From the IMG/VR virus record IMGVR_UViG_3300021964_006878, positions 1-64,000 of that record: a DNA stretch of 64,000 nucleotides; one strand, written 5' to 3'. Below are positions 1 to 64,000 of this stretch, one piece after another. Below the pieces are notes generated by a model that was not told the origin of the DNA, ran no database searches, and saw only the letters and a list, made by a program, of their open reading frames with translations. The position numbers and the translations under genes are program-made. Source of the stretch: a virus. Within the stretch, counting starts at the first letter, position 1. The number at the start of each line of letters is the position of its first letter.

Positions 1-504
1 TGGTACAGAAGTTCCATTAAAATTCAGAACACCGGATGAATAATCAAAGAACCAGGTATCATTAGAACCAGAACCAGCAGAAGATAACTGAACACCACCA
101 GAATTTGGATCTCCTTTATATACTTTGACGATATAATCTGCACCAAATGATGTATCAATCCAATTTCCAAGGATTTCAGTTGATGTATTATTATACGTTG
201 AGTATGCTATGAATGTTCTATTACCAGAAATCGTGCTATCAGCAGTCATCTGATGACCAGAAGTTCCTGCCAGGTATACCTGAACAGTAGCACCTGTTGA
301 ACCAGGTGGTGTTGTTGGAATCAGAGAACTATCTGACCATATATTTGTTGCGGGAACAACCAATGGCGATGGAATTGCTTCGCCAAATGGTGCCTTTTTG
401 GTGCCTGTGAGACTACTTTCATCTTCCGCAATACCAGTCTTGGATGCTACGTATCCAATTTTCTTTAAGAGAAAGTCTACCTTTTGTTCTTGTGATGCTG
501 CCAC
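1..504 (-). CDS. Virion structural/tail fibre-associated protein, N-terminal part (runs off the window edge)
   Basis: GTG start at 504 after AGAGG; open frame (M)AASQEQKVDFLLKKIGYVASKTGIAEDE...; directly follows the 522-2396 gene. Confidence 0.7.
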   Translation of the reverse strand, partial: MAASQEQKVDFLLKKIGYVASKTGIAEDESSLTGTKKAPFGEAIPSPLVVPATNIWSDSSLIPTTPPGSTGATVQVYLAGTSGHQMTADSTISGNRTFIAYSTYNNTSTEILGNWIDTSFGADYIVKVYKGDPNSGGVQLSSAGSGSNDTWFFDYSSGVLNFNGTSVP

Positions 505-521
505 TGTTTATACCTCTCTTA

Positions 522-2396
522 TTAAGTTGCGGAGAATGACATAGCGGTGATAGAATCACCTGAGTCTAATCGCCATCGGATTAGAATTCTATTGTTGCTA
601 TCGTTTGATGATGATTCAGTTCCAAATACAGAAGTAAATGTTCCGCTAGAACCACTCATATTTCCACCAGAGGCACATCCAGGTTCTGCTGATGTTGGAA
701 TACCAGAACCACGATATGCTGTGAACATACTTGCCCAACCATTTGTTCCAGACAAGGATGAAGTCCATGCAGAGTTATCAGGTAGGCAGACCCAACATCC
801 TCCATAAGAACCAGTCACCGAAATATTGAACTGGGAGACATTTGAGCGAATCAGTTCCATCTGAAAGTATTGTGCTCCACTTCTACCGGAAGAATAATCA
901 GGACCAGCAGGAAGATACCCAGTTGAATAATTGGTTTGGTCATGTCTTAACACTGCTCCTCTCACAACCGCTTCATAGGAAGCAACTTGAGTGCTTGAGG
1001 ACCAGGCAGTATAAACCGGAGTTGGGTTGTCTCCAGTCGCTCCTGCATTGACCCTATCGGCATTACCAGACCCAGTACCGAGTGAAGTAATTAAAATGTT
1101 ATCTTCATCAATTTCATTGGTTCGGGCAGTGGTGCCCATAATATTGATATTTGTACTATAACTTATTCTTTGATTATTATGACTTCCGTAAGGAGTAGAG
1201 CAATCATATCTTGAGAAGTGATTTGATGTAAGTGTGAGGTGCAAATCTCTAACTGTATTTGTGATTACACAGTCAGTACCTGTTCCAACACCAAAGTTTC
1301 TGACTGGTGGGTTTGCTCCACCGAAGTCGGTATATGTTTTATCTCCTGGATTATTGAATCCAGATGTTTGACCGTCTGATGTTACGAATGTGTGATTACT
1401 ATACATATCACCAGTCGCATTAGTGACCGTCATTGTATAAGTGAAGTTATTTGCTGCTGCTTCTGTATAGTGAGGAACACCAGAAGAATAGTTAAGTGTT
1501 GGACTACTAGGTGCAGTGACTCCACTGAATGAAATTACTGGTGCTGAAACTGTGCTTGGATCTTCATACCAGAAAACATCTGCTGTATTATTTGACCCTT
1601 GATTGATATGTGCCTTATTATATCCGTCTGGTGATGCAGCATCAATTAATCTTGCGTCATAGACTTCATAAAATAGTGAAGTGATGCCTACATTTCTTGA
1701 AGAATCTGCTGCATCCTTATCATTTGCAATTTGCAATGCATCGTATGTTCCATTATCAGACTTGACTGCATAAAGTCCGAATGAGATATTGAGTGTTGTT
1801 GTTCCGACTCCAACTGCATTCACAAAACCGGTAACTGTTCCAGATTCACCAGGACCATATTCAGTGATGTAATTAGTCGTGACTGTGCTGTCAGTATTTC
1901 TCGTATATTGAGTTCCTGCTACCGGTGCTGCTCCTCCAGTATTATTGGTTGGTGTGAATCCTGCACAAAGTCTACCTACACCTGCTGTCCCAGTCAAAGA
2001 TAACGAAACACCATCAATATCATCTGGTTGCGGTGGAACAAGTTTTCCTAAAATATAGTTAAGTTCATCCACTGAGTCGTCAATTTTATGATTTGCTGCT
2101 GGTGTATATGCTCCTCCTCTAAAACTACCAGAGGTTGGAGTGCCGAGAGTTAAATTTCCACCTTCTCCATGAAAATTAGTTGCTGTTACAACCCCCACAT
2201 ATTGTATTGCTCCCCCACCAAATGACTCCTTCCAAGGAGTTAAAAGCGTAATGGTGGTTCCAATTCCAACTCCACCTGTATCTCTTTCTGCAAACAGGTG
2301 ACCATCAAAAAAGTTAATTGCTAATTCGCCTTTCTGTAATTCGTCGGGACGTTTCCCGGTCACAGAAGACCTCTTTAACCTAAAAGGTGTTGCCAT
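522..2396 (-). CDS. Tail fibre/virion structural protein (624 aa, G/S/T-rich)
   Basis: N-terminus MATPFRLKRSSVTGKRP..GELAINFFDG is typical of cyanomyophage fibre proteins; beta-rich body. Confidence 0.65.
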   Translation of the reverse strand: MATPFRLKRSSVTGKRPDELQKGELAINFFDGHLFAERDTGGVGIGTTITLLTPWKESFGGGAIQYVGVVTATNFHGEGGNLTLGTPTSGSFRGGAYTPAANHKIDDSVDELNYILGKLVPPQPDDIDGVSLSLTGTAGVGRLCAGFTPTNNTGGAAPVAGTQYTRNTDSTVTTNYITEYGPGESGTVTGFVNAVGVGTTTLNISFGLYAVKSDNGTYDALQIANDKDAADSSRNVGITSLFYEVYDARLIDAASPDGYNKAHINQGSNNTADVFWYEDPSTVSAPVISFSGVTAPSSPTLNYSSGVPHYTEAAANNFTYTMTVTNATGDMYSNHTFVTSDGQTSGFNNPGDKTYTDFGGANPPVRNFGVGTGTDCVITNTVRDLHLTLTSNHFSRYDCSTPYGSHNNQRISYSTNINIMGTTARTNEIDEDNILITSLGTGSGNADRVNAGATGDNPTPVYTAWSSSTQVASYEAVVRGAVLRHDQTNYSTGYLPAGPDYSSGRSGAQYFQMELIRSNVSQFNISVTGSYGGCWVCLPDNSAWTSSLSGTNGWASMFTAYRGSGIPTSAEPGCASGGNMSGSSGTFTSVFGTESSSNDSNNRILIRWRLDSGDSITAMSFSAT

Positions 2397-2417
2397 TTAT
2401 TCTACTCGGTATATACC

Positions 2418-2447
2418 AAAAAAGGAGACTTATATAAGTCTCCTTTT
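2418..2447. terminator. Bidirectional intrinsic terminator-like hairpin
   Basis: AAAAAAGGAGACT-TATATA-AGTCTCCTTTT. Confidence 0.7.
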
Positions 2448-2449
2448 AT

Positions 2450-2620
2450 TTATCCTTCTTCTTGGTTGCCTTCCCCAACCATTGTGAGTGCTTCAATTGC
2501 ACCTTGAATTTTGAGGTATTGTTCTTTTTTTACATTGAACTGTTTTTCTAGGTCAAGTAACTCTGTTCTGAGTTCTGCTTCTTGTGAATTTAATTCTTCA
2601 AGCATCATTTCTGGATCCAT
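2450..2620 (-). CDS. Small coiled-coil protein (56 aa)
   Basis: Manual translation MDPEMMLEELNSQEAELRTELLDLEKQFNVKKEQYLKIQGAIEALTMVGEGNQEEG. Confidence 0.7.
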   Translation of the reverse strand: MDPEMMLEELNSQEAELRTELLDLEKQFNVKKEQYLKIQGAIEALTMVGEGNQEEG

Positions 2621-2679
2621 ATATCTTAAATAGTAATGGTAACTTATTTATTCTACACTAAATACTAGAAAAAGTCAAA

Positions 2680-4851
2680 ATGGCATCGCAAAGAAAGATT
2701 TTCAAAAGAGTTGGTTTACGAAGAGATAAGAATTTCTCAGACCTTTCTGATTCAACACTTGCATTGAACAATTTGCTTGATACACTTGTTGATAGTGTTG
2801 ATGCGACTTTTATATCTGAAGATTTAGACGCAATTCGTAATATTTTTTCATCAGGACTAACTCAAAGTGAGTATAGGGAGTTTATTGGTAGTGCTGTAGA
2901 AGAAACTGATATTAATGGTATCAATGTTGGAGTTGTGCCTAGAATTACGTATCAGAATCGTTTAGATAAATTTCAAGTTTCTTCTGGAACTCCTAGACTT
3001 AATGGTGGTAATGGTCTTACCGCCAAATATTTTAACGCAGACCAAGTTCAAAATACCACAGATGTTTTTACTGGGATTACCACTGGAGGTTCAATTCCAA
3101 GTGATACTTTTTGGGAAGCTGGAAACTTTGAATATACAGCAAAAATCCACCCACAATCAGTAAATACTGCTGGTGGAGTTCAATGGGAAGGTTTCTTCGT
3201 TCCAGCACAAACCGGTGTTTACAGATTTACTTCAAGTGGTAGTTTAGGGTTTACTGCTGATTTTCAAACCGAAGGATATACGTCTGGTATCAACACATAT
3301 ACAGAATATTCTAGAGTTCTACTATCCAAATCAACTACTGGGACAACTGAGGGTACTACATTAGTTGTAATTCCAGCAGGAGATGTGAAAAATATTGGAA
3401 TTGGTATGACTGCATCTGGTTCTGGAATTCGTACAGGTTCTATAGTAAGTGGAATAGGAAACACTGGAATAATTACACTTGAAAACCCAGATGGAGACCC
3501 GATTACATCTATTGCTACTGGTGCTATTAATTTTACTAGAGAAGCAGGAACTTCGGTTTCAAGTAATTTTGATACCTATACATTAGAAAAGTTTGAACAA
3601 TATAGAATTAGATTTAGATTCTTCGTTCCGGTTGGAGTTCCTAGTTTAGGAGTTGATAAAGCAATGGCATTTCTTTTTCTACCTCCAGGTGCTACTAGCA
3701 GTTCATATCTACGATATAATAACTTATATTCATTAGATTATGATTTTTCAGAACCAGCAAAGGGTAGTTTTAATAAATTCCTAGACCAATCTATATTATT
3801 TGGCGGTGGTCTTATTGGTGGAACAAGTAGTAGTGGATATGTAAAAGTTAAATCAACTAAAAAAATTGATATTAAATATGTCCCCAAAACAAACTATGCG
3901 GGAATCTTAAGAAAAACTTTCACAGCAAGTTGGAGTACAGGATCTAAAGTTATATCATTGAGTGATACTACAAATATTGAAATTGGAAATTATCTTTTTG
4001 CATCGGGATTAACATCAAATGTAAATATACCGGTTCGTGTGATTGACATTGTAATCAATGATTTTATTATTATTGACACTGCAACAACTGGTAGTGGTTC
4101 AAATGCTACTATTAATGCTATCAATCATCGTGGTTTTGTTAAAAGAGTTACAGCAAGTTCTAGTGCTGGAACAGTTACTATTAGTAATGGAAATACCAAT
4201 GACCTTAAAAGTAAACAACTTGCAATATGGGATGGGGTTTCACAATATACTGGAATTACTACTAATGGTTCTTCCAATCAAGTAACTCTTTCCCCATCTT
4301 CGGGATTTGGTACTAGAGCACTTTACTTTTATGAATCTAGAGGTCTGATTGATAAAGCATTAAATTCTTTCTGTGTTCCTACTCAGACGCAATGTATATT
4401 AGTAACTACCGCAGCAACAGCAGGTGATACAACACTAACAGTTGAAAGTGTTGCAGGAGCAATCGCACAAGGTTGGGTGATTCAAGGATTCCCATTTGCA
4501 TCAGGAACAACAATTTCTTCAATTGTAGGCAATACAATTACTCTAAGCACAGGAATTACTAAAAACATTAATCCTGGTTCTAATTTTACTGTTACAAATT
4601 CTGGAGGTGATAGATCACTATGCTGTCCTCCAACAGATACATCACCACCATTTAACCCAACTGAAGAAGGATTAGAAACAACCACATCATCACCAAACCT
4701 TGAAATTGTTGGTGGTAATGTTAAATTTGATGCACTTAATGCAACTATAAATCCATCTAAAATATCATTATACTCTTCTACAGACAAATCTAATAATAGA
4801 TTGCAACTAAAAGGTGGTGACGGAATCACATACAATATCTTATGTGTCTAA
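2680..4851 (+). CDS. Virion/fibre protein with PA14-like carbohydrate-binding domain (723 aa)
   Basis: GNGLTAKYFN...GGVQWEGFFVPAQTGVYRF is PA14-like; late-type CTAAATA upstream; inverted relative to its neighbours. Confidence 0.65.
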   Translation: MASQRKIFKRVGLRRDKNFSDLSDSTLALNNLLDTLVDSVDATFISEDLDAIRNIFSSGLTQSEYREFIGSAVEETDINGINVGVVPRITYQNRLDKFQVSSGTPRLNGGNGLTAKYFNADQVQNTTDVFTGITTGGSIPSDTFWEAGNFEYTAKIHPQSVNTAGGVQWEGFFVPAQTGVYRFTSSGSLGFTADFQTEGYTSGINTYTEYSRVLLSKSTTGTTEGTTLVVIPAGDVKNIGIGMTASGSGIRTGSIVSGIGNTGIITLENPDGDPITSIATGAINFTREAGTSVSSNFDTYTLEKFEQYRIRFRFFVPVGVPSLGVDKAMAFLFLPPGATSSSYLRYNNLYSLDYDFSEPAKGSFNKFLDQSILFGGGLIGGTSSSGYVKVKSTKKIDIKYVPKTNYAGILRKTFTASWSTGSKVISLSDTTNIEIGNYLFASGLTSNVNIPVRVIDIVINDFIIIDTATTGSGSNATINAINHRGFVKRVTASSSAGTVTISNGNTNDLKSKQLAIWDGVSQYTGITTNGSSNQVTLSPSSGFGTRALYFYESRGLIDKALNSFCVPTQTQCILVTTAATAGDTTLTVESVAGAIAQGWVIQGFPFASGTTISSIVGNTITLSTGITKNINPGSNFTVTNSGGDRSLCCPPTDTSPPFNPTEEGLETTTSSPNLEIVGGNVKFDALNATINPSKISLYSSTDKSNNRLQLKGGDGITYNILCV

Positions 4852-4930
4852 ATTCTAAAAAAGGTCTGGAGTGAATTTTTGCCCAGACTTTTTTTTCGAC
4901 CTTTTTTTGAATTAAAAAGGCATTTTGGTT
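4851..4930. repeat. Dispersed ~80-bp A-tract/palindromic element, copy A (probably also a bidirectional terminator between convergent genes)
   Basis: AAAAAAGGTCTGG..TGAATTTTT.CCCAGA.TTTTTTTTCGACCTTTTTT; near-identical copy at 23747-23826. Confidence 0.8.
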
Positions 4931-6135
4931 CAGGGAGTCATTAACAGGTAGTATGTCTCTCCATTGATTGTGACTGGAACTTTATGAGTGAAAGATTCTA
5001 TATCTACTTCTGAGCCTGCTATTTGACTCGTCCCTGTAATTGTAATATCACTTGCAAATAAAAGTTCTCCTACCGTAACTTCTTCACTATCAGTTTTTAA
5101 ATTAGTTCCATCAATTGTCCATGGATTATTATCGGTTGAAAATGCACGAGTCTCTCCGATAAAAATACCTGGAGATTGTGCATCATCAAGTGCTGAACTA
5201 GTAGTATTAAATTGACCGGGATCAAATAAATTAACAGTTCCTTCAAATTTTATTTCATCATCTGTGGTTGTATTGTCTGTACCTTTATATTTTTTAGTAA
5301 TAAAATAACCAGCATTCTCAACATTTGCTTGAGTAGATTCAAATACATCATTAATTGAACCACTTAAGTAACTGCCAAATTCCTCATTGTCTTGGATATC
5401 TGGTCTTGTAAAATTAATTAAATTCTGTTGATGGACAAGTTCTTTTCTAATAAAATCAAATTGTGATGGAGTTGATGTTATATTAATCGTGCTTATGCCA
5501 GCAGTGCTGCTATTAAATGATAACTTAAATTTGGTTTCAGAATCAGAATTGCATATGAAATATTCAGTGCCAGGACTTAGAGTTGTTGAACCTACACTTA
5601 CAGATTCACTTACAGTAACAACATCATCTTTTGTATATACAAACTGGGTTCCTGATTTAAATGTTATCTTTGCATTGGTCAAATCACTTGAAGGTGCAGC
5701 ACTATTAAAGAGCACATTATCTACTTTATATGTAAAGAATGTTCCTCCTGCTCCTATGGTTTGTGTAGTAAACTGACCATTGAAAATTGTTGATGCTGTT
5801 CCTGCTGTAGTTACATTTTCAAGTATAACAAGTTCCCCACGATATGTATTATAAGGAACTGTTGTTGTTACAGTGACTAAACTAGAATTATCATCAAAAG
5901 GTATTGATTTAATCGAATCTATATTCAGAACTTTATCCGAATTAAAAATAAATTCATCAGTAGTTAAATTTACGGAATTGAATGCTAGATAAGAAGTATT
6001 TCTTAGATTATTTTGAATAACTCTCAGGTCACCAGCGATTCCAACCCCACCCAGATTACTTAATGACAGAACGTCATTTGTGTTTTCTTCAAAGTTTAGA
6101 TCTCTTCTAAATCCTTGGTTCTGCTTTACTGCCAT
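4930..6135 (-). CDS. Virion/fibre-associated protein (401 aa)
   Basis: Long ORF; shares its N-terminal GFRRDLNF..LSNL and C-terminal THKVPVTING motifs with neighbours. Confidence 0.6.
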   Translation of the reverse strand: MAVKQNQGFRRDLNFEENTNDVLSLSNLGGVGIAGDLRVIQNNLRNTSYLAFNSVNLTTDEFIFNSDKVLNIDSIKSIPFDDNSSLVTVTTTVPYNTYRGELVILENVTTAGTASTIFNGQFTTQTIGAGGTFFTYKVDNVLFNSAAPSSDLTNAKITFKSGTQFVYTKDDVVTVSESVSVGSTTLSPGTEYFICNSDSETKFKLSFNSSTAGISTINITSTPSQFDFIRKELVHQQNLINFTRPDIQDNEEFGSYLSGSINDVFESTQANVENAGYFITKKYKGTDNTTTDDEIKFEGTVNLFDPGQFNTTSSALDDAQSPGIFIGETRAFSTDNNPWTIDGTNLKTDSEEVTVGELLFASDITITGTSQIAGSEVDIESFTHKVPVTINGETYYLLMTP

Positions 6136-6141
6136 TGTTTT

Positions 6142-8616
6142 TTAATCGTGAGTGACGTTCCAACCTTTTGATCTCAAAATTGTGATAAATTCTAAACCAA
6201 TTTCACTAGGTGGTCCATTTCCACGAAGATTTATTGTAACTCCTCTACGATTTACGGATACCCAGTTATCGTATAAATCTTCAAGTAATTGGTCAATTGC
6301 TTGTTGTGATAAAGAATTATCAGATAAATCTATATATCTGATGTAATATAATTCCTTGAATGCTCCTGTCTTATATCCAGTAAATTGATTATTAGACATA
6401 ATCAAATAATACAATCTAGGACATTCACTAAGGTCAGGAATTGCTCCAGTAATCTGATTATTATGAACGTAAAGGTATCTTAAAGCAGGTAAGTTTTCAA
6501 ATTTACCAATTCCGGTAAACTTATTATTTTGTAAAGCTAGATAATAAAGTCTTGCAAGATTTTTATAAGTTGGAATTGCATTACTAAGTTGATTATTGTT
6601 AAATTGTACAAAATATATATTTTGATTTGCTGCTAGGTTTGGTACTGACCCAGTAAAAGCATTTTGAAACAATCTAAGGTATGTTAGATTGGGATTACCA
6701 GCAAAACTTGGAAGAGTTCCACTAGTTCTACCATAAGAACGATACCACAAATAATAAAGAGCACTAACATCTACAAAAGCATCAGGGTGAATTGCAGAAG
6801 TCAATAAATTTCCAGAATCTATATAAAGACCACTTAAATTTGTTGCAAATTGGAAAGTGTCTCTTGGGATTACAAAACTTTCATTTCCATTTGGAGCACC
6901 TCCCTTGATTCCAGTATATCGTAAGTCTAGACTTGTTAGATTGGGATTAGTAAATACTGGGAATCTGCTTCCTGATATACCACCTGCGGCATATAATCCA
7001 ATAGTTTTTAACTCACTGCATCCATCAAATCTATAATCAATACTATTTCCTCCCTCTAAATCAACTAGTTTTCCAAGACTTCTACCATATGATGCACTAA
7101 AAGATTCTAATGAATTTTTTCCCTGAGTTCCAGTAGGAAACGGTAATCCAGTTGACCCTATGTTTATAGATTTAATAACATTATTGCCCGGAGCGATTCC
7201 AAAAGTACTACTACCGAGATAATAATTACTAGCAAGGTTTAGTGTAACAAGATTTTCTAATTGATTTACATTGAATCTTGTTGTACCATCTGCAGTAAGG
7301 TCAATTGATCTAAAGTCATTTCTACGAATACTATAAGTTTCTACTGTAGACGCAACATTGGGAATAGTATTACTAGAATCTGTGGAGTCGGGATGGAAAT
7401 ATGCTCCACCACCTCTACCAACATCGAATACAGTCAACTGCTGAAATCTATCTGCAAATATATTTTGTGTAATAGAACCATAAAAAGTTCCTTCAAGATA
7501 TAACTGTTTAACTCCAGTAGGAATCTTGTCTAAGATGGTATTTGTTGTTGTTCCACTAGGTGTGGAAGTACTCTGTAATTTTCTTTCACTTTCAACTTCA
7601 CTCAAATAGAATGGATTTCTTCGTAAAAGTAATTCATTTATATTTGGTGCAACGAAATTAATATCAGGAAACTCTCTTAATGCATTATAAGAAAGTTCAA
7701 TTCTTGTTGCTGCTTGGAACTTGACTGGGGGGAGACTTCTAATATTTGCAGACGTAATACTAATTTCACGAATTCTATCGGGATTATAATAAAATTGTAT
7801 AAATCTTTCTCTAGAGATTGAAGATCTATACCTTATTGAAGATGTTGTTCCGCCTATATTTTTAAAATTTGAGTATCTGTTTGCGTTTCCTGTCTCAACA
7901 ATCTTCCAACTTGCAGGAGTATCATTAACTAAATTTGTTAATGTGATTGTTGCATTTAGATTCCTAAAGAAACCTTTGAATATAACAGGAATACCCTTCA
8001 TCGCATAAAGAGTTACTGTCTGACCACCAATGGTTGTTTGTACTTTATGAGTTGGAAATTCTGAAGGAAATTCTTTTTCCTGTGGTACAATAGAAGTCTG
8101 AAGTCTTGGTCCTGCAACAGTTGCTGTTCCGAATACTAATGAACCACCACTACGAATTCCAAGTCTTGCACCATATGATATTGGAGATGTAGATAGAACT
8201 GGACTTGCAGAAGAACTCCATGCACTAGTTCTTGAAGTTGAAATGTCTGCAATTTTAATGGTAGCACCACTACCAGTCCCATCAACATACCTATATCTAA
8301 TTGCATTACCACTCAATGAACCATTAATTTTTAAATTACCGAACAGAGAACCATCTGTTCCTGCTCTTTCTAAAAGTAAACCATTAAATTGACCCGAATC
8401 ACGATTTAATCTATCTAAAGTCTTATGGAGAGGGTCAACTAATCGTGAAAAACTAATCCAATCATTACGTGTTGCACCAGCATCACTTGAACCAAGAATT
8501 ATTTCTAGGTCTAAGGGTGGTAAATTGATATTTTGTAAAGATAAATTTTTATCCCTAACATCAGCAAAAGAACTGAGTACATTAAGACCAAATAATTTTG
8601 GATTTTTGATTGCCAT
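6142..8616 (-). CDS. Leucine-rich-repeat protein (824 aa), putative receptor-binding/virion protein
   Basis: Repeated LxxLxLxxNxxxGxIP units (LRYLYVHNNQITGAIPDL, LTYLRLFQNAFTGSVPNL) and a C-cap ending LRSKGWNV. Confidence 0.8.
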   Translation of the reverse strand: MAIKNPKLFGLNVLSSFADVRDKNLSLQNINLPPLDLEIILGSSDAGATRNDWISFSRLVDPLHKTLDRLNRDSGQFNGLLLERAGTDGSLFGNLKINGSLSGNAIRYRYVDGTGSGATIKIADISTSRTSAWSSSASPVLSTSPISYGARLGIRSGGSLVFGTATVAGPRLQTSIVPQEKEFPSEFPTHKVQTTIGGQTVTLYAMKGIPVIFKGFFRNLNATITLTNLVNDTPASWKIVETGNANRYSNFKNIGGTTSSIRYRSSISRERFIQFYYNPDRIREISITSANIRSLPPVKFQAATRIELSYNALREFPDINFVAPNINELLLRRNPFYLSEVESERKLQSTSTPSGTTTNTILDKIPTGVKQLYLEGTFYGSITQNIFADRFQQLTVFDVGRGGGAYFHPDSTDSSNTIPNVASTVETYSIRRNDFRSIDLTADGTTRFNVNQLENLVTLNLASNYYLGSSTFGIAPGNNVIKSINIGSTGLPFPTGTQGKNSLESFSASYGRSLGKLVDLEGGNSIDYRFDGCSELKTIGLYAAGGISGSRFPVFTNPNLTSLDLRYTGIKGGAPNGNESFVIPRDTFQFATNLSGLYIDSGNLLTSAIHPDAFVDVSALYYLWYRSYGRTSGTLPSFAGNPNLTYLRLFQNAFTGSVPNLAANQNIYFVQFNNNQLSNAIPTYKNLARLYYLALQNNKFTGIGKFENLPALRYLYVHNNQITGAIPDLSECPRLYYLIMSNNQFTGYKTGAFKELYYIRYIDLSDNSLSQQAIDQLLEDLYDNWVSVNRRGVTINLRGNGPPSEIGLEFITILRSKGWNVTHD

Positions 8617-8628
8617 GTATCTTTCCTA

Positions 8629-8880
8629 TTACCAAGTAGCGAGTGCGGATCTTTTCCAAGTGTTTGTTGCAACACAGACATATAGATAACTGGCATCATA
8701 ACGAATATCACCTGCGGTGCCACTACTAGTTGCAGAGGCAGGTGCAGAACCTTCTAATGTGATTTCACCAGTAACACCACTAACATCTATACTAAAACTA
8801 CCAGACAAAGTATCAGAATCACTAATCTCCTGAATTTGTTGAGCAGATGCATTTATAATAAGTGGTCTACGGTTTGCCAT
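8629..8880 (-). CDS. Small fibre-like protein (83 aa)
   Basis: C-terminal PASATSSGTAGDIRYDASYLYVCVATNTWKR is a common phage fibre-tip module. Confidence 0.65.
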   Translation of the reverse strand: MANRRPLIINASAQQIQEISDSDTLSGSFSIDVSGVTGEITLEGSAPASATSSGTAGDIRYDASYLYVCVATNTWKRSALATW

Positions 8881-8911
8881 TGTATAACCTAGAGTTTCTT
8901 TCTTTTATTTA

Positions 8912-11900
8912 TTATTGTTCTTTGTAGTTCAATGTTGCTTCGATTTCACCAGAGGAACCAGAGTCAAGTTTCTTAGCAACTAAGAAAGTTGCTTCGATAT
9001 TTTGGTTATCTGGAGTGATTACATTACGATCTGGTCCAAAGATTTTAGACATATCAATTTCATCAGTTTGGTTTGCACCAATGTATATTGTATCAATTGC
9101 AGTCGTTGGTCTCAAATTTTGTTCATTTTGTTTATCAATTAGAGCAGATGAAAGTCTACTAACTTCAAGGAAATTGGTAGGTGCTGCTCCAGATATATCA
9201 GCTTCACCTCCAGCATTAGTGACTTCTATGTTGTCACCAAATGTATACAATTTTGGTGAAATTGTTCTTTGGAATTTTCCTGATGTCTCTTTAATTGAGA
9301 TATTATTGATTGCAGCATTATCACCCAACTTAGCAAAGAAATATAATGGATATGGGTCAAAATTAAATAACTTCTGTCTAACAGGATTACCACTCGCTGA
9401 GATTTTGATTGGTCTAATATCAACAGAAAAATTAGAACCTGGACTTCCAAGAGTCTCACTGATTTCAATATAACTGAATATATCACCATTAGTATCAAGA
9501 TAAGTTTCAACATTTCCGACATATGTTGCTGATGATGGAGATATCTCTGAAGTCAATTTAACTTGACCTCCGTCAAAATCAATTCCCGTTGGCATAGTAC
9601 CTTGTTTGAGTAAGAATAATCTACCTAGTGGGTCTGGTCCAGTTCCATTTGGTGGGGGATTACCTGGTTCAAAATTAATTTGAGTTAAACCAGAAATTTC
9701 TGAAGTATCAAGAACTTCAACAGTTACTAATGAACATCTACCACTAGAATTACCTGGAGGTGAGGGAATTCTATAATCTAAAGCCATTCTTCTTGGTGGA
9801 TTTACAGGACTCCAAGTTTCATTGATCTCAGTACCATCTTCATTTTGTCCTGCTCGTGAATGAGTATGTTCAGCATATAAAACATCAGATTTATCCAGAA
9901 CAGTTGTTAATCCTACACCAGGTTTTATGAAACCCAACAATTGGTCTGGAACTGATATTGATGGTTGGAAATTCGTCATACCAACTGTAAAATCAGCAAA
10001 GTGTCCATACGAATCATTCTGAGAAGGATTTAAGAATTGAATTTCAATTTTAGTTCCAGTAAATTTAAAGTCACAAGCAGCATAATGATTATTCTGACTA
10101 CTCAGGCGAATTGGATACCCATAATTTGGAACAGTAGGACCAGCATTTAGAGTAGTTACTATACCAGAAACAGCATCCTTAACTTGGATATCGTAGTTTC
10201 TATCAGTCAGAGTTGGATAACCATCTGCACCAGGATAACCCTTAATTGTTGCAGTCGTAAATGATTTTCCACTTCCAACAGGAGTATCATCCTCTAGGTT
10301 AGTAATATATGCATTCCAAATACTTGGAGCAATAATTTTAGAACCAAGATCAGATGCCTCAAAATATGAATCATTGACTGCTGCAAGTGTATTGCTACCA
10401 ATCATTCTAACTTCAACACTTGGTCCAGTTGTAGTAGCAGCAATTCCAGGAGTATAAACATGCCCAAATCCAGGACATGCTCTACATTTTACAACCTCAA
10501 CTTTTGCTAAAGAATCACTAGTAACATTCATTGTGGTTGGAATGATTAACTTTTTATTTTTAATCTCTGTTCCAATACTATTCAAAATAAAATTCTTTGG
10601 TGTGACTCCAAGTAAAGTTCTACTCGTAACATTGTTAATAGTTTTTATCTTAGAACTTGTAGAGAATATTTGTGAGGTTCCCTCGTCACCACCATCAATA
10701 TAATATGAAGCACCATACTTATAAAGAAATTGTGGTGTTCTAACATCAGTTGTCTTAGCAACATTGAGTGAATATGCTAGTCTAAAGTATGAGTCTTCTA
10801 AACAAGGAGAACCCATTGAGTTTTCAATCACAAAAGTATGAATGACTACCCATCTTGCCTCACCAGGACCAGCAGGAATATATGCATAGAATCTAGCACC
10901 AATAGCACCATACCAACCAAACTCAATCTTATACATGGTAACTTTATTTGGTTGAATCAAATAACCTGATGGTCCATTACCATTCAGTGGGTCACCATTA
11001 AACTTATCTCTAGGAACTTCTATAGTCCAATATTCTTCACTATCGAACGGGTCACCAGTTCCTTTACGTACTTGGTCTAAAGAAGTCAAACCACTTCTCT
11101 TTAACGCAGATAATGGAAGAGGTATTGAACTTCTACGAATGATTTTAAGTTGTCCTGCTTCAATTTGGAATACATACTGGTCTGTTGGGTTTTTGATACC
11201 CCATTCCAAAGTAACACCACTAACTGTTTCAACAGAAGACCTTAAACCGAAAGTGAATCCACTAATACGACCAGGTTGATATCTGAATACTCTTCTAGAT
11301 TGTAGATATGAATATCTTTGATTACTATCACTATATCCTGGACGAGTATCATCAGAACCAAACGGTCCACTAGCTAAGTCTAGTCCATTAATTGTGGCAA
11401 AAGTATATGCTAGAGAAGTAGTTGGATTGATAAGAATACTATCTCTAATATCCCTCCAGGTATCAGTCCAAGTATCAACTAGTGCAAAAGACTGTGCAAT
11501 ACCAGCTGCATATACAACATCACCCGACAATACATATGTTTTTGATGGGTCTAAAAATTTATCTTTCCAATCAGCAGGGTAACCTTCACTTGCTCCTGGT
11601 CCGCTATTGTAATAATTAAATAACTCATTTCCAAGTTGAATGAATTTTAGATAACGATTAAACAAATCTTCATTGTAAAATCCTACTTGTGTAAATCTAG
11701 GTCCAAAAGGATATGAATATGGTACGGCAAATGCTTCTAATCTAATAGCAGACTCTTGTACTTCTTCTCTCCTAGATGCATTATATCTGTTACCATAAAT
11801 TGAATTTGCTCTCCCATCCCAAGAACCAAAACTGGTTCCTGCAGTGATTGCAAAAAATTCAAACTCATCATTATTCAAACCATAAGATGATACATTAGAA

Positions 11901-12664
11901 AATAAACTCAGTTGAGTTTCTGCTCTATTAACACCAAGAAGTGTGGTGCTAACTTCACTCGACTCTTTAAATTGTTCTACTACTTTAAGGACATTATTTG
12001 ATGTATTTACTTCCCTTACTGCCCTATTGATACCTATTATACTTGTCTGTATTCCAACAATATCAACATTATTTGATAAATCAATCCTAGAATTGAATAC
12101 CTTTGAAACAAAAGTTCCATCTGGGATACCAAGACCTTTTACTCTATCAAAAACTCGAACATTTAGTGTGGTAGAAATACCAACATCATCAGAAAAATAT
12201 AATTTATTTTTTAAATCACCTCCCTGATCACTCTGAGTCTTAACATCAACAAATGGAAACTGAGAAAATTGTGTGCTTCCAAGACCAATATCAACAGAAC
12301 CACCTGCTACAAGAGGAACAGTTTGTCCAAATGCAACTGTAGATCCGCCACTTTGTAATACATTTGCAGCACTGATACTGACATCAAAGTTCACATTATA
12401 AGTTGCTGTTGATGTACCAACAGTTGAAAATTTTAATCTCGTGTATGCATCTTCAGGGTCTTTTGGTAGTACAATAGATGTCGATCTTTCTGCTGTCGCA
12501 TCGGCAACGAAGAACTGATCAACATTAGTAATAAGTGGTGTTCCAAATTCGTCAGTTAATAATTCTCCATTGGCGATATTATAAAGGTTATCTTCATTCT
12601 TCGGTATAATACTTACTGGGCGTTTATCGTCGCCCAGTTTTACATCCTTTCCTCCGTTCGCCAT
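8912..12664 (-). CDS. Large virion structural protein (1250 aa), paralogue of 12668-16333
   Basis: Shared blocks SRRVFRYQPGRISGFTFG, VTMYKIEFGWYGAIGA, KYGASYYIDGGD. Confidence 0.65.
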   Translation of the reverse strand: MANGGKDVKLGDDKRPVSIIPKNEDNLYNIANGELLTDEFGTPLITNVDQFFVADATAERSTSIVLPKDPEDAYTRLKFSTVGTSTATYNVNFDVSISAANVLQSGGSTVAFGQTVPLVAGGSVDIGLGSTQFSQFPFVDVKTQSDQGGDLKNKLYFSDDVGISTTLNVRVFDRVKGLGIPDGTFVSKVFNSRIDLSNNVDIVGIQTSIIGINRAVREVNTSNNVLKVVEQFKESSEVSTTLLGVNRAETQLSLFSNVSSYGLNNDEFEFFAITAGTSFGSWDGRANSIYGNRYNASRREEVQESAIRLEAFAVPYSYPFGPRFTQVGFYNEDLFNRYLKFIQLGNELFNYYNSGPGASEGYPADWKDKFLDPSKTYVLSGDVVYAAGIAQSFALVDTWTDTWRDIRDSILINPTTSLAYTFATINGLDLASGPFGSDDTRPGYSDSNQRYSYLQSRRVFRYQPGRISGFTFGLRSSVETVSGVTLEWGIKNPTDQYVFQIEAGQLKIIRRSSIPLPLSALKRSGLTSLDQVRKGTGDPFDSEEYWTIEVPRDKFNGDPLNGNGPSGYLIQPNKVTMYKIEFGWYGAIGARFYAYIPAGPGEARWVVIHTFVIENSMGSPCLEDSYFRLAYSLNVAKTTDVRTPQFLYKYGASYYIDGGDEGTSQIFSTSSKIKTINNVTSRTLLGVTPKNFILNSIGTEIKNKKLIIPTTMNVTSDSLAKVEVVKCRACPGFGHVYTPGIAATTTGPSVEVRMIGSNTLAAVNDSYFEASDLGSKIIAPSIWNAYITNLEDDTPVGSGKSFTTATIKGYPGADGYPTLTDRNYDIQVKDAVSGIVTTLNAGPTVPNYGYPIRLSSQNNHYAACDFKFTGTKIEIQFLNPSQNDSYGHFADFTVGMTNFQPSISVPDQLLGFIKPGVGLTTVLDKSDVLYAEHTHSRAGQNEDGTEINETWSPVNPPRRMALDYRIPSPPGNSSGRCSLVTVEVLDTSEISGLTQINFEPGNPPPNGTGPDPLGRLFLLKQGTMPTGIDFDGGQVKLTSEISPSSATYVGNVETYLDTNGDIFSYIEISETLGSPGSNFSVDIRPIKISASGNPVRQKLFNFDPYPLYFFAKLGDNAAINNISIKETSGKFQRTISPKLYTFGDNIEVTNAGGEADISGAAPTNFLEVSRLSSALIDKQNEQNLRPTTAIDTIYIGANQTDEIDMSKIFGPDRNVITPDNQNIEATFLVAKKLDSGSSGEIEATLNYKEQ

Positions 12665-12667
12665 GAA

Positions 12668-15600
12668 TCACTGCTCCTCCCAAGTAATACTTGCCGATAC
12701 ATTTCCTGTTGCTGTAGGAGAACCTGCTGCGGGGGAGAATAATCCAGGTTTATATTCTTTCTGTGTAGAACCACATAGATATAAACTATCTACAATATTT
12801 GTGAGTGGGAAAGAAAGATACTCTTTATTGTAATCAAAGTATGGTGATAAGTCGTAGTTCTCACCTGATGCGGGGATATAGAGACTTGCTACAATTGTTC
12901 CCGTCTTTGGAATAGGCGATTTATTCTGCGGACTCACTTTAATTGAAGATAATTGTGCAAGTGTAAATTCACTTGGTTCTGCGCCAACTGTATTTCCTTC
13001 TGCGTCTGCATCTTCTTCCCTAATAAATGGTTCAGTGTTGTTTAGAACAATATTAGCAGAGGTTGAATCTAATGCATAGAAGTAGTAACTATCAGTATCA
13101 ATATTCTTAGTTCTATTTTTTCCTCTGTTTTCTAAGTAACCTAGAACTGAAATTGGTTTCTGTGCGCCATCAGTCTCAAAGTATCCTCTGAGATATCCGT
13201 AAGCACCACCACCAATGTCTCTAATATATTCTGCAGATGAACCAACATTACCAGTATTAGCATCAGTAGTAACACTGAATACTAAAGTGCTTCCACTAGT
13301 TCCACTACGAAGTATGATTGGTCTACTATAATCACCGGAGATTGCTCCGTCAAAGTCTGTACCGCCTGGAGCATTTCCATCAAAGATTGGATCAGTAACA
13401 CGAGGATATACTTTAATAGCAGTGTTGTTATCTAAGGTGCAAGTGAATGCTAGAGACTCTTTCTTAATTCTGATTTCAGTTCCAGCACTCAATCCGTGAG
13501 CAGAACCTGTAGTTGCACTAATCAAACCAGTTGACGAATCATATGTTACTGCTGTAATTGCATACTTGGTGCTGGTATTCAATGAAGCAATCGCATTTGC
13601 AAGATCACTACTACCAGGAACAAATGTATGTGCTCCAGTATATTGAACTAATGGTAGTTCAATAGGAGTTGGTTTTCCTCTCTTTCCAATATTAACTTCA
13701 GTACTAAGTTGTGGAAGTGCAGAAGTTGGTTTAACGATTACTGAGGTTGTTTGAAAGATTGGTGTCTTCAAAAGATCAACCTTAATCACAGCATCAGAAC
13801 CAGTAGACATTCTGGTTGGATATACTTGAGTTCTATTTCTTACGTCTCTACCGGTGCTACTCTGAATGAAGTCTCTACACTTAATACCTACCAGTGGTGT
13901 TACACGGTTTGGAATAACAGTGATACTTGCTGGATTGTCTGTATTGAGTGGAGAGTTGAGATGTAAACGACCATTGGATGTGTTTACATAAGTAACTTCA
14001 ATATTCTGATCAAGAGGGTCAGTAGTTATAATTTTTGCACCAGTGTAATAGGCAGTGGATAATCCTGATGTTGCACCAGCAGTGATATATGGATCAGATG
14101 TATCAATTGCATTGGTAAGTGATGCCTGTGTTGAACCTACACCTGTTGAGAACTTTCTCTTCAGTCCAAATACTTCCTGTTCTATTGGAGTTCCATGGCT
14201 GAATAGTTTAACCGTTCCACGGTCGCCACCATCAATATAATATGAAGCACCATACTTAACGATATGCTCTGAAGCACTGCCATAACCAAAAGCACTTGCT
14301 GTTCTTAGTCCATTAGCATATCCAAATCTATTTGGATTACCTCCACCATACACCAGATAAGTGATAGGAAGTGTCGCATTGCCCAGTGAGGAGACCTTCA
14401 ACTGGTTTGATGCCCGGAGATGATGAACTCTAACCCAACGTGCTTCTCCGTTGCTTACAGGCACATACGCAAGGAACAGAGCACCAACAGCACCATACCA
14501 TGAGAATTCAACCTTATACATGGTGACCTTCTCAAGGTCAAGATCCCAGATACTGGTGTCGGTTAGAATTTCATTTGTATTTTCATCAATAACAGGACTT
14601 CCTGCTCTCTTATCTGCTACAGCATCACTATAAAGTAATGTATCAGTTGAATCATCTAATCGGTCACCACTAAACCTAGATCTTGGAACACGATACTCAT
14701 AGACACCCCAGTATTGGATATCAACGTTTTGATTTACCCACTTATTATAATAGTCATTAACATTATCAATCTGACCTTTAAGTGTTGCAGTATTTGCAGC
14801 ATTTAATGATGTATCAATATAACCTTCAGAATTATCATCAGCATCCGTATACTTATACGGGAACATACCCGTTGGTTTGACTGTAGTATACTTAGTAAGA
14901 CCTGAACCAATCAAACTACCAGTTATTGGTTGAATAAATGGAACTGGAGTCACTAGAACATGTGAAGAAATACCAGTAAAGTTTGTCAATCCACTTAAAG
15001 CAGTGCCATCTAAATTTTCTAGTGAAACAGTACTGATACCAGTAATAGTGTTAACACCAACAGCACCTACCTTATAAATTTTTTCATCAGTAAATCCTGT
15101 AGTAACACCGGCATTTACTCCTTTTGAATACGAAACATACTGTCCATCTGTAAGACCAACTACGTATCCACCACCATTAGTAGCATAATACGTTTGAACA
15201 GTTGAAACACCAACATTAACTGTAAATTGCTTGACACCATCAACTCTTACGACATTATAACCAGTTGTCCTATTTGGATAATACTTTGGTGATGAACTAT
15301 ACTGACAGGTCATTCCGATCCCAGTCAGTGTTACATACTTACCATTCTTATATCCATGATCATTTTCGGTTGTGATTGTCATCAAACCGGTATTGATATT
15401 ATATACTGCGTTCGTGACTGAATTAGCAAGACCTGCTAAACTAATTGTATTACCATCAAAGACTGATGTAATACCTACTTCGTGTTTTGGTTGTAATAAA
15501 GACTCATCATAAACAGCAGCATGAGTCATCATCAAGTTATCTCTCACGATAACAAGGTCACCCAATTTGCGATTAGTATAACCAGGAGGAACAGAAGTTG

Positions 15601-16333
15601 CTCCTGCACCAACAGATTCAGATGCTCTTGCATCTAGAGGATTGTATGGATTTGTAACACCATAGTCTGAAGTTTGTTCACCAGAACCATTTCCAAATGG
15701 TAAAGGATTAGCAAAAGTATTTGCCTGAGTTCTTCTTACAACACAGAAGTTATCATCTACACCATTGTTTCTTGATTCCCAATAATATCCATCGTAATTA
15801 TCAAAGATACCATACTTACGAACTGCTGGATTCTGAACATTAGAACCGTCAGAATTAATTAAAGTCGTTTTAACACCAAATGTAGCGGATGAAACACGAC
15901 CAGGTTGATATCTAAAGAATCTTTTAGATGAAAGAATAGCAGATTTATCAGCAGGTGCTTCAAGTAATGCACCAGATTCTTCTGGAACATGAGTCAGACC
16001 CCATCCCATTGTCTGACCAACACCAGCATATACACCTTCAGTACCAACCGAAGCAAACTGTTCTGGAGTTGATGTCCATTCTGTAGGGTTAACATCATAT
16101 GTGTTAACGTCGGCAAAGATACCAAGTGCAACTTCCGATCTTGGAATACCTAGAAGTGAAAGTGCAACTTCTGATTGAACTTTATTCTGTTCTTCAACTG
16201 GAATTGCAGTTTGGTCACTTGCTACAACAACAGGTATTGACTTATCAGATTTTTGTTGACCAGGAGGAACCGGAGCAGTTCTACCTACAACAGTTACCGC
16301 TGAATTAGCATTTACGTTTGTATTGTCTGGCAT
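12668..16333 (-). CDS. Large virion structural protein (1221 aa), paralogue of 8912-12664
   Basis: Shared blocks SKRFFRYQPGRVSSATFG, VTMYKVEFSWYGAVGA, KYGASYYIDGGD. Confidence 0.65.
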   Translation of the reverse strand: MPDNTNVNANSAVTVVGRTAPVPPGQQKSDKSIPVVVASDQTAIPVEEQNKVQSEVALSLLGIPRSEVALGIFADVNTYDVNPTEWTSTPEQFASVGTEGVYAGVGQTMGWGLTHVPEESGALLEAPADKSAILSSKRFFRYQPGRVSSATFGVKTTLINSDGSNVQNPAVRKYGIFDNYDGYYWESRNNGVDDNFCVVRRTQANTFANPLPFGNGSGEQTSDYGVTNPYNPLDARASESVGAGATSVPPGYTNRKLGDLVIVRDNLMMTHAAVYDESLLQPKHEVGITSVFDGNTISLAGLANSVTNAVYNINTGLMTITTENDHGYKNGKYVTLTGIGMTCQYSSSPKYYPNRTTGYNVVRVDGVKQFTVNVGVSTVQTYYATNGGGYVVGLTDGQYVSYSKGVNAGVTTGFTDEKIYKVGAVGVNTITGISTVSLENLDGTALSGLTNFTGISSHVLVTPVPFIQPITGSLIGSGLTKYTTVKPTGMFPYKYTDADDNSEGYIDTSLNAANTATLKGQIDNVNDYYNKWVNQNVDIQYWGVYEYRVPRSRFSGDRLDDSTDTLLYSDAVADKRAGSPVIDENTNEILTDTSIWDLDLEKVTMYKVEFSWYGAVGALFLAYVPVSNGEARWVRVHHLRASNQLKVSSLGNATLPITYLVYGGGNPNRFGYANGLRTASAFGYGSASEHIVKYGASYYIDGGDRGTVKLFSHGTPIEQEVFGLKRKFSTGVGSTQASLTNAIDTSDPYITAGATSGLSTAYYTGAKIITTDPLDQNIEVTYVNTSNGRLHLNSPLNTDNPASITVIPNRVTPLVGIKCRDFIQSSTGRDVRNRTQVYPTRMSTGSDAVIKVDLLKTPIFQTTSVIVKPTSALPQLSTEVNIGKRGKPTPIELPLVQYTGAHTFVPGSSDLANAIASLNTSTKYAITAVTYDSSTGLISATTGSAHGLSAGTEIRIKKESLAFTCTLDNNTAIKVYPRVTDPIFDGNAPGGTDFDGAISGDYSRPIILRSGTSGSTLVFSVTTDANTGNVGSSAEYIRDIGGGAYGYLRGYFETDGAQKPISVLGYLENRGKNRTKNIDTDSYYFYALDSTSANIVLNNTEPFIREEDADAEGNTVGAEPSEFTLAQLSSIKVSPQNKSPIPKTGTIVASLYIPASGENYDLSPYFDYNKEYLSFPLTNIVDSLYLCGSTQKEYKPGLFSPAAGSPTATGNVSASITWEEQ

Positions 16334-16336
16334 GGA

Positions 16337-19300
16337 TTAGATAACTCCGACTCTTCCTTTGGCGATTACGAATTGCTTCCTTATAACTATATATCCACTC
16401 TCGTCACCATTGATTTGAGAAGTAGTTGTGAATCCAGTCAATTTCACTTGTTTTGTTACTATATCAACGGTAATCTTATCTGCAACAGTAAGAACCTTAG
16501 AAGAAAGATTTGGGGTTGATGAGTGACTAACAAGTTTCACAACATCTCCAAGAGAGATGATATCAAGATTTTCTGGTTTTGTGAGTGTAACTGTGTATTC
16601 AGTTGCCCCTGCGCCAATAGTATTCCAGGCACCTGTGCTGATTCCAATGTATGTTGAAATACCACTAGGAAGATCTAGATACTCTTGTGCAATAATGTTA
16701 TATCCAAGAGCACTGGTAAGACCGATTTGACTGGTCTTGGAAAGGGGCATTGAAAGATTAATGTAACCACTTTCTCTACCAAACTCTCCAGTATCCTGTG
16801 TGGTAATATCAAAGTCAACAAATCTAGTTCCAAGAGTTTCATTGGTTGTTCCCTGACCAACAATAGTTCCGATACCAGCAGATACGATAGTAACCTTAGA
16901 AGAACTAATATCCTTAGCATCTCCATCTTCAATGTATTGTAGAACAGGACCAACAAAATCTGCTGCTCTATCAATAGTGATGTTGATAGAATTGAAATCA
17001 CTATCATAGATATCTGGTGATGGGATAAACTCATCAGATGGTCCAAGAATAATATTGTTGCTAGTGGTAATCTTACCAGTTGCATAAGTTCTAAGACCAG
17101 TTCCACAGTTACGAATAATATTACCACCGGTAGAAACTACAGAAGTAACAGATACATCCACAGGTCCAGGATAGTTCTCAAACAGAGAGTCATTGATTCT
17201 TAAGACTTGAGATTCTTGTGCATTAATTGGTTCATACGCATATCTATCAGTGATTGAACCATCAACAAATGATGAGTTCTCAATAGATACTCTGGTGCTT
17301 TCTTTAATTAGCAGACCATGTGCGGGACTATTACGAAGTTCAATGTTCTTAAAGAGAGATGAAGAAACTCCTCTGAAGTATACCATGTAGTTATCATCAT
17401 CTGATTCAAATCTAATGTTATTAGAGTTGTTACCATCAATTGTAAGATTATCAATTGTGATATCTGTACCATTAGTAACTCCAATACCAACAAAGTTATT
17501 ATCAAATGCAAGAGAATTTCCTGCTCCATCAGTCGCATCGGTAGCATAGTACTGTTGCTTCAGGATAGTATTCTTTCCTGAACCCTTAATGGTAAATGAT
17601 GTTGGAAGGACAAGTTTCTCCGCAAGATATGTTCCACTTGGAATGTTGAGGTAACTACCACCCTTCGCAAGAATATCATTGACTGCTAGGGTAAGACCGT
17701 AAGTGTTATCATGGACAACTTTTACATTGTTATCTGTTCCAAATCCAACAGCATTATTGAAGTCGTATGGATTATTTACAGTGATACTATTTGCTCCAAT
17801 GGATACAATTTCATCCATTGCCCATCCTCTTCTCTGTCCAGTGGTTGCAATACTGGGGAAGTGGATTTGGTCATCATCAAACTGATTCTTATTGCCATTA
17901 GATGACCATTCAGTTTGGTCATAAGTTCCATAATCTTTATATGTAATACCAGCAGTTGAATTTTCTAGTTCTTTCGGTCCAAGAATTCCAACCAGATGTG
18001 CATCATTAATGTTTGCAGGAGCACCTACAGCAGACTCTTGACGATAAACCAAGATACCATGATTAGTATCTGATCTATTCAAGGTGATAATGATGTGGTT
18101 TTGGTCATTAAAGTTATCAATAGTTGCGTGTCCGACACCAGCATCTGGAGTAATTTGAGTACCAACACCAACCTTACCAGTTCTCATATGATACTGAGCA
18201 ACCCAGTAGCGATATGTTTTAGCGGTAGCAGCAGTTCCGACTCTAGTGAATGTAGGAACAGCAGGAATACCAGGAGACAATACACTATCACTGGATTGAT
18301 TTACACCAAACAGTTTGACCTTTTCACCAACAGCAAACTTGGAAGTACTAATTCCACTAATTTGAAGTTTGTTGCTTACTGTACTACCAGTTCCAACATA
18401 TACCGTTCCATCATTACTAACACCATAACTTGATAGAGAGAATGCATCAAGTGTATTGATATCAACTAACTCATATCCATCACCAGTAGAATTGACTTTC
18501 AGAACACGATTCTTAGCAAAAGTAGATTCTTCGCTCGTGGTGTTTGGTAGGTCACTTAACTTAAAGTTTTCATATATGTCAGCACGAACTGTACCGCTAA
18601 CGTCTAGTTCAAATTGAGGAGTAGCAGTTTTAATGCCAACCTTTCCACTAGATTGATTGACAACTAAAGAAGGACTTGAATCAGAACCAACTTGGAAGAA
18701 TGGATTTGCTTGAACGTTTCCTTTCAACTGCAATTTAATTGCATTGATTCCATTTACAGTATCTAATGATGTAATCTTATTAGTAAAGTTAACTGGTCCT
18801 CTGAACTCGGAAGGAAGATTTCTGTTGAGTCCGCCACCAACACGTAGGGTGTTTCTTACGTAAAGGTCATCAAAGATTCCAGTAAAGTCATTTCCGACCT
18901 CACTAATATACTTTTCAACCGGTTTGATTCTTCCATCCCAAGTGAAAAACTCACCACGATCATTCATACCAGAGAAGAATGTAACTCCACCCTTCTTCTC
19001 ACAGTAAATAGATAGAAGTTCTTCTTCTGATGTAAGAGTTCTTTGAATTCTCTGTGGAAGTGCAGTTGAATAGTTACCAGGTCCATAACCAATGTACTCA
19101 AAGGTATGACCGGAAGCACGAATACTAGAGAATCTACGAACCTCAGAAGGAATAACTTTAATTCCTTTAGCAATAACACCACTAACATGTGGTTTTGCTA
19201 TAGTTCCCATCACACCTCTGATGACTGTGAACTGAGTGTTGCTATCTACACTCTTGATTCTTACAATCTCGTCTTCTATTTGAAGGAAATTGCCTTGTTC

Positions 19301-22300
19301 AATTGTTTCTGAGTGGTCATTAGCAGTTACAAGTAAAATAGTTGAGGTTGTATTGATACCTGAACTTGTTTTTATTGATAGTCCAGCAGAAATACTAAGC
19401 AAACTACCAGAGATTTTCTCATTTTGTAGTGAGGTATCTTCACCATATGCACCGAAACCAATCTTTATTACACCCACATTTGCAGTTACTTTTGGAGTGA
19501 ATACAGCATTGATTGTAAATGTGGAGAGACCTACAACTTCTTTTACAATAAATTCTTTATTGTATGCAGAAATTTCTTCTGATTGTAGAAATCCTTCAAG
19601 TTTGACTCTGTTTCCAACCGCAAGTCCATGCTCTACAGCAGTAGTTACTGTACAAATACCAGACAATGTAGTTCCTGCTGCACCAACAATAGTACTGATT
19701 TGTGATCGTTGTTCTACTGGGAATAGAACACCACTAGATGTGGTGTAGATTCCTGGATTAGTTACAGTTGAGGTCGTTGCAGCAAACGATACTTCAGTAG
19801 ATGATGGGAATGAAGGAGCAAAGAATACTCCGTTATAATTACTTGAATTTCTGTTTGATACTGTTCCAACACCAATGACTTGGAATCCAAGTAAATCTTC
19901 TCTACTAACATTATTAATCGTAACAACACCAGCGTCACCACCAGAAACCGACATTGTATTACCAACACCGTATGCAGAACCACCATCAACTATTGAAACA
20001 CTAGTGATTGTTCCTGCTGCACTAACCGCAATATTTGCAGTTGCACCGTCTCCAGTTCCAGTTCCACCAGTCAATGCAACATTATATAATGTAGTGCTTA
20101 CACCAGGACCATAGTTACTACCTTCACTAGTTAGGGAAAGTTTCGTAACTTTAGAGAATCCGTGATTTCTTTCGGTATAATATCTTACTGTGCCGCTATC
20201 GTAAATTGCTCCAGTAATTCCAACACCAATTCTGTTATCCTTGATATACTCAATTACAGATTCTTTGGTGATACTATTGAGAGGATCATTAACCGCAACT
20301 TTACCAATGAGTTTATTAGATGCTGCAGATACTGTCTGGTTTGGGTCAACAACTGTGTTGTCCCTATCAACAGTTGGGTACAGGTATCTAAAGTTCTGTT
20401 TAAACTTCTGATGGGCAAATTGTGAAACTGTTGGTGAAATATTTGAAAGTAAACATGTAAGATAGTAAATACCATCTTGAACTCCATCCTCATATGGTTG
20501 GAGAGTATCTACATCTTGAATAATGTAAGTAGTATTGTATTCATTCTTTTCAAATGATGGAAGGTTTGAATTTCTAGTTGAAATATTATCAATAAATGTT
20601 CCACCATTTGCATTTTGAACTGTGAAGGTATTAGTTCCTGTTACAGTTTTTACAAAGAAGTAACCATTATATCCCTGCTCGGCAGTTCCATCAGTATTTG
20701 TTGAACTTTTTATATTTTTGAGACGAACTCTATCGTCAACAAACAGTCCATGAGGTTTTTCGGAAGTAACATTTACAACATCAGATCCAGAAGTACTAAT
20801 ATTTGCAATGATACGAGGATTACGATTTGAATTTACATCATTAATAACAGTTTCTTCGGTGACTGTCTTTGATTCTTGCAGAATAAAGTTCTTTGTAGGT
20901 GCCTTTGCATTAGAAAAATCTTTGGGGATTACATAACGTAACTTGTAAATTCTATTGGAAAGGTCACGATTTTCTGGAATTCTCTGGACATACGATGATG
21001 AATTACTTGCTGCAATTTGAGTTGAGAACCCAACAAATTTTTCATAAATTTTATTTGTAGTTACAGTGTTTGAAGATGAGATATACCAATTGCTATTAAT
21101 TGAATCATATTGGATTGGATGACCAAGTTCTCCAGGAAGTTTATCAGTTACTCTACTTAGAACTGTTAAGATACCACCATTTGTGTTCTTGATATCAACA
21201 GCACTTCCATTCACTGCATTGTTGACTGAGTTTGCAATTTTAATCTCATCAGTACCAAGAGTTCCACCAGTGATCGCAAAATATGCACCTTCAGGTTCAA
21301 TGCCATCAGGGAGAACACCATTGTCTGAGAATATACGAATACTTTCACCATTAAAGAATGTATGATTATCATTTAATGTAATTACATTCGTTGAAATATC
21401 AATATCGTTTATATTTAAAGTTCTAGTAACTGTGAATTCTTTTTTGCTTGATGGACCATCACCTGATGGAACCTGCATCAGAACTGGTGAATTGAAAGTT
21501 GAAGTGATACCAGCAATATTTGTGTCTAAGTACACAACTTCGTTCTCACGAGCACCTATTCTAAAACCTTCTGAGATATTAGATGGTGGATTACCCTCAT
21601 CAGTTTCCCCAAGAATATAGAGTCTTGATGTTATACCAATACCGATAGTAGTACTTGGGTCTAATGGTCTCCAAGTAACATTGTTTGTTTGTTCTTGAGA
21701 ATCTTTTGGTGGTATAATATGAGTGATATATCCAGTATTATCTCTATCAAATGATTGATTTCTAAATCCCTTAGAGATTAAAGATTTTGCACCAAAGTTA
21801 GAGTTTGAGTTTGTAATTGATTGGTCTGCACCATCTTCTGTTAAGAAGTGATTTGCAAAACCAATAGCAAACACAGACACTGCCTGAATGACAGAATCAT
21901 TGGATGCCTTTACATGGAAACTTTCGTAGTTTGGATTATAAACTGCTTCTTGATTAATATAAAGTGGTTTAGTAACAGTGTTTGGGGCAGTATCGTTAGT
22001 GTCATACTGACCGGTAGTTTCATTATAAATTAGGAATGCTTTGGGGTCCTTTTGAAGTCCAATTCCAGTGAATTGGGCCACAACCATAGATTTAAATCCG
22101 GTTGCCTTTGAACCATCAGCGTGGAGTCCACACATACCAAAAGCAGATCTCAAAGAGAGATTAAATATGTATGGTGAAGCACCTGTTACATTGTCTGCTT
22201 CAATAACAATCTTTTCATTTCCACCGATTGTAATTACATCATCAGTAGGATCTGCAAGCATAGAGTATGTAAACTTACGCTCACTTGTGATACCAGTAAC

Positions 22301-23269
22301 TTTGAAACTTCCATTATAGGTATCAGAACCAACACCAATAACACGGAAGGAATCATCAACATTCAAATTATGTTTGATTCCAGTTGTAACTGATGCAATT
22401 GTTCCAGATGAAGTTAATTCTGAGACATTAAAATCATTTGCACTTAAATCTCCAACAATTTTAAACTCTGGACTGTTAGGTTGGAAGTCCGTAGACGTTG
22501 GGAAGTCGGTGATTTCCCTGTTACCAGTATCAGCACCATATGCATTCATCAACTTGAAGTAATACATCTGAAGGTCACTTAGACCTGTCAGAGATTTTAC
22601 ATTAACACCATCAGCATACTCAAAGCAAGTCAGTTTGTGATGAGAGAAACTTGGATTTGCTTTCTGACTATAATTTTTGTTGAAGAAAACTGCTTGATTT
22701 GCATCAAACATACTGAACTGCCAGAAATAGCAACCACCAGTTACACGGAACAGTGCAGACCTTTCTATCGTTGTGTTTTCTGGGTCAGGGACATATAGCG
22801 GTCTAATCTTGGTCTTTCTTAAGTCAAGACCAACAATAGATGTTCCCTTTGGAACAATGAGACCACCATCAACAGAATTGAATTTGTAAAGAACATTAGA
22901 AGCGTTATCTAAATCAAATATCGAACTATTCGTAAGTTCAATATTGGGAGACGCTACAATAGATTCATTTTGGTCAAAGTATTGTGGAGACCCGCCATTG
23001 TTTTTAACAAAAAATCCTGGTCTATTGTCAATAGTATGAGTTCCAGGATATAATAGAACCGTAGTTCTATCAAATCGGTCATTGCTATCACCAATTTGAT
23101 AAGAAAATCTTGCCGCTTCAATCAGTGCCCTTTGTAGAGTTTTAAACGGTCTAGTTAAAGAGTTACCTTTATTATCAAAACTATCCGTAGCGTCCAGATC
23201 TGATGGATTTACGTAAAGAATATTACCATCGGTATTAATCAGAAAATTTTCTAATCTTGAAAGAGGCAT
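16337..23269 (-). CDS. Very large virion structural/tail protein with C-terminal right-handed beta-helix (pectin-lyase-like) domain (2310 aa)
   Basis: Conserved cyanomyophage N-terminus MPLSRLENFL..GNILYVNPSDLDATDS..GNSLTRPFKTLQRAL; C-terminal LNIPSGTY...DITIDNLTIDGN. Confidence 0.7.
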   Translation of the reverse strand: MPLSRLENFLINTDGNILYVNPSDLDATDSFDNKGNSLTRPFKTLQRALIEAARFSYQIGDSNDRFDRTTVLLYPGTHTIDNRPGFFVKNNGGSPQYFDQNESIVASPNIELTNSSIFDLDNASNVLYKFNSVDGGLIVPKGTSIVGLDLRKTKIRPLYVPDPENTTIERSALFRVTGGCYFWQFSMFDANQAVFFNKNYSQKANPSFSHHKLTCFEYADGVNVKSLTGLSDLQMYYFKLMNAYGADTGNREITDFPTSTDFQPNSPEFKIVGDLSANDFNVSELTSSGTIASVTTGIKHNLNVDDSFRVIGVGSDTYNGSFKVTGITSERKFTYSMLADPTDDVITIGGNEKIVIEADNVTGASPYIFNLSLRSAFGMCGLHADGSKATGFKSMVVAQFTGIGLQKDPKAFLIYNETTGQYDTNDTAPNTVTKPLYINQEAVYNPNYESFHVKASNDSVIQAVSVFAIGFANHFLTEDGADQSITNSNSNFGAKSLISKGFRNQSFDRDNTGYITHIIPPKDSQEQTNNVTWRPLDPSTTIGIGITSRLYILGETDEGNPPSNISEGFRIGARENEVVYLDTNIAGITSTFNSPVLMQVPSGDGPSSKKEFTVTRTLNINDIDISTNVITLNDNHTFFNGESIRIFSDNGVLPDGIEPEGAYFAITGGTLGTDEIKIANSVNNAVNGSAVDIKNTNGGILTVLSRVTDKLPGELGHPIQYDSINSNWYISSSNTVTTNKIYEKFVGFSTQIAASNSSSYVQRIPENRDLSNRIYKLRYVIPKDFSNAKAPTKNFILQESKTVTEETVINDVNSNRNPRIIANISTSGSDVVNVTSEKPHGLFVDDRVRLKNIKSSTNTDGTAEQGYNGYFFVKTVTGTNTFTVQNANGGTFIDNISTRNSNLPSFEKNEYNTTYIIQDVDTLQPYEDGVQDGIYYLTCLLSNISPTVSQFAHQKFKQNFRYLYPTVDRDNTVVDPNQTVSAASNKLIGKVAVNDPLNSITKESVIEYIKDNRIGVGITGAIYDSGTVRYYTERNHGFSKVTKLSLTSEGSNYGPGVSTTLYNVALTGGTGTGDGATANIAVSAAGTITSVSIVDGGSAYGVGNTMSVSGGDAGVVTINNVSREDLLGFQVIGVGTVSNRNSSNYNGVFFAPSFPSSTEVSFAATTSTVTNPGIYTTSSGVLFPVEQRSQISTIVGAAGTTLSGICTVTTAVEHGLAVGNRVKLEGFLQSEEISAYNKEFIVKEVVGLSTFTINAVFTPKVTANVGVIKIGFGAYGEDTSLQNEKISGSLLSISAGLSIKTSSGINTTSTILLVTANDHSETIEQGNFLQIEDEIVRIKSVDSNTQFTVIRGVMGTIAKPHVSGVIAKGIKVIPSEVRRFSSIRASGHTFEYIGYGPGNYSTALPQRIQRTLTSEEELLSIYCEKKGGVTFFSGMNDRGEFFTWDGRIKPVEKYISEVGNDFTGIFDDLYVRNTLRVGGGLNRNLPSEFRGPVNFTNKITSLDTVNGINAIKLQLKGNVQANPFFQVGSDSSPSLVVNQSSGKVGIKTATPQFELDVSGTVRADIYENFKLSDLPNTTSEESTFAKNRVLKVNSTGDGYELVDINTLDAFSLSSYGVSNDGTVYVGTGSTVSNKLQISGISTSKFAVGEKVKLFGVNQSSDSVLSPGIPAVPTFTRVGTAATAKTYRYWVAQYHMRTGKVGVGTQITPDAGVGHATIDNFNDQNHIIITLNRSDTNHGILVYRQESAVGAPANINDAHLVGILGPKELENSTAGITYKDYGTYDQTEWSSNGNKNQFDDDQIHFPSIATTGQRRGWAMDEIVSIGANSITVNNPYDFNNAVGFGTDNNVKVVHDNTYGLTLAVNDILAKGGSYLNIPSGTYLAEKLVLPTSFTIKGSGKNTILKQQYYATDATDGAGNSLAFDNNFVGIGVTNGTDITIDNLTIDGNNSNNIRFESDDDNYMVYFRGVSSSLFKNIELRNSPAHGLLIKESTRVSIENSSFVDGSITDRYAYEPINAQESQVLRINDSLFENYPGPVDVSVTSVVSTGGNIIRNCGTGLRTYATGKITTSNNIILGPSDEFIPSPDIYDSDFNSINITIDRAADFVGPVLQYIEDGDAKDISSSKVTIVSAGIGTIVGQGTTNETLGTRFVDFDITTQDTGEFGRESGYINLSMPLSKTSQIGLTSALGYNIIAQEYLDLPSGISTYIGISTGAWNTIGAGATEYTVTLTKPENLDIISLGDVVKLVSHSSTPNLSSKVLTVADKITVDIVTKQVKLTGFTTTSQINGDESGYIVIRKQFVIAKGRVGVI

Positions 23270-23323
23270 TTTATCAGCGCACTAATTTTTCTTCTGCTTT
23301 ATTTATCACAGACAGAACTGTCT

Positions 23324-23590
23324 CTAATCTACAGGTAGTAATTCAGGGTTCTCTAATTCTAAATCAAAAATAAGTGGATGGCATTCTTCCATTACCAAGT
23401 AGTTTGACCACCCATACAAGTCATCTAAATCGTATTGAGTATTTCCATTTGCCCACTCTATAATCTCTGAGTCCAAATAAAAACTATCGTCTACATCATC
23501 AAATGTATATGGAATACCATTTATAAAATACATCAAAACTAATTGCGTTTTCTTAAACCAGCAATACTTGATGTCCAGATGATACTTCAT
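23324..23590 (-). CDS. Conserved cyanophage hypothetical protein (88 aa)
   Basis: ORF preceded by CTAAATA late-type promoter and AGGA. Confidence 0.7.
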   Translation of the reverse strand: MKYHLDIKYCWFKKTQLVLMYFINGIPYTFDDVDDSFYLDSEIIEWANGNTQYDLDDLYGWSNYLVMEECHPLIFDLELENPELLPVD

Positions 23591-23621
23591 TCACGTATCC
23601 TATTCTGGGAATATTTAGTGG

Positions 23622-23665
23622 GGTGGGGGCGCTGCTTCTACTTGCAGATCTTTTGTACTCCCTCG
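23622..23665 (-). ncRNA. Candidate small structured RNA immediately 3' of the tRNA (abiF-motif-like)
   Basis: GAGGGAGUACAAAAGAUCUGCAAGUAGAAGCAGCGCCCCC: inner CUGC/GCAG hairpin and GGG/CCC closing stem; GC-rich ends in an AT-rich context. Confidence 0.4.
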
Positions 23666-23667
23666 AA

Positions 23668-23741
23668 TACGAGTGGTGGGAGTCGAACCCACACTGTCGA
23701 AATTTTAAGTTTCGTTTCTCTGCCTGTTGGAATACACTCGC
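23668..23741 (-). tRNA. trnL: tRNA-Leu(UAA), short variable loop, no encoded CCA
   Basis: Acceptor GCGAGUG/CACUCGU; anticodon arm CGAAA-CUUAAAA-UUUCG; T-arm GUGGG-UUCGACU-CCCAC; discriminator A. Confidence 0.92.
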
Positions 23742-23746
23742 ATAAA

Positions 23747-23826
23747 AATTCAAAAAAGGTCTGGGATGAATTTTTACCCAGAATTTTTTTTCGACCTTTT
23801 TTGTAATCAAAAGTCAATTTTGGATT
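23747..23826. repeat. Dispersed ~80-bp A-tract/palindromic element, copy B
   Basis: Aligns with 4851-4930; lies directly 5' of the tRNA. Confidence 0.8.
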
Positions 23827-23828
23827 GA

Positions 23829-24122
23829 CTATAATGTTCTCTCTAATCTTTCAGTTGCTTGGTCTGGAAAGTCTCTTGGTCTACTATCTAGAGCATTATC
23901 AGTTTTAGGTGAACCTTCATTTGCTTTCATAGTATGCTGAAAATTGATTCTCTTATATCTGATACTAAATGGATCAGGCATCCAATATGTTACTTGCCAA
24001 TTAATATCAGGACACATTTCAAGATGTTTCTCTACTGAGTGATTGAAGATACCCATTTGAACATGTCCATCATGAGTAATACATCTACTATTACCAATAT
24101 CAACTAGAAATAATTGTTTCAT
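23829..24122 (-). CDS. Conserved cyanophage hypothetical protein (97 aa)
   Basis: MKQLFLVDIGNSRC...; ATGA overlap with the upstream ORF. Confidence 0.7.
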   Translation of the reverse strand: MKQLFLVDIGNSRCITHDGHVQMGIFNHSVEKHLEMCPDINWQVTYWMPDPFSIRYKRINFQHTMKANEGSPKTDNALDSRPRDFPDQATERLERTL

Positions 24123-24274
24123 TCCCCCTTCCAAGTTGGTGGATGAAAAACACAATACTCATTGAATGTGATTTTCATTTCTTTTTCTGTTAGGTTGCAA
24201 TTTTTTGCTGCTTTGGGTAAATTCCACTTCGCCGCGAACAACATTTCCATAGATTGACGGGTTTCTGGTCTCAT
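24119..24274 (-). CDS. Small conserved hypothetical protein, HTH-like (51 aa)
   Basis: Manual translation MRPETRQSMEMLFAAKWNLPKAAKNCNLTEKEMKITFNEYCVFHPPTWKGE; stop overlaps the next ATG. Confidence 0.7.
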   Translation of the reverse strand: MRPETRQSMEMLFAAKWNLPKAAKNCNLTEKEMKITFNEYCVFHPPTWKGE

Positions 24275-24323
24275 AGTCGTAACACTTTAAGATTTCTTGA
24301 TAGAGGGAATGTGAATACTGCAT
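24159..24323 (-). CDS. Possible overlapping small ORF (54 aa)
   Basis: MQYSHSLYQEILKCYDYETRNPSIYGNVV...; start coupled by TGATG to the upstream stop. Confidence 0.4.
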   Translation of the reverse strand: MQYSHSLYQEILKCYDYETRNPSIYGNVVRGEVEFTQSSKKLQPNRKRNENHIQ

Positions 24324-24493
24324 CAGTCAGTAAGAGATACTTCTCCACGTAACTCCATAAGTTTAATCTCTGCAAGAGTCCCAACACATTCCCAGTATGT
24401 TTCTCCACTGATACGAGTATCATCGCAGTAATGTTCTGCAATGTCTTCCTGTAGATGCTTGAGATTAACAAGGTCGTCTCGGTCGATTTGCAT
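24323..24493 (-). CDS. Small early hypothetical protein (56 aa)
   Basis: MQIDRDDLVNLKHLQEDIAEHYCDD...; directly below a sigma70 promoter. Confidence 0.7.
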   Translation of the reverse strand: MQIDRDDLVNLKHLQEDIAEHYCDDTRISGETYWECVGTLAEIKLMELRGEVSLTD

Positions 24494-24517
24494 TTGAGAT
24501 TCGTTGGTTACCTGATT

Positions 24518-24546
24518 ATTATAGCAGGTCTGGAGTGGGTCGTCAA
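24518..24546 (-). promoter_or_regulatory. Sigma70-type early promoter
   Basis: TTGACG-N17-TATAAT. Confidence 0.75.
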
Positions 24547-24548
24547 CC

Positions 24549-26111
24549 CTATGGTTCAAACTCACTAAGGTCAGACCCATCCAGTGTGCTAATCTGATTA
24601 TTGATTCTATTCATCTCTGAAGTCTCAAATGCAGATCCAGTTAACAAACTATATGCTTCTAGTTCGTCTTCATCTCTTATCTCTCTCAATACGGAAGAAA
24701 GGTCATTGAGACGATTTATTTCATCAATATTAGAATTGATTGTATTTGTAAGCGTAGTCTCACTAGCAGCGATAGTGTTATCGATAACAAGACAAGAACC
24801 AACACCATCAACCACACCAGTTGGAGAAATACTAGTAACAGTGGCTGTTGATTGAGGACCAGCAAGTGTGCTACTAGTTGAAACTAAAACTTGCCCCTCA
24901 AAAGCATAAGTAGCAACACCAAAAGCAACACCAGCAGCAGGACCAGAAACAGTTGGCCAACTTGTATTTCCTACGTAATATACAGCAGCACCAGCACCAA
25001 CGGCAGGTTCAGGGTCATCTGATTGTTCTTTCCATTGTACTGGACCTGGAGGTGCTCCATTATTAATAATTTCTGTCTTGTGTCCTATGCCCAATTGTGT
25101 TCCTAAAATACCAATAGTAACAGGGTCTATGGGACTCTTCAAATAATCAAAGTCAGAATCAATATCTTTTGTAGATCTAATAACAGTAAAACTCTGCCCA
25201 AAAGCATCTCCATTTCCAGTCTGATCTAATATTAATGTAGGTTTAACGCCAGATGTACCAAGATAAAGAGTACCATTTACAGTAGATGCTACAGCAACAT
25301 TACTTAGAATAAGAGATGGACAAGTAACTGTTATATTAGTATTGGTCTGACTAGTGGCATCATAAAAAGGCACAACAGCATTTGCAGTTCCAAATCCAAT
25401 GACAGTTGTTCCCTCAGGAAGGATACCAGTAAATGAAACTGCACTTCCTACTTCAGCAGCAAGAGTAGTTCCAATGCCGACATTAACAAAATGGTCTGAA
25501 CCCACACCAATACTACCCCCAAGTGATGTGGTGAAACCAATAACATTTGCTGTTCCAAATCCAATTACTTTTGGAATAAAACCTTGACTGAATACTGATG
25601 GAGAATCAAGGTTATCTGTGACAAGATCACCTAATTCAATACCATCAATTCCTTCATCACTAGTTACAGCAATTGTAATTCCTCCGCCAACAATATTACC
25701 TGTCAGTTCAGAGATTATATTTGAACCAAAGTCTCTATTTAAAGGTTTTCTATAATACTTCTGACCATAGTAGTTTTTTTGTTCCTTAAGAGCATCATTT
25801 TTGACGCAAGTATATATCGTATATGTTGAATCATCTGCTTGATTTATTCCAGTCTCAGTAATTTCCCACTTCAAATCACTTCTACATCCACTGGAAATTC
25901 TTGATAGGTATGCTGCTTGTGCTTCAGTAGACCTAGTATTAATTTCATCAATAAGACTTGGAATTTTTCTATCAATGTTGATAATCAATTCATCAATCTT
26001 ATCAATCTTAGCATCTTTCAATGCAAGTTGTCCAAGAATACTCTCTCTAGAGTCTTTCTTGTACTTTATTGTCTGTTTTAGTTCTTTGATTATATTATCT
26101 TTGGTTGACAT
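24549..26111 (-). CDS. Virion structural protein (520 aa) with coiled-coil termini
   Basis: Long ORF at the end of the gp5 operon. Confidence 0.6.
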   Translation of the reverse strand: MSTKDNIIKELKQTIKYKKDSRESILGQLALKDAKIDKIDELIINIDRKIPSLIDEINTRSTEAQAAYLSRISSGCRSDLKWEITETGINQADDSTYTIYTCVKNDALKEQKNYYGQKYYRKPLNRDFGSNIISELTGNIVGGGITIAVTSDEGIDGIELGDLVTDNLDSPSVFSQGFIPKVIGFGTANVIGFTTSLGGSIGVGSDHFVNVGIGTTLAAEVGSAVSFTGILPEGTTVIGFGTANAVVPFYDATSQTNTNITVTCPSLILSNVAVASTVNGTLYLGTSGVKPTLILDQTGNGDAFGQSFTVIRSTKDIDSDFDYLKSPIDPVTIGILGTQLGIGHKTEIINNGAPPGPVQWKEQSDDPEPAVGAGAAVYYVGNTSWPTVSGPAAGVAFGVATYAFEGQVLVSTSSTLAGPQSTATVTSISPTGVVDGVGSCLVIDNTIAASETTLTNTINSNIDEINRLNDLSSVLREIRDEDELEAYSLLTGSAFETSEMNRINNQISTLDGSDLSEFEP

Positions 26112-26114
26112 ATT

Positions 26115-27017
26115 TTATTTCCAGTTAGGTTTTCTTCTATCGTAATCCCATCCACCAACTAAGAATTGCTCTGGGTTTCCTGGGTAATCATCAGGAGATT
26201 CACCATCATAAACGACATGAAGTTTTTCATCATGGTTTCTAGGATCAATCCATCGTGCTACCCATACGTGGTAGAAACATTCAAATGGTTTATCGTCTGC
26301 TTCCTTTACAACTATCTTTTCTTTATCCATTTCAATTATATTTAAATGATAATGTCTTTCACCAATAGGTTGTAGTTGAACAGTGATACTATCATAGTCA
26401 ACCAGACCATCCCAATAATCAGGTAATTGTATCACATTACTATCTTTAAGTCTACCTCTGATATAAATTCCTGCTTCAGGTCCCTCTGCACATAAGTGAC
26501 GTATTCTTTTTCCTTCATCTTTCCAATGAGGAAGATCAAAAGCACTTAATGGTTTGTTTCCAGTAGCCTTTCCAATAAGTTTTGGAGCAACAACAATTGG
26601 TGCTACAATACCGGCATTTGCAAACAATTTACCATTGAAATTACTTACAGCATTCGCAACATTCAGACCATTTTTAATGTCAATAGAGTTCTTAATAGAG
26701 AAACCATTTTTTATAGTTCCCCCAAACATCGTATTTAACCCAAACAGATTAGTAGTTCCAAAATTATTCAAGACCCCAAAATACTGAGACACACCACTAA
26801 CTTCTAATGAGAATGGTAATGTTGTTCCCGGAATAGTAAGAGGAGGACCGATGCTTACACCTGCTCTTACTACTCCTGTCTGAAGTGATGCACCAAATAT
26901 ACTAATGCCAGGATTTGTAAGAACTCCTGACGCAGTATATTGTGACACACTAAGTTTTGATAAATCTGGTGTTCCTATACTGACTTTACCAAATGAACCT
27001 TTTGCTGCCTTATACAT
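26115..27017 (-). CDS. Baseplate spike/fibre protein with beta-helix repeats and a chaperone-like C-terminus (300 aa)
   Basis: Hexad repeats KNGFSI/KNSIDI/KNGLNV; C-terminal FDLPH..RIRH.CAEGPEAGIYIRG. Confidence 0.6.
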   Translation of the reverse strand: MYKAAKGSFGKVSIGTPDLSKLSVSQYTASGVLTNPGISIFGASLQTGVVRAGVSIGPPLTIPGTTLPFSLEVSGVSQYFGVLNNFGTTNLFGLNTMFGGTIKNGFSIKNSIDIKNGLNVANAVSNFNGKLFANAGIVAPIVVAPKLIGKATGNKPLSAFDLPHWKDEGKRIRHLCAEGPEAGIYIRGRLKDSNVIQLPDYWDGLVDYDSITVQLQPIGERHYHLNIIEMDKEKIVVKEADDKPFECFYHVWVARWIDPRNHDEKLHVVYDGESPDDYPGNPEQFLVGGWDYDRRKPNWK

Positions 27018-27022
27018 ATATC

Positions 27023-27631
27023 CTATCCACCGAATGTCCTACCCAATTTCTTTGCCTTGTCTAAGACATTGAAAATTGTAGTGATTAAAGATGGACTGAG
27101 AACCGGATCTTGTCCACTTCCGGCAACAATAGACCCAGTTTCAGAATATAATGTTAAACTACCAGCAGTTAATAGCATATCTGAATAAGCAGTTATATTA
27201 GATTTAGTTGCAAAAACATTGAACTCTGGTGACTCTGTGGTAATAGTTTTGTTAGATTTAATAGACACATCACCATCAGCATCTGTTGCTTCAATCTTTA
27301 CATTAGCACCCTGTAAAATCAAATCACCATTTCGTGCTGTGATTTTAATATTTCCTTTCGCAGCATCAAGAACTATTGTCATACTCGTTTCATCTTCTGA
27401 TAGTTCTCCTGAATATATTTCAAGAGAATCATTACTAAGGATTTTACAATTCCCCTTCTTATAGAAATGAATTCCTTGATCGGTATCAGTGCTCATAGAA
27501 AATTCTGCTTTTCCATGTTCTTGAGAATTATATTCAGATTCAATATTAAATCCAGGACGACGCATTGCAAAATACTCTTCTGCATATCTTCCTATTTCTT
27601 CTTTTAATATTTGTACTTCTTTTTCTGTCAT
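27023..27631 (-). CDS. Baseplate hub protein, gp5 C-terminal-like
   Basis: Beta-strand repeats (GNIKITARNGDLILQGANVKIEA); coupled to the gp5 gene. Confidence 0.55.
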   Translation of the reverse strand: MTEKEVQILKEEIGRYAEEYFAMRRPGFNIESEYNSQEHGKAEFSMSTDTDQGIHFYKKGNCKILSNDSLEIYSGELSEDETSMTIVLDAAKGNIKITARNGDLILQGANVKIEATDADGDVSIKSNKTITTESPEFNVFATKSNITAYSDMLLTAGSLTLYSETGSIVAGSGQDPVLSPSLITTIFNVLDKAKKLGRTFGG

Positions 27632-30030
27632 ATACAATCAATAACGCTAGTGATTCCAACAAGACCAGACCTATTGGGAGTTGTGTCTGTATTTCCCAAC
27701 TGCTTGTAGGACAAGATTGGTATTAAGTCAGCACCCCTTCCTGTTCTAGTATTTATTGTAATTGAGGGAATGAAATTATACTCACTATCAATGTTGGGTA
27801 TATTAACATCAATAATTGAACCATTACCCGGAGTAAGAATAGGTGTAACAATATATCCTGGTAAATTTACCTCTCCAGATTCACCTGGTGTTCCTGGTAC
27901 AGTGTCATCAATAATTCTCGGTAAAGGAATTAATATACTATCACCACTGGTGTATCCAATACCTGGTGAGACAATGTAAATCCCAGTAATAATTCCAACA
28001 GGGTTAGATGAAATTGGTCCATCATTACTCACATAATTATTACCACAGTTTAGGACAACAATATCACTAATCTTACCATCATCAACGATAACTTTAAGTC
28101 TTGCACCAGAACCATAGTTACTATTATCAATCACAGATGCTGCAGTATCAGAATCATATCCAGAACCTGGATTCGTAACCTGAACTGCAATGATGCAATT
28201 AGAACCACCTACAATAGGCACTGCAGTAGCGCCAGACCCTCCACCTGATATTTGAATTTCTGGTGGTATACCTTTTTCAAACTTGTATCCCATAGGCATA
28301 GGAATCAAATCTCTTTGGCGTGTTGGATTATTAATTTTTTCAGTACAAGCATCAAATATAGTATTAGTTCCAAACAATGATGTAGTAGAAATTGCACTTT
28401 CAATAGAACCTAGTCCTTTATCAAGTGCTCCAGATGCATTACCTCCAGTAAGACTATCAGTTACTTTTAATATACTTCCCAATTTCATTCCACTGTAGTC
28501 AGTGTCTTGGAATTGATCAGAACCAAAGAAATTACCAATATCAGATTCTGCTTCGCTACGAATTCTTGAAAGGTCAGAGGATACTCCCTTGAGAATATTG
28601 ATATTACTAACTTGTTTTTCCCAATCGTCTGCTGCTGTAGAAATAGAACCACTTAATGTAGATACCCATTTAGATGGAGTAGTACATTTTCTACCATCAC
28701 AACCAATGAAACTCAGGATTTGAGACGCAAGGTTAGATGCCTTTCCAATAAAATCTGAGATTACTCCAATACCACCAGTCAACCAATCAAGTCCATCTAA
28801 AACTGGTCCCAATAAATCTTCAAGTGATTCAAATAATTTAGCAAAGATACCTGAAACAAATTGCTCTGCCGCACAAAAAGGACCATTAACAATATTTTCA
28901 ATTAGAGTTCTAAACATATTTCCCAAGAACCCAGTCAAATCTTCTATAACTTTTTCAAATATACAGAAGATAGTATCAAGAATTCCCTGAAGTGCTTTTC
29001 TTGATACTTCATCAGAAATAAAGTCTAATGGATTAACAAGATTTAGTTTACCTAAGAACTGAGAGAAGATAAGATTTAACTTTCCAATAATTCCATTTCT
29101 GATATTATTAATTATTCCTTTTACAATTCCCTTTACCTGCCTTACAATTCTCTTTATTTCTGCATCCATATCAATGATTGCATTCGTAATCGGATCAACA
29201 AACTTGTTTATAGAATTTTCTAAACTATTTGTGAATGCGATAAAGTCAGTAAGTATCTGAGTTATTCTTCCGATTGCATCATTACCACAGTTACTTGGAT
29301 TTACTTGTACCTTAGTTGCTCTTTTTTCTATATTTTTTGCAGCATTACTACCAGTTCCACCTGATTGAATAACACCCTGTTCAACTGTTGATATTAGTCT
29401 TTTAGAAACAATGTCTGCTTGTATCTGATCAAATGTAAGATCAGCATCTGCTGCAGCAGCAGATGCTGCTCCAATAGCAACTGCATCGGGGACAAAAGGA
29501 ATTACATCTAATTGTATGCTACCCTTTATTGCAGGAGATTTTGGTGTTTGTATAGGATTTGTATTACGAGATTTCCCTTTAGTTGACCTTTCATTATTAC
29601 CCCCAGTGAAATTTTTAAAAGATGAAGTGCCACTTGATAATAGTTCTTCTTTAGGAAGAGAATTTGGTATTGAATTGTGTCTGTTTAAGAGACCAATGAT
29701 AACTGGTTGTTGTGCTTCTTCCCCATCGAGAAAAAACCCCATGCATGTTTCTCCACCAACCAAACACAAAGAGTCTCCCATACCACCCTGACCACCGCCA
29801 GTGACAGCATCCATCATTACTTCTGCCCAAGGCAAATCCTTCTCTGGTAATTCATTAGTGAATGGGTGATACCCAATTATTCTCACCTTACATCGTTGCC
29901 CCAAACTATCCGATTGAGACATAACGACATTTTCTTTTTTCCATACAGAAGAATCGGCAACTCTACCAATCCACCATACAAAACCATCTCTACCGAGAAA
30001 ATTAGATTTTAGTAATGACTCGTCTATCAT
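27628..30030 (-). CDS. gp5: Baseplate hub subunit gp5 (N-terminal OB-fold)
   Basis: GFVWWIGRV...RCKVRIIGYH...LPWA...GFFLDGEEAQQPVIIG. Confidence 0.85.
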   Translation of the reverse strand: MIDESLLKSNFLGRDGFVWWIGRVADSSVWKKENVVMSQSDSLGQRCKVRIIGYHPFTNELPEKDLPWAEVMMDAVTGGGQGGMGDSLCLVGGETCMGFFLDGEEAQQPVIIGLLNRHNSIPNSLPKEELLSSGTSSFKNFTGGNNERSTKGKSRNTNPIQTPKSPAIKGSIQLDVIPFVPDAVAIGAASAAAADADLTFDQIQADIVSKRLISTVEQGVIQSGGTGSNAAKNIEKRATKVQVNPSNCGNDAIGRITQILTDFIAFTNSLENSINKFVDPITNAIIDMDAEIKRIVRQVKGIVKGIINNIRNGIIGKLNLIFSQFLGKLNLVNPLDFISDEVSRKALQGILDTIFCIFEKVIEDLTGFLGNMFRTLIENIVNGPFCAAEQFVSGIFAKLFESLEDLLGPVLDGLDWLTGGIGVISDFIGKASNLASQILSFIGCDGRKCTTPSKWVSTLSGSISTAADDWEKQVSNINILKGVSSDLSRIRSEAESDIGNFFGSDQFQDTDYSGMKLGSILKVTDSLTGGNASGALDKGLGSIESAISTTSLFGTNTIFDACTEKINNPTRQRDLIPMPMGYKFEKGIPPEIQISGGGSGATAVPIVGGSNCIIAVQVTNPGSGYDSDTAASVIDNSNYGSGARLKVIVDDGKISDIVVLNCGNNYVSNDGPISSNPVGIITGIYIVSPGIGYTSGDSILIPLPRIIDDTVPGTPGESGEVNLPGYIVTPILTPGNGSIIDVNIPNIDSEYNFIPSITINTRTGRGADLIPILSYKQLGNTDTTPNRSGLVGITSVIDCI

Positions 30031-30257
30031 TAGTCTTCATACACCAGACATTCTGGTTCTGATGGGTTAGCATCACAGTATAATTCTAGTGGCGTAGGAT
30101 CATGATGATCACCTGCTTCAATCTCTGACTTATGATGTTCTACATACTCTTCCAATTCATGCAGTTCGCTCTCAATGTGACGACGTTGTTGTGGGGATAT
30201 AGTTGAGTTGTCTAGAATTTCTTTATCAACTTTAATATGCTTTTCGATGCTTTCCAT
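30030..30257 (-). CDS. cp12: CP12 Calvin-cycle inhibitor
   Basis: C-terminal PTPLELYCDANPSEPECLVYED. Confidence 0.95.
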   Translation of the reverse strand: MESIEKHIKVDKEILDNSTISPQQRRHIESELHELEEYVEHHKSEIEAGDHHDPTPLELYCDANPSEPECLVYED

Positions 30258-31562
30258 TTAGTTTACTCCGTATGAATCTCTCATTAGTTTAATACTTGTT
30301 GTGTTCTGAGTAGAGGAAAAATGATGTCGTAGTTCTCTAATCAAATATAATCCGCTGGATTCTGGATCAATTTCTTTTGATCTTCCTGCAGACATTTCTG
30401 GGAACTCACAGTATATGATATCCCCTACCTTTAATTTAACATTAAGTGGTATAAGAATATTTAGTGCCTGTGAGAATAATAGATTATATCTAGCAGAAGA
30501 CTTAGCAAAATCTGCTGGTGTCCTTCCTGAAGTTTCAGTTCCTCCATTCTTTGACATTATACCATTGTCTGTGGTCCTGACAAGTATTCTGCTAGAATAT
30601 TGAGATATATCATCAGGCACTGACAATTTGTCTTGTTTGGTTAGTTTCTTATTTTTAATTTCATTTTTCATATCATAATTATAAACACTTACTTCATTGG
30701 TTGAAATATCAAACAGATATGTAAAATTATTATAGGTTCCTGTTCTTAATGCCTTTCTCATATCAATATTTTTTTCATGAACAAATTCTATGATATCAAA
30801 ATTATTTCTGATATCATTTGCCTTAATAATTTTACCACCATAAGAATACTTAAATATATCTTTCTCGTCTGCACTCCCAGATTCTTTTAAGTCAGATGTC
30901 AAACTATCAATACTTTTAAAATTAAACCCTTCACTATTTTCAAAAAAGAAAAATCCAGAAGTTCCTTTTGCCTTTTCTCTTACAGAACCTGATGGGTCAG
31001 GATCGGATTCTCCTGCATTAATTGATAATGATTTTGGACCCAACCACTGCAAAACATTAAATGGTTTTCGCATCGAACCAATAAAAGAATATGCATTCGC
31101 AGATTCCTCTATATTATTATCTAAAAATTTTGAAGTATTTAAATCATTTTGAAGAATGTTTTTCACTGAGTCACTTATCTTTCCTTCATATCTTTTATAT
31201 GACCTAGAAACTTCATTATTAAAATACTCTTGAGTTGTGAGATGTAGAGTAAAGTTCTCTGCCATTCTAGTCCCATCAAGACCACTTACTTTATAAACAC
31301 GAAGATGATTATCTTCATCATTTATTGTAAAGTCACCAGATGCTGTCTCAATATCAATTTCTACTTTCTCTCCACCACGAATTGGTAGATTACTTACAAT
31401 ACTATATGAATTAGTCACTTGAACAGTCATAGTTACTGAGGGACTTAATATATCCTCAAAATAATCTATAGATAAAATTGAGTTTGTGATATCAATTTTA
31501 TTTCCATCCATAGAAGTAATGAAAAATTGTTTTGGTTTATATCCTCTATATGCTTCTGACAT
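30258..31562 (-). CDS. Baseplate hub/tail protein (gp27-like)
   Basis: IDYFEDILSP..., FFFFENSEGFNFKSID, SGLYLIRELRHHF..LMRDSYG. Confidence 0.7.
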   Translation of the reverse strand: MSEAYRGYKPKQFFITSMDGNKIDITNSILSIDYFEDILSPSVTMTVQVTNSYSIVSNLPIRGGEKVEIDIETASGDFTINDEDNHLRVYKVSGLDGTRMAENFTLHLTTQEYFNNEVSRSYKRYEGKISDSVKNILQNDLNTSKFLDNNIEESANAYSFIGSMRKPFNVLQWLGPKSLSINAGESDPDPSGSVREKAKGTSGFFFFENSEGFNFKSIDSLTSDLKESGSADEKDIFKYSYGGKIIKANDIRNNFDIIEFVHEKNIDMRKALRTGTYNNFTYLFDISTNEVSVYNYDMKNEIKNKKLTKQDKLSVPDDISQYSSRILVRTTDNGIMSKNGGTETSGRTPADFAKSSARYNLLFSQALNILIPLNVKLKVGDIIYCEFPEMSAGRSKEIDPESSGLYLIRELRHHFSSTQNTTSIKLMRDSYGVN

Positions 31563-33748
31563 TATGCTCCATCTAGTTTAGTTAACATAAGTGTTTCTAT
31601 CATACTATCTAGTGAAACGCCAGCAACTATTACGCTATTGTTTCCATTACTACCACCGCTACTTCCAATAGGAATTGGAATTACATCACCACCTTGTTGC
31701 TGCTGAGGTGGTGCTACCTCTCTGATAACAACGATATTATCAGAATTTGCTGCTTCTGCCTCAGGAGTAAGCATTGAAACGTTCATATCCTTTGGAGTGG
31801 TAGATGCTACTGGTGGTGCTTCACTGCTTGCAGTGCCTAACAATTCAGCACCATCGGCAGTAACAGAATTTATAATTTCTGTTGACCCTTTTGCTAAGAC
31901 AGATTTTTTAGAATCGGGAGTTCCTAGAAGAACATTGAAGATGCTCATCAATCCATCTAATCTTTTAGCATATGATTCAAGCATTGCGACCTGAGGGTCA
32001 ACTCTTTGTTCTGTATTTTGGGAACGAGCAGGTAAATTACTTGGATTTAATTGAGCTACCCGATTATTTTGTGATGTTTTATCAGGGTCGAGTCTACCAA
32101 TAACCAGAGCAGAGACATATGGTTCTGGGTCTATATCAGACCCACCTCCGCCTCCAGCAGGTCTCACCTCAAAATGTAAGTGTTGACCGCCACCACCAAA
32201 ACTTCTACCAGTATTTCCAATCTCACCAATGATTTCTCCATTATATGGTTGTCCTGGTTTTAAATTTGATTTTCTTGCCAAGTGGGCAAAGATGAAATCT
32301 AGATTACCAATTTGAATAATAACTGTATTACCATAACCACTTAGATACTGAACTAAACTTACTCTTCCACTTCTTCTATATGCAACATAGTATCCAGTCT
32401 GACTACCAGTGCCGATGTCTACACCGCCATGACCACTACTTCTACCTCTGGTTCTAACTGGACCAGTAGCAACACCATAAGTCTCCTTTATTGCTTTCTG
32501 AGATATCACATCCGTGAGTGGACCATTTCTAGAACCAGTCATCGAAACATTTCCAAAATCAGTAGATGGACCTGTGTTATTCATTGGAGTCAATTGACCA
32601 GTATCAGTCGTTCCCATTAATTCTTCTTCAGACCTTTCATCTGCGGCTGCAGGAATATTTGGTGATTGTCCCTTATTGAAAATCTTATCATATAACCACC
32701 CACCAAGCATATCACCAACATATCCTCCACCAATAAAACCAATAGCAGTTCCAATTCCAGGAACTATACTAAGCATTGCACCAAGTATCCCAGCACCAAG
32801 AGCAGAACCGATTGCTTTGAATGCTGCTTTACCTGGATGCACTTTAAATATAAAAACATCCATAGCAAAACCTATTAAAGATCCAATAAATGGAATTCTT
32901 TTAACAAATTTTCCCAGCGTCTTTGCTAGTGCAGTACGACCAGCTTTAGATTTAAATATCCTTTCAACTAATCCCTGTATGGGATTCTTACCACCAAGAC
33001 CTCTAGTGATTGCTGGTCTAGATCTAAATGGATTTTGTGGTCGTTGTATCCCAAACCTTTGTGTTGATGCACCCCTTCCATATCTTTGTTGATATCTACT
33101 CTGTGCTGCGTCTGGTCCACCCCTTCCTCGCGAGGGTCTTTCCCTTCTTCGCAATGGGTTCCTTAGTCCACCCCTATTTACATTTCCACCACCACTTTGG
33201 GTAATTGCAGTTCCTCTATTGAGACCCAAAGATTTTCTAAGACCTGGTGTGCTTCTGCTACTAGTTACACCGCGACGACCAGTAGTAGAACGACTAGTAC
33301 CCTTTACTGCTGACTTGAATCCTGCTTTACCTAAAAACTTTTTTATTCCAAATCCACCGAGACCAAGACCTAATGCTCCACCAAGTCCTGATGCTCCAGC
33401 AGCAACACCACCAGCAAGAGCAGTAACACCACCAGTAGCAATCGTAGCAAGACCACCAAATGCAGCACCACCTATGCCCAAAGCAGACGCTGCTAGGGGT
33501 AATGCCGCAAGAACTCCTAGCAGTCCAATTTTGGAAGGTTTGGCTAAGTTTACATCCTTTTCTAATTTTTTAAATTCTTCTTCTTTAGGAAGGTCAGACT
33601 TTTCTTTAGAAACAAACTCTAACCACTTTCTAAATTTTTCAAGTTCACCTTTACGGTCAAGATCAACTGCAGCAATACGCCTAGTTGCTGCTACAGGTCT
33701 ATACTTTTTTTCTTTTGGATTTTGTTGAAACAGAGAAAGTGTTTTCAT
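31562..33748 (-). CDS. Tail-associated protein with peptidase M23 domain (728 aa)
   Basis: HGGVD, GYGNTV, FAHL, IGNTGRS, HLHFE M23 motifs. Confidence 0.8.
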   Translation of the reverse strand: MKTLSLFQQNPKEKKYRPVAATRRIAAVDLDRKGELEKFRKWLEFVSKEKSDLPKEEEFKKLEKDVNLAKPSKIGLLGVLAALPLAASALGIGGAAFGGLATIATGGVTALAGGVAAGASGLGGALGLGLGGFGIKKFLGKAGFKSAVKGTSRSTTGRRGVTSSRSTPGLRKSLGLNRGTAITQSGGGNVNRGGLRNPLRRRERPSRGRGGPDAAQSRYQQRYGRGASTQRFGIQRPQNPFRSRPAITRGLGGKNPIQGLVERIFKSKAGRTALAKTLGKFVKRIPFIGSLIGFAMDVFIFKVHPGKAAFKAIGSALGAGILGAMLSIVPGIGTAIGFIGGGYVGDMLGGWLYDKIFNKGQSPNIPAAADERSEEELMGTTDTGQLTPMNNTGPSTDFGNVSMTGSRNGPLTDVISQKAIKETYGVATGPVRTRGRSSGHGGVDIGTGSQTGYYVAYRRSGRVSLVQYLSGYGNTVIIQIGNLDFIFAHLARKSNLKPGQPYNGEIIGEIGNTGRSFGGGGQHLHFEVRPAGGGGGSDIDPEPYVSALVIGRLDPDKTSQNNRVAQLNPSNLPARSQNTEQRVDPQVAMLESYAKRLDGLMSIFNVLLGTPDSKKSVLAKGSTEIINSVTADGAELLGTASSEAPPVASTTPKDMNVSMLTPEAEAANSDNIVVIREVAPPQQQQGGDVIPIPIGSSGGSNGNNSVIVAGVSLDSMIETLMLTKLDGA

Positions 33749-35415
33749 TATCCTATAACACCATTTGCGATTCTACCAGAAATAGATGACTGAACATTAT
33801 CACTATTGGAAGTAGAATAAAATGCGACTGTAGGACTACCTCCTAATGATCTACCTGCGTCCGGTTGAATAATTCTTTGAGGTCTGCGTGATGCTACTTG
33901 TTGTACTCCTGGAACAGTAATAAAGGATACATTCGGTCCTTTTTTAGGAGGTATTAGTTTCTTTAATCTTTCAAAATGTGCCTCCCATTCTGCTGGTGTT
34001 GCATCAGCATCTGGCATCTCACTTAAAGGAACAGTATATTGCTGTTGTGTAGTAGGTTGTGGTCTATTGAATTTTTGTATCGCTTGTTTTGCTGCTCTAA
34101 TTCTATTCTCATCATGTGCTTCATGTTCTCCAGGTCTTTCATAATATATTCTAACTGCCATAGATGCTTCTTCAACAGTTTTTGCCTTTTTAATTTGACT
34201 CATAGCTCTACTTTCAGAACCTTGCAATTCCGTCATAGAAAATTTTAATTGTGTTTTAATATCTAAAGGATTTAAATTATTACTTGCTGCATAATTATAC
34301 AAATCATCCTTTCTAGATCCTAACCATTGTCCAATACCAGTAGCACCAATTTGATTTACTGCTTTTGGATCATATTTACTTTCTTGATAATAATTCCCAA
34401 CAAATCCTGCTGCTTGTTCTGGAGTGAACCCTTGTGATTTGTAAAAATTAAAAATCTTTTCAGCATTACTACCACCAGTAAAATCTGCTGCACCACTTGC
34501 TCTAGTAGAACTGCTACTACTGCGTTTTAAATTAAATGGATTAGTTACTGCTCGTTGAGGACCAAACATATTCCCCAATCCAAGTAAACTGGATGCCTGA
34601 TTTCCTTTCTCTGTAAGACCAAGCATGGAAAGGAAATTATTAAATATATCCCCCATGAAATCTCCTGTCCCGCCAAGAAAATCTCCAATACCTGAACCAA
34701 TACTACCTACCATACCACCCAGAGTTTTACCTTCTAAAAAGTTAAATCCACCAGCACCAAATGCTTGTTCATATGAAGGCATCTTCTCTGGTTGACCAAT
34801 TTTTGGAAGTGGTATTCCAATCTTATCCGCAATAGTTTGAACTGCATTATTATATGTTTCAATTAAACCAACAAATTTATTATTATAGAGATCCATAACA
34901 AAGGTATAAATCCCTTTAATTTTTTCGTCTATATTTGATAAGAAACCTTTAACATTTTCAAATACATTTTCTGCTTGTCCTACAATAAATTCATATGCTT
35001 TCTTTATCTGGGGACCAAATATTGCTGCGACTCCAACTACAACTGCCGCAACAATTCCAATAATACCTAGTTTACCAATACCTCCCCCACTTGTACCTTT
35101 ACCAAGTCCCTTAATCTGTCCAACAATATTTCCAATCGATGCTCTCAAACTTTTAGCAGCCATGAAACCTTCTACCAGAAGGTTTTTAAGCGAAACAATT
35201 GCTGATCTAATTGCTTTAGTATTTTTCTTACCACTAAAGAAGTTTAGATAGTCGAGACCAGATGCTTTACCAAAACGACTCTTCGATTGAGGATTTGCTT
35301 CAACTAAACTTGGTTTGGAACTAGCAGGCGCAAGCACTCTACGCTTAGATGCAAAAACTGAACTAGCAGTTCCACCTCTAATAAAGTTTTTTGCTCTTAC
35401 TCCCGATGGTCTCAT
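33748..35415 (-). CDS. Tail-associated protein with phage tail lysozyme-like domain (555 aa)
   Basis: QAAGFVGNYYQES...GIGQW...YYERP. Confidence 0.75.
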   Translation of the reverse strand: MRPSGVRAKNFIRGGTASSVFASKRRVLAPASSKPSLVEANPQSKSRFGKASGLDYLNFFSGKKNTKAIRSAIVSLKNLLVEGFMAAKSLRASIGNIVGQIKGLGKGTSGGGIGKLGIIGIVAAVVVGVAAIFGPQIKKAYEFIVGQAENVFENVKGFLSNIDEKIKGIYTFVMDLYNNKFVGLIETYNNAVQTIADKIGIPLPKIGQPEKMPSYEQAFGAGGFNFLEGKTLGGMVGSIGSGIGDFLGGTGDFMGDIFNNFLSMLGLTEKGNQASSLLGLGNMFGPQRAVTNPFNLKRSSSSSTRASGAADFTGGSNAEKIFNFYKSQGFTPEQAAGFVGNYYQESKYDPKAVNQIGATGIGQWLGSRKDDLYNYAASNNLNPLDIKTQLKFSMTELQGSESRAMSQIKKAKTVEEASMAVRIYYERPGEHEAHDENRIRAAKQAIQKFNRPQPTTQQQYTVPLSEMPDADATPAEWEAHFERLKKLIPPKKGPNVSFITVPGVQQVASRRPQRIIQPDAGRSLGGSPTVAFYSTSNSDNVQSSISGRIANGVIG

Positions 35416-35592
35416 TTAGATGCCTTGCTGTTGAATTCGTGTATTCTCTTCTTCAACATATTGATTTAACAATCCAAGATATATATCTCTCTCCCATGGC
35501 ATCATATTTTCAATCTCTGTTAAACTATATTTATGATGCTGCATGAGAGAAAAATTAACCTTATAGTATGACTCAAGATCAATATGTGCCAT
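35416..35592 (-). CDS. gp51: Baseplate hub assembly catalyst gp51 (58 aa)
   Basis: Manual translation YYKVNFSLMQHHKYSLTEIENMMPWERDIY. Confidence 0.9.
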   Translation of the reverse strand: MAHIDLESYYKVNFSLMQHHKYSLTEIENMMPWERDIYLGLLNQYVEEENTRIQQQGI

Positions 35593-35594
35593 GA

Positions 35595-36317
35595 TTAACC
35601 GAAAAAACTTTGTAACCCCTCCAATACAACTTCACTTTCAATCTTTGTATTTGGATTCTTCACCTTAATTGTATGAGTAAGTTTTGGCATAGTTGCAAAA
35701 AACTTTTCAATTTCTTTGAACTGATTAGAATTTAAATCATCCATCCAAGTAAGTAATTCTTTCTTGGTACAATCAGATGTAGACCAACAATCATCTTCAT
35801 TAAAGATCATATCAATACATGAAGAAATAATCTCAAATGATTGAGTCAATGATTCACCTTCTTCATCAAAGTTAAAATTAGTAGAAACAAATTGATCCAA
35901 AGACGGATACTTCATACGAAGTGTTAATGTATCATCTAATTTAATATCAGGTGTATGGTCACTATCCTTAATAACACCAATCTCATCAATATAAACTTTA
36001 ACTGGAACCGTAGTCTCCCCATCATCTGGGCAAGTAATAATTAAATCTACTGCTTCACCTACAGACTTACCTCTGATATTCAAAAACAAATATTCAATAT
36101 CAAATGTAGGAAGAGATTCAACTTTGATTCCTCTAGTTTGAATGCAATCTTTCAGTGTTTTCTTAATTGCATTTGCAATCTGAGTAGAATCTTCGCTTTC
36201 TAATGCAAGAATAAGAACTTTTTCTTCTCTAACTAAGAAAGGACGATACTTAATCTTCTTTCCTGTTGATGGTAATTCCAACTCATATGTCGGGGTAGAA
36301 ATCTTTGGTAAAGGCAT
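35595..36317 (-). CDS. gp26: Baseplate hub subunit gp26
   Basis: MPLPKISTPTYELELPSTGKKIKYRPFLVREEK. Confidence 0.92.
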   Translation of the reverse strand: MPLPKISTPTYELELPSTGKKIKYRPFLVREEKVLILALESEDSTQIANAIKKTLKDCIQTRGIKVESLPTFDIEYLFLNIRGKSVGEAVDLIITCPDDGETTVPVKVYIDEIGVIKDSDHTPDIKLDDTLTLRMKYPSLDQFVSTNFNFDEEGESLTQSFEIISSCIDMIFNEDDCWSTSDCTKKELLTWMDDLNSNQFKEIEKFFATMPKLTHTIKVKNPNTKIESEVVLEGLQSFFG

Positions 36318-36367
36318 AATATCCTATAGATGTTTCAGTAAAATTATTTATCAGGTATACTCAACAG

Positions 36368-37099
36368 TTACTTTTTCTTTGGGTTCTGTTTACATACAGT
36401 GTATCTAGAGTAACTAAAATTGACAGTGACTTTTGTTAGCGTGCTTCCATCATATGAAAATGGAATAGCAGCAATGTTCATTGGGAAGGCATCAATGAAA
36501 TCATATTTTAGAAGGGGTTGCTCAAGTAGTTTCTTTTCCTTGTTATCTTTATTTGGATTTCTCCAAAACCCTCTTTCAAATTTAAGAATAGAAATACGAG
36601 TTTTATATTGATTGGGATATCTAAACCTAAAGAAGCTATTACTTTCATTAAATCCTTCTTGCCCATCTTCATCACCAAAATATTGATCTGACCCTCTACT
36701 CAATGGGTCAACCCAATTCAACCACTCCTCAAAGAGACGAATAGTATTATACTCTCTATCAACATAAAATGATAAATCAAAGTCAGCATAAATTCTACGA
36801 ATTGGAAATCTTTCAATGATTCCTTGACGACTACCACTCTCTTCTGACATATCAAAAGATGAACCTGGTAAGGATGCTTCCGAACATAAGAAATCATATG
36901 TTTCTTCTGTGGATTTGGATTGTCTAAACAATCCACAATCAGTAAGATATCGATTCAACTCACCAATACCACTTTGTCGAATAGCAGAACGTCCAAGATT
37001 CAATGATACCATAAATTGAGATGTCTGCGACAATGCACCGAATGTGTCCTGGACATCATTCATTCTCTTATACAACATCTCAGGCGAATATGTTGCCAT
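36368..37099 (-). CDS. Tail tube-fold protein (gp19/gp54-like)
   Basis: CSEASLPGS...FYVD...FEEW...DAFP..I...LTKVTVNFSY. Confidence 0.7.
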   Translation of the reverse strand: MATYSPEMLYKRMNDVQDTFGALSQTSQFMVSLNLGRSAIRQSGIGELNRYLTDCGLFRQSKSTEETYDFLCSEASLPGSSFDMSEESGSRQGIIERFPIRRIYADFDLSFYVDREYNTIRLFEEWLNWVDPLSRGSDQYFGDEDGQEGFNESNSFFRFRYPNQYKTRISILKFERGFWRNPNKDNKEKKLLEQPLLKYDFIDAFPMNIAAIPFSYDGSTLTKVTVNFSYSRYTVCKQNPKKK

Positions 37100-37131
37100 C
37101 TAAATACTTTGAAACTACTTATATACTATGT

Positions 37132-37572
37132 ATGTCGTATAAGGGAAGGTATCTCCCGTCTTATCCGAAGAAATATAATGGGAATGCTAAGAATATAGTC
37201 TATCGTTCCTTGTGGGAGCGAGGTTTTATGAAGTATTGCGACCTTACCGAGTCAGTGAAGGAATGGCAGTCAGAAGAATTTTTCATTCCATATGTTTCGC
37301 CTGTAGATAAAAGAGTTCATCGTTACTTCCCAGACTTCTTTATCAAGTATGTGGATAAGACCGGTAAGTTAAGACAGATGGTTATTGAAATAAAACCAAA
37401 GAAGCAAGTAGCACAACCAAATATGAATCCCAAAAGGAGAACTAAGGCATGGCAGAACTCCATAGTAACTTGGGCAGTTAATCAAGCAAAGTGGAAAGCA
37501 GCACGAGAGTTCTGTGCTGACCGCAAGTTTGAATTCAAGATTATGACTGAAGACGATCTAGGAATCAAGTAA
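37132..37572 (+). CDS. gp4: Head completion nuclease gp4
   Basis: MSYKGRY.P..PKKY.G...IVYRSLWE...HRYFPDF...IEIKPK. Confidence 0.92.
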   Translation: MSYKGRYLPSYPKKYNGNAKNIVYRSLWERGFMKYCDLTESVKEWQSEEFFIPYVSPVDKRVHRYFPDFFIKYVDKTGKLRQMVIEIKPKKQVAQPNMNPKRRTKAWQNSIVTWAVNQAKWKAAREFCADRKFEFKIMTEDDLGIK

Positions 37573-38135
37573 TGGTAAGACGACGTGCTAAACGAAGACG
37601 CGCAGGCGGTCCTTCTTATGAAGAAGTAAAAGCACAGATAGATGCGAGAGAAGAGGCATCTAAAACTATTGGTCGAAGAATCATGGACCGAGCAGGTCAA
37701 GGTGAAGATCCTGACTGGTATGCAAATGAACTGTTCACTGAACTCCAAGAGTATGGCACATCACCTACAATAGGTGCTCTCTGTTTCTTCAGTTACAATG
37801 CAGCATATCCTGCTAAGTATCCTTTCTATGATAGAAGACCCCTTGCATATATTGTTGACATTAATGAAAATAGAATACTTGGCGCTAACTTGCATTACTT
37901 AAATCCTTCACTCAGAGGACAACTTGCTGCTTCCTTGATAAATAAGAAACAAGTAGACTTTTCAATAGGTTACTCTAAACTTATACACAGTTACTTTCCT
38001 GGTAACATGGGTGATTTATATGCTATTCCAGTTGATGGAAATGAATGGAATGATGTTGCAAAACTAGTGACTGAAAGTTTTGTGAACAAGTCAGGAACAT
38101 ATGTCGAACCTCAAACCGCTTGGGATAGTATTTAA
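37572..38135 (+). CDS. gp2: DNA end protector gp2-like
   Basis: FYDRRPL...GANLHYL; position after gp4. Confidence 0.7.
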   Translation: MVRRRAKRRRAGGPSYEEVKAQIDAREEASKTIGRRIMDRAGQGEDPDWYANELFTELQEYGTSPTIGALCFFSYNAAYPAKYPFYDRRPLAYIVDINENRILGANLHYLNPSLRGQLAASLINKKQVDFSIGYSKLIHSYFPGNMGDLYAIPVDGNEWNDVAKLVTESFVNKSGTYVEPQTAWDSI

Positions 38136-39998
38136 ATGGCAGTAAGAACGGATGCAAATGTATTATCCTTTAATCCACTCGATCCTGGTGCAGGCAATAC
38201 TTTAATCACTAAAGGAACCAGTAGTCTTAAGACTATGAAAGTCACTATCAATGGTGAGCAATATTTTGTACAGACTCGTTATGATCAAGGTGATGGAACT
38301 ACAGCAGCAGTAGCTGTAGCACAAACTGAAACTGTGACTAAATCTGGGACGGGGAGAAAAAGTAGAACCACAGTCAGAAAGACAGATACTCCATGGGTAA
38401 TATTTACAGTAAATTCAAAGGGTGAAACTACATTTGGTGGAGAGGGTAGAACTGATAACCCCGACACACTTGGTGATATTGGTCCTATGCATATTACATC
38501 TGAAGAGACTGCAAAAGCAATTGCAGCAACTTTTGAGATTGATGGTGCACCTGCTACTCTAGCAGAAGGAGTATCTGAACATAATACCAGAGCAAAAGTA
38601 TTACAGAAAAAGTCTACCCGAATATTTCATACTAAAGATGAAAGCAGGGTAGTACAAGGTGTAGCAGTAAAAGAAGCAGTAATAGAAGAAACAACTCCTG
38701 TTCCTCCAGTGAATATTAACGAATCTCCCAATGTTGACACAGATAATGGTGAAGAACCATCGAATAATGACGTGAATGCCGATTCGATTACTGATGCAGA
38801 AGGAAATACATTAGCAACAATTGGAGATAAAAGCAAAGATGTACTCCAATTAATTCAAGAAAAACTTGGACAAGCAAATGCCTTAATTAAAATATCACCA
38901 GAAGATCGTGCAGCATTTGAAAAATTATTTGAAGAAGGTGGTGGAGATACAATCGTTGGTGGTAATTATCCAATCGATAATACCTATGGGGAATTTTTCG
39001 GGCAAGATTATGTCACCATTGACCAGTTCATATATCAACCACCGAGGAGAGATCAAATATTTGGGGAAAATGCACTACAAAATATAACAAGTGGGAATCA
39101 AAGAGTCACACCATTGAAAAAGTTTGTAGCAATGGTCAAGTTACCAATGCCCAATACTATTACAGATGCAAATGCTGTTGCTTGGGGTGATGATGTAATG
39201 AATAATCTTTCTGCAGCAATTACTGCTGGTACTATGAATAACCCAGTAGCAGTTGGTGCTGGTGGTTTTCTTGGTAGTCTGATTGGTCAGGGTCAGTTAG
39301 GAGCACTAGCAGCACTAGCAATCGCAGAGAATAAGAGTAGTATAGAGGATATAAAAAACTTTAACTTTGCAGGTGCTTTTGGTAGTGGTGCTAGTGGTGC
39401 TTTGATGGGTAAAGCTAGTTTGGGTGCTGCAATCTTGGGGATAGCAGGTTCTAATGTCTCGGCAGATGATATATTACAAAGAGGTGTTGGGGTTGTTCCA
39501 AATTCAAATATGGAACTTATGTTTAATGCTCCAGCACTGAGGGATTTTAATTTTAGTTGGAAGATGAGTCCAAGAGATGAAAAGGAAGCATTAGAAGTAA
39601 AGAAAATTATTCGTTTCTTTAAGCAGGGAATGGCTGCAAAAACAATGACGAACCAGGCAGGACAAAGAAGTCTATTCCTAGGAACACCAAATGTTTTTAG
39701 ACTTCAATATCGAACTGCAAAAGGAGAAATTATTGAAGGTGTAAATAGAATTAAACCCTGTGCTGTTGTTGGAACATCGGTGAACTATACACCTGATGGG
39801 GCATGGGCATCGTATGATGGTGGTCAACCTGTCAGTACTATCCTATCAATCAATATGAAAGAACTTGAAGCAGTATATGCTTCTGATTATAGTGAGAAAC
39901 AGATTCTTTCAGAAAGACGATCCAAAGATATTACTGATGGGACAATGGGAGAGGATGGTGATCTTTATTCAATTAGTCCAAACGAGGTAGGTTACTAA
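38136..39998 (+). CDS. gp48: Baseplate tail tube cap gp48 with long N-terminal extension
   Basis: LPMPNTITD...W...NMELMFNAPALRDFNFSWKMSPR...IIRFFKQGMA. Confidence 0.85.
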   Translation: MAVRTDANVLSFNPLDPGAGNTLITKGTSSLKTMKVTINGEQYFVQTRYDQGDGTTAAVAVAQTETVTKSGTGRKSRTTVRKTDTPWVIFTVNSKGETTFGGEGRTDNPDTLGDIGPMHITSEETAKAIAATFEIDGAPATLAEGVSEHNTRAKVLQKKSTRIFHTKDESRVVQGVAVKEAVIEETTPVPPVNINESPNVDTDNGEEPSNNDVNADSITDAEGNTLATIGDKSKDVLQLIQEKLGQANALIKISPEDRAAFEKLFEEGGGDTIVGGNYPIDNTYGEFFGQDYVTIDQFIYQPPRRDQIFGENALQNITSGNQRVTPLKKFVAMVKLPMPNTITDANAVAWGDDVMNNLSAAITAGTMNNPVAVGAGGFLGSLIGQGQLGALAALAIAENKSSIEDIKNFNFAGAFGSGASGALMGKASLGAAILGIAGSNVSADDILQRGVGVVPNSNMELMFNAPALRDFNFSWKMSPRDEKEALEVKKIIRFFKQGMAAKTMTNQAGQRSLFLGTPNVFRLQYRTAKGEIIEGVNRIKPCAVVGTSVNYTPDGAWASYDGGQPVSTILSINMKELEAVYASDYSEKQILSERRSKDITDGTMGEDGDLYSISPNEVGY

Positions 39999-40660
39999 TG
40001 TCTTATTTCAGAGAGTTACCAAATATATCTGCTCTATCTTTACTGCCAGGAAGAGCACGAGATGATGAAAGAGTTTTAATCAAAAACTTTTTCAAGAGAC
40101 CAAAACTTAGAAGCGATATTGATATTGCAATTACTGCCTTTGATTTTAAGGTTATTAAAGATGGGCAGAGACCTGATAACATTGCAGAAATTATGTATCA
40201 AGATCCAGAATTGGATTGGGTAGTTCTGATTACTAATAATATTACAAATATAAGGGACCAATGGCCACTGTCTAACAATAATCTTCATAATTATATGCTA
40301 GATAAGTATGGTTCTGAACAGGCACTTCAGGAAGTCCACCATTATGAAACATTTGAAATTAAAGATGAATATAATAGAACAGTTTTAGAATCTGGTCTTG
40401 AAGTAGATGAAGATTTTTCATTCACATTCACAACAGTTAATGGTAACCTTGTAACGAAATCAAATGCAGCAGGTCCAGTTACAAATTATACTTATGAAAG
40501 TACAAGAAATGATGCGAAAAGAATCATTCGTGTATTGAAACCAAAATTCGTTGGTAGTTTTATCAGTGATATGAAAAAGATGATGAAGTATGAAACATCT
40601 TCCCAATATATCAATAGAACTACTAAGGCAGCGTTTAACACCAGAAAATTTGGGTTATAA
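39998..40660 (+). CDS. gp53: Baseplate wedge subunit gp53
   Basis: MSYFRELPN...RPDNIAE.MY.DPELDWVVLITNNI. Confidence 0.9.
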   Translation: MSYFRELPNISALSLLPGRARDDERVLIKNFFKRPKLRSDIDIAITAFDFKVIKDGQRPDNIAEIMYQDPELDWVVLITNNITNIRDQWPLSNNNLHNYMLDKYGSEQALQEVHHYETFEIKDEYNRTVLESGLEVDEDFSFTFTTVNGNLVTKSNAAGPVTNYTYESTRNDAKRIIRVLKPKFVGSFISDMKKMMKYETSSQYINRTTKAAFNTRKFGL

Positions 40661-40682
40661 AAAAACCCTCCTTTCGGAGGGT
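40659..40682. terminator. Terminator between convergent gp53 and gp32
   Basis: AAAAAA-CCCTCC-TTTC-GGAGGG hairpin. Confidence 0.75.
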
Positions 40683-40689
40683 GTAAAGG

Positions 40690-41649
40690 TCAGGAGTTGA
40701 CCAGTTTAGCAAAGTAGTTGAGGGAGTCGTCTTCATCTTCCGTGTTGCTACTGAGAGTGGTGTCGGGGTCATTAAATGACTTACTGCGACCTTCACTCAA
40801 GTCCTCATAGGAAGCACCAGCGGCACTAGGTTCAGAGTAGTCACCACGACGCTCACGTTCCCATTGTGCTTCTTCTTCCTGAGTCTCAGGGTCTTGCATC
40901 TTAGGAGTACCCTTGTTACCAAGAGTATAATCAAGACGCTTCTGAAGTGCATCATATGCCTTGAAGTTCTTAGGGTCAAGGAACTCATTCAGGTCATAGA
41001 GATTGTTGTAGATTTTCTCTAGTTTATCATCGTCATCGAACAATGCGCTAGGGTTAGCAAACTCACTGCTATCATAGTTCTGATAACCAGCAACACGGCG
41101 AATCTTCAGTTTGAAGTTTGCACCCTGCCAGAAATCAAAAGGATTGATAGGTTCTTCGTCAGCAAACTCAGGCTTCATTGCTTCCATGATTTTATCATGG
41201 ATCTTCTTACCATACTTGTAAAGGAAAACTTTACCGTCGTTATCGGGATTAGAAGGATCACTTACAACAAGAATGTTGCTATAGTATGAGAGTTTACGCT
41301 TTTGCTTACGTGCTTGCTCTTTACCAGCATCAGTGCCGTTGTTCCAAAGGGTAGAATTATATTCACATACAGGACATTTCTGCTCTTTAGTGGTTAGACA
41401 TTGGTCAATCAACCAACCACCAGGACCTTGGAATGCATGGGTATAGACTCGTGCCCAAGGAAGTTCATTTCCATCTGCTTCAGGGAGGAAACGAATAACT
41501 GCAAAACCATTACCAGTCTTATCAACTGATGGTTTCCAGATACGCTCGTCAGCACCATTCCCCTTGTCGTTGAGTTTTTCGACAGACTTGATTAGTTTAT
41601 CAGTAAGGGAACCAGAACGGGACTGCTTTTTGAGATTTTGAAAAGACAT
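40690..41649 (-). CDS. gp32: Single-stranded DNA-binding protein gp32
   Basis: DERIWKP..DKTGNGFAVIRFLP...CPVCE; acidic C-terminal tail. Confidence 0.95.
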   Translation of the reverse strand: MSFQNLKKQSRSGSLTDKLIKSVEKLNDKGNGADERIWKPSVDKTGNGFAVIRFLPEADGNELPWARVYTHAFQGPGGWLIDQCLTTKEQKCPVCEYNSTLWNNGTDAGKEQARKQKRKLSYYSNILVVSDPSNPDNDGKVFLYKYGKKIHDKIMEAMKPEFADEEPINPFDFWQGANFKLKIRRVAGYQNYDSSEFANPSALFDDDDKLEKIYNNLYDLNEFLDPKNFKAYDALQKRLDYTLGNKGTPKMQDPETQEEEAQWERERRGDYSEPSAAGASYEDLSEGRSKSFNDPDTTLSSNTEDEDDSLNYFAKLVNS

Positions 41650-41695
41650 AGGATTGATTAGGATAAATTAGGATGTGTTGGATGTGGACAGGTCT

Positions 41696-41724
41696 ATTAT
41701 AAGGCATGTGCCTTCAGATGTCAA
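41696..41724 (-). promoter_or_regulatory. Sigma70-type promoter for gp32
   Basis: TTGACA-N17-TATAAT. Confidence 0.85.
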
Positions 41725-42043
41725 GTGTGTGCTCTAGATTTGCGATAGTTTTGTCGAGTTGCTCAAAGAACTTTTCCATGCCGTCACTCTCGGTATATCC
41801 GAACATCTTTGCTGCTTCAATTACCTTCTCCTTAATCACTAAGGCGTCAGGGTCATCAGACAGTGAGACACGAAAGAAGAACAGTTTCTGTTTCTCAAGG
41901 AATGTCTTAAGTCGCGCCAAGTGATCTCTTCTTTCTTCAACACTATACTCTGCAAGATGCATTAGATCAATAGTGAGTTCTTGTTGCAGTTGCTCAAGCT
42001 CCATGACTGTACCACGGACTTGATCTGAGTCAAAAAATCTCAT
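41714..42043 (-). CDS. Conserved cyanophage protein (DUF1825-like)
   Basis: FFDSDQVR...LEKQKLFFFRVSLSDDPDA. Confidence 0.7.
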   Translation of the reverse strand: MRFFDSDQVRGTVMELEQLQQELTIDLMHLAEYSVEERRDHLARLKTFLEKQKLFFFRVSLSDDPDALVIKEKVIEAAKMFGYTESDGMEKFFEQLDKTIANLEHTLDI

Positions 42044-42633
42044 ACTACCTGCTCTTTAAGAATCGACTTGAATTTGTTCACATCAATATTTAGGAATGGT
42101 TTATACTTTTTAATTTTGAGACTGACGGTATTCCACACCGGGTCTTCGAGTTTTTTATCAAAGTTCTTCACATATTCTAGGATAATATCTAATATTACCA
42201 TGGTCTCAATAGACAAAGCACCCTGCAGATATTTCTTCAATACCTCAGGGTGTGACTGTCCCTTGATAGAGAACAGTTGTTGAAAGTTTTCTTTGTTGAC
42301 GAAGACTTCTACTTCTGTCTTGAACATATAGGTTAAAGTTTGTGACCTTTTCATCCAAGATTTATAATTATCTTCTCCAGAGGAAATAATATCGCCAATC
42401 CATAGACGGTCTGGGTCATCACACTCAACAAAGTTTGCTAAAAAGTATTCTTTAATCTCACTATCATCTTTTTTGCGAGACATTCTTTCAAAAAAGTAAC
42501 GATCTTTACGATTGTTATATGCTTGAACAGATGCCCTAGACTTACCAGAGTATTTGAAGTAACTATAACTCTGCTTTGTAAAATGATTTTTGAATGCTAG
42601 ATATGTTTTGTATACATCAATCGGTGTCATCAT
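42040..42633 (-). CDS. gp59: Helicase loader gp59
   Basis: VYKTYLAFKNHFT...YFKYSGKSRAS...RKDRYFFE. Confidence 0.88.
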   Translation of the reverse strand: MMTPIDVYKTYLAFKNHFTKQSYSYFKYSGKSRASVQAYNNRKDRYFFERMSRKKDDSEIKEYFLANFVECDDPDRLWIGDIISSGEDNYKSWMKRSQTLTYMFKTEVEVFVNKENFQQLFSIKGQSHPEVLKKYLQGALSIETMVILDIILEYVKNFDKKLEDPVWNTVSLKIKKYKPFLNIDVNKFKSILKEQVV

Positions 42634-42805
42634 CAATTCGTTCAAAATCTTCAATTTCGTCTGCAGTAACTTCGTGTTCATTATTGATTAGATACCAATG
42701 ATGGCCAGAACGTTTACCAAGATACTGTAATTCTTCATCGATCCATGAGTTTTCACGCATTGCTGCTTGAATTTTATAATGAATCAATTCACCTCTAGAA
42801 ATCAT
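42617..42805 (-). CDS. Hypothetical protein (62 aa)
   Basis: ORF coupled between gp33 and gp59. Confidence 0.65.
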   Translation of the reverse strand: MISRGELIHYKIQAAMRENSWIDEELQYLGKRSGHHWYLINNEHEVTADEIEDFERIDDDTD

Positions 42806-43056
42806 AATGGAAGTTTTGCTCGTGTAGTTTTTTTCAAAAAGTTAAGTTGAGTAGCGTCACATTTAAGTTTTTCTTTCAATGGTTTTGAAATTAATTTACC
42901 AACAGATTCCATTTCGATCTTGTTCTCTTCACAAAACGTGAGGATAGCATCGATGTAATTGAACTTGTAAGTCTTGACTAGACTCTCAACCTCTTGTGCA
43001 AACTTTGCTGGACACAGAAACTTTTCCTTGATGAGTTCATCAACTTGATTCTCCAT
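42802..43056 (-). CDS. gp33: Late transcription co-activator gp33
   Basis: YIDAILTFCEENKIE.ESV.KLISKPLKEK...LNFLKKTTRAKLP. Confidence 0.9.
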   Translation of the reverse strand: MENQVDELIKEKFLCPAKFAQEVESLVKTYKFNYIDAILTFCEENKIEMESVGKLISKPLKEKLKCDATQLNFLKKTTRAKLPL

Positions 43057-43726
43057 ATTCTCCTGTTTTATATTCGACGAACTTTTTGATGTACTCTGTG
43101 AGAAGTTTAATATAGTGACCCTTGTTTGTTTTTTCGTAGACAAAGCTTTCTCCATTTTCTGCAACCATAATAGTAATTAATTTTTTAACTGGGATACCAG
43201 TCATTTCAAAATACATGCAAGCATAAGCAGTCTCTTGCACGAAATAATTTTCAATCCATTTTTCGGGTTTGATCTTGGCCGAGGTCTTAAAGTCGATGAC
43301 TGCAAGTTCTCCGTCGTACTCTGCTATGCAGTCTACTCTACCTGCAAGACCAAGATAATCACTATACAGCGATTGTTCTATAACATGTATGTTATTTATA
43401 CGGTCAAGATTCTTTTTCGCTGAGAGTAGAAGAAACTTTGTAGAAGGAAGCATATCAATGTCCTTGATGGGAACATTCTTGATGTATTGTTCTACAGCGT
43501 CATGGAACTTTGTCCCACGAAATGTAGATTCCCTAAGGACTTTATTTGCTTCTTCTTCACCGACTCTCTTTCGCCATTTGACAAAAACTTCACGGTTATA
43601 GAAACTCGTTACAGAAGTGATGGATGGATACATCTTTCCTGATGGAACTTCGTAAAAACGAGTTCCATCAATCATGGTTGCTTCTAAATCAGTTTCGCCT
43701 TTTAAATTATCTAGATGGACAAACAT
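43040..43726 (-). CDS. PD-(D/E)xK exonuclease (Cas4/RecB-like)
   Basis: YPSITSV...RGTKFH...AGRVDCIAE..GELAVIDFKTS. Confidence 0.85.
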   Translation of the reverse strand: MFVHLDNLKGETDLEATMIDGTRFYEVPSGKMYPSITSVTSFYNREVFVKWRKRVGEEEANKVLRESTFRGTKFHDAVEQYIKNVPIKDIDMLPSTKFLLLSAKKNLDRINNIHVIEQSLYSDYLGLAGRVDCIAEYDGELAVIDFKTSAKIKPEKWIENYFVQETAYACMYFEMTGIPVKKLITIMVAENGESFVYEKTNKGHYIKLLTEYIKKFVEYKTGEYGESS

Positions 43727-44487
43727 TAAATACCGAGTGCAATTTTAGTCATGATGTAGTTACGAACAAATCCAGATCTAACAATATCATTGACATCATA
43801 CTCTACACAAGTAAAGTCATCAGTCATTGCTTGGATGATCTTCATGAAATCAAGAATTCCATTACGCTCGTTGGTCTTCACAAGGTCAGACTGTGCTGCG
43901 TCTCCACAGAAAACAATCTTACAATTTTCACCAACTCTTGTTATTATACTATCAAGTTCATGAAAATTCAAGTTCTGCATTTCGTCAACGATGATAATAC
44001 AATTATCCATTGTAGTTCCACGAATGAATGAGGTAGACCAGAAGCGAATAGTCTCCTGTGCTTTGAGTGCTCCATAAAGCATCTCAAATTCATTCTCATT
44101 CTGCATCTCAAACATATACTTCACCATATTCTTATATGGAATTTGGTATAGTGCTGCCTTATCTTCATGGTCTCCAGGAAGAAATCCAATCTCACGAGTA
44201 GAAACAAGAGAACGAACCACATACACCTTTTCATAAGGTGTGAATTGATCTAATACGTCTTTAAGTGCAAGGTATAGTGCAACAAAAGTTTTGCCTGTAC
44301 CTGCTGCACCATAAGCAAACATATTTTTGCCTGCATTATATGCCTCAAAGAACTTTTCTTGGTTATCTGTTAATGGTTTGATGTCAACCATTAAATCAGA
44401 ATTGATTGGATGCTTTCTCTTCAGTTGTCTTGAACTCATACTGCCGACTCCAACACTGGAACCGCCTTTTCTCTTTTTAGCTGGCAT
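43726..44487 (-). CDS. phoH: PhoH-like ATPase
   Basis: GAAGTGKTF, REIGFLPG, FIRGTT, IIVDEMQN, GD..QSDL. Confidence 0.95.
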   Translation of the reverse strand: MPAKKRKGGSSVGVGSMSSRQLKRKHPINSDLMVDIKPLTDNQEKFFEAYNAGKNMFAYGAAGTGKTFVALYLALKDVLDQFTPYEKVYVVRSLVSTREIGFLPGDHEDKAALYQIPYKNMVKYMFEMQNENEFEMLYGALKAQETIRFWSTSFIRGTTMDNCIIIVDEMQNLNFHELDSIITRVGENCKIVFCGDAAQSDLVKTNERNGILDFMKIIQAMTDDFTCVEYDVNDIVRSGFVRNYIMTKIALGI

Positions 44488-44489
44488 AC

Positions 44490-44738
44490 TTAGATTTTTT
44501 GAATGTTAGCACCTGGGACTGATTTTACCTTGGATAGAACATCGTTCCATCCAGGATTCTTCTTACGAAGTTTATCCTTCCATTCACCGACTTCACCTGA
44601 AGCAGGACAAGTAGATGGATCACTCCAGTCCCTATGCCAGTCAGGATTATCGTTACACCACTGAGACCATTCAGTGACACTCATTACGATTTCTTTTTGC
44701 TCACCAGTCTCTTTATGGACTATTGGATATGTTGCCAT
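44490..44738 (-). CDS. Conserved cyanophage hypothetical protein (82 aa)
   Basis: MATYPIVHKETGEQKE...PGWNDVLSKVK. Confidence 0.75.
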   Translation of the reverse strand: MATYPIVHKETGEQKEIVMSVTEWSQWCNDNPDWHRDWSDPSTCPASGEVGEWKDKLRKKNPGWNDVLSKVKSVPGANIQKI

Positions 44739-44761
44739 GGTTACAAAACTCAATGAATTAT

Positions 44762-45364
44762 TTAGACCCATTCAAGGGCTTCAGCAATGATAGAAAGGTT
44801 GTTGTGTATTTTTTTGATATGCTCTGCAAAATGTTTTACATCCATATCTAACTTCATACTATTACATATTCTACAGCAAGGAACGCAGTTCTCTTTGGTA
44901 TAACCAAGAGTATTATCTACTCTATCAACACCTGTATAGTAGAAATCGCCACTGGTTTTTCCTCCTCCCTTTACTCTATTCTGACCTTGACTTCCACAAT
45001 AAAGACAAGGAGCAGTTGCTATACCACAAAACTCATCTTTTGTCAAGTCAAATGTGTGGTTTCTTTTCTCCGCACATTTAGAGTATTGATAGTATAAGTT
45101 ATTTTTTGCAGCCTCACCAGGAGCAAGTTGCCAAGACCTGGTGTATGCTCCACCATTATGTTTCCAAGTAGAGGATATTTTTTGGTTACATCCACAGGAG
45201 TATCTCCTCTTTATGTTGAAACTATACATCTCCTTTACATTATCACATAAAGAACACCTCACAACTCCTCTGGTGTGTCGTCCTGATTTAGTTGCAGGTA
45301 TTACTTCCAGTATAGTAAAGTTTCCTACAACATCTCCAACATTGATAGAAGATTTTCTTCCCAT
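44762..45364 (-). mobile_element. Free-standing HNH-type homing endonuclease (200 aa) at the thyX 3' end
   Basis: N-terminal Cys domain (C..C...SCGC); C-terminal CLYCG...GVDRVDNTLGYTKENCVPCCRICNSMK; own TATAAATA at 45389-45396. Confidence 0.85.
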
Positions 45365-45401
45365 AGTAGTAATGTATCCAACTACTTATATTTATATTAT
45401 A

Positions 45402-46055
45402 TCATATCAACCACTCATTATCAATACCTCCAAGTGCTTCTGCTGTTATGGGAAACTCTTTACAAAATATCTCCTTACAAGATTTTGCAATTTCCATATG
45501 CTCTTTCTGTGTTCCATTCTTCTCTCTCAGAGCAATGTAAGTAATCCAACTCCGCAGACTGCCAGTCATGTAGATTCTGGTGGGAGTACAGAGGGGAAGC
45601 ACATTTCTTGCACATTCCTTTGCCACACCACGCTCAAGCATCTGCTGATATAATGCCATAGAAGAATCAAACAGAGTCTGCATTTGCAGTTCCATGTTCT
45701 GAATTATAAAAGGATCAAGGTCATCAATCGAGTTCTGACGATTCTTTGTATCCTGACGGCGAAGTTCAGGCAAAGGAATCTTATCACCAAGCAGAGATGA
45801 ATCTGCATACCGTTGTGAAAATTCTTGATATGTGAAACTTCTATGACGCAATATCTGAGCCGCAATAGCACGGGTAGTCTCAATCTCTAAGGTCATAGTG
45901 GATTGTTCAAACACAGACCAGTGGTTGTGCTTGATACAGTAACGTAAAAGACCAGCGTACTTATCGTTCTCCTGGTTACTGGGGTTGGAAACTCTAGCGA
46001 TATACGCCATAGTCTTTTCTGCGTCAGGAGTAACGCTTACTAGTTGTGCTCTCAT
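45402..46055 (-). CDS. thyX: Flavin-dependent thymidylate synthase
   Basis: ThyX motif LRHRSFTYQEFSQRY; HWSVFE. Confidence 0.95.
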   Translation of the reverse strand: MRAQLVSVTPDAEKTMAYIARVSNPSNQENDKYAGLLRYCIKHNHWSVFEQSTMTLEIETTRAIAAQILRHRSFTYQEFSQRYADSSLLGDKIPLPELRRQDTKNRQNSIDDLDPFIIQNMELQMQTLFDSSMALYQQMLERGVAKECARNVLPLCTPTRIYMTGSLRSWITYIALREKNGTQKEHMEIAKSCKEIFCKEFPITAEALGGIDNEWLI

Positions 46056-46561
46056 AACATTTGCAATAATCTATGTTCTTTGTGATGATTTCTTGTGCCC
46101 TTATATGTTTTGTGTAGAGTTTGTTTGTTTAAATCATTCTCTAAACAAAATGTCGTAAGGTTTTTCACCTCTATTATATCACCAGAAGGGATTTTAATCA
46201 ACCACCTTTTAGAGTTGTCTGGCATTTTATAAACCCCATTCTTAATGGCGTCTTCAACATTTTCTTTTATTGTTCCCCATTTTAGATTAGATAAAGAGTT
46301 ATTATCTTTATTGTCGTCAAGATGTCTAACTACTTCGTGGTTCTTTGGGTTTGGAATAAATGCCATAGCAAGAAGTTGATGTAGTCCTTTCTGCCTTCTT
46401 TTTCCTTTTAAATCATACAAAGAAAAAGCATAGTATCCCCTTTTGTTTTTATGCCCGTTAATATATCTTTTAAGTTTAATCGAATAAACTTTTCCATCTG
46501 GGTATATTTTATAATGAGGATACTCATCTAGTATTCTACAATCCATCTCCATCATCGTCAT
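46052..46561 (-). mobile_element. HNH homing endonuclease (NUMOD4/HNH-like)
   Basis: HQLLAMAFIPNP....VRHLDDNKDNNSLSNLKWGT..EN; TATAAATA at 46580-46587. Confidence 0.88.
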
Positions 46562-46757
46562 TGATTAGTAGGTATGGATTATTTATACTTTTAGTCACGC
46601 CATCATCATCGTCTTCAAAAATCTCATCGTAGTCGCCTACAATTGTAGTATTTCTCTCATATGTATATGCTTCTATATCCGAGTAAACCTCAGACTCCAA
46701 AGCATCGACAAGAGATTTTAAATTACGTACAATGAGTTTTAGTTTTTGTTTGTCCAT
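46536..46757 (-). CDS. Conserved cyanophage protein with acidic tail, extended by the HEG insertion
   Basis: MDKQKLKLIVRNLKSLVDALESEVYSD...DYDEIFEDDDDG. Confidence 0.75.
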   Translation of the reverse strand: MDKQKLKLIVRNLKSLVDALESEVYSDIEAYTYERNTTIVGDYDEIFEDDDDGVTKSINNPYLLINDDDGDGL

Positions 46758-46780
46758 AAACTCAATTACAGTATCCATAC

Positions 46781-46817
46781 ATTCTACACAAAAAAAGCGT
46801 GTCTGTCAAGACACGCT
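46781..46817 (-). promoter_or_regulatory. Terminator hairpin overlapping a sigma70-like promoter
   Basis: AAGCGTGTC-TTGACA-GACACGCTTTTTTT followed by TAGAAT. Confidence 0.6.
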
Positions 46818-46824
46818 TCGTATA

Positions 46825-46995
46825 TTAATTTAATAGTCTCCTACATATTCGTTTACATACAGATTGAGAATCATCGCACTCAATCAAACAATCAAAGTAG
46901 TCGTTTGTCAAATCCATTTCATCATTATATAAATTTAAACTTTGTCCAATATTCCTCCATTCAGCTAATTGGTTACTTGACATGACATTGTGCAT
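46825..46995 (-). CDS. Small Cys-rich protein of picocyanobacterial type (56 aa)
   Basis: Manual translation MHNVMSSNQLAEW...NDYFDCLIECDDSQSVCKRICRRLLN. Confidence 0.7.
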   Translation of the reverse strand: MHNVMSSNQLAEWRNIGQSLNLYNDEMDLTNDYFDCLIECDDSQSVCKRICRRLLN

Positions 46996-47125
46996 AGTTT
47001 AACCCTTAAGAGTTTACATCATTGATATAGAAAGATTTTCAGATCATAGGAAGTTTTTTAATTCTGTATTATTTAGGTTAGTTTGTGTTAATTCACTAAC
47101 ATTTGTTAATTCGTTACTTAAAGAC

Positions 47126-47154
47126 AAAAAAAGAGAGGATAGTCAATCCTCTCT
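47126..47154 (-). terminator. Intrinsic terminator of the DUF4278 transcript
   Basis: AGAGAGGAT-TGACT-ATCCTCTCTTTTTT. Confidence 0.8.
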
Positions 47155-47172
47155 GCAATGTAAGTTAATGAA

Positions 47173-47340
47173 TCACTTAGTATAAGTACGACCACGATAG
47201 CAGAATGTACCGTGCGACTCTTTGTTTTCTACACAACGAGTAGAATACTCAACACCACGATATGAAGTGTGAAGAATTTGTGCGTTATGCAGTGCAGATG
47301 CTTTGTTGATCTGCTGCTTTACCATTTGAAGGGTGTTCAT
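47173..47340 (-). CDS. DUF4278-family small protein (GS-inactivating-factor IF17-like), 55 aa
   Basis: MNTLQMVKQQINKASALHNAQILHTSYRGVEY...GTFCYRGRTYTK (double YRG motif); SD AGGAG; downstream of glnA aptamers. Confidence 0.8.
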   Translation of the reverse strand: MNTLQMVKQQINKASALHNAQILHTSYRGVEYSTRCVENKESHGTFCYRGRTYTK

Positions 47341-47373
47341 GTTGTTACTCCTAAAGTAGTTGGATTTTTAGGT

Positions 47374-47561
47374 CCGTTCCTTTAGTCGTTTGCGTCCCAA
47401 TACCACTCACATTCTGGTGCTGAGTCCTTAAGAGTCTCAATCAATTCAATCTTAACTATATTACTAAGATTAGAATTTTTCTCAATCTTCAGCATAATAG
47501 CATCAGTTTGAGTACAGCTGAGTGTTGTATAGAATAATAGTTCTAACATGGGATGAACGAT
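47374..47561 (-). ncRNA. glnA-type glutamine riboswitch aptamer 2 (P2 region contains an ORF)
   Basis: AUCGUUCAUCCCA...UGGGACGCAAACGACUAAAGGAACGG; P1 CGUUC/GAACG, P2 UCCCA/UGGGA. Confidence 0.75.
47382..47549 (-). CDS. 55-aa ORF embedded in the riboswitch aptamer
   Basis: MLELLFYTTLSCTQTDAIMLKIEKNSNLSNIVKIELIETLKDSAPECEWYWDAND; uninterrupted frame. Confidence 0.7.
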   Translation of the reverse strand: MLELLFYTTLSCTQTDAIMLKIEKNSNLSNIVKIELIETLKDSAPECEWYWDAND

Positions 47562-47644
47562 TAGAGTGATTTTTTCCAGCGACGAATAGAAGTATGAGAT
47601 GTTTGATAATCTTCTGCAAGTTTTCTAATAGGCAGTGTAGCAAA
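47561..47644 (-). pseudogene. HTH-like coding remnant between the two aptamers
   Basis: Startless frame FATLPIRKLAEDYQTSHTSIRRWKKSL*, preceded by an in-frame TGA. Confidence 0.5.
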
Positions 47645-47657
47645 TCATTCTAATTCT

Positions 47658-47724
47658 CCGTTCCGCGACTTACTTGCGTCTCCTAATCAAGTCCAAATTT
47701 GTTCCAAATTAGGAGATGAACGAT
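47658..47724 (-). ncRNA. glnA-type glutamine riboswitch aptamer 1
   Basis: AUCGUUCAUCUCCUAAU...AUUAGGAGACGCAAGUAAGUCGCGGAACGG; 9-bp P2. Confidence 0.82.
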
Positions 47725-47730
47725 AGGTCT

Positions 47731-47759
47731 ATTATAGACCTCATACATTATTTAGTCAA
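47731..47759 (-). promoter_or_regulatory. Sigma70 promoter for the riboswitch transcript
   Basis: TTGACT-N17-TATAAT; predicted +1 near 47724, the first base of aptamer 1; -10 box sits in the palindrome GGTCTATAATAGACC. Confidence 0.8.
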
Positions 47760-47934
47760 GTAGTTCTGCATTATCGTTTTCTTTCATAAGATTAGATACT
47801 ACTTTTTCTGTACCGTCAATAACTTTAATCTGATACAGGTTAGACTTCATATACTTTTTAATTTTCTTGTACTTCTTCTTGACTTGCTCAATACCATCAA
47901 AGTTGATATCAACATTCAGATTATTGTCAGTCAT
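47752..47934 (-). CDS. Hypothetical protein (60 aa)
   Basis: ORF track; coupled to the upstream gene. Confidence 0.6.
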   Translation of the reverse strand: MTDNNLNVDINFDGIEQVKKKYKKIKKYMKSNLYQIKVIDGTEKVVSNLMKENDNAELLD

Positions 47935-48221
47935 TTCTTTTTCTTTTCTTCTTTCTTGGGTTCACTACCAGGAGCATTCCACATTTTGGGATTCATTGTT
48001 CCACTAGATTGTTTCATATCAATAAAGTTATCACGATACTTGTCCCAATAATGATCAAAGATATCTACTTTCTTAGTTGCAATAACTAAATCAAAATGTT
48101 TTCCACCATCTACCTTATACTCAATAAGATAGCAGGTATAAGGTAGAGACTTATCCTTTGATAATTCTGGATCACAATCTTCATGCAATATTTTAAGTTT
48201 ACTCAACTTCTCCCTCCCCAA
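47931..48221 (-). CDS. Conserved cyanophage hypothetical protein
   Basis: ILHEDCDPEL..DKSLPYTCYL...KKVDIFDHYWDKY; start uncertain. Confidence 0.7.
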   Translation of the reverse strand: MGREKLSKLKILHEDCDPELSKDKSLPYTCYLIEYKVDGGKHFDLVIATKKVDIFDHYWDKYRDNFIDMKQSSGTMNPKMWNAPGSEPKKEEKKKK

Positions 48222-48829
48222 GTGATATCAGGATATGCTTGAGAAACAATATCCTTAGTAATATTATACTTATTTTCTAGGTTCTTATCCTTTACAAGGC
48301 ACAAGATCTCTGCGTCAAGTGGATGCAGACCTTCAAGCATCTGAATAAACATGGTCTCTCTACGAAGACTCTTAAGTTGGTCGTTACCACCTTTACAGAA
48401 GTTGTAAAATCTCCGATACTCTTTACGAATAGTGGTCTTGCCTTTCTTCAGGTCACTAATTCCCATGGAATCATTCTGATTATATTCCATGGTACCAACT
48501 GCCTGAGCAATCTTAGTGCTCAGAGTACCAGTAGTAATTTGCTCATCCTTCATACTAGAGTATGGCACTTCACCAGGAGGGAGCAGAGAAATCACACTCT
48601 CATCAAAATTCCAAATGAATAATGCTTTGATAGAATCATGTTCATGCTTCTTAAGCACCTCTATCTTCTTTGCTTTTGTTTTCTGCTTATTCACCAGAGC
48701 AAAAACTTCAAAGGTAAAAGGATTAGGTGGCAGTTCCAGTGTTGCTGGTGCTGCCTTCGGTCTAGGAGTAGACGCTTTCTTAATCGTCGTCTTCCTCGTC
48801 GTGGTCTTGGGTTTCGTAGTCATTTTCAA
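48203..48829 (-). CDS. Conserved T4-like cyanophage protein (208 aa)
   Basis: LPPNPFTFEVF...WNFDESVISLLPPGEVPY...RRETMFIQMLEGLHP. Confidence 0.8.
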   Translation of the reverse strand: MKMTTKPKTTTRKTTIKKASTPRPKAAPATLELPPNPFTFEVFALVNKQKTKAKKIEVLKKHEHDSIKALFIWNFDESVISLLPPGEVPYSSMKDEQITTGTLSTKIAQAVGTMEYNQNDSMGISDLKKGKTTIRKEYRRFYNFCKGGNDQLKSLRRETMFIQMLEGLHPLDAEILCLVKDKNLENKYNITKDIVSQAYPDITWGGRS

Positions 48830-49007
48830 ATCTTACAGCTAAAATTTCATCTGGTAATACATTACCATATTCATCCAACATTTCAGGATGAATGTACGGG
48901 AGTGCCTGTCTTTGGAATATTTCTCTTGCAATGAGTCCAATCAAACCACCAATAAGCAGAAATTGAACAGATACAAGGGAAAAAAGAGTTATAGTTGCAG
49001 CATTCAT
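48780..49007 (-). CDS. Small membrane protein (75 aa)
   Basis: N-terminal TM segment; HPEMLDEYGNVLPDEILAVRFEN. Confidence 0.7.
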   Translation of the reverse strand: MNAATITLFSLVSVQFLLIGGLIGLIAREIFQRQALPYIHPEMLDEYGNVLPDEILAVRFENDYETQDHDEEDDD

Positions 49008-49225
49008 AAACCTTCTCCAAGAGATTTTTTTCTAATAAGTAAATTTATCTCAAAGTTAAAATGAATCTCTCTTCCAAAGAAAGAGACCATTTTGGCAAAC
49101 TTCACATAGTTGCCTTTTTGGGGTGCTGGTCTCCCTCCCAATAGTAATTCTACACCTTTATTTATTGCAATATCAGAGGAGTTTTTCTTCCCTGAGGTAT
49201 TTGATGGTTTCACTACATCCTCCAA
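49004..49225 (-). CDS. Hypothetical protein (start uncertain)
   Basis: INKGVELLL...SFFGREIHFNFEI. Confidence 0.55.
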   Translation of the reverse strand: MEDVVKPSNTSGKKNSSDIAINKGVELLLGGRPAPQKGNYVKFAKMVSFFGREIHFNFEINLLIRKKSLGEGL

Positions 49226-49409
49226 GTTTCTTTTGGTCCGCTAGAATTTGGGGAAATGATGTACCATGTCCGAATTCATTATAGAATTCATCAGGGGTGA
49301 AGTCTCTTCCAAGTTTATATTCTACAAACTTTTGTTCGGTTAGTGTGAGGACCTGAACGATCTTATCACAATATGGGCATCCTGGTTTTGAATATACAAT
49401 TAAATTCAT
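49173..49409 (-). CDS. nrdC: Glutaredoxin
   Basis: YSKPGCPYC...SFPQI...LGG. Confidence 0.92.
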   Translation of the reverse strand: MNLIVYSKPGCPYCDKIVQVLTLTEQKFVEYKLGRDFTPDEFYNEFGHGTSFPQILADQKKLGGCSETIKYLREEKLL

Positions 49410-50050
49410 TGTTGTACTCCTTTCCAATCATTTTCAAAGATTGCCATTCCCATATCGGTAAGGATATGATCATGCATCTGTTCAAATATAGAAGGTGGCA
49501 TAGTTACTACACTAGCACCATTATACCATGAACGGACAGCACGTTGCACACTACGAATAGATGCCGAGAGTACTTGAGTAGGAGCACCCTGTATACGATA
49601 CAGTTCAGAAATAGAACGTACAACTTCTAGACCTGCTACTGATTGGTCATCCAATCGTCCTACGAAAGGAGAAACATAATATGCACCTGCTCGTGCTGCA
49701 AGAACTGCCTGGGCAGCAGAGAAGATAAGAGTCACATTGACACGGATGTTATTGTATGATAATTCGCTGCAAGCTTTAAGACCTTCACGAGTCATAGGAA
49801 CCTTAACAGTGCAAGGAAACCCAAATGTTTCAAACAAACGACGACCTTCTGCAATCATATCATCAGCATTCCCCATGACTTCCATGCTGATATCTCGGAT
49901 ACCCATGTCCTTGATCTCTTGATAGACATCATCAGGTTTCCGACCACTCTTCATAATCAGAGTAGGATTTGTAGTGATGCCATCAATCAATCCAGTATCA
50001 TTATATTTACGAATCAATTCTGTGTCTGCTGTATCCAGAAAAATTTTCAT
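49406..50050 (-). CDS. talC: Transaldolase
   Basis: MKIFLDTAD...GITTNPTLI...YVSPFVGRLDD. Confidence 0.95.
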   Translation of the reverse strand: MKIFLDTADTELIRKYNDTGLIDGITTNPTLIMKSGRKPDDVYQEIKDMGIRDISMEVMGNADDMIAEGRRLFETFGFPCTVKVPMTREGLKACSELSYNNIRVNVTLIFSAAQAVLAARAGAYYVSPFVGRLDDQSVAGLEVVRSISELYRIQGAPTQVLSASIRSVQRAVRSWYNGASVVTMPPSIFEQMHDHILTDMGMAIFENDWKGVQQ

Positions 50051-50247
50051 TTGAGTTTATTTAAAAATTCTCTCTCGTCATTATATAGAAACTTCATATC
50101 TTTGTCAAGGAAATATTCAATTCCTATCACGACTTCTGGTAGCAACCATTCATGCACTGGTAGACATGCTTCCCAGTTCACAGGTTGAATACAATTCATA
50201 ACCACCACCGACCAAAAGGCAGCAGCATAATTGATGATGCTAGTCAT
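50047..50247 (-). CDS. Conserved cyanophage hypothetical protein
   Basis: AFWSVVVMNCIQPVNWEACLPVHEWL. Confidence 0.7.
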   Translation of the reverse strand: MTSIINYAAAFWSVVVMNCIQPVNWEACLPVHEWLLPEVVIGIEYFLDKDMKFLYNDEREFLNKLK

Positions 50248-51173
50248 GTTACTTTCCCGATAACCCATGACCTCATACCGAATGGAGTATCAGCAATCAG
50301 AGTTTGAGTTAGTGTTGCTACCTCTTGTGGCACCACCAAACAGAATCCAATACCAAGATTGAATACATTACGCATCTCATCTTCAGCAATGTCTCCTGCC
50401 TCCTGGATCTTGTTAAAGAGTTCTGGTCTCTCCCAAGCATCATAGTCAACATCAACTTTAAGACCTGCTGGAAGGCATCGTGGAAGGTTCTCAGGCAGTC
50501 CTCCACCTGTGATGTGTGCCATGCCTAGGATAGGAACCTCATCCAACAGGTGCTGGATCAGACGAGAATAGATGGTGGTTGGAACCAGCAGCTCAGGCAT
50601 CTCTTTATAATAGATGTAATTTCTCCACAGCATATCATTGACGAGTGTGTATCCATTACTATGAAGTCCACTGCTCTCAATACCAATGACTACATCACCA
50701 GGTCTGATGTTACTACCATCAACAATATCATTCTTCTCTACAATACCAGTACAGAAACCAGCAAGGTCATATTCAGTTGCTCTATAATGTTCTGCCGTTT
50801 CTCCACCTAGGAGTTCCATACCAGCCATTACACAACCAACATTAACTCCATACACAATGTCACTGACGTTAGCATCAAGTGATTTAGTAGAGATATAATC
50901 TAGAAAATATAATGGTTTAGCACCAGAACATATAACGTCATTGACGCACATAGCAACAAGGTCCTGACCAATAGTGGTGTAATCAAAAGCAATCCTACAG
51001 ATATTAATTTTAGTTCCGACACCATCAGCACCAGATACCAGCACAGGTTTCTCATATCCTGATGGAATCTCCATCATTCCATTGAACCCACCAATGTTAG
51101 GTGCCAGTGCTTTGATATACTCTACAAAGGAACGTCCCTTAATAATATCAACACCAGAAGTTTTATAATCCAT
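50244..51173 (-). CDS. purM: AIR synthetase
   Basis: YKTSGVDI, DGVGTK, GGETAE, SSGLHSNG, HITGGG. Confidence 0.95.
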   Translation of the reverse strand: MDYKTSGVDIIKGRSFVEYIKALAPNIGGFNGMMEIPSGYEKPVLVSGADGVGTKINICRIAFDYTTIGQDLVAMCVNDVICSGAKPLYFLDYISTKSLDANVSDIVYGVNVGCVMAGMELLGGETAEHYRATEYDLAGFCTGIVEKNDIVDGSNIRPGDVVIGIESSGLHSNGYTLVNDMLWRNYIYYKEMPELLVPTTIYSRLIQHLLDEVPILGMAHITGGGLPENLPRCLPAGLKVDVDYDAWERPELFNKIQEAGDIAEDEMRNVFNLGIGFCLVVPQEVATLTQTLIADTPFGMRSWVIGKVT

Positions 51174-51370
51174 CAGTCTCTTCCCAAACGAATGTACAAA
51201 GTAATCAATGATTGTGAGATTAGATCACAAGAATATGTGAATCCAATCTTATCTTCCTTGTCCCAGTGTTCTCTTTGACTTTTAAGAAGTGTGGAAAACT
51301 CCTTAATTTTAGACCTCATTTCCTCTTTAGATAATTTATCCAATGATTTCACCTTTGGCAATTTGTTCAC
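51173..51370 (-). CDS. Hypothetical protein
   Basis: ORF coupled to purM; start uncertain. Confidence 0.55.
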   Translation of the reverse strand: MNKLPKVKSLDKLSKEEMRSKIKEFSTLLKSQREHWDKEDKIGFTYSCDLISQSLITLYIRLGRD

Positions 51371-51608
51371 GACGTTTTAGTTTCCATACGATGTAATCCA
51401 TTGTAGGGATACACATAGGATTCCAACCAACAAAGGATGTTGATTCTCCACTTGGTATCTTCCAACAGGGAGCATCATCATTCTCAAGGTCTAATGACTT
51501 ACGATACTCTTCCTCACCAAACATAACAACAGCACGTTCTGCTTCATTCAAACTCTTGAAGCAATCAAAAGAATTCTTTCTAATGATGTCAGGGATGTGA
51601 TGTTTCAT
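51336..51608 (-). CDS. Conserved cyanophage hypothetical protein
   Basis: MKHHIPDIIRKNSFDCF...GWNPMCIPTMDYIVWKLK. Confidence 0.7.
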   Translation of the reverse strand: MKHHIPDIIRKNSFDCFKSLNEAERAVVMFGEEEYRKSLDLENDDAPCWKIPSGESTSFVGWNPMCIPTMDYIVWKLKRREQIAKGEIIG

Positions 51609-51825
51609 TTTGAATCTCAAGTTTAAGTTTACGAATACCAGTGATGAAATAACCAAAGTCCCTGGTTTCTGTGATGGGTTTTGTCTCACCACATACACCA
51701 CACTTTGATTCATACACAGATGAACATCCTACAGAATAAACTCCATACTTATGTCCACAATCAAAACAAGTGTTGTAGGCAGTTTCAAGTTTCTTAAGTA
51801 GGGTCTTTTTTTCTTTGATGGTCAT
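51589..51825 (-). CDS. Small Zn-ribbon protein
   Basis: CFDCG...CGVCG. Confidence 0.65.
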   Translation of the reverse strand: MTIKEKKTLLKKLETAYNTCFDCGHKYGVYSVGCSSVYESKCGVCGETKPITETRDFGYFITGIRKLKLEIQNETSHP

Positions 51826-51827
51826 TA

Positions 51828-52058
51828 TTAAAATCTCCAAGTGCGTTCCAGTAATCCAATATTCAATCCAAACTTATAAACACTAAACAAAATAGAAATT
51901 AGATTGCCCATACCAGATTGGATTTGAAGAAAAGGCCAAACAGGATACTCATACCAATGTGCTGATGCTTGAAAAAGTGCCCATCGTTTGGTGAATAATA
52001 CTTGGACATACCAATCTTGTCCAAAATCACAATCACGGGTGAACTTAATTAGTTTCAT
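51828..52058 (-). CDS. Hypothetical protein (76 aa)
   Basis: ORF track; coupled to neighbour. Confidence 0.6.
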   Translation of the reverse strand: MKLIKFTRDCDFGQDWYVQVLFTKRWALFQASAHWYEYPVWPFLQIQSGMGNLISILFSVYKFGLNIGLLERTWRF

Positions 52059-52318
52059 GTTTCATATCCGTAATACTTCTCGTTGTAGTATGGGTTGCTG
52101 TTTATAAAGAACGACTTAATAAACTCTTCTTTACTTTCTTTCTTTGGTGGCACATAGTACATCTCCAACCATCCTTTATTGATGAGCTCAAAGAAACTTG
52201 GTTCCCACGATGCTAATGAGTTTAATGGATCAAACCTTTCACTGATTGCTAACCACCAAGTATCATACCAGTCTCCACCAAATCTAAAACGGATCTTGTC
52301 AAGTTGTTCTTCGGTCAT
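52055..52318 (-). CDS. Hypothetical protein (87 aa)
   Basis: ORF track; ATGA overlap with purC. Confidence 0.6.
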   Translation of the reverse strand: MTEEQLDKIRFRFGGDWYDTWWLAISERFDPLNSLASWEPSFFELINKGWLEMYYVPPKKESKEEFIKSFFINSNPYYNEKYYGYET

Positions 52319-53013
52319 TGGATTGCAAGTGGTTGTAGTCTATCTAGAATCTCACGATAGGCAGGTACAATATCTCCTTCATCCTTTCGGAATAGGTCTT
52401 TATCAAATCTTTCATCACTACCAATCTTCCATAGTCTCATACTATCAGGACTAATTTCATCGGCAAGATACAAATCACCATGAGCATCATAACCATACTC
52501 AACTTTAAAATCTACAAGGTCAACGCCCATGATGTAAAACATCTGACGTAAGAAATCATTGATACGCAATGTCATCTCAATGAAAGGTTCAGGATCATAT
52601 CCCATCAGACGCACACGGTCAGGGGTGAGTAGAGGATCATGCTTGCTATCATCCTTCAGGAAGAATTCTACAATAGGATGTGGTAGTGGAGAACCTTCTA
52701 CTAAAGTTGTTTCTCTTACAATAGATCCAGCAGCACGATTCCTACAAATAACTTCTAGAGGAACAATTTCTACCTTCTTACAGATCATCTTGTTAGCACC
52801 AACCATATTAATATAATGAGTTGGAATAAGTTCTTTGGAAAGTTTCTCAAAAATGATAGATGAAATACTGCAGCAAAGAGATCCTTTTCCTAAAGGATGA
52901 TCAACCATCTCACCATTGCCAGCAGTTACCTTATCATGATACTCAATGATGACTTGCTGTGCATCGTCACCTGCGTATACCGTCTTTACCTTTCCTTCTG
53001 TAATTACTTCCAT
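52315..53013 (-). CDS. purC: SAICAR synthetase
   Basis: EGKVKTVY, PLEVICRN.AAGS, LVDFKVEYG, LADEISPDSMRLW. Confidence 0.95.
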   Translation of the reverse strand: MEVITEGKVKTVYAGDDAQQVIIEYHDKVTAGNGEMVDHPLGKGSLCCSISSIIFEKLSKELIPTHYINMVGANKMICKKVEIVPLEVICRNRAAGSIVRETTLVEGSPLPHPIVEFFLKDDSKHDPLLTPDRVRLMGYDPEPFIEMTLRINDFLRQMFYIMGVDLVDFKVEYGYDAHGDLYLADEISPDSMRLWKIGSDERFDKDLFRKDEGDIVPAYREILDRLQPLAIQ

Positions 53014-53207
53014 TAATTAACCTCAGATTTGTATGTAATAGTAATTTGATTATATACTTCATCTCTATTGTCGCTGTTGTAAACATGACAACTTTCCATC
53101 TTAGCATCTAATAATCTCACCACATTATCTAGTTGCCATTTAGCAGCATACTCTTTAAATTCAGGAGTGATACCTATCTTATTAGATCCTGGTGTGTTAA
53201 ATTCCAT
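53013..53207 (-). CDS. Hypothetical protein (64 aa)
   Basis: ORF between purS and purC. Confidence 0.6.
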   Translation of the reverse strand: MEFNTPGSNKIGITPEFKEYAAKWQLDNVVRLLDAKMESCHVYNSDNRDEVYNQITITYKSEVN

Positions 53208-53482
53208 TACTCAATACCTTTAGGAAATTCTTCAATCTCAGTCAGTTCGTAGTCCCAGTCTTCCATGACTGTATTGGCAAGAAATCTATCAGATAGCATT
53301 TCAAGTTCCTTCTCAGCATACTCTCTGCTCTCTGCTTCTAACCAAATATCAATCACCTTACCTAGTCTAAGTTTCTTGATATTTAACTCAGACAATCTCT
53401 TACAGGCATCTCTCACGGCATTACCAGGAGAGTCATCAACCTGTGATCTCAGACGGACAAATACAAGTGCTTTAAACTTCAT
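53207..53482 (-). CDS. purS: FGAM synthase subunit PurS
   Basis: VRLR.QVDDSPGNAV...LRLGKVI...LANTVMED. Confidence 0.9.
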   Translation of the reverse strand: MKFKALVFVRLRSQVDDSPGNAVRDACKRLSELNIKKLRLGKVIDIWLEAESREYAEKELEMLSDRFLANTVMEDWDYELTEIEEFPKGIE

Positions 53483-53643
53483 GCTTGTTCCCTCTCATCA
53501 AGTGCTTCATTGATAATCTGCTTCAACTCTTCACGTTCTTCTGGTGTGAAGATTGTACGGATTTTCACTGGCATCGGTTCATAGCTACTTGGTTTCTTTG
53601 ATTTACCAGGAAGACTCATGCCTTGAGTATCAATTTTGTCCAT
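53479..53643 (-). CDS. Small hypothetical protein (54 aa)
   Basis: Manual translation MDKIDTQGMSLPGKSKKP...ELKQIINEALDEREQA. Confidence 0.65.
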   Translation of the reverse strand: MDKIDTQGMSLPGKSKKPSSYEPMPVKIRTIFTPEEREELKQIINEALDEREQA

Positions 53644-53779
53644 TGTTCTTTTTCACCCAGCAAGGTTTACATAACGAATTTGTCCAACTACCACCAGGTG
53701 CTTGGTGTCCTACTTGAGGTGTTTGATTCGCTGGCACCATTTTACCACACCCAACGCATTTTGTCTCCCACATTTCCAT
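53630..53779 (-). CDS. Small Zn-finger protein (49 aa)
   Basis: MEMWETKCVGCGK...SLCKPCWVKK. Confidence 0.6.
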   Translation of the reverse strand: MEMWETKCVGCGKMVPANQTPQVGHQAPGGSWTNSLCKPCWVKKNNGQN

Positions 53780-53781
53780 AA

Positions 53782-54012
53782 TTACTTTTTGCGGGTTTTT
53801 ATTTCATTGCAAATTTCTGTGATTTCAGATTCAAAATAATTCCTATCTCTTTTTATTAGATCCCGAATATTGATACTAGTTACATAATTATAATTATGAA
53901 TATCATTTTTGATATCATATTCCAATTTATGAATACGATATCCAAGTTTACGCATTTTAAAATATAAAATACAAATTATAACAACAAGAAATCCTATTGC
54001 GTAGTTGATCAT
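53782..54012 (-). CDS. Small membrane protein (76 aa)
   Basis: N-terminal TM segment; very AT-rich. Confidence 0.5.
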   Translation of the reverse strand: MINYAIGFLVVIICILYFKMRKLGYRIHKLEYDIKNDIHNYNYVTSINIRDLIKRDRNYFESEITEICNEIKTRKK

Positions 54013-54044
54013 TAAAAAAGAGGGTCCTTAACCCCCTTATTATA

Positions 54045-54263
54045 TCACTGATTGTTCTGCTTGTAAAGGTCTTCAAGTCTTTCTCTACTGAGATCAACAT
54101 ACATCAACTCTTCACCTGCTTGTGGTGCCTCGGGATGCTTTGGTTTGGGAGGATTCCTCATCTCTACGTTAATAGATTGAATGTTACTCCACATCATAGC
54201 AAACGCAGCACCAGCAATGAGAGCAAAGCATACACCGTAAACAAAAACAAGATAGTGATTCAT
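54045..54263 (-). CDS. DUF2973-like membrane protein
   Basis: AGAAFAMMWSNI...HPEAP..GEELMYVDL. Confidence 0.7.
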   Translation of the reverse strand: MNHYLVFVYGVCFALIAGAAFAMMWSNIQSINVEMRNPPKPKHPEAPQAGEELMYVDLSRERLEDLYKQNNQ

Positions 54264-54268
54264 AGTAG

Positions 54269-54460
54269 TTATTTGTTGTTTTTACATGATAGTCCATAAT
54301 AATAAATCTTATTGTGATTGTTCTGCCCCATTCGATAAGGAAACATTTCTTCTGCTCTTTCCTTTATCTGAAGTTCAGTTAAGTTTGGTGCCTCATAACA
54401 AATCGTAGACATGTAATAAGACATTCCTGCTGCTAATAAGAAAGACATAAAACTTATCAT
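54269..54460 (-). CDS. Hypothetical protein (63 aa)
   Basis: ORF track. Confidence 0.5.
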   Translation of the reverse strand: MISFMSFLLAAGMSYYMSTICYEAPNLTELQIKERAEEMFPYRMGQNNHNKIYYYGLSCKNNK

Positions 54461-54523
54461 AATTTAATTATCTATAATAAAAGCACCCCTGTAAAGGAGT
54501 GCTGTGACGGTTTGGGAAGTGGT

Positions 54524-55087
54524 TTAGAGTGCTTCCAGATTTTCTACCAGTGTTTTGAGTTCTGTAAGTGTGGCATCATTCTTGAGAGTATTAGCCCTAT
54601 AACTTATTACCCAGATATTATCAGGAGTATATCCTTTTCCAGGAACTTTTTGATCTAAACTTGGATTTCTTGGGTCTGTCTTATCACTTGTAGATACTAA
54701 TGGTATTCCAAGTAAAGGACAAACTTCTGGTATTACAATATCATCCATAGAGATTGTAAAGGGTATACCTTTTTTCTTTGCTCTGTGTTGAGCATTATGA
54801 TACATCTTATATCTACGGTCGTCTCGTTTGAGAGTTCCTTCAGGTTTCTTTTTAGTTTTATTGAAGGTAATTGTAGTTTCTCTTCTAACACACCCACAAC
54901 TTGTAGTTCTTCCAGTCGTTAATCCACTTCTGTCACAAGTTTTTTCTCCACCACATTCACATTTACAAGTTGCATATACTCTGGTTTTTCCACTCTTTAA
55001 AATAACTTCTTCTTTTAAAACAGTAAGTTTTCCAAACTTCTCATCAACTAAAGCACCACAAGGTTTTGATTTATTATTTAATCCCAT
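54524..55087 (-). mobile_element. Free-standing HNH-like homing endonuclease downstream of psbD
   Basis: FGKLTVL...CKCECG...SCGC; CPLLGI...PSLDQKVPGKGYTPDNIWVISYRANTLKND; TATAAATA at 55113-55120. Confidence 0.85.
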
Positions 55088-55148
55088 GACACGAACTATG
55101 AATAACTATTATTATTTATATAATATCATACTCTGGGTCTTATGTAAA

Positions 55149-55171
55149 TAAAAAAGACCCCGAAGGGTCTT
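55149..55171 (-). terminator. psbD terminator
   Basis: AAGACCC-TTCG-GGGTCTTTTT. Confidence 0.85.
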
Positions 55172-55176
55172 GAGTA

Positions 55177-56235
55177 TCAAAGAGCATTTCCTCTTGGAAG
55201 GATCTCCTCAATTACAGGAAAGTTTTCGTGTGGTTGGTCAATAGTCATCATCCATTCACGGAGGCCATTGTTCAACAAAATATTTTTCGTGTAGAAAGTT
55301 TCGTATGAAGCGTCCTCTGCTGCTCTAATCTCTTGACTCACAAAATCATAGGCACGAAGATTAAAAGCAAGCCCAATGATCCCAATAGAGGAGACCCAAA
55401 GACCCATGACAGGAACAAAAAGCATAAGGAAATGAAGAAACCGCTTATTGCTAAACGCAATCCCGAAGATTTGCGACCAGAAACGGTTCGCAGTAACCAT
55501 CGAATAGGTCTCCTCCTCCTGAGTGGAATCGAACGCTTTAAATGTGTTTGCCTGTTCTCCATCTTCATACAATGTATTTTCTACTGTGACACCATGGATA
55601 GCACTGAGTAGTGCTCCTCCTAGTATACCAGCAACTCCCATCATATGGAAGGGGTTGAGGGTCCAGTTGTGGAAACCCTGAAGGAACAATAGGAATCTAA
55701 AGATTGCTGCTACCCCGAAACTAGGTGCAAAGAACCATGAAGACTGACCCAGTGGATAGATAAGGAATACACTGACAAAAACAGCAATAGGACCAGAGAA
55801 CGCAATAGCATTGTAAGGACGGATACCAATCAGGCGAGCAAGTTCAAACTGTCGAAGCATGAAACCAATGAGAGCAAAGGCTCCGTGGAGTGCCACAAAA
55901 TTCCAGAGTCCCCCAAGTTGGCACCAGCGTTGAAAGTCCCCTTGAGACTCAGGACCCCAAAGTAGCAAAAGAGAATGACCCATAGCGTCAGCAGGCGTCG
56001 AGACAGCTGCCGTAAGAAAGTTAGCACCCTCAAGATAGGAAGAAGCAAGACCATGGGTGTACCAACTCGTAACAAAAGATGTGCCAGTAAGCCAACCGCC
56101 AATGGCAAGATAAGCAGTGGGAAGAAGTAAGAGTCCAGACCAACCCACAAAGACAAAGCGATCCCGTTTAAGCCAGTCATCCAGGACATCAAACCATCCC
56201 CTCCCTTGTTGCTGTGATAATGTTGATGTTGTCAC
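55177..56235 (-). CDS. psbD: Photosystem II D2 protein
   Basis: [22 protein letters not shown]...PRGNAL; GTG start. Confidence 0.98.
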
Positions 56236-56498
56236 TATTTAAACCCTCCTTTTAGATTTTTTTGTTTTTTGTTTTTAATATCCAAAACTTCTATATGAGA
56301 TTTGAATACTGTTGGAAGATTAAACCATTCTTCTTGTGCTCGTTCATAACCCTCAAAGATTTTACTTTGACCGTCTGAATACACAAATCGGTAGTGATGT
56401 CTATCATATGGTGTGTCAGAAGTTTGAGCAAACCATTTCGGTAGTTCTGGTAAGACATCATCCAAGATTCTTTCTTCTGGATCTAATTTTCCATTCAT
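56235..56498 (-). CDS. Hypothetical protein between psbA and psbD
   Basis: [15 protein letters not shown]...SHIEVLD. Confidence 0.7.
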
Positions 56499-56531
56499 GA
56501 GAATAAGTAATTAAACTTAACATTTGTAAGT

Positions 56532-56560
56532 AAAAAAAGAGGGGATCCGAAGACCCCCTT
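56532..56560 (-). terminator. psbA terminator
   Basis: GGGGGTC-TTCG-GATCCCCTCTTTTTTT. Confidence 0.85.
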
Positions 56561-56586
56561 GCTTCCTATTAATTATAGCAGATATA

Positions 56587-57666
56587 TCAACCAACTGTGG
56601 GTGCAATTAAGGCCACAGGTGTGGACTCTACTGCTGCCAAATCAAGTGGGAAGTTGTGTGCGTTTCTCTCGTGCATCACCTCCATACCAAGTCCTGCTCG
56701 GTTAAGAACGTCTGCCCAAGTGTTAAGAACTCTACCCTGTCCGTCGATAACAGACTGGTTGAAGTTAAATCCATTCAAATTGAATGCCATGGTGCTTACG
56801 CCCAGTGCGGTGAACCAGATACCAACAACAGGCCATGCAGCAAGGAAGAAGTGCAATGAGCGTGAGTTGTTGAATGAAGCGTATTGGAAGATCAAACGAC
56901 CAAAGTAACCGTGAGCGGCAACAATGTTGTATGTCTCTTCTTCTTGTCCGAACTTGTAACCATAGTTCTGTGACTCAGTTTCAGTCGTCTCACGGACGAG
57001 TGAAGATGTAACCAAAGAACCGTGCATCGCTGAGAACAATGAACCACCGAAGACACCAGCCACTCCAAGCATGTGGAAGGGGTGCATCAGGATGTTGTGC
57101 TCTGCTTGGAAGACAAGCATGTAGTTGAATGTACCACTGATACCCAAAGGCATCGCATCAGAGAATGAACCTTGACCGAAAGGATAGACGAGGAATACAG
57201 CAGATGCTGCTGCTACTGGAGCAGAGTATGCTACACAGATCCATGGACGCATACCTAAGCGGTAAGAAAGTTCCCACTCACGTCCCATATAAGCATAGAT
57301 GCCGATAAGGAAGTGGAAGACTACGAGTTGGAAAGGACCACCGTTATACAGCCACTCATCAAGAGATGCTGCTTCCCAGATGGGATAGAAGTGAAGACCA
57401 ATTGCGTTGGAGGATGGGACAACAGCACCAGAGATGATGTTGTTACCGTACATGAGTGAACCAGCAACTGGTTCGCGGATACCGTCAATATCGACGGGGG
57501 GTGCTGCTACAAAAGCAACGATGAAACAGATGGTTGCCGCCAACAGAGTTGGGATCATCAGCACACCAAACCAACCGACATAGAGACGATTGTTGGTAGA
57601 TGTAACCCACTCGCAGAATTGTTCCCACGAAGAGGTTGATTGTTGTCTAGAAAGAGTTGAAGCCAT
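56587..57666 (-). CDS. psbA: Photosystem II D1 protein
   Basis: [15 protein letters not shown]...[13 protein letters not shown]; no intron. Confidence 0.98.
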
Positions 57667-57679
57667 TGTTTTGAACAAA

Positions 57680-57750
57680 AAAGTAAGACCATCAGGGAAT
57701 GGTGGAGTTACTATTTCCCAGACACCCTAAGTCTGGGATATGAAAGACTG
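57680..57750 (-). ncRNA. PhotoRC-II-like RNA motif in the psbA 5' UTR
   Basis: UCUUUCAUA-UCCCAGAC-UUAGGGU-GUCUGGGA-AAUAGUAA...ACCAU-UCCCUG-AUGGU-CUUAC; loop-loop AGGG/CCCU complementarity. Confidence 0.8.
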
Positions 57751-57830
57751 TTGTTTAGACACGCTGTTTAGTCTTGGTAAGGCGTGTTACAAATGGTTAA
57801 GAAATGTGTTGGTTCCGTAACCTCTCGACT

Positions 57831-57864
57831 TATTTATAATACCACTGTTTTGGGTCTCTGTCAA
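57831..57864 (-). promoter_or_regulatory. Overlapping early (sigma70) and late promoters for psbA
   Basis: TTGACA-N17-TATTAT overlapping TATAAATA. Confidence 0.75.
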
Positions 57865-57868
57865 CCCC

Positions 57869-58030
57869 CTAGTACCGATATTCTTGAATTCTATCCAAGA
57901 CTCGATTGAGATACTTGTGTGCTAGATCCTTTTCTTTCTGCCAAACCGATTTCGATTCTCCGTCAACCTCATGCTTGAGTTTGAGAACATGGCATATCAG
58001 TTCATCTTTGTTCAATTGATTCTTTGGCAT
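57869..58030 (-). CDS. Small conserved hypothetical protein (53 aa)
   Basis: MPKNQLNKDELICHVLKLK...LAHKYLNRVLDRIQEYRY. Confidence 0.7.
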   Translation of the reverse strand: MPKNQLNKDELICHVLKLKHEVDGESKSVWQKEKDLAHKYLNRVLDRIQEYRY

Positions 58031-58034
58031 ATTA

Positions 58035-58077
58035 CAAAAAAAGACCTTACTCAGTATATAGAGTAAAGTCTTTTTTG
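58035..58077. terminator. Bidirectional terminator-like hairpin
   Basis: AAAAAAAGAC.TTACTC...GAGTAA.GTCTTTTTT. Confidence 0.65.
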
Positions 58078-58081
58078 TCTG

Positions 58082-58207
58082 TTATTGGATTGGGTTTTGT
58101 GCTGGTATCAACATACCACCATCAAAATGGTCATCGTCATCAACATCTTCTGTAAGCACTGAATGAATTATAAAAGCACCCAACATAAAGGTTGCTAATA
58201 ACATCAT
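58082..58207 (-). CDS. Small membrane peptide (41 aa)
   Basis: MMLLATFMLGAFII...DDDDHFDGGMLIPA; TGATG-coupled to hli. Confidence 0.6.
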   Translation of the reverse strand: MMLLATFMLGAFIIHSVLTEDVDDDDHFDGGMLIPAQNPIQ

Positions 58208-58314
58208 CAAAATATGCCCGGAATCAATTGACCTGTGGTTGCATATGCTCCGATTGCTGCAATGACTCCAATCATTGCTGCCCAACCGTTAATACGTTCT
58301 GCTCTTTCGTTCAT
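58207..58314 (-). CDS. hli: High-light-inducible protein (35 aa)
   Basis: MNERAERINGWAAMIGVIAAIGAYATTGQLIPGIF. Confidence 0.93.
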   Translation of the reverse strand: MNERAERINGWAAMIGVIAAIGAYATTGQLIPGIF

Positions 58315-58547
58315 GAGTTTTCTCCTAGTTTAAGATAAAATTGAGTTTGGTCTTTTGGTAACTTTGGTGAAGGATCATAGATCGAACTATCACCATATGT
58401 TTTGTGGTCTTTATATCCAACCATACGTCCTTTCGTATTTTGGATTGCTCCCATCATAGCAATAATCAGGAAGATTGCAGGCGGTCCTATAATAAGGGCA
58501 CCACCAATTACATAATAAGTAAGGAGTTCAGCAATAGAAGTTTCCAT
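58311..58547 (-). CDS. Small membrane protein
   Basis: TM segment; GYKDHKTYGDSS. Confidence 0.65.
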   Translation of the reverse strand: METSIAELLTYYVIGGALIIGPPAIFLIIAMMGAIQNTKGRMVGYKDHKTYGDSSIYDPSPKLPKDQTQFYLKLGENS

Positions 58548-58633
58548 CAATAAGTTTCAGATAAGTTTTCAATAGAGAAGCAAAGTAAGACAAGAAATGC
58601 AATGCTTGTCATGGTAAAAACAAATTCAATCAT
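58547..58633 (-). CDS. Tiny TM peptide (28 aa)
   Basis: MIEFVFTMTSIAFLVLLCFSIENLSETY; TGATG-coupled at both ends. Confidence 0.6.
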   Translation of the reverse strand: MIEFVFTMTSIAFLVLLCFSIENLSETY

Positions 58634-58851
58634 CAGAATCCGAAGACACCAAAGAAAAATACGCTACCACTGAAAGTATAAGAGACAACAGCAGCAACAA
58701 ATCCAAGCATAGCAGTACGTCCATTCAACTTCTCAGCTCTCTCTGCATATGTCTCAAGACCATAACGTTCTGCATCAGTCTCAGAGATATACATTCTAGG
58801 TTCTGTGGCATACATGTTTGTGCGCCCACCGTCTTCAGTTGTTACAGTCAT
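58633..58851 (-). CDS. hli: High-light-inducible protein (72 aa)
   Basis: NMYATEP...AEKLNGRTAMLGFVAA. Confidence 0.93.
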   Translation of the reverse strand: MTVTTEDGGRTNMYATEPRMYISETDAERYGLETYAERAEKLNGRTAMLGFVAAVVSYTFSGSVFFFGVFGF

Positions 58852-59011
58852 GTTACACTCCGTAATGTTTCTTTACATATTATATAGGAAACATAAAAAT
58901 TTGTCAAGCAGTCTGAGTGACGGTATCTTGCGGAACATATATTTCTCATAAAACTCTAATAAAAATCACATCTTTCTAAATACATATACATACCTCCTTC
59001 GGAAAAAAAAT

Positions 59012-59506
59012 ATGAAAAGGTTATTGCCTTTCATAATGTTATTGATGACCGCACCAGCAGCAAATGCAGGCGGACTTGTATCAAAAATGTCTTCTAGTGT
59101 TCAACTAACTGTTGAATCTGCTAGATCAACTGCTGTAAGAGTTGGTAATTCTTATAGTATTTCAGGTAGTGGTATTAATACTACTGATGGCACCACAGCA
59201 GGAACTGTTTCTGCTGGCACTATTACTAGTGGCATCTATTCTCCTGGAACTATCTCAGCAACTCAGGCAACTGATGGTAATGCTTTCACATATAGCACCT
59301 CGTTTACTCAAGGTGATGATATCCCAAGTGCTGCTCCTACTGTAGGAGATGTCCCTAACTTCAGTAATGTAACTTCTTACACTGCTGGTGTTGCTGGATC
59401 TTTGGCTGGTACTGTAGCGACTACAGGTGCTCTAACGGTGACGGCTGGTGGTGCTGGTACTACTGCAACTGGACAATTCGTTTCTGAGATTACTGTTATC
59501 GACTGA
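59012..59506 (+). CDS. Secreted beta-rich hypothetical protein (164 aa)
   Basis: Signal peptide MKRLLPFIMLLMTAPAANA; T/S/G-rich. Confidence 0.75.
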   Translation: MKRLLPFIMLLMTAPAANAGGLVSKMSSSVQLTVESARSTAVRVGNSYSISGSGINTTDGTTAGTVSAGTITSGIYSPGTISATQATDGNAFTYSTSFTQGDDIPSAAPTVGDVPNFSNVTSYTAGVAGSLAGTVATTGALTVTAGGAGTTATGQFVSEITVID

Positions 59507-59517
59507 GGAGGAACGCA

Positions 59518-59955
59518 ATGAATACTATGATTCGTTGGTCTGTCCTAAGTGCGGTGGGTGTAAGTGTCACACTTGCTCCTGCCCTGTCGGTCCCCGTGGT
59601 CCCAAACTTCACACAGGGATCAATGACGAGCAGAACGGAAACAACTCAGAAGATAACTGAGACAATAAATAGCATGGATTATAACACTGGGTATCAGTAT
59701 TCTGCTACTGGTTCTGGTGTCACAGCATCTGGAAACCTTTCACCAGGAACAGGTGCTACAAATGTAACTATTAATGGAGTGACTTCATCATGGACTGGAG
59801 TAACAAGCAAACCGCAATTCACACAAACAGTACCAGGAGCAGCGTTTCAGTTCACAGAAACTTATCGAGGACCTGGTTTAAGCAACCAAACGATTATCCA
59901 AAGAGAAACCGAGGTTACAAGCATAACTGAAACAACCTCAATTTTTAGTCAGTGA
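59518..59955 (+). CDS. Secreted hypothetical protein (145 aa)
   Basis: Signal-like N-terminus; VPVVPNFTQGSMTS...TSIFSQ. Confidence 0.75.
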   Translation: MNTMIRWSVLSAVGVSVTLAPALSVPVVPNFTQGSMTSRTETTQKITETINSMDYNTGYQYSATGSGVTASGNLSPGTGATNVTINGVTSSWTGVTSKPQFTQTVPGAAFQFTETYRGPGLSNQTIIQRETEVTSITETTSIFSQ

Positions 59956-60471
59956 TTTCAGTGCCTCATAGAGCATTCCAATTTCCTCTATGGTGGCATT
60001 ATTCTTTATACGATTAGCACGAGCAGAAATGATCCAAACATTATCTTTTGTATAACCTTTGGTGCTATCAATCCTATCAACAGAAGGAGAACAATCTTGA
60101 TGAGTGTCTGATCCTGGTTGTAATTTAATACCAAGCACAGGACAAAACTCTGGGATTACAATATCATCCAGAACCAAACTACATTCTTCACCTCTTCTTC
60201 TGGCATTACGACGAGCATAGTTTAGCAGTCGTGTTTCATTCTTTTTAGTAGGATTAGCTCTGGGATGTGTGTAACCTGCTGACTTTCTACACCCACAACT
60301 TACTACTGGTTTCCTACCTCTAAATATATCAGAACTAATAAGTTTTTCATTATTACACTCGGAACACTTACACCAGTAAGTTCCTCTCTTATTTTTCTTG
60401 GTTGCCTCTTCATCCTTACGAATAACAAGAAGAGCACCAAATGTTTGTCCCGACAAATCTACTACTTTCAT
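59938..60471 (-). mobile_element. Free-standing HNH-like homing endonuclease inserted antisense in a + strand operon
   Basis: DLSGQTFG.L.V...WCKC...SCGC; CPVLGI...PSVDRIDSTKGYTKDNVWIISARANRIKNN; TATAAATA at 60503-60510. Confidence 0.87.
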
Positions 60472-60486
60472 TATTGTGATAACATT

Positions 60487-61290
60487 ATGTCTTTACTAAA
60501 ACTATTTATACACAATAGATATTCTAAATCACTTCTCGCAGTAACTTTATTATTTGCTAATCCTTCTTATGCTGAAACCGTTGGTGGTGTGTCTGCTACT
60601 GCTAATCCTGTTGCTAATTCCTCAGGTAGTGTTACAAACCAAGCTATTCAGGTCCTTCAGGGACCTTACATTACGAACACCTACGGTGGAGGTATACAAT
60701 GCCAAGGTCCCACTCGCAATTTCACTCCGTATGTAACAGGAAGTGTTTCTGCTGCTAAACCTTTTCAAGGTTATTATAATGACCCAGTATATGATGTCAC
60801 CGATAATTTTGGTGCCTTCGATTCTGACGGGAATCCAACTGGAGATGGTATCTTAGATAATCCTGGTGATGTAAGTTTCTTTAAAAGAACTAGAACAGGA
60901 CAGAAAGATAACTATAGTTTAGGTGTAGGGTTCTCTATGACATGGAGCACACCTACGGATAAAAACTTACAAGACCTGTGTAAGAAAGCAGCAACTACAC
61001 AGATTGAATTGAACAGTCAAATTGTTGCCAATAAAAGATTGGACTTTGAGATAGCCAGACTTAAAAATTGTGGGGAGTTGAAGTTAAAAGGAATTCAATT
61101 CCATCCTAAGAGTCCTTACTATTCTGTGTGTGCTGATGTATTGGTAAACAATCCACCAGGACATAATCATCCACACTACCATGAGATTCCTAGCGTTTCT
61201 TCTTCTTCCTCGGGAAGACAGAACGTAATGCCTTCACTGCATGATTCATCTGACGCTGCTCTGCTCGGCGCTCCCCTGACGACAAGATAG
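60487..61290 (+). CDS. Secreted/membrane hypothetical protein with conserved Cys
   Basis: ETVGGVSATANPVANSSGSVTNQAIQVLQGPY...RLDFEIARLKNCGEL; start probably displaced by the HEG. Confidence 0.75.
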   Translation: MSLLKLFIHNRYSKSLLAVTLLFANPSYAETVGGVSATANPVANSSGSVTNQAIQVLQGPYITNTYGGGIQCQGPTRNFTPYVTGSVSAAKPFQGYYNDPVYDVTDNFGAFDSDGNPTGDGILDNPGDVSFFKRTRTGQKDNYSLGVGFSMTWSTPTDKNLQDLCKKAATTQIELNSQIVANKRLDFEIARLKNCGELKLKGIQFHPKSPYYSVCADVLVNNPPGHNHPHYHEIPSVSSSSSGRQNVMPSLHDSSDAALLGAPLTTR

Positions 61291-61990
61291 GAGGTTTCTT
61301 ACCACGTAAGGTAGCAATCTTCTTCATAACTTTCTTAACCGTTGGTTTGACTGACTTTAGTAAGATGTCTGCCAACGGTTTTGCTAATAGTGCTGATGAT
61401 GTAGCGATGACAGCAATACCACCCACCTGCATCACTTGTCCACCACTAGGTAGACCAGCAAGTATTTGTGTAGGTAGAGGAACTGGTTCTGTTATCTGAA
61501 CACATGTCTTATCAATGAGTTTATAACCAGTAACTTTCTTTCTAAATCCTTCTACTAATGTCCCTACAGGTTCTTGTGCCTGTTGTACTTTAGTAGGACA
61601 TTCTACTACAGCACTAACAACAGGTTGTTTTGTTTGTGGTGGTTTAACTTCAGGTGGTGTTGGTTTGTCAGGAGATCTAGTATCCACTTTTGGTGGACCA
61701 GTCAGTATCATCTGGTTTGGTTCATAAGAAATAGGATTAAAACTGGGATAACCAGAATCGCAATACGTAACCACACCATTGGGATCGTCCTCTCTTAGTT
61801 GATTATTTTTAGCACTATTAGTTTCAGTCGCCTCAACACATCCTGGAATGTTAACCACAGGCACACCAATATTTACAACTACTGGTGGTGCTGTAGGAAC
61901 TACTGGTGTTGTATATTGATATGTTTGAATATCATTGATACCAATATTATTAATATCGATATCCATTCCAGTAATCAAAGGTATATCCAT
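61190..61990 (-). CDS. Conserved membrane-anchored hypothetical protein (266 aa)
   Basis: IGVPVVNIPGCVEA...TM...basic tail; ~100-nt convergent overlap with the + strand gene. Confidence 0.75.
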   Translation of the reverse strand: MDIPLITGMDIDINNIGINDIQTYQYTTPVVPTAPPVVVNIGVPVVNIPGCVEATETNSAKNNQLREDDPNGVVTYCDSGYPSFNPISYEPNQMILTGPPKVDTRSPDKPTPPEVKPPQTKQPVVSAVVECPTKVQQAQEPVGTLVEGFRKKVTGYKLIDKTCVQITEPVPLPTQILAGLPSGGQVMQVGGIAVIATSSALLAKPLADILLKSVKPTVKKVMKKIATLRGKKPPILSSGERRAEQRQMNHAVKALRSVFPRKKKKR

Positions 61991-62000
61991 CAGTCGATAA

Positions 62001-62174
62001 TCATAATATATTACTGCCTCTAGAAGGAATTAATTGATATGCCATCTTATCTCTCAACTTATTTACACGTTCTTCATTATATTGTTTAAAGTTACCTCTC
62101 TTCTCCACTTTCTTATAGTAGTGTAGTGCATTGAGAATAATTGCATAATCCTCCATTGTTAATTCAAAATTCAT
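62001..62174 (-). CDS. Small hypothetical protein (57 aa)
   Basis: MNFELTMEDYAIILNALHYYKKV... Confidence 0.65.
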   Translation of the reverse strand: MNFELTMEDYAIILNALHYYKKVEKRGNFKQYNEERVNKLRDKMAYQLIPSRGSNIL

Positions 62175-62431
62175 AGTCCAGGAATAACACTGTTAGTTGT
62201 AGTTGGCATGGTAGGAATAACACCACCAGTAGCATCAGGTAATTCTGGCATTGCTGCATCCATCATTCCGGGAAGAGCACCAGTAATTGCTTCTGCAGCT
62301 GCAGCAGCAACTTGAGATTTGATATTCTCAACAATGGAATCTTTATTGAGATAAACAAAAGTGCCTGCGCCAACGATGGCAGCAGACACAGAAAAAGACG
62401 TGATAGCTAATACATTAATTACTTTTTGCAT
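62171..62431 (-). CDS. Conserved membrane protein (86 aa)
   Basis: MQKVINVLAITSF...YLNKDSIVE. Confidence 0.7.
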   Translation of the reverse strand: MQKVINVLAITSFSVSAAIVGAGTFVYLNKDSIVENIKSQVAAAAAEAITGALPGMMDAAMPELPDATGGVIPTMPTTTNSVIPGL

Positions 62432-62462
62432 GACTAGTTCTTAACTAGAAGTATATATCACT

Positions 62463-62759
62463 TTAATAGAGTTCTTCCTCCACTTCTGCCTGAATAACGC
62501 AATCACTAGTAGGATATGACACACAAAGAAGTGCGAATCCTGCTTCAAGTTGATCATCGTCAAGGAAAGATTGATCTTCCTGATTTACCGTTCCTTCCAA
62601 CACTTTACCAGCACAAGTAGAACATGCGCCAGCACGACAGGAGTATGGAAGTTCTAAACCTGCTTCATCTGCTGCATCTAGGATATAAACATCGTCGTCA
62701 CAAGAGACTACATTCTCAGTTCCATCAGAGGAACGAACTGTTACGTTATAAGTTGCCAT
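62463..62759 (-). CDS. petF: [2Fe-2S] ferredoxin
   Basis: [16 protein letters not shown]...LLCVSYP. Confidence 0.97.
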
Positions 62760-62766
62760 TGTTCTT

Positions 62767-63090
62767 TTAATTTACGTGAATTGTACCGGTCATACCAGCA
62801 CCTTGGTGTGGACCACAGAAAAACTCATAGTCTCCTGCATCCGCAAAAGTGATGTCTTGTGATTCTCCTGGAGAAAACATAAGTGATTCTCGTGAGAGAT
62901 CAGCACGACCCTCAACAATAATATTGTGAGGAGGCAACATACCATTTATAAAATGTATAGTTTCGCCTGCGTCAATTGTAACATCAGATGGATCAAAAAT
63001 CAAGTTTCCACCTGAACCCATTGTGATATCTACTGCCCATGCTGGAGCAGCAAGAAATAGTGTAGCAAAAAATGCAAATAATACTTTCAT
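62767..63090 (-). CDS. petE: Plastocyanin
   Basis: PPHN...[13 protein letters not shown]; signal peptide. Confidence 0.95.
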
Positions 63091-63091
63091 T

Positions 63092-63295
63092 TTAATCCTC
63101 CAAATACTTTTCGATTACTTCGATACGTTCTTCTTCTTTTGCAATTGCATCAATCTGATCTTGAATTGCACCAAGAACGTCAGGATGCTCACCAATACCT
63201 ACAGGATTTGTAAGGTATATCTCAATATTCATTTTTGCTTTTTTAATACTCCCAACAGACAGTGCCTTGAGAGCGTCTAACATTTCTCTTCTCAT
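63092..63295 (-). CDS. Conserved cyanophage hypothetical protein
   Basis: NIEIYLTNPVGIGEHPDVLGAIQ. Confidence 0.75.
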   Translation of the reverse strand: MRREMLDALKALSVGSIKKAKMNIEIYLTNPVGIGEHPDVLGAIQDQIDAIAKEEERIEVIEKYLED

Positions 63296-63297
63296 AA

Positions 63298-63385
63298 TTA
63301 GTCTACCAATGTTCCGTGTGCTCTACGAATCTCTCACAATGCTTCGAGATTCATATCTTTTGTTCCCCCATCGTATTGGACCCAT
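63298..63385 (-). pseudogene. C-terminal remnant of a thermonuclease-like gene
   Basis: Startless frame QYDGGTKDMNLEAL*EIRRAHGTLVD* with an internal TGA. Confidence 0.55.
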
Positions 63386-63521
63386 CATCCAATTCGCTAA
63401 ATGCAATTTTCATTATATAGAAGATATATCCCCCAACTCCGCCAAGTAATATAAGTAATGAAATAATAACACTCCAAACAGGATCACTAACATTCTCCAG
63501 AGGTCTCAGTAATAAATTCAT
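63351..63521 (-). CDS. Small membrane protein (56 aa)
   Basis: MNLLLRPLENVSDPVWSVIISLLILLGGVGGYIFYIMK... Confidence 0.65.
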   Translation of the reverse strand: MNLLLRPLENVSDPVWSVIISLLILLGGVGGYIFYIMKIAFSELDDGSNTMGEQKI

Positions 63522-63553
63522 ATATTATATAATTGGGTTCAAATATATCTATA

Positions 63554-64000
63554 TTATTCTCCTTCACAATCTAGTTGCATTGTGGCGATTTCCGCACCTA
63601 CATCTGCGCCAGTATCTTGACCTAACATTACTGCCCAACCAGATATCAACCAACCAACATATGGGATACCCGTGAAGATAGGAGCAATGCCTGATGCAAC
63701 ACTAGCACCTACCATTCTTCCGGTTGATTCTCCAGCGCCCTCCGCTTTGATGCATGCCAGGTTTTGAGCAGTCAACTTTCCCTCAGCACCTCCTAGATGC
63801 CTTACCCCATCCATTGTATATTCTTCTTCAGTTACAATTACTGAGTTACCACCAATACCAAACAACCCATTGTTCTTATTAATATTTCTCCTAACTCCCA
63901 TGACCTTGGGATCATTGGAACTATATTCTATACTGTATCCGTCTTTACCTGCTTCTACACTATATGAGGTATAGTCACCCACAGGTAAATTTATGATAGG
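63554..64000 (-). CDS. Conserved cyanophage protein with C-terminal glycine-zipper-like segment (5' end outside the window)
   Basis: YSSNDPKVM...CIKAEGAGESTGRMVGAS...IPYVGW; frame appears open to the window edge. Confidence 0.7.
   Translation of the reverse strand, partial: PIINLPVGDYTSYSVEAGKDGYSIEYSSNDPKVMGVRRNINKNNGLFGIGGNSVIVTEEEYTMDGVRHLGGAEGKLTAQNLACIKAEGAGESTGRMVGASVASGIAPIFTGIPYVGWLISGWAVMLGQDTGADVGAEIATMQLDCEGE

Follow-up and report, generated by a model that had tools for sequence, protein, structure and literature searches.

Recoded C-terminal tails of cyanophage D2 are linked to an HNH-like candidate homing endonuclease

Both free-standing homing endonucleases and marker exclusion are established phenomena, and cyanophages offer a precedent beside a photosystem II core gene: F-CphI, a free-standing homing endonuclease whose gene adjoins psbA of cyanophage S-PM2 (Zeng, Bonocora and Shub 2009; PMC6083498). 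F-CphI targets its neighbor psbA and spreads by intronless homing, and S-PM2 itself is immune because a group I intron splits the target site. More generally, free-standing phage endonucleases cleave a neighboring gene and co-convert the flanking DNA, as with the seg and mob genes of T4 (SegF/gene 56, SegG/gene 32, MobE/nrdB), of which the Mob enzymes are HNH nickases (PMC2988022). Phage psbD, which encodes the D2 protein, is a widespread auxiliary metabolic gene, and the usual assumption is that it copies the host gene faithfully. How does a cyanophage locus compare in which a candidate endonuclease gene lies directly after psbD, and the adjoining C-terminal tail of D2 departs from a sequence that is nearly invariant elsewhere? 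In the literature covered, which was incomplete, no paper was found that describes either this D2 tail or an endonuclease adjacent to psbD.

The stretch of DNA that was analysed, here called the window, is 64,000 nucleotides long and comprises positions 1-64,000 of the virus record IMGVR_UViG_3300021964_006878, an 85 kb IMG/VR record that is 43% complete. Its features are collected in Table 1, together with those of other contigs, which carry our L numbers. The gene order of the window is that of Synechococcus phage S-SKS1 (psbA, psbD, endonuclease, purC), the purC-like gene being found further downstream of the 187-aa endonuclease ORF. A second paralogue of the psbD-linked endonuclease family is present 5 kb away, with 39% identity and an E value of 2e-41 against the family profile.

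Table 1. Features of the psbD region of the window and of related loci (window positions unless another sequence is named)
Feature	Position	Strand	Remarks
psbA	56587-57678	minus	
DUF7441 gene	56235-56498	minus	
psbD, photosystem II D2, 352 aa	55177-56235	minus	Pfam PF00124, E 3.9e-71
Prochlorococcus-type D2 segment (V259I, W266F, F270L, L291F; KRFLHFLM)	55363-55461	minus	W266F and F270L shared
Variant tail block, codons 304-352 (RAAEDASY...LPRGNAL)	55180-55326	minus	Same peptide in S-SKS1 and contigs
Divergent residues 309-345 of the tail	55201-55311	minus	
Terminator-like hairpin directly 3' of psbD stop codon	55154-55171	minus	
Promoter-like region of endonuclease gene	55113-55148	minus	TTTACA-17-TATTAT and exact TATAAATA (55113-55120)
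Free-standing endonuclease gene, 187 aa	54524-55087	minus	PHROG 3322/1035/374
Terminator-like hairpin after endonuclease gene	54482-54503	minus	In repeated ACCACTTCC...GGGGTGCTTTT element bounding the cassette
Repeated terminator element, window copy	54482-54530	minus	
Repeated terminator element, other copies	L089:240-300; L005:6568-6620; L094		Two copies in L094
Second endonuclease paralogue	59950-60465	minus	
Variant-tail psbD with S-SKS1-type endonuclease	L004:2250-3757		IMGVR_UViG_3300005512_000786
psbD body replaced by unrelated ORF, with tail remnant	L005:5758-6570		IMGVR_UViG_3300031566_000395, also L091
Overlong psbD matches	L110:51-1549; L118:65-1629; L164:1-1398; L168:2-1517; KJ019062.1 159375-160571		

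The D2 protein of the window matches the Photo_RC profile PF00124 with 239.8 bits over residues 28-315, a match that covers the reaction-center fold. The first-pass annotation had presented the C terminus as a divergent form of a nearly invariant sequence; the C-terminal sequence that it quoted is found exactly in the psbD translation, and near-invariance elsewhere is borne out by an alignment of 120 D2 cluster representatives, from plants to cyanobacteria, picked by their likeness to the window tail. The changes are P309A, E310S, F311Y, E323N, A327E, A330M, P331T, I332, V340P, F341V, P342I and V345I, and most of them are absent from the 120 representatives: E323N, A327E, A330M, V340P/F341V/P342I (PVI at 340-342) and V345I occur in none, and P309A, E310S and F311Y in four, one and three, respectively. 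Set against a ≥90% consensus built from 65 full-length D2 representatives, the whole window protein departs at eight positions, and because all eight lie within 309-345, the earlier statement that the rest of D2 looks canonical holds. The residue numbering used there is likewise right, with P309A, E310S, F311Y and E323N present and E312 and K317 kept; T316 and N318 are also retained. The KRFLHFLM motif, which the same annotation had listed as a further deviation and which in its standard numbering places a His at 268, is present in the window D2 but is not unusual, since 12 of 111 D2 representatives carry the Prochlorococcus-type combination of W266F and F270L.

Within the phage data, S-SKS1 was the only sharer of the tail among 421 phage records with D2 (95% identity, versus approximately 85% for the rest). 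A word-indexed protein search yielded nothing closely related to the tail; clustering at 90% identity masks tail variants behind canonical representatives, and DNA pattern scans replaced the clustered protein search for finding tail carriers. These scans detected the tail in two contigs from IMG/VR and eight from metagenomes, and the identical tail peptide is present in S-SKS1, L086, L092, L093, L089, L087 and L005. The tail motif had no match in cellular genomes (185,579 species, one genome each), and a looser NNGxREWM pattern matched only non-cyanobacterial genomes of that set, by chance. Among the data searched, the variant is seen in phage sequence alone. Over the last 49 codons, 11 tail carriers differ by up to 25 nucleotides but by 0-3 residues, with a dN/dS of approximately 0-0.05 and a dS of up to 1.6; L004 and L088, for example, have 19 nucleotide differences and no amino acid difference in the tail. 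Because synonymous differences are so many and residue differences so few, an artefactual tail or a decaying gene is excluded, and the variant tail is a real, functional, selectively maintained and old psbD allele. The first-pass annotation had itself named an assembly artefact as a possible explanation, and the incompleteness of the metagenomic record might be taken to favor an assembly or sequencing artefact or a degenerating pseudogene. The probability of such an explanation is negligible: the same tail recurs in a cultured isolate, S-SKS1 (HQ633071), and in approximately 10 independent contigs from different projects, and the psbD reading frame of the window is intact, with dN/dS approximately 0.02.

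At the nucleotide level the psbD gene of the window is a mosaic of at least three sources. Nucleotides 301-690 are 99-100% identical to S-RIM44, a phage with a canonical D2 tail and no endonuclease, and the last 120 nucleotides are 98% identical to S-SKS1 and approximately 67% identical to S-RIM44. Recombination breakpoint analysis, which the first-pass annotation had proposed, was performed as a maximum chi-square test on psbD and gave a permutation p < 0.0005. Between the window and L086, the spacer is 100% identical, as is the 5' part of the endonuclease gene; the tail is 99% identical, and identity drops to 93% across psbD nucleotides 691-900 and to only 84% across nucleotides 301-690. Identity that is highest at the inserted gene and falls outward is the co-conversion signature that would be expected from homing. 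Tail, spacer and endonuclease gene together constitute a cassette carried on different psbD bodies, and the tail is found on bodies 77-99% identical to that of the window, in differing gene neighborhoods. Its sub-blocks 309-311, 323-327 and 330-345 combine differently in L004, L088, L090 and L094, and gene-conversion tracts are therefore short. In the S-SKS1-like contig L005 an unrelated 215-aa ORF has taken the place of the whole psbD body, and only psbD codons 304-352 (49 codons) survive, as a non-coding remnant. As a consequence of this history for users of such data, psbD 3' sequences are poor phylogenetic markers.

Several side observations touch on the same region. The KRFLHFLM segment is a Prochlorococcus-like patch inside an otherwise Synechococcus-phage-like psbD, another recombination patch, and over this stretch the window is unlike both S-SKS1 and S-RIM44 (84-88% identity). 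In L004 the variant-tail psbD and an S-SKS1-type endonuclease gene lie beside a gnd-like (6-phosphogluconate dehydrogenase) gene, which is upstream, and a small beta-rich ORF, a neighborhood unlike those of the window and S-SKS1. In L005 a different, 91-aa HNH gene follows the tail remnant. The psbD match in several viral contigs and one ACG-2014d isolate is 140-500 nucleotides longer than the 1059-nucleotide gene, which suggests insertions or introns inside psbD; an Rfam search of the four contigs with a match 340-500 nucleotides too long returned no known intron family.

The 187-aa protein encoded after psbD matches PHROG 3322 (E 2.7e-31), 1035 and 374, which are annotated as HNH or endonuclease. 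Two domains are predicted: a beta-barrel at the N terminus, which bears a CxC...SCGC motif, and an HNH-like domain at the C terminus; the AlphaFold model has a pLDDT of 81. In structural comparisons the C-terminal domain (residues 82-187) comes closest to the HNH enzyme PacI, with a Foldseek probability of 0.99 and E 0.04, a match that is modest by other measures (TM 0.38/0.48; VIA Z 6.8 over 101 residues at 15% identity); Gme HNH (Z 4.5) and Cas9 HNH (Z 4.0) come next, and every one of these scores falls short of a secure match. A Pfam search with the protein found no family, even at E ≤ 10, and a sequence search of the PDB no match. Residues D145, N157, N166 and K169 are invariant in the family, in which the usual Asp-His pair is absent, D145 being followed by Q, K or R instead of His. 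With this residue pattern and only moderate fold matches, the protein is therefore described as HNH-like rather than as a proven HNH member, and its nuclease activity is putative. The family is itself mosaic, as seen in an alignment of L006-L041, L090, L092 and L095: a near-invariant C-terminal domain is joined to at least four types of N-terminal domain and three types of middle region in mixed combinations (e.g., L014).

Between its conserved neighbors, the endonuclease gene forms its own predicted transcription unit, consisting of a terminator, TATAAATA with a sigma-70-like site, the ORF and a second terminator. The TATAAATA motif, which matches the T4 late-promoter consensus, is also present in the S-SKS1 spacer. 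The ACCACTTCC...GGGGTGCTTTT element that bounds the cassette directly follows psbD in the endonuclease-free contigs L089, L005 and L094. More widely, a repeated terminator element of the form ACCACTTCC...GGGGTG(C/G)TTTTTTATT, often followed by GTATAAT, is found at gene-cassette borders in these phages and may serve as a site of recombination through which modules are exchanged, in the manner of the promoter-stem-loop cassettes known from T4-type phages.

How general is the link between the endonuclease and an altered tail? Endonuclease homologues are encoded directly after psbD, 21-149 nucleotides past the stop codon, in at least 31 distinct IMG/VR viral contigs. These loci were gathered via the endonuclease, endonuclease-free comparison loci were seeded independently via D2, and the IMG/VR survey of psbD-bearing viral contigs covered the best 80. 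Co-occurrence of altered tails with the endonuclease, a check advocated in the first-pass annotation, was scored at the 43 invariant tail positions of D2. At least one of these is changed at 28/31 endonuclease-bearing but at 10/74 endonuclease-free loci (Fisher p = 6e-14; p = 3e-6 with unique tails); eight of the ten deviating endonuclease-free loci carry just the known A327N/S polymorphism, and the remaining 64 are canonical. The annotation had also considered that the same substitutions might be common in psbD genes free of the endonuclease, and they are not: heavily recoded tails were found at 2 of the 74 loci of this unbiased sample, one of them with an endonuclease-gene remnant and the other followed by a terminator and a gene that also occur at endonuclease-bearing loci. 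A tree was computed from psbD codons 21-295; on it the endonuclease state changes at least 10 times, and in nine independent pairs on this psbD-body tree, seven or eight differ in the same direction and none in the opposite one (sign test p ~0.016). A profile of deviations along the protein, based on pan-D2 invariant positions, gives 6.8 per 100 such positions in residues 301-352 of endonuclease-linked D2 and ≤0.8 elsewhere, compared with 0.7 and ≤0.3 in endonuclease-free D2. Universally conserved tail residues thus have approximately 10-fold more changes in endonuclease-carrying viral contigs. Changes recur at positions 307, 309-311, 313-316, 319, 322-323, 335-337, 341, 343 and 345, and residues 312, 317 and the last seven are never changed in endonuclease-linked tails. 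The window allele is among the most heavily recoded of this large family.

Some loci have a variant tail and no endonuclease gene. In L094, L089, L088 and L172 the gene is absent from the same site and the flanking DNA is shared, a presence/absence polymorphism. After psbD, L094 has a remnant of the last endonuclease codons, ...CTGGAAGCCCTCTAA (LEAL*); L087 retains the 3' end of an L092-type endonuclease gene; in L089, L005 and L088 the sequence normally found 3' of the endonuclease gene directly adjoins the psbD stop codon; and L172, with a different extreme tail, has its terminator and downstream gene in common with the endonuclease-bearing contigs L034-L036. These loci look like losses after invasion, while an ancestral empty site is an alternative that L089, L005 and L088 would also fit. 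The endonuclease C terminus EAL* was considered as a leftover copy of the psbD NAL* and rejected, many family members ending differently. EAL* may be native to the endonuclease family, and its similarity to NAL* may have provided the microhomology by which the gene was precisely deleted from L089, L005 and L088.

What might explain the recoding of so conserved a protein segment next to an endonuclease gene? The reading that we favor, and consider probable, is that the endonuclease gene spreads by intronless homing and that the psbD 3' allele co-converted with it is immune to cleavage. The mobile cassette would consist of the psbD 3' end as left arm, the spacer with its own promoter, and the free-standing HNH-like endonuclease gene. 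During mixed infection, the endonuclease would cut or nick the canonical psbD 3' end of a phage lacking it, and repair would copy the donor endonuclease gene and co-convert the adjacent psbD codons. The donor's own psbD would have to escape cutting. Recognition by homing enzymes tends to involve the constrained codon positions of the target, and immunity would therefore require amino acid changes at otherwise invariant residues; such changes would be confined to positions that D2 tolerates, with E312 and K317 kept. The link of the endonuclease with non-canonical tails suggests that the cleavage site lies inside the psbD tail and that the variant is immune. Escape recoding driven by the endonuclease was one of two explanations offered in the first-pass annotation. 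Such endonuclease-linked recoding agrees with the whole of the comparative evidence (cassette-like co-transfer, a strong and phylogenetically robust link of this endonuclease family with non-canonical tails, and deletion scars in endonuclease-free carriers), while cleavage of canonical psbD and immunity of the variant are proposed. A search for the target site by per-nucleotide conservation, with and without the endonuclease, gave no site that could be named, third-codon lineage differences being a confounder. This outcome weakens the homing account, as do the canonical tails of three endonuclease-linked loci and the presence of the window tail beside endonucleases that are just 46-52% identical to the enzyme of the window.

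An unlikely alternative is that the tail changes have no role in immunity and reflect hitchhiking or mutagenic repair. The endonuclease target could be elsewhere, for instance at the psbD stop/downstream junction, which its own insertion would disrupt, and mildly deleterious or neutral tail changes would then build up by linkage to a driving element; or the changes could arise from repeated break repair and spread by co-conversion. Three of the 31 endonuclease-linked loci have fully canonical tails, which speaks for such an origin, although these loci also mean that immunity is possible by other routes, such as synonymous changes or disruption of the site by insertion. The position of the insertion points, close behind the psbD stop codon, is similarly in its favor, as is the lack of a clean mapping of endonuclease subtype (N-terminal or middle domain) onto substitution position, where only a weak trend is seen: changes at 307-323 accompany the window-type middle domain, and those at 335-345 are more frequent with the other types. 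Moreover, the window tail adjoins three endonuclease subtypes, including enzymes just 46-52% identical to that of the window (in S-SKS1 and L092), and also occurs at loci without the endonuclease, so that its association is not exclusive to one enzyme. Against hitchhiking, the same substitutions arise repeatedly across differing tails (F311Y/W, E307S, T316S, H336G, E343D, F341L), the last seven codons, which are nearest to the insertion, never change, and the variant state is under strong purifying selection.

It is improbable, in our estimation, that the tail is an adaptive modification of the donor side, altering photosystem II function or assembly during infection (e.g., proton or chloride exit, PsbO contact or turnover) and spread by positive selection with the endonuclease as a mere vehicle. 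The first-pass annotation had given a functionally modified donor side as its other explanation, and it comes out as the weaker one. The variant peptide is conserved across divergent phage backgrounds and persists after loss of the endonuclease, and E310 belongs to a network that includes PsbO residues and is located at the broad-channel exit (bioRxiv 10.1101/2021.01.29.428861), both of which would suit an adaptive role. However, mutations of D2-E307, D308, E310 and E323 are reported to leave the FTIR difference spectra of the OEC unmodified; the same source places E323 at the surface and not in the network, and it assigns functional importance to E312 and K317 (bioRxiv 10.1101/2021.01.29.428861). 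With E312, T316, K317 and N318 kept in the window, recoding therefore avoids residues known to matter, an avoidance that fits tolerated escape better than purposeful donor-side redesign. In addition, the substitutions in other endonuclease-linked tails are unrelated and share no direction, and endonuclease-free phages, with the same infection physiology, mostly have canonical tails. Quite improbable, too, is a neutral lineage variant of S-SKS1-like phages, acquired by ordinary homologous recombination and only coincidentally beside an endonuclease gene. The synteny of the window with S-SKS1 and the frequency of psbD recombination mosaics among cyanophages agree with it, but the divergent psbD bodies and the different neighborhoods in which the tail is found, such as that of L004 with gnd upstream, do not, nor does an endonuclease-tail link that holds across some 10 independent changes of endonuclease state. 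All deviations of the window at conserved D2 positions, furthermore, abut the endonuclease gene.

Escape by recoding through intronless homing, if it is what happened, may be part of something larger. A tentative but possible picture is an ocean-wide arms race between diverse HNH-like homing endonucleases and the cyanophage psbD 3' end, in which invariant D2 residues would have been recoded repeatedly and the window allele would be a multi-resistant end state, resistant to several subtypes. If so, these tails would be a natural deep-mutagenesis record of the D2 lumenal residues that water oxidation can do without. Dozens of natural variants of the D2 tail exist, at least one of them under purifying selection, and they indicate replaceable lumenal residues near the Cl-1/broad channel and the PsbO interface. 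Protein evolution at the D2 C terminus may be driven by a selfish endonuclease and not by photosynthetic function, and the locus is a candidate case of homing-endonuclease target escape by non-synonymous recoding, for which S-SKS1 is a cultured carrier.

Compared with canonical D2, the window protein is a full-length member of the Photo_RC family that has His 268, E312 and K317 and no deviation at a conserved position outside 309-345; it differs by P309A, E310S, F311Y, E323N, A327E, A330M, P331T, V340P, F341V, P342I and V345I. The candidate enzyme has its best structural match, a modest one, among the HNH (beta-beta-alpha-metal) nucleases, namely PacI over residues 82-187, but it has Asp-Gln/Lys/Arg in place of Asp-His and matches no Pfam HNH family. 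The locus is reminiscent of the T4 seg and mob systems, whose intergenic genes are present or absent among related phages, and in which cleavage within a neighboring conserved gene leads to co-conversion of flanks, mosaics and marker exclusion (PMC2988022). Unlike in those systems, the co-converted flank in the window has 12-13 amino acid replacements at residues invariant from cyanobacteria to plants, dozens of alternative recoded alleles are present in the population, and the activity of the enzyme is putative. Homology of the window enzyme to F-CphI (S-PM2 ORF177) was considered and rejected, BLASTP giving E 1.9 and no similarity; F-CphI has an Endo VII motif, and the window enzyme belongs to another protein family. 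The two are nonetheless alike in being encoded by free-standing endonuclease genes directly downstream of a photosystem II core gene of a marine cyanophage, and the psbD locus would be a second, unrelated endonuclease system linked to such a gene, beside F-CphI and psbA. Whereas immunity in S-PM2 is conferred by an intron in the target, the psbD locus of the window has no intron, and it is the neighboring coding sequence that is recoded at the amino acid level.
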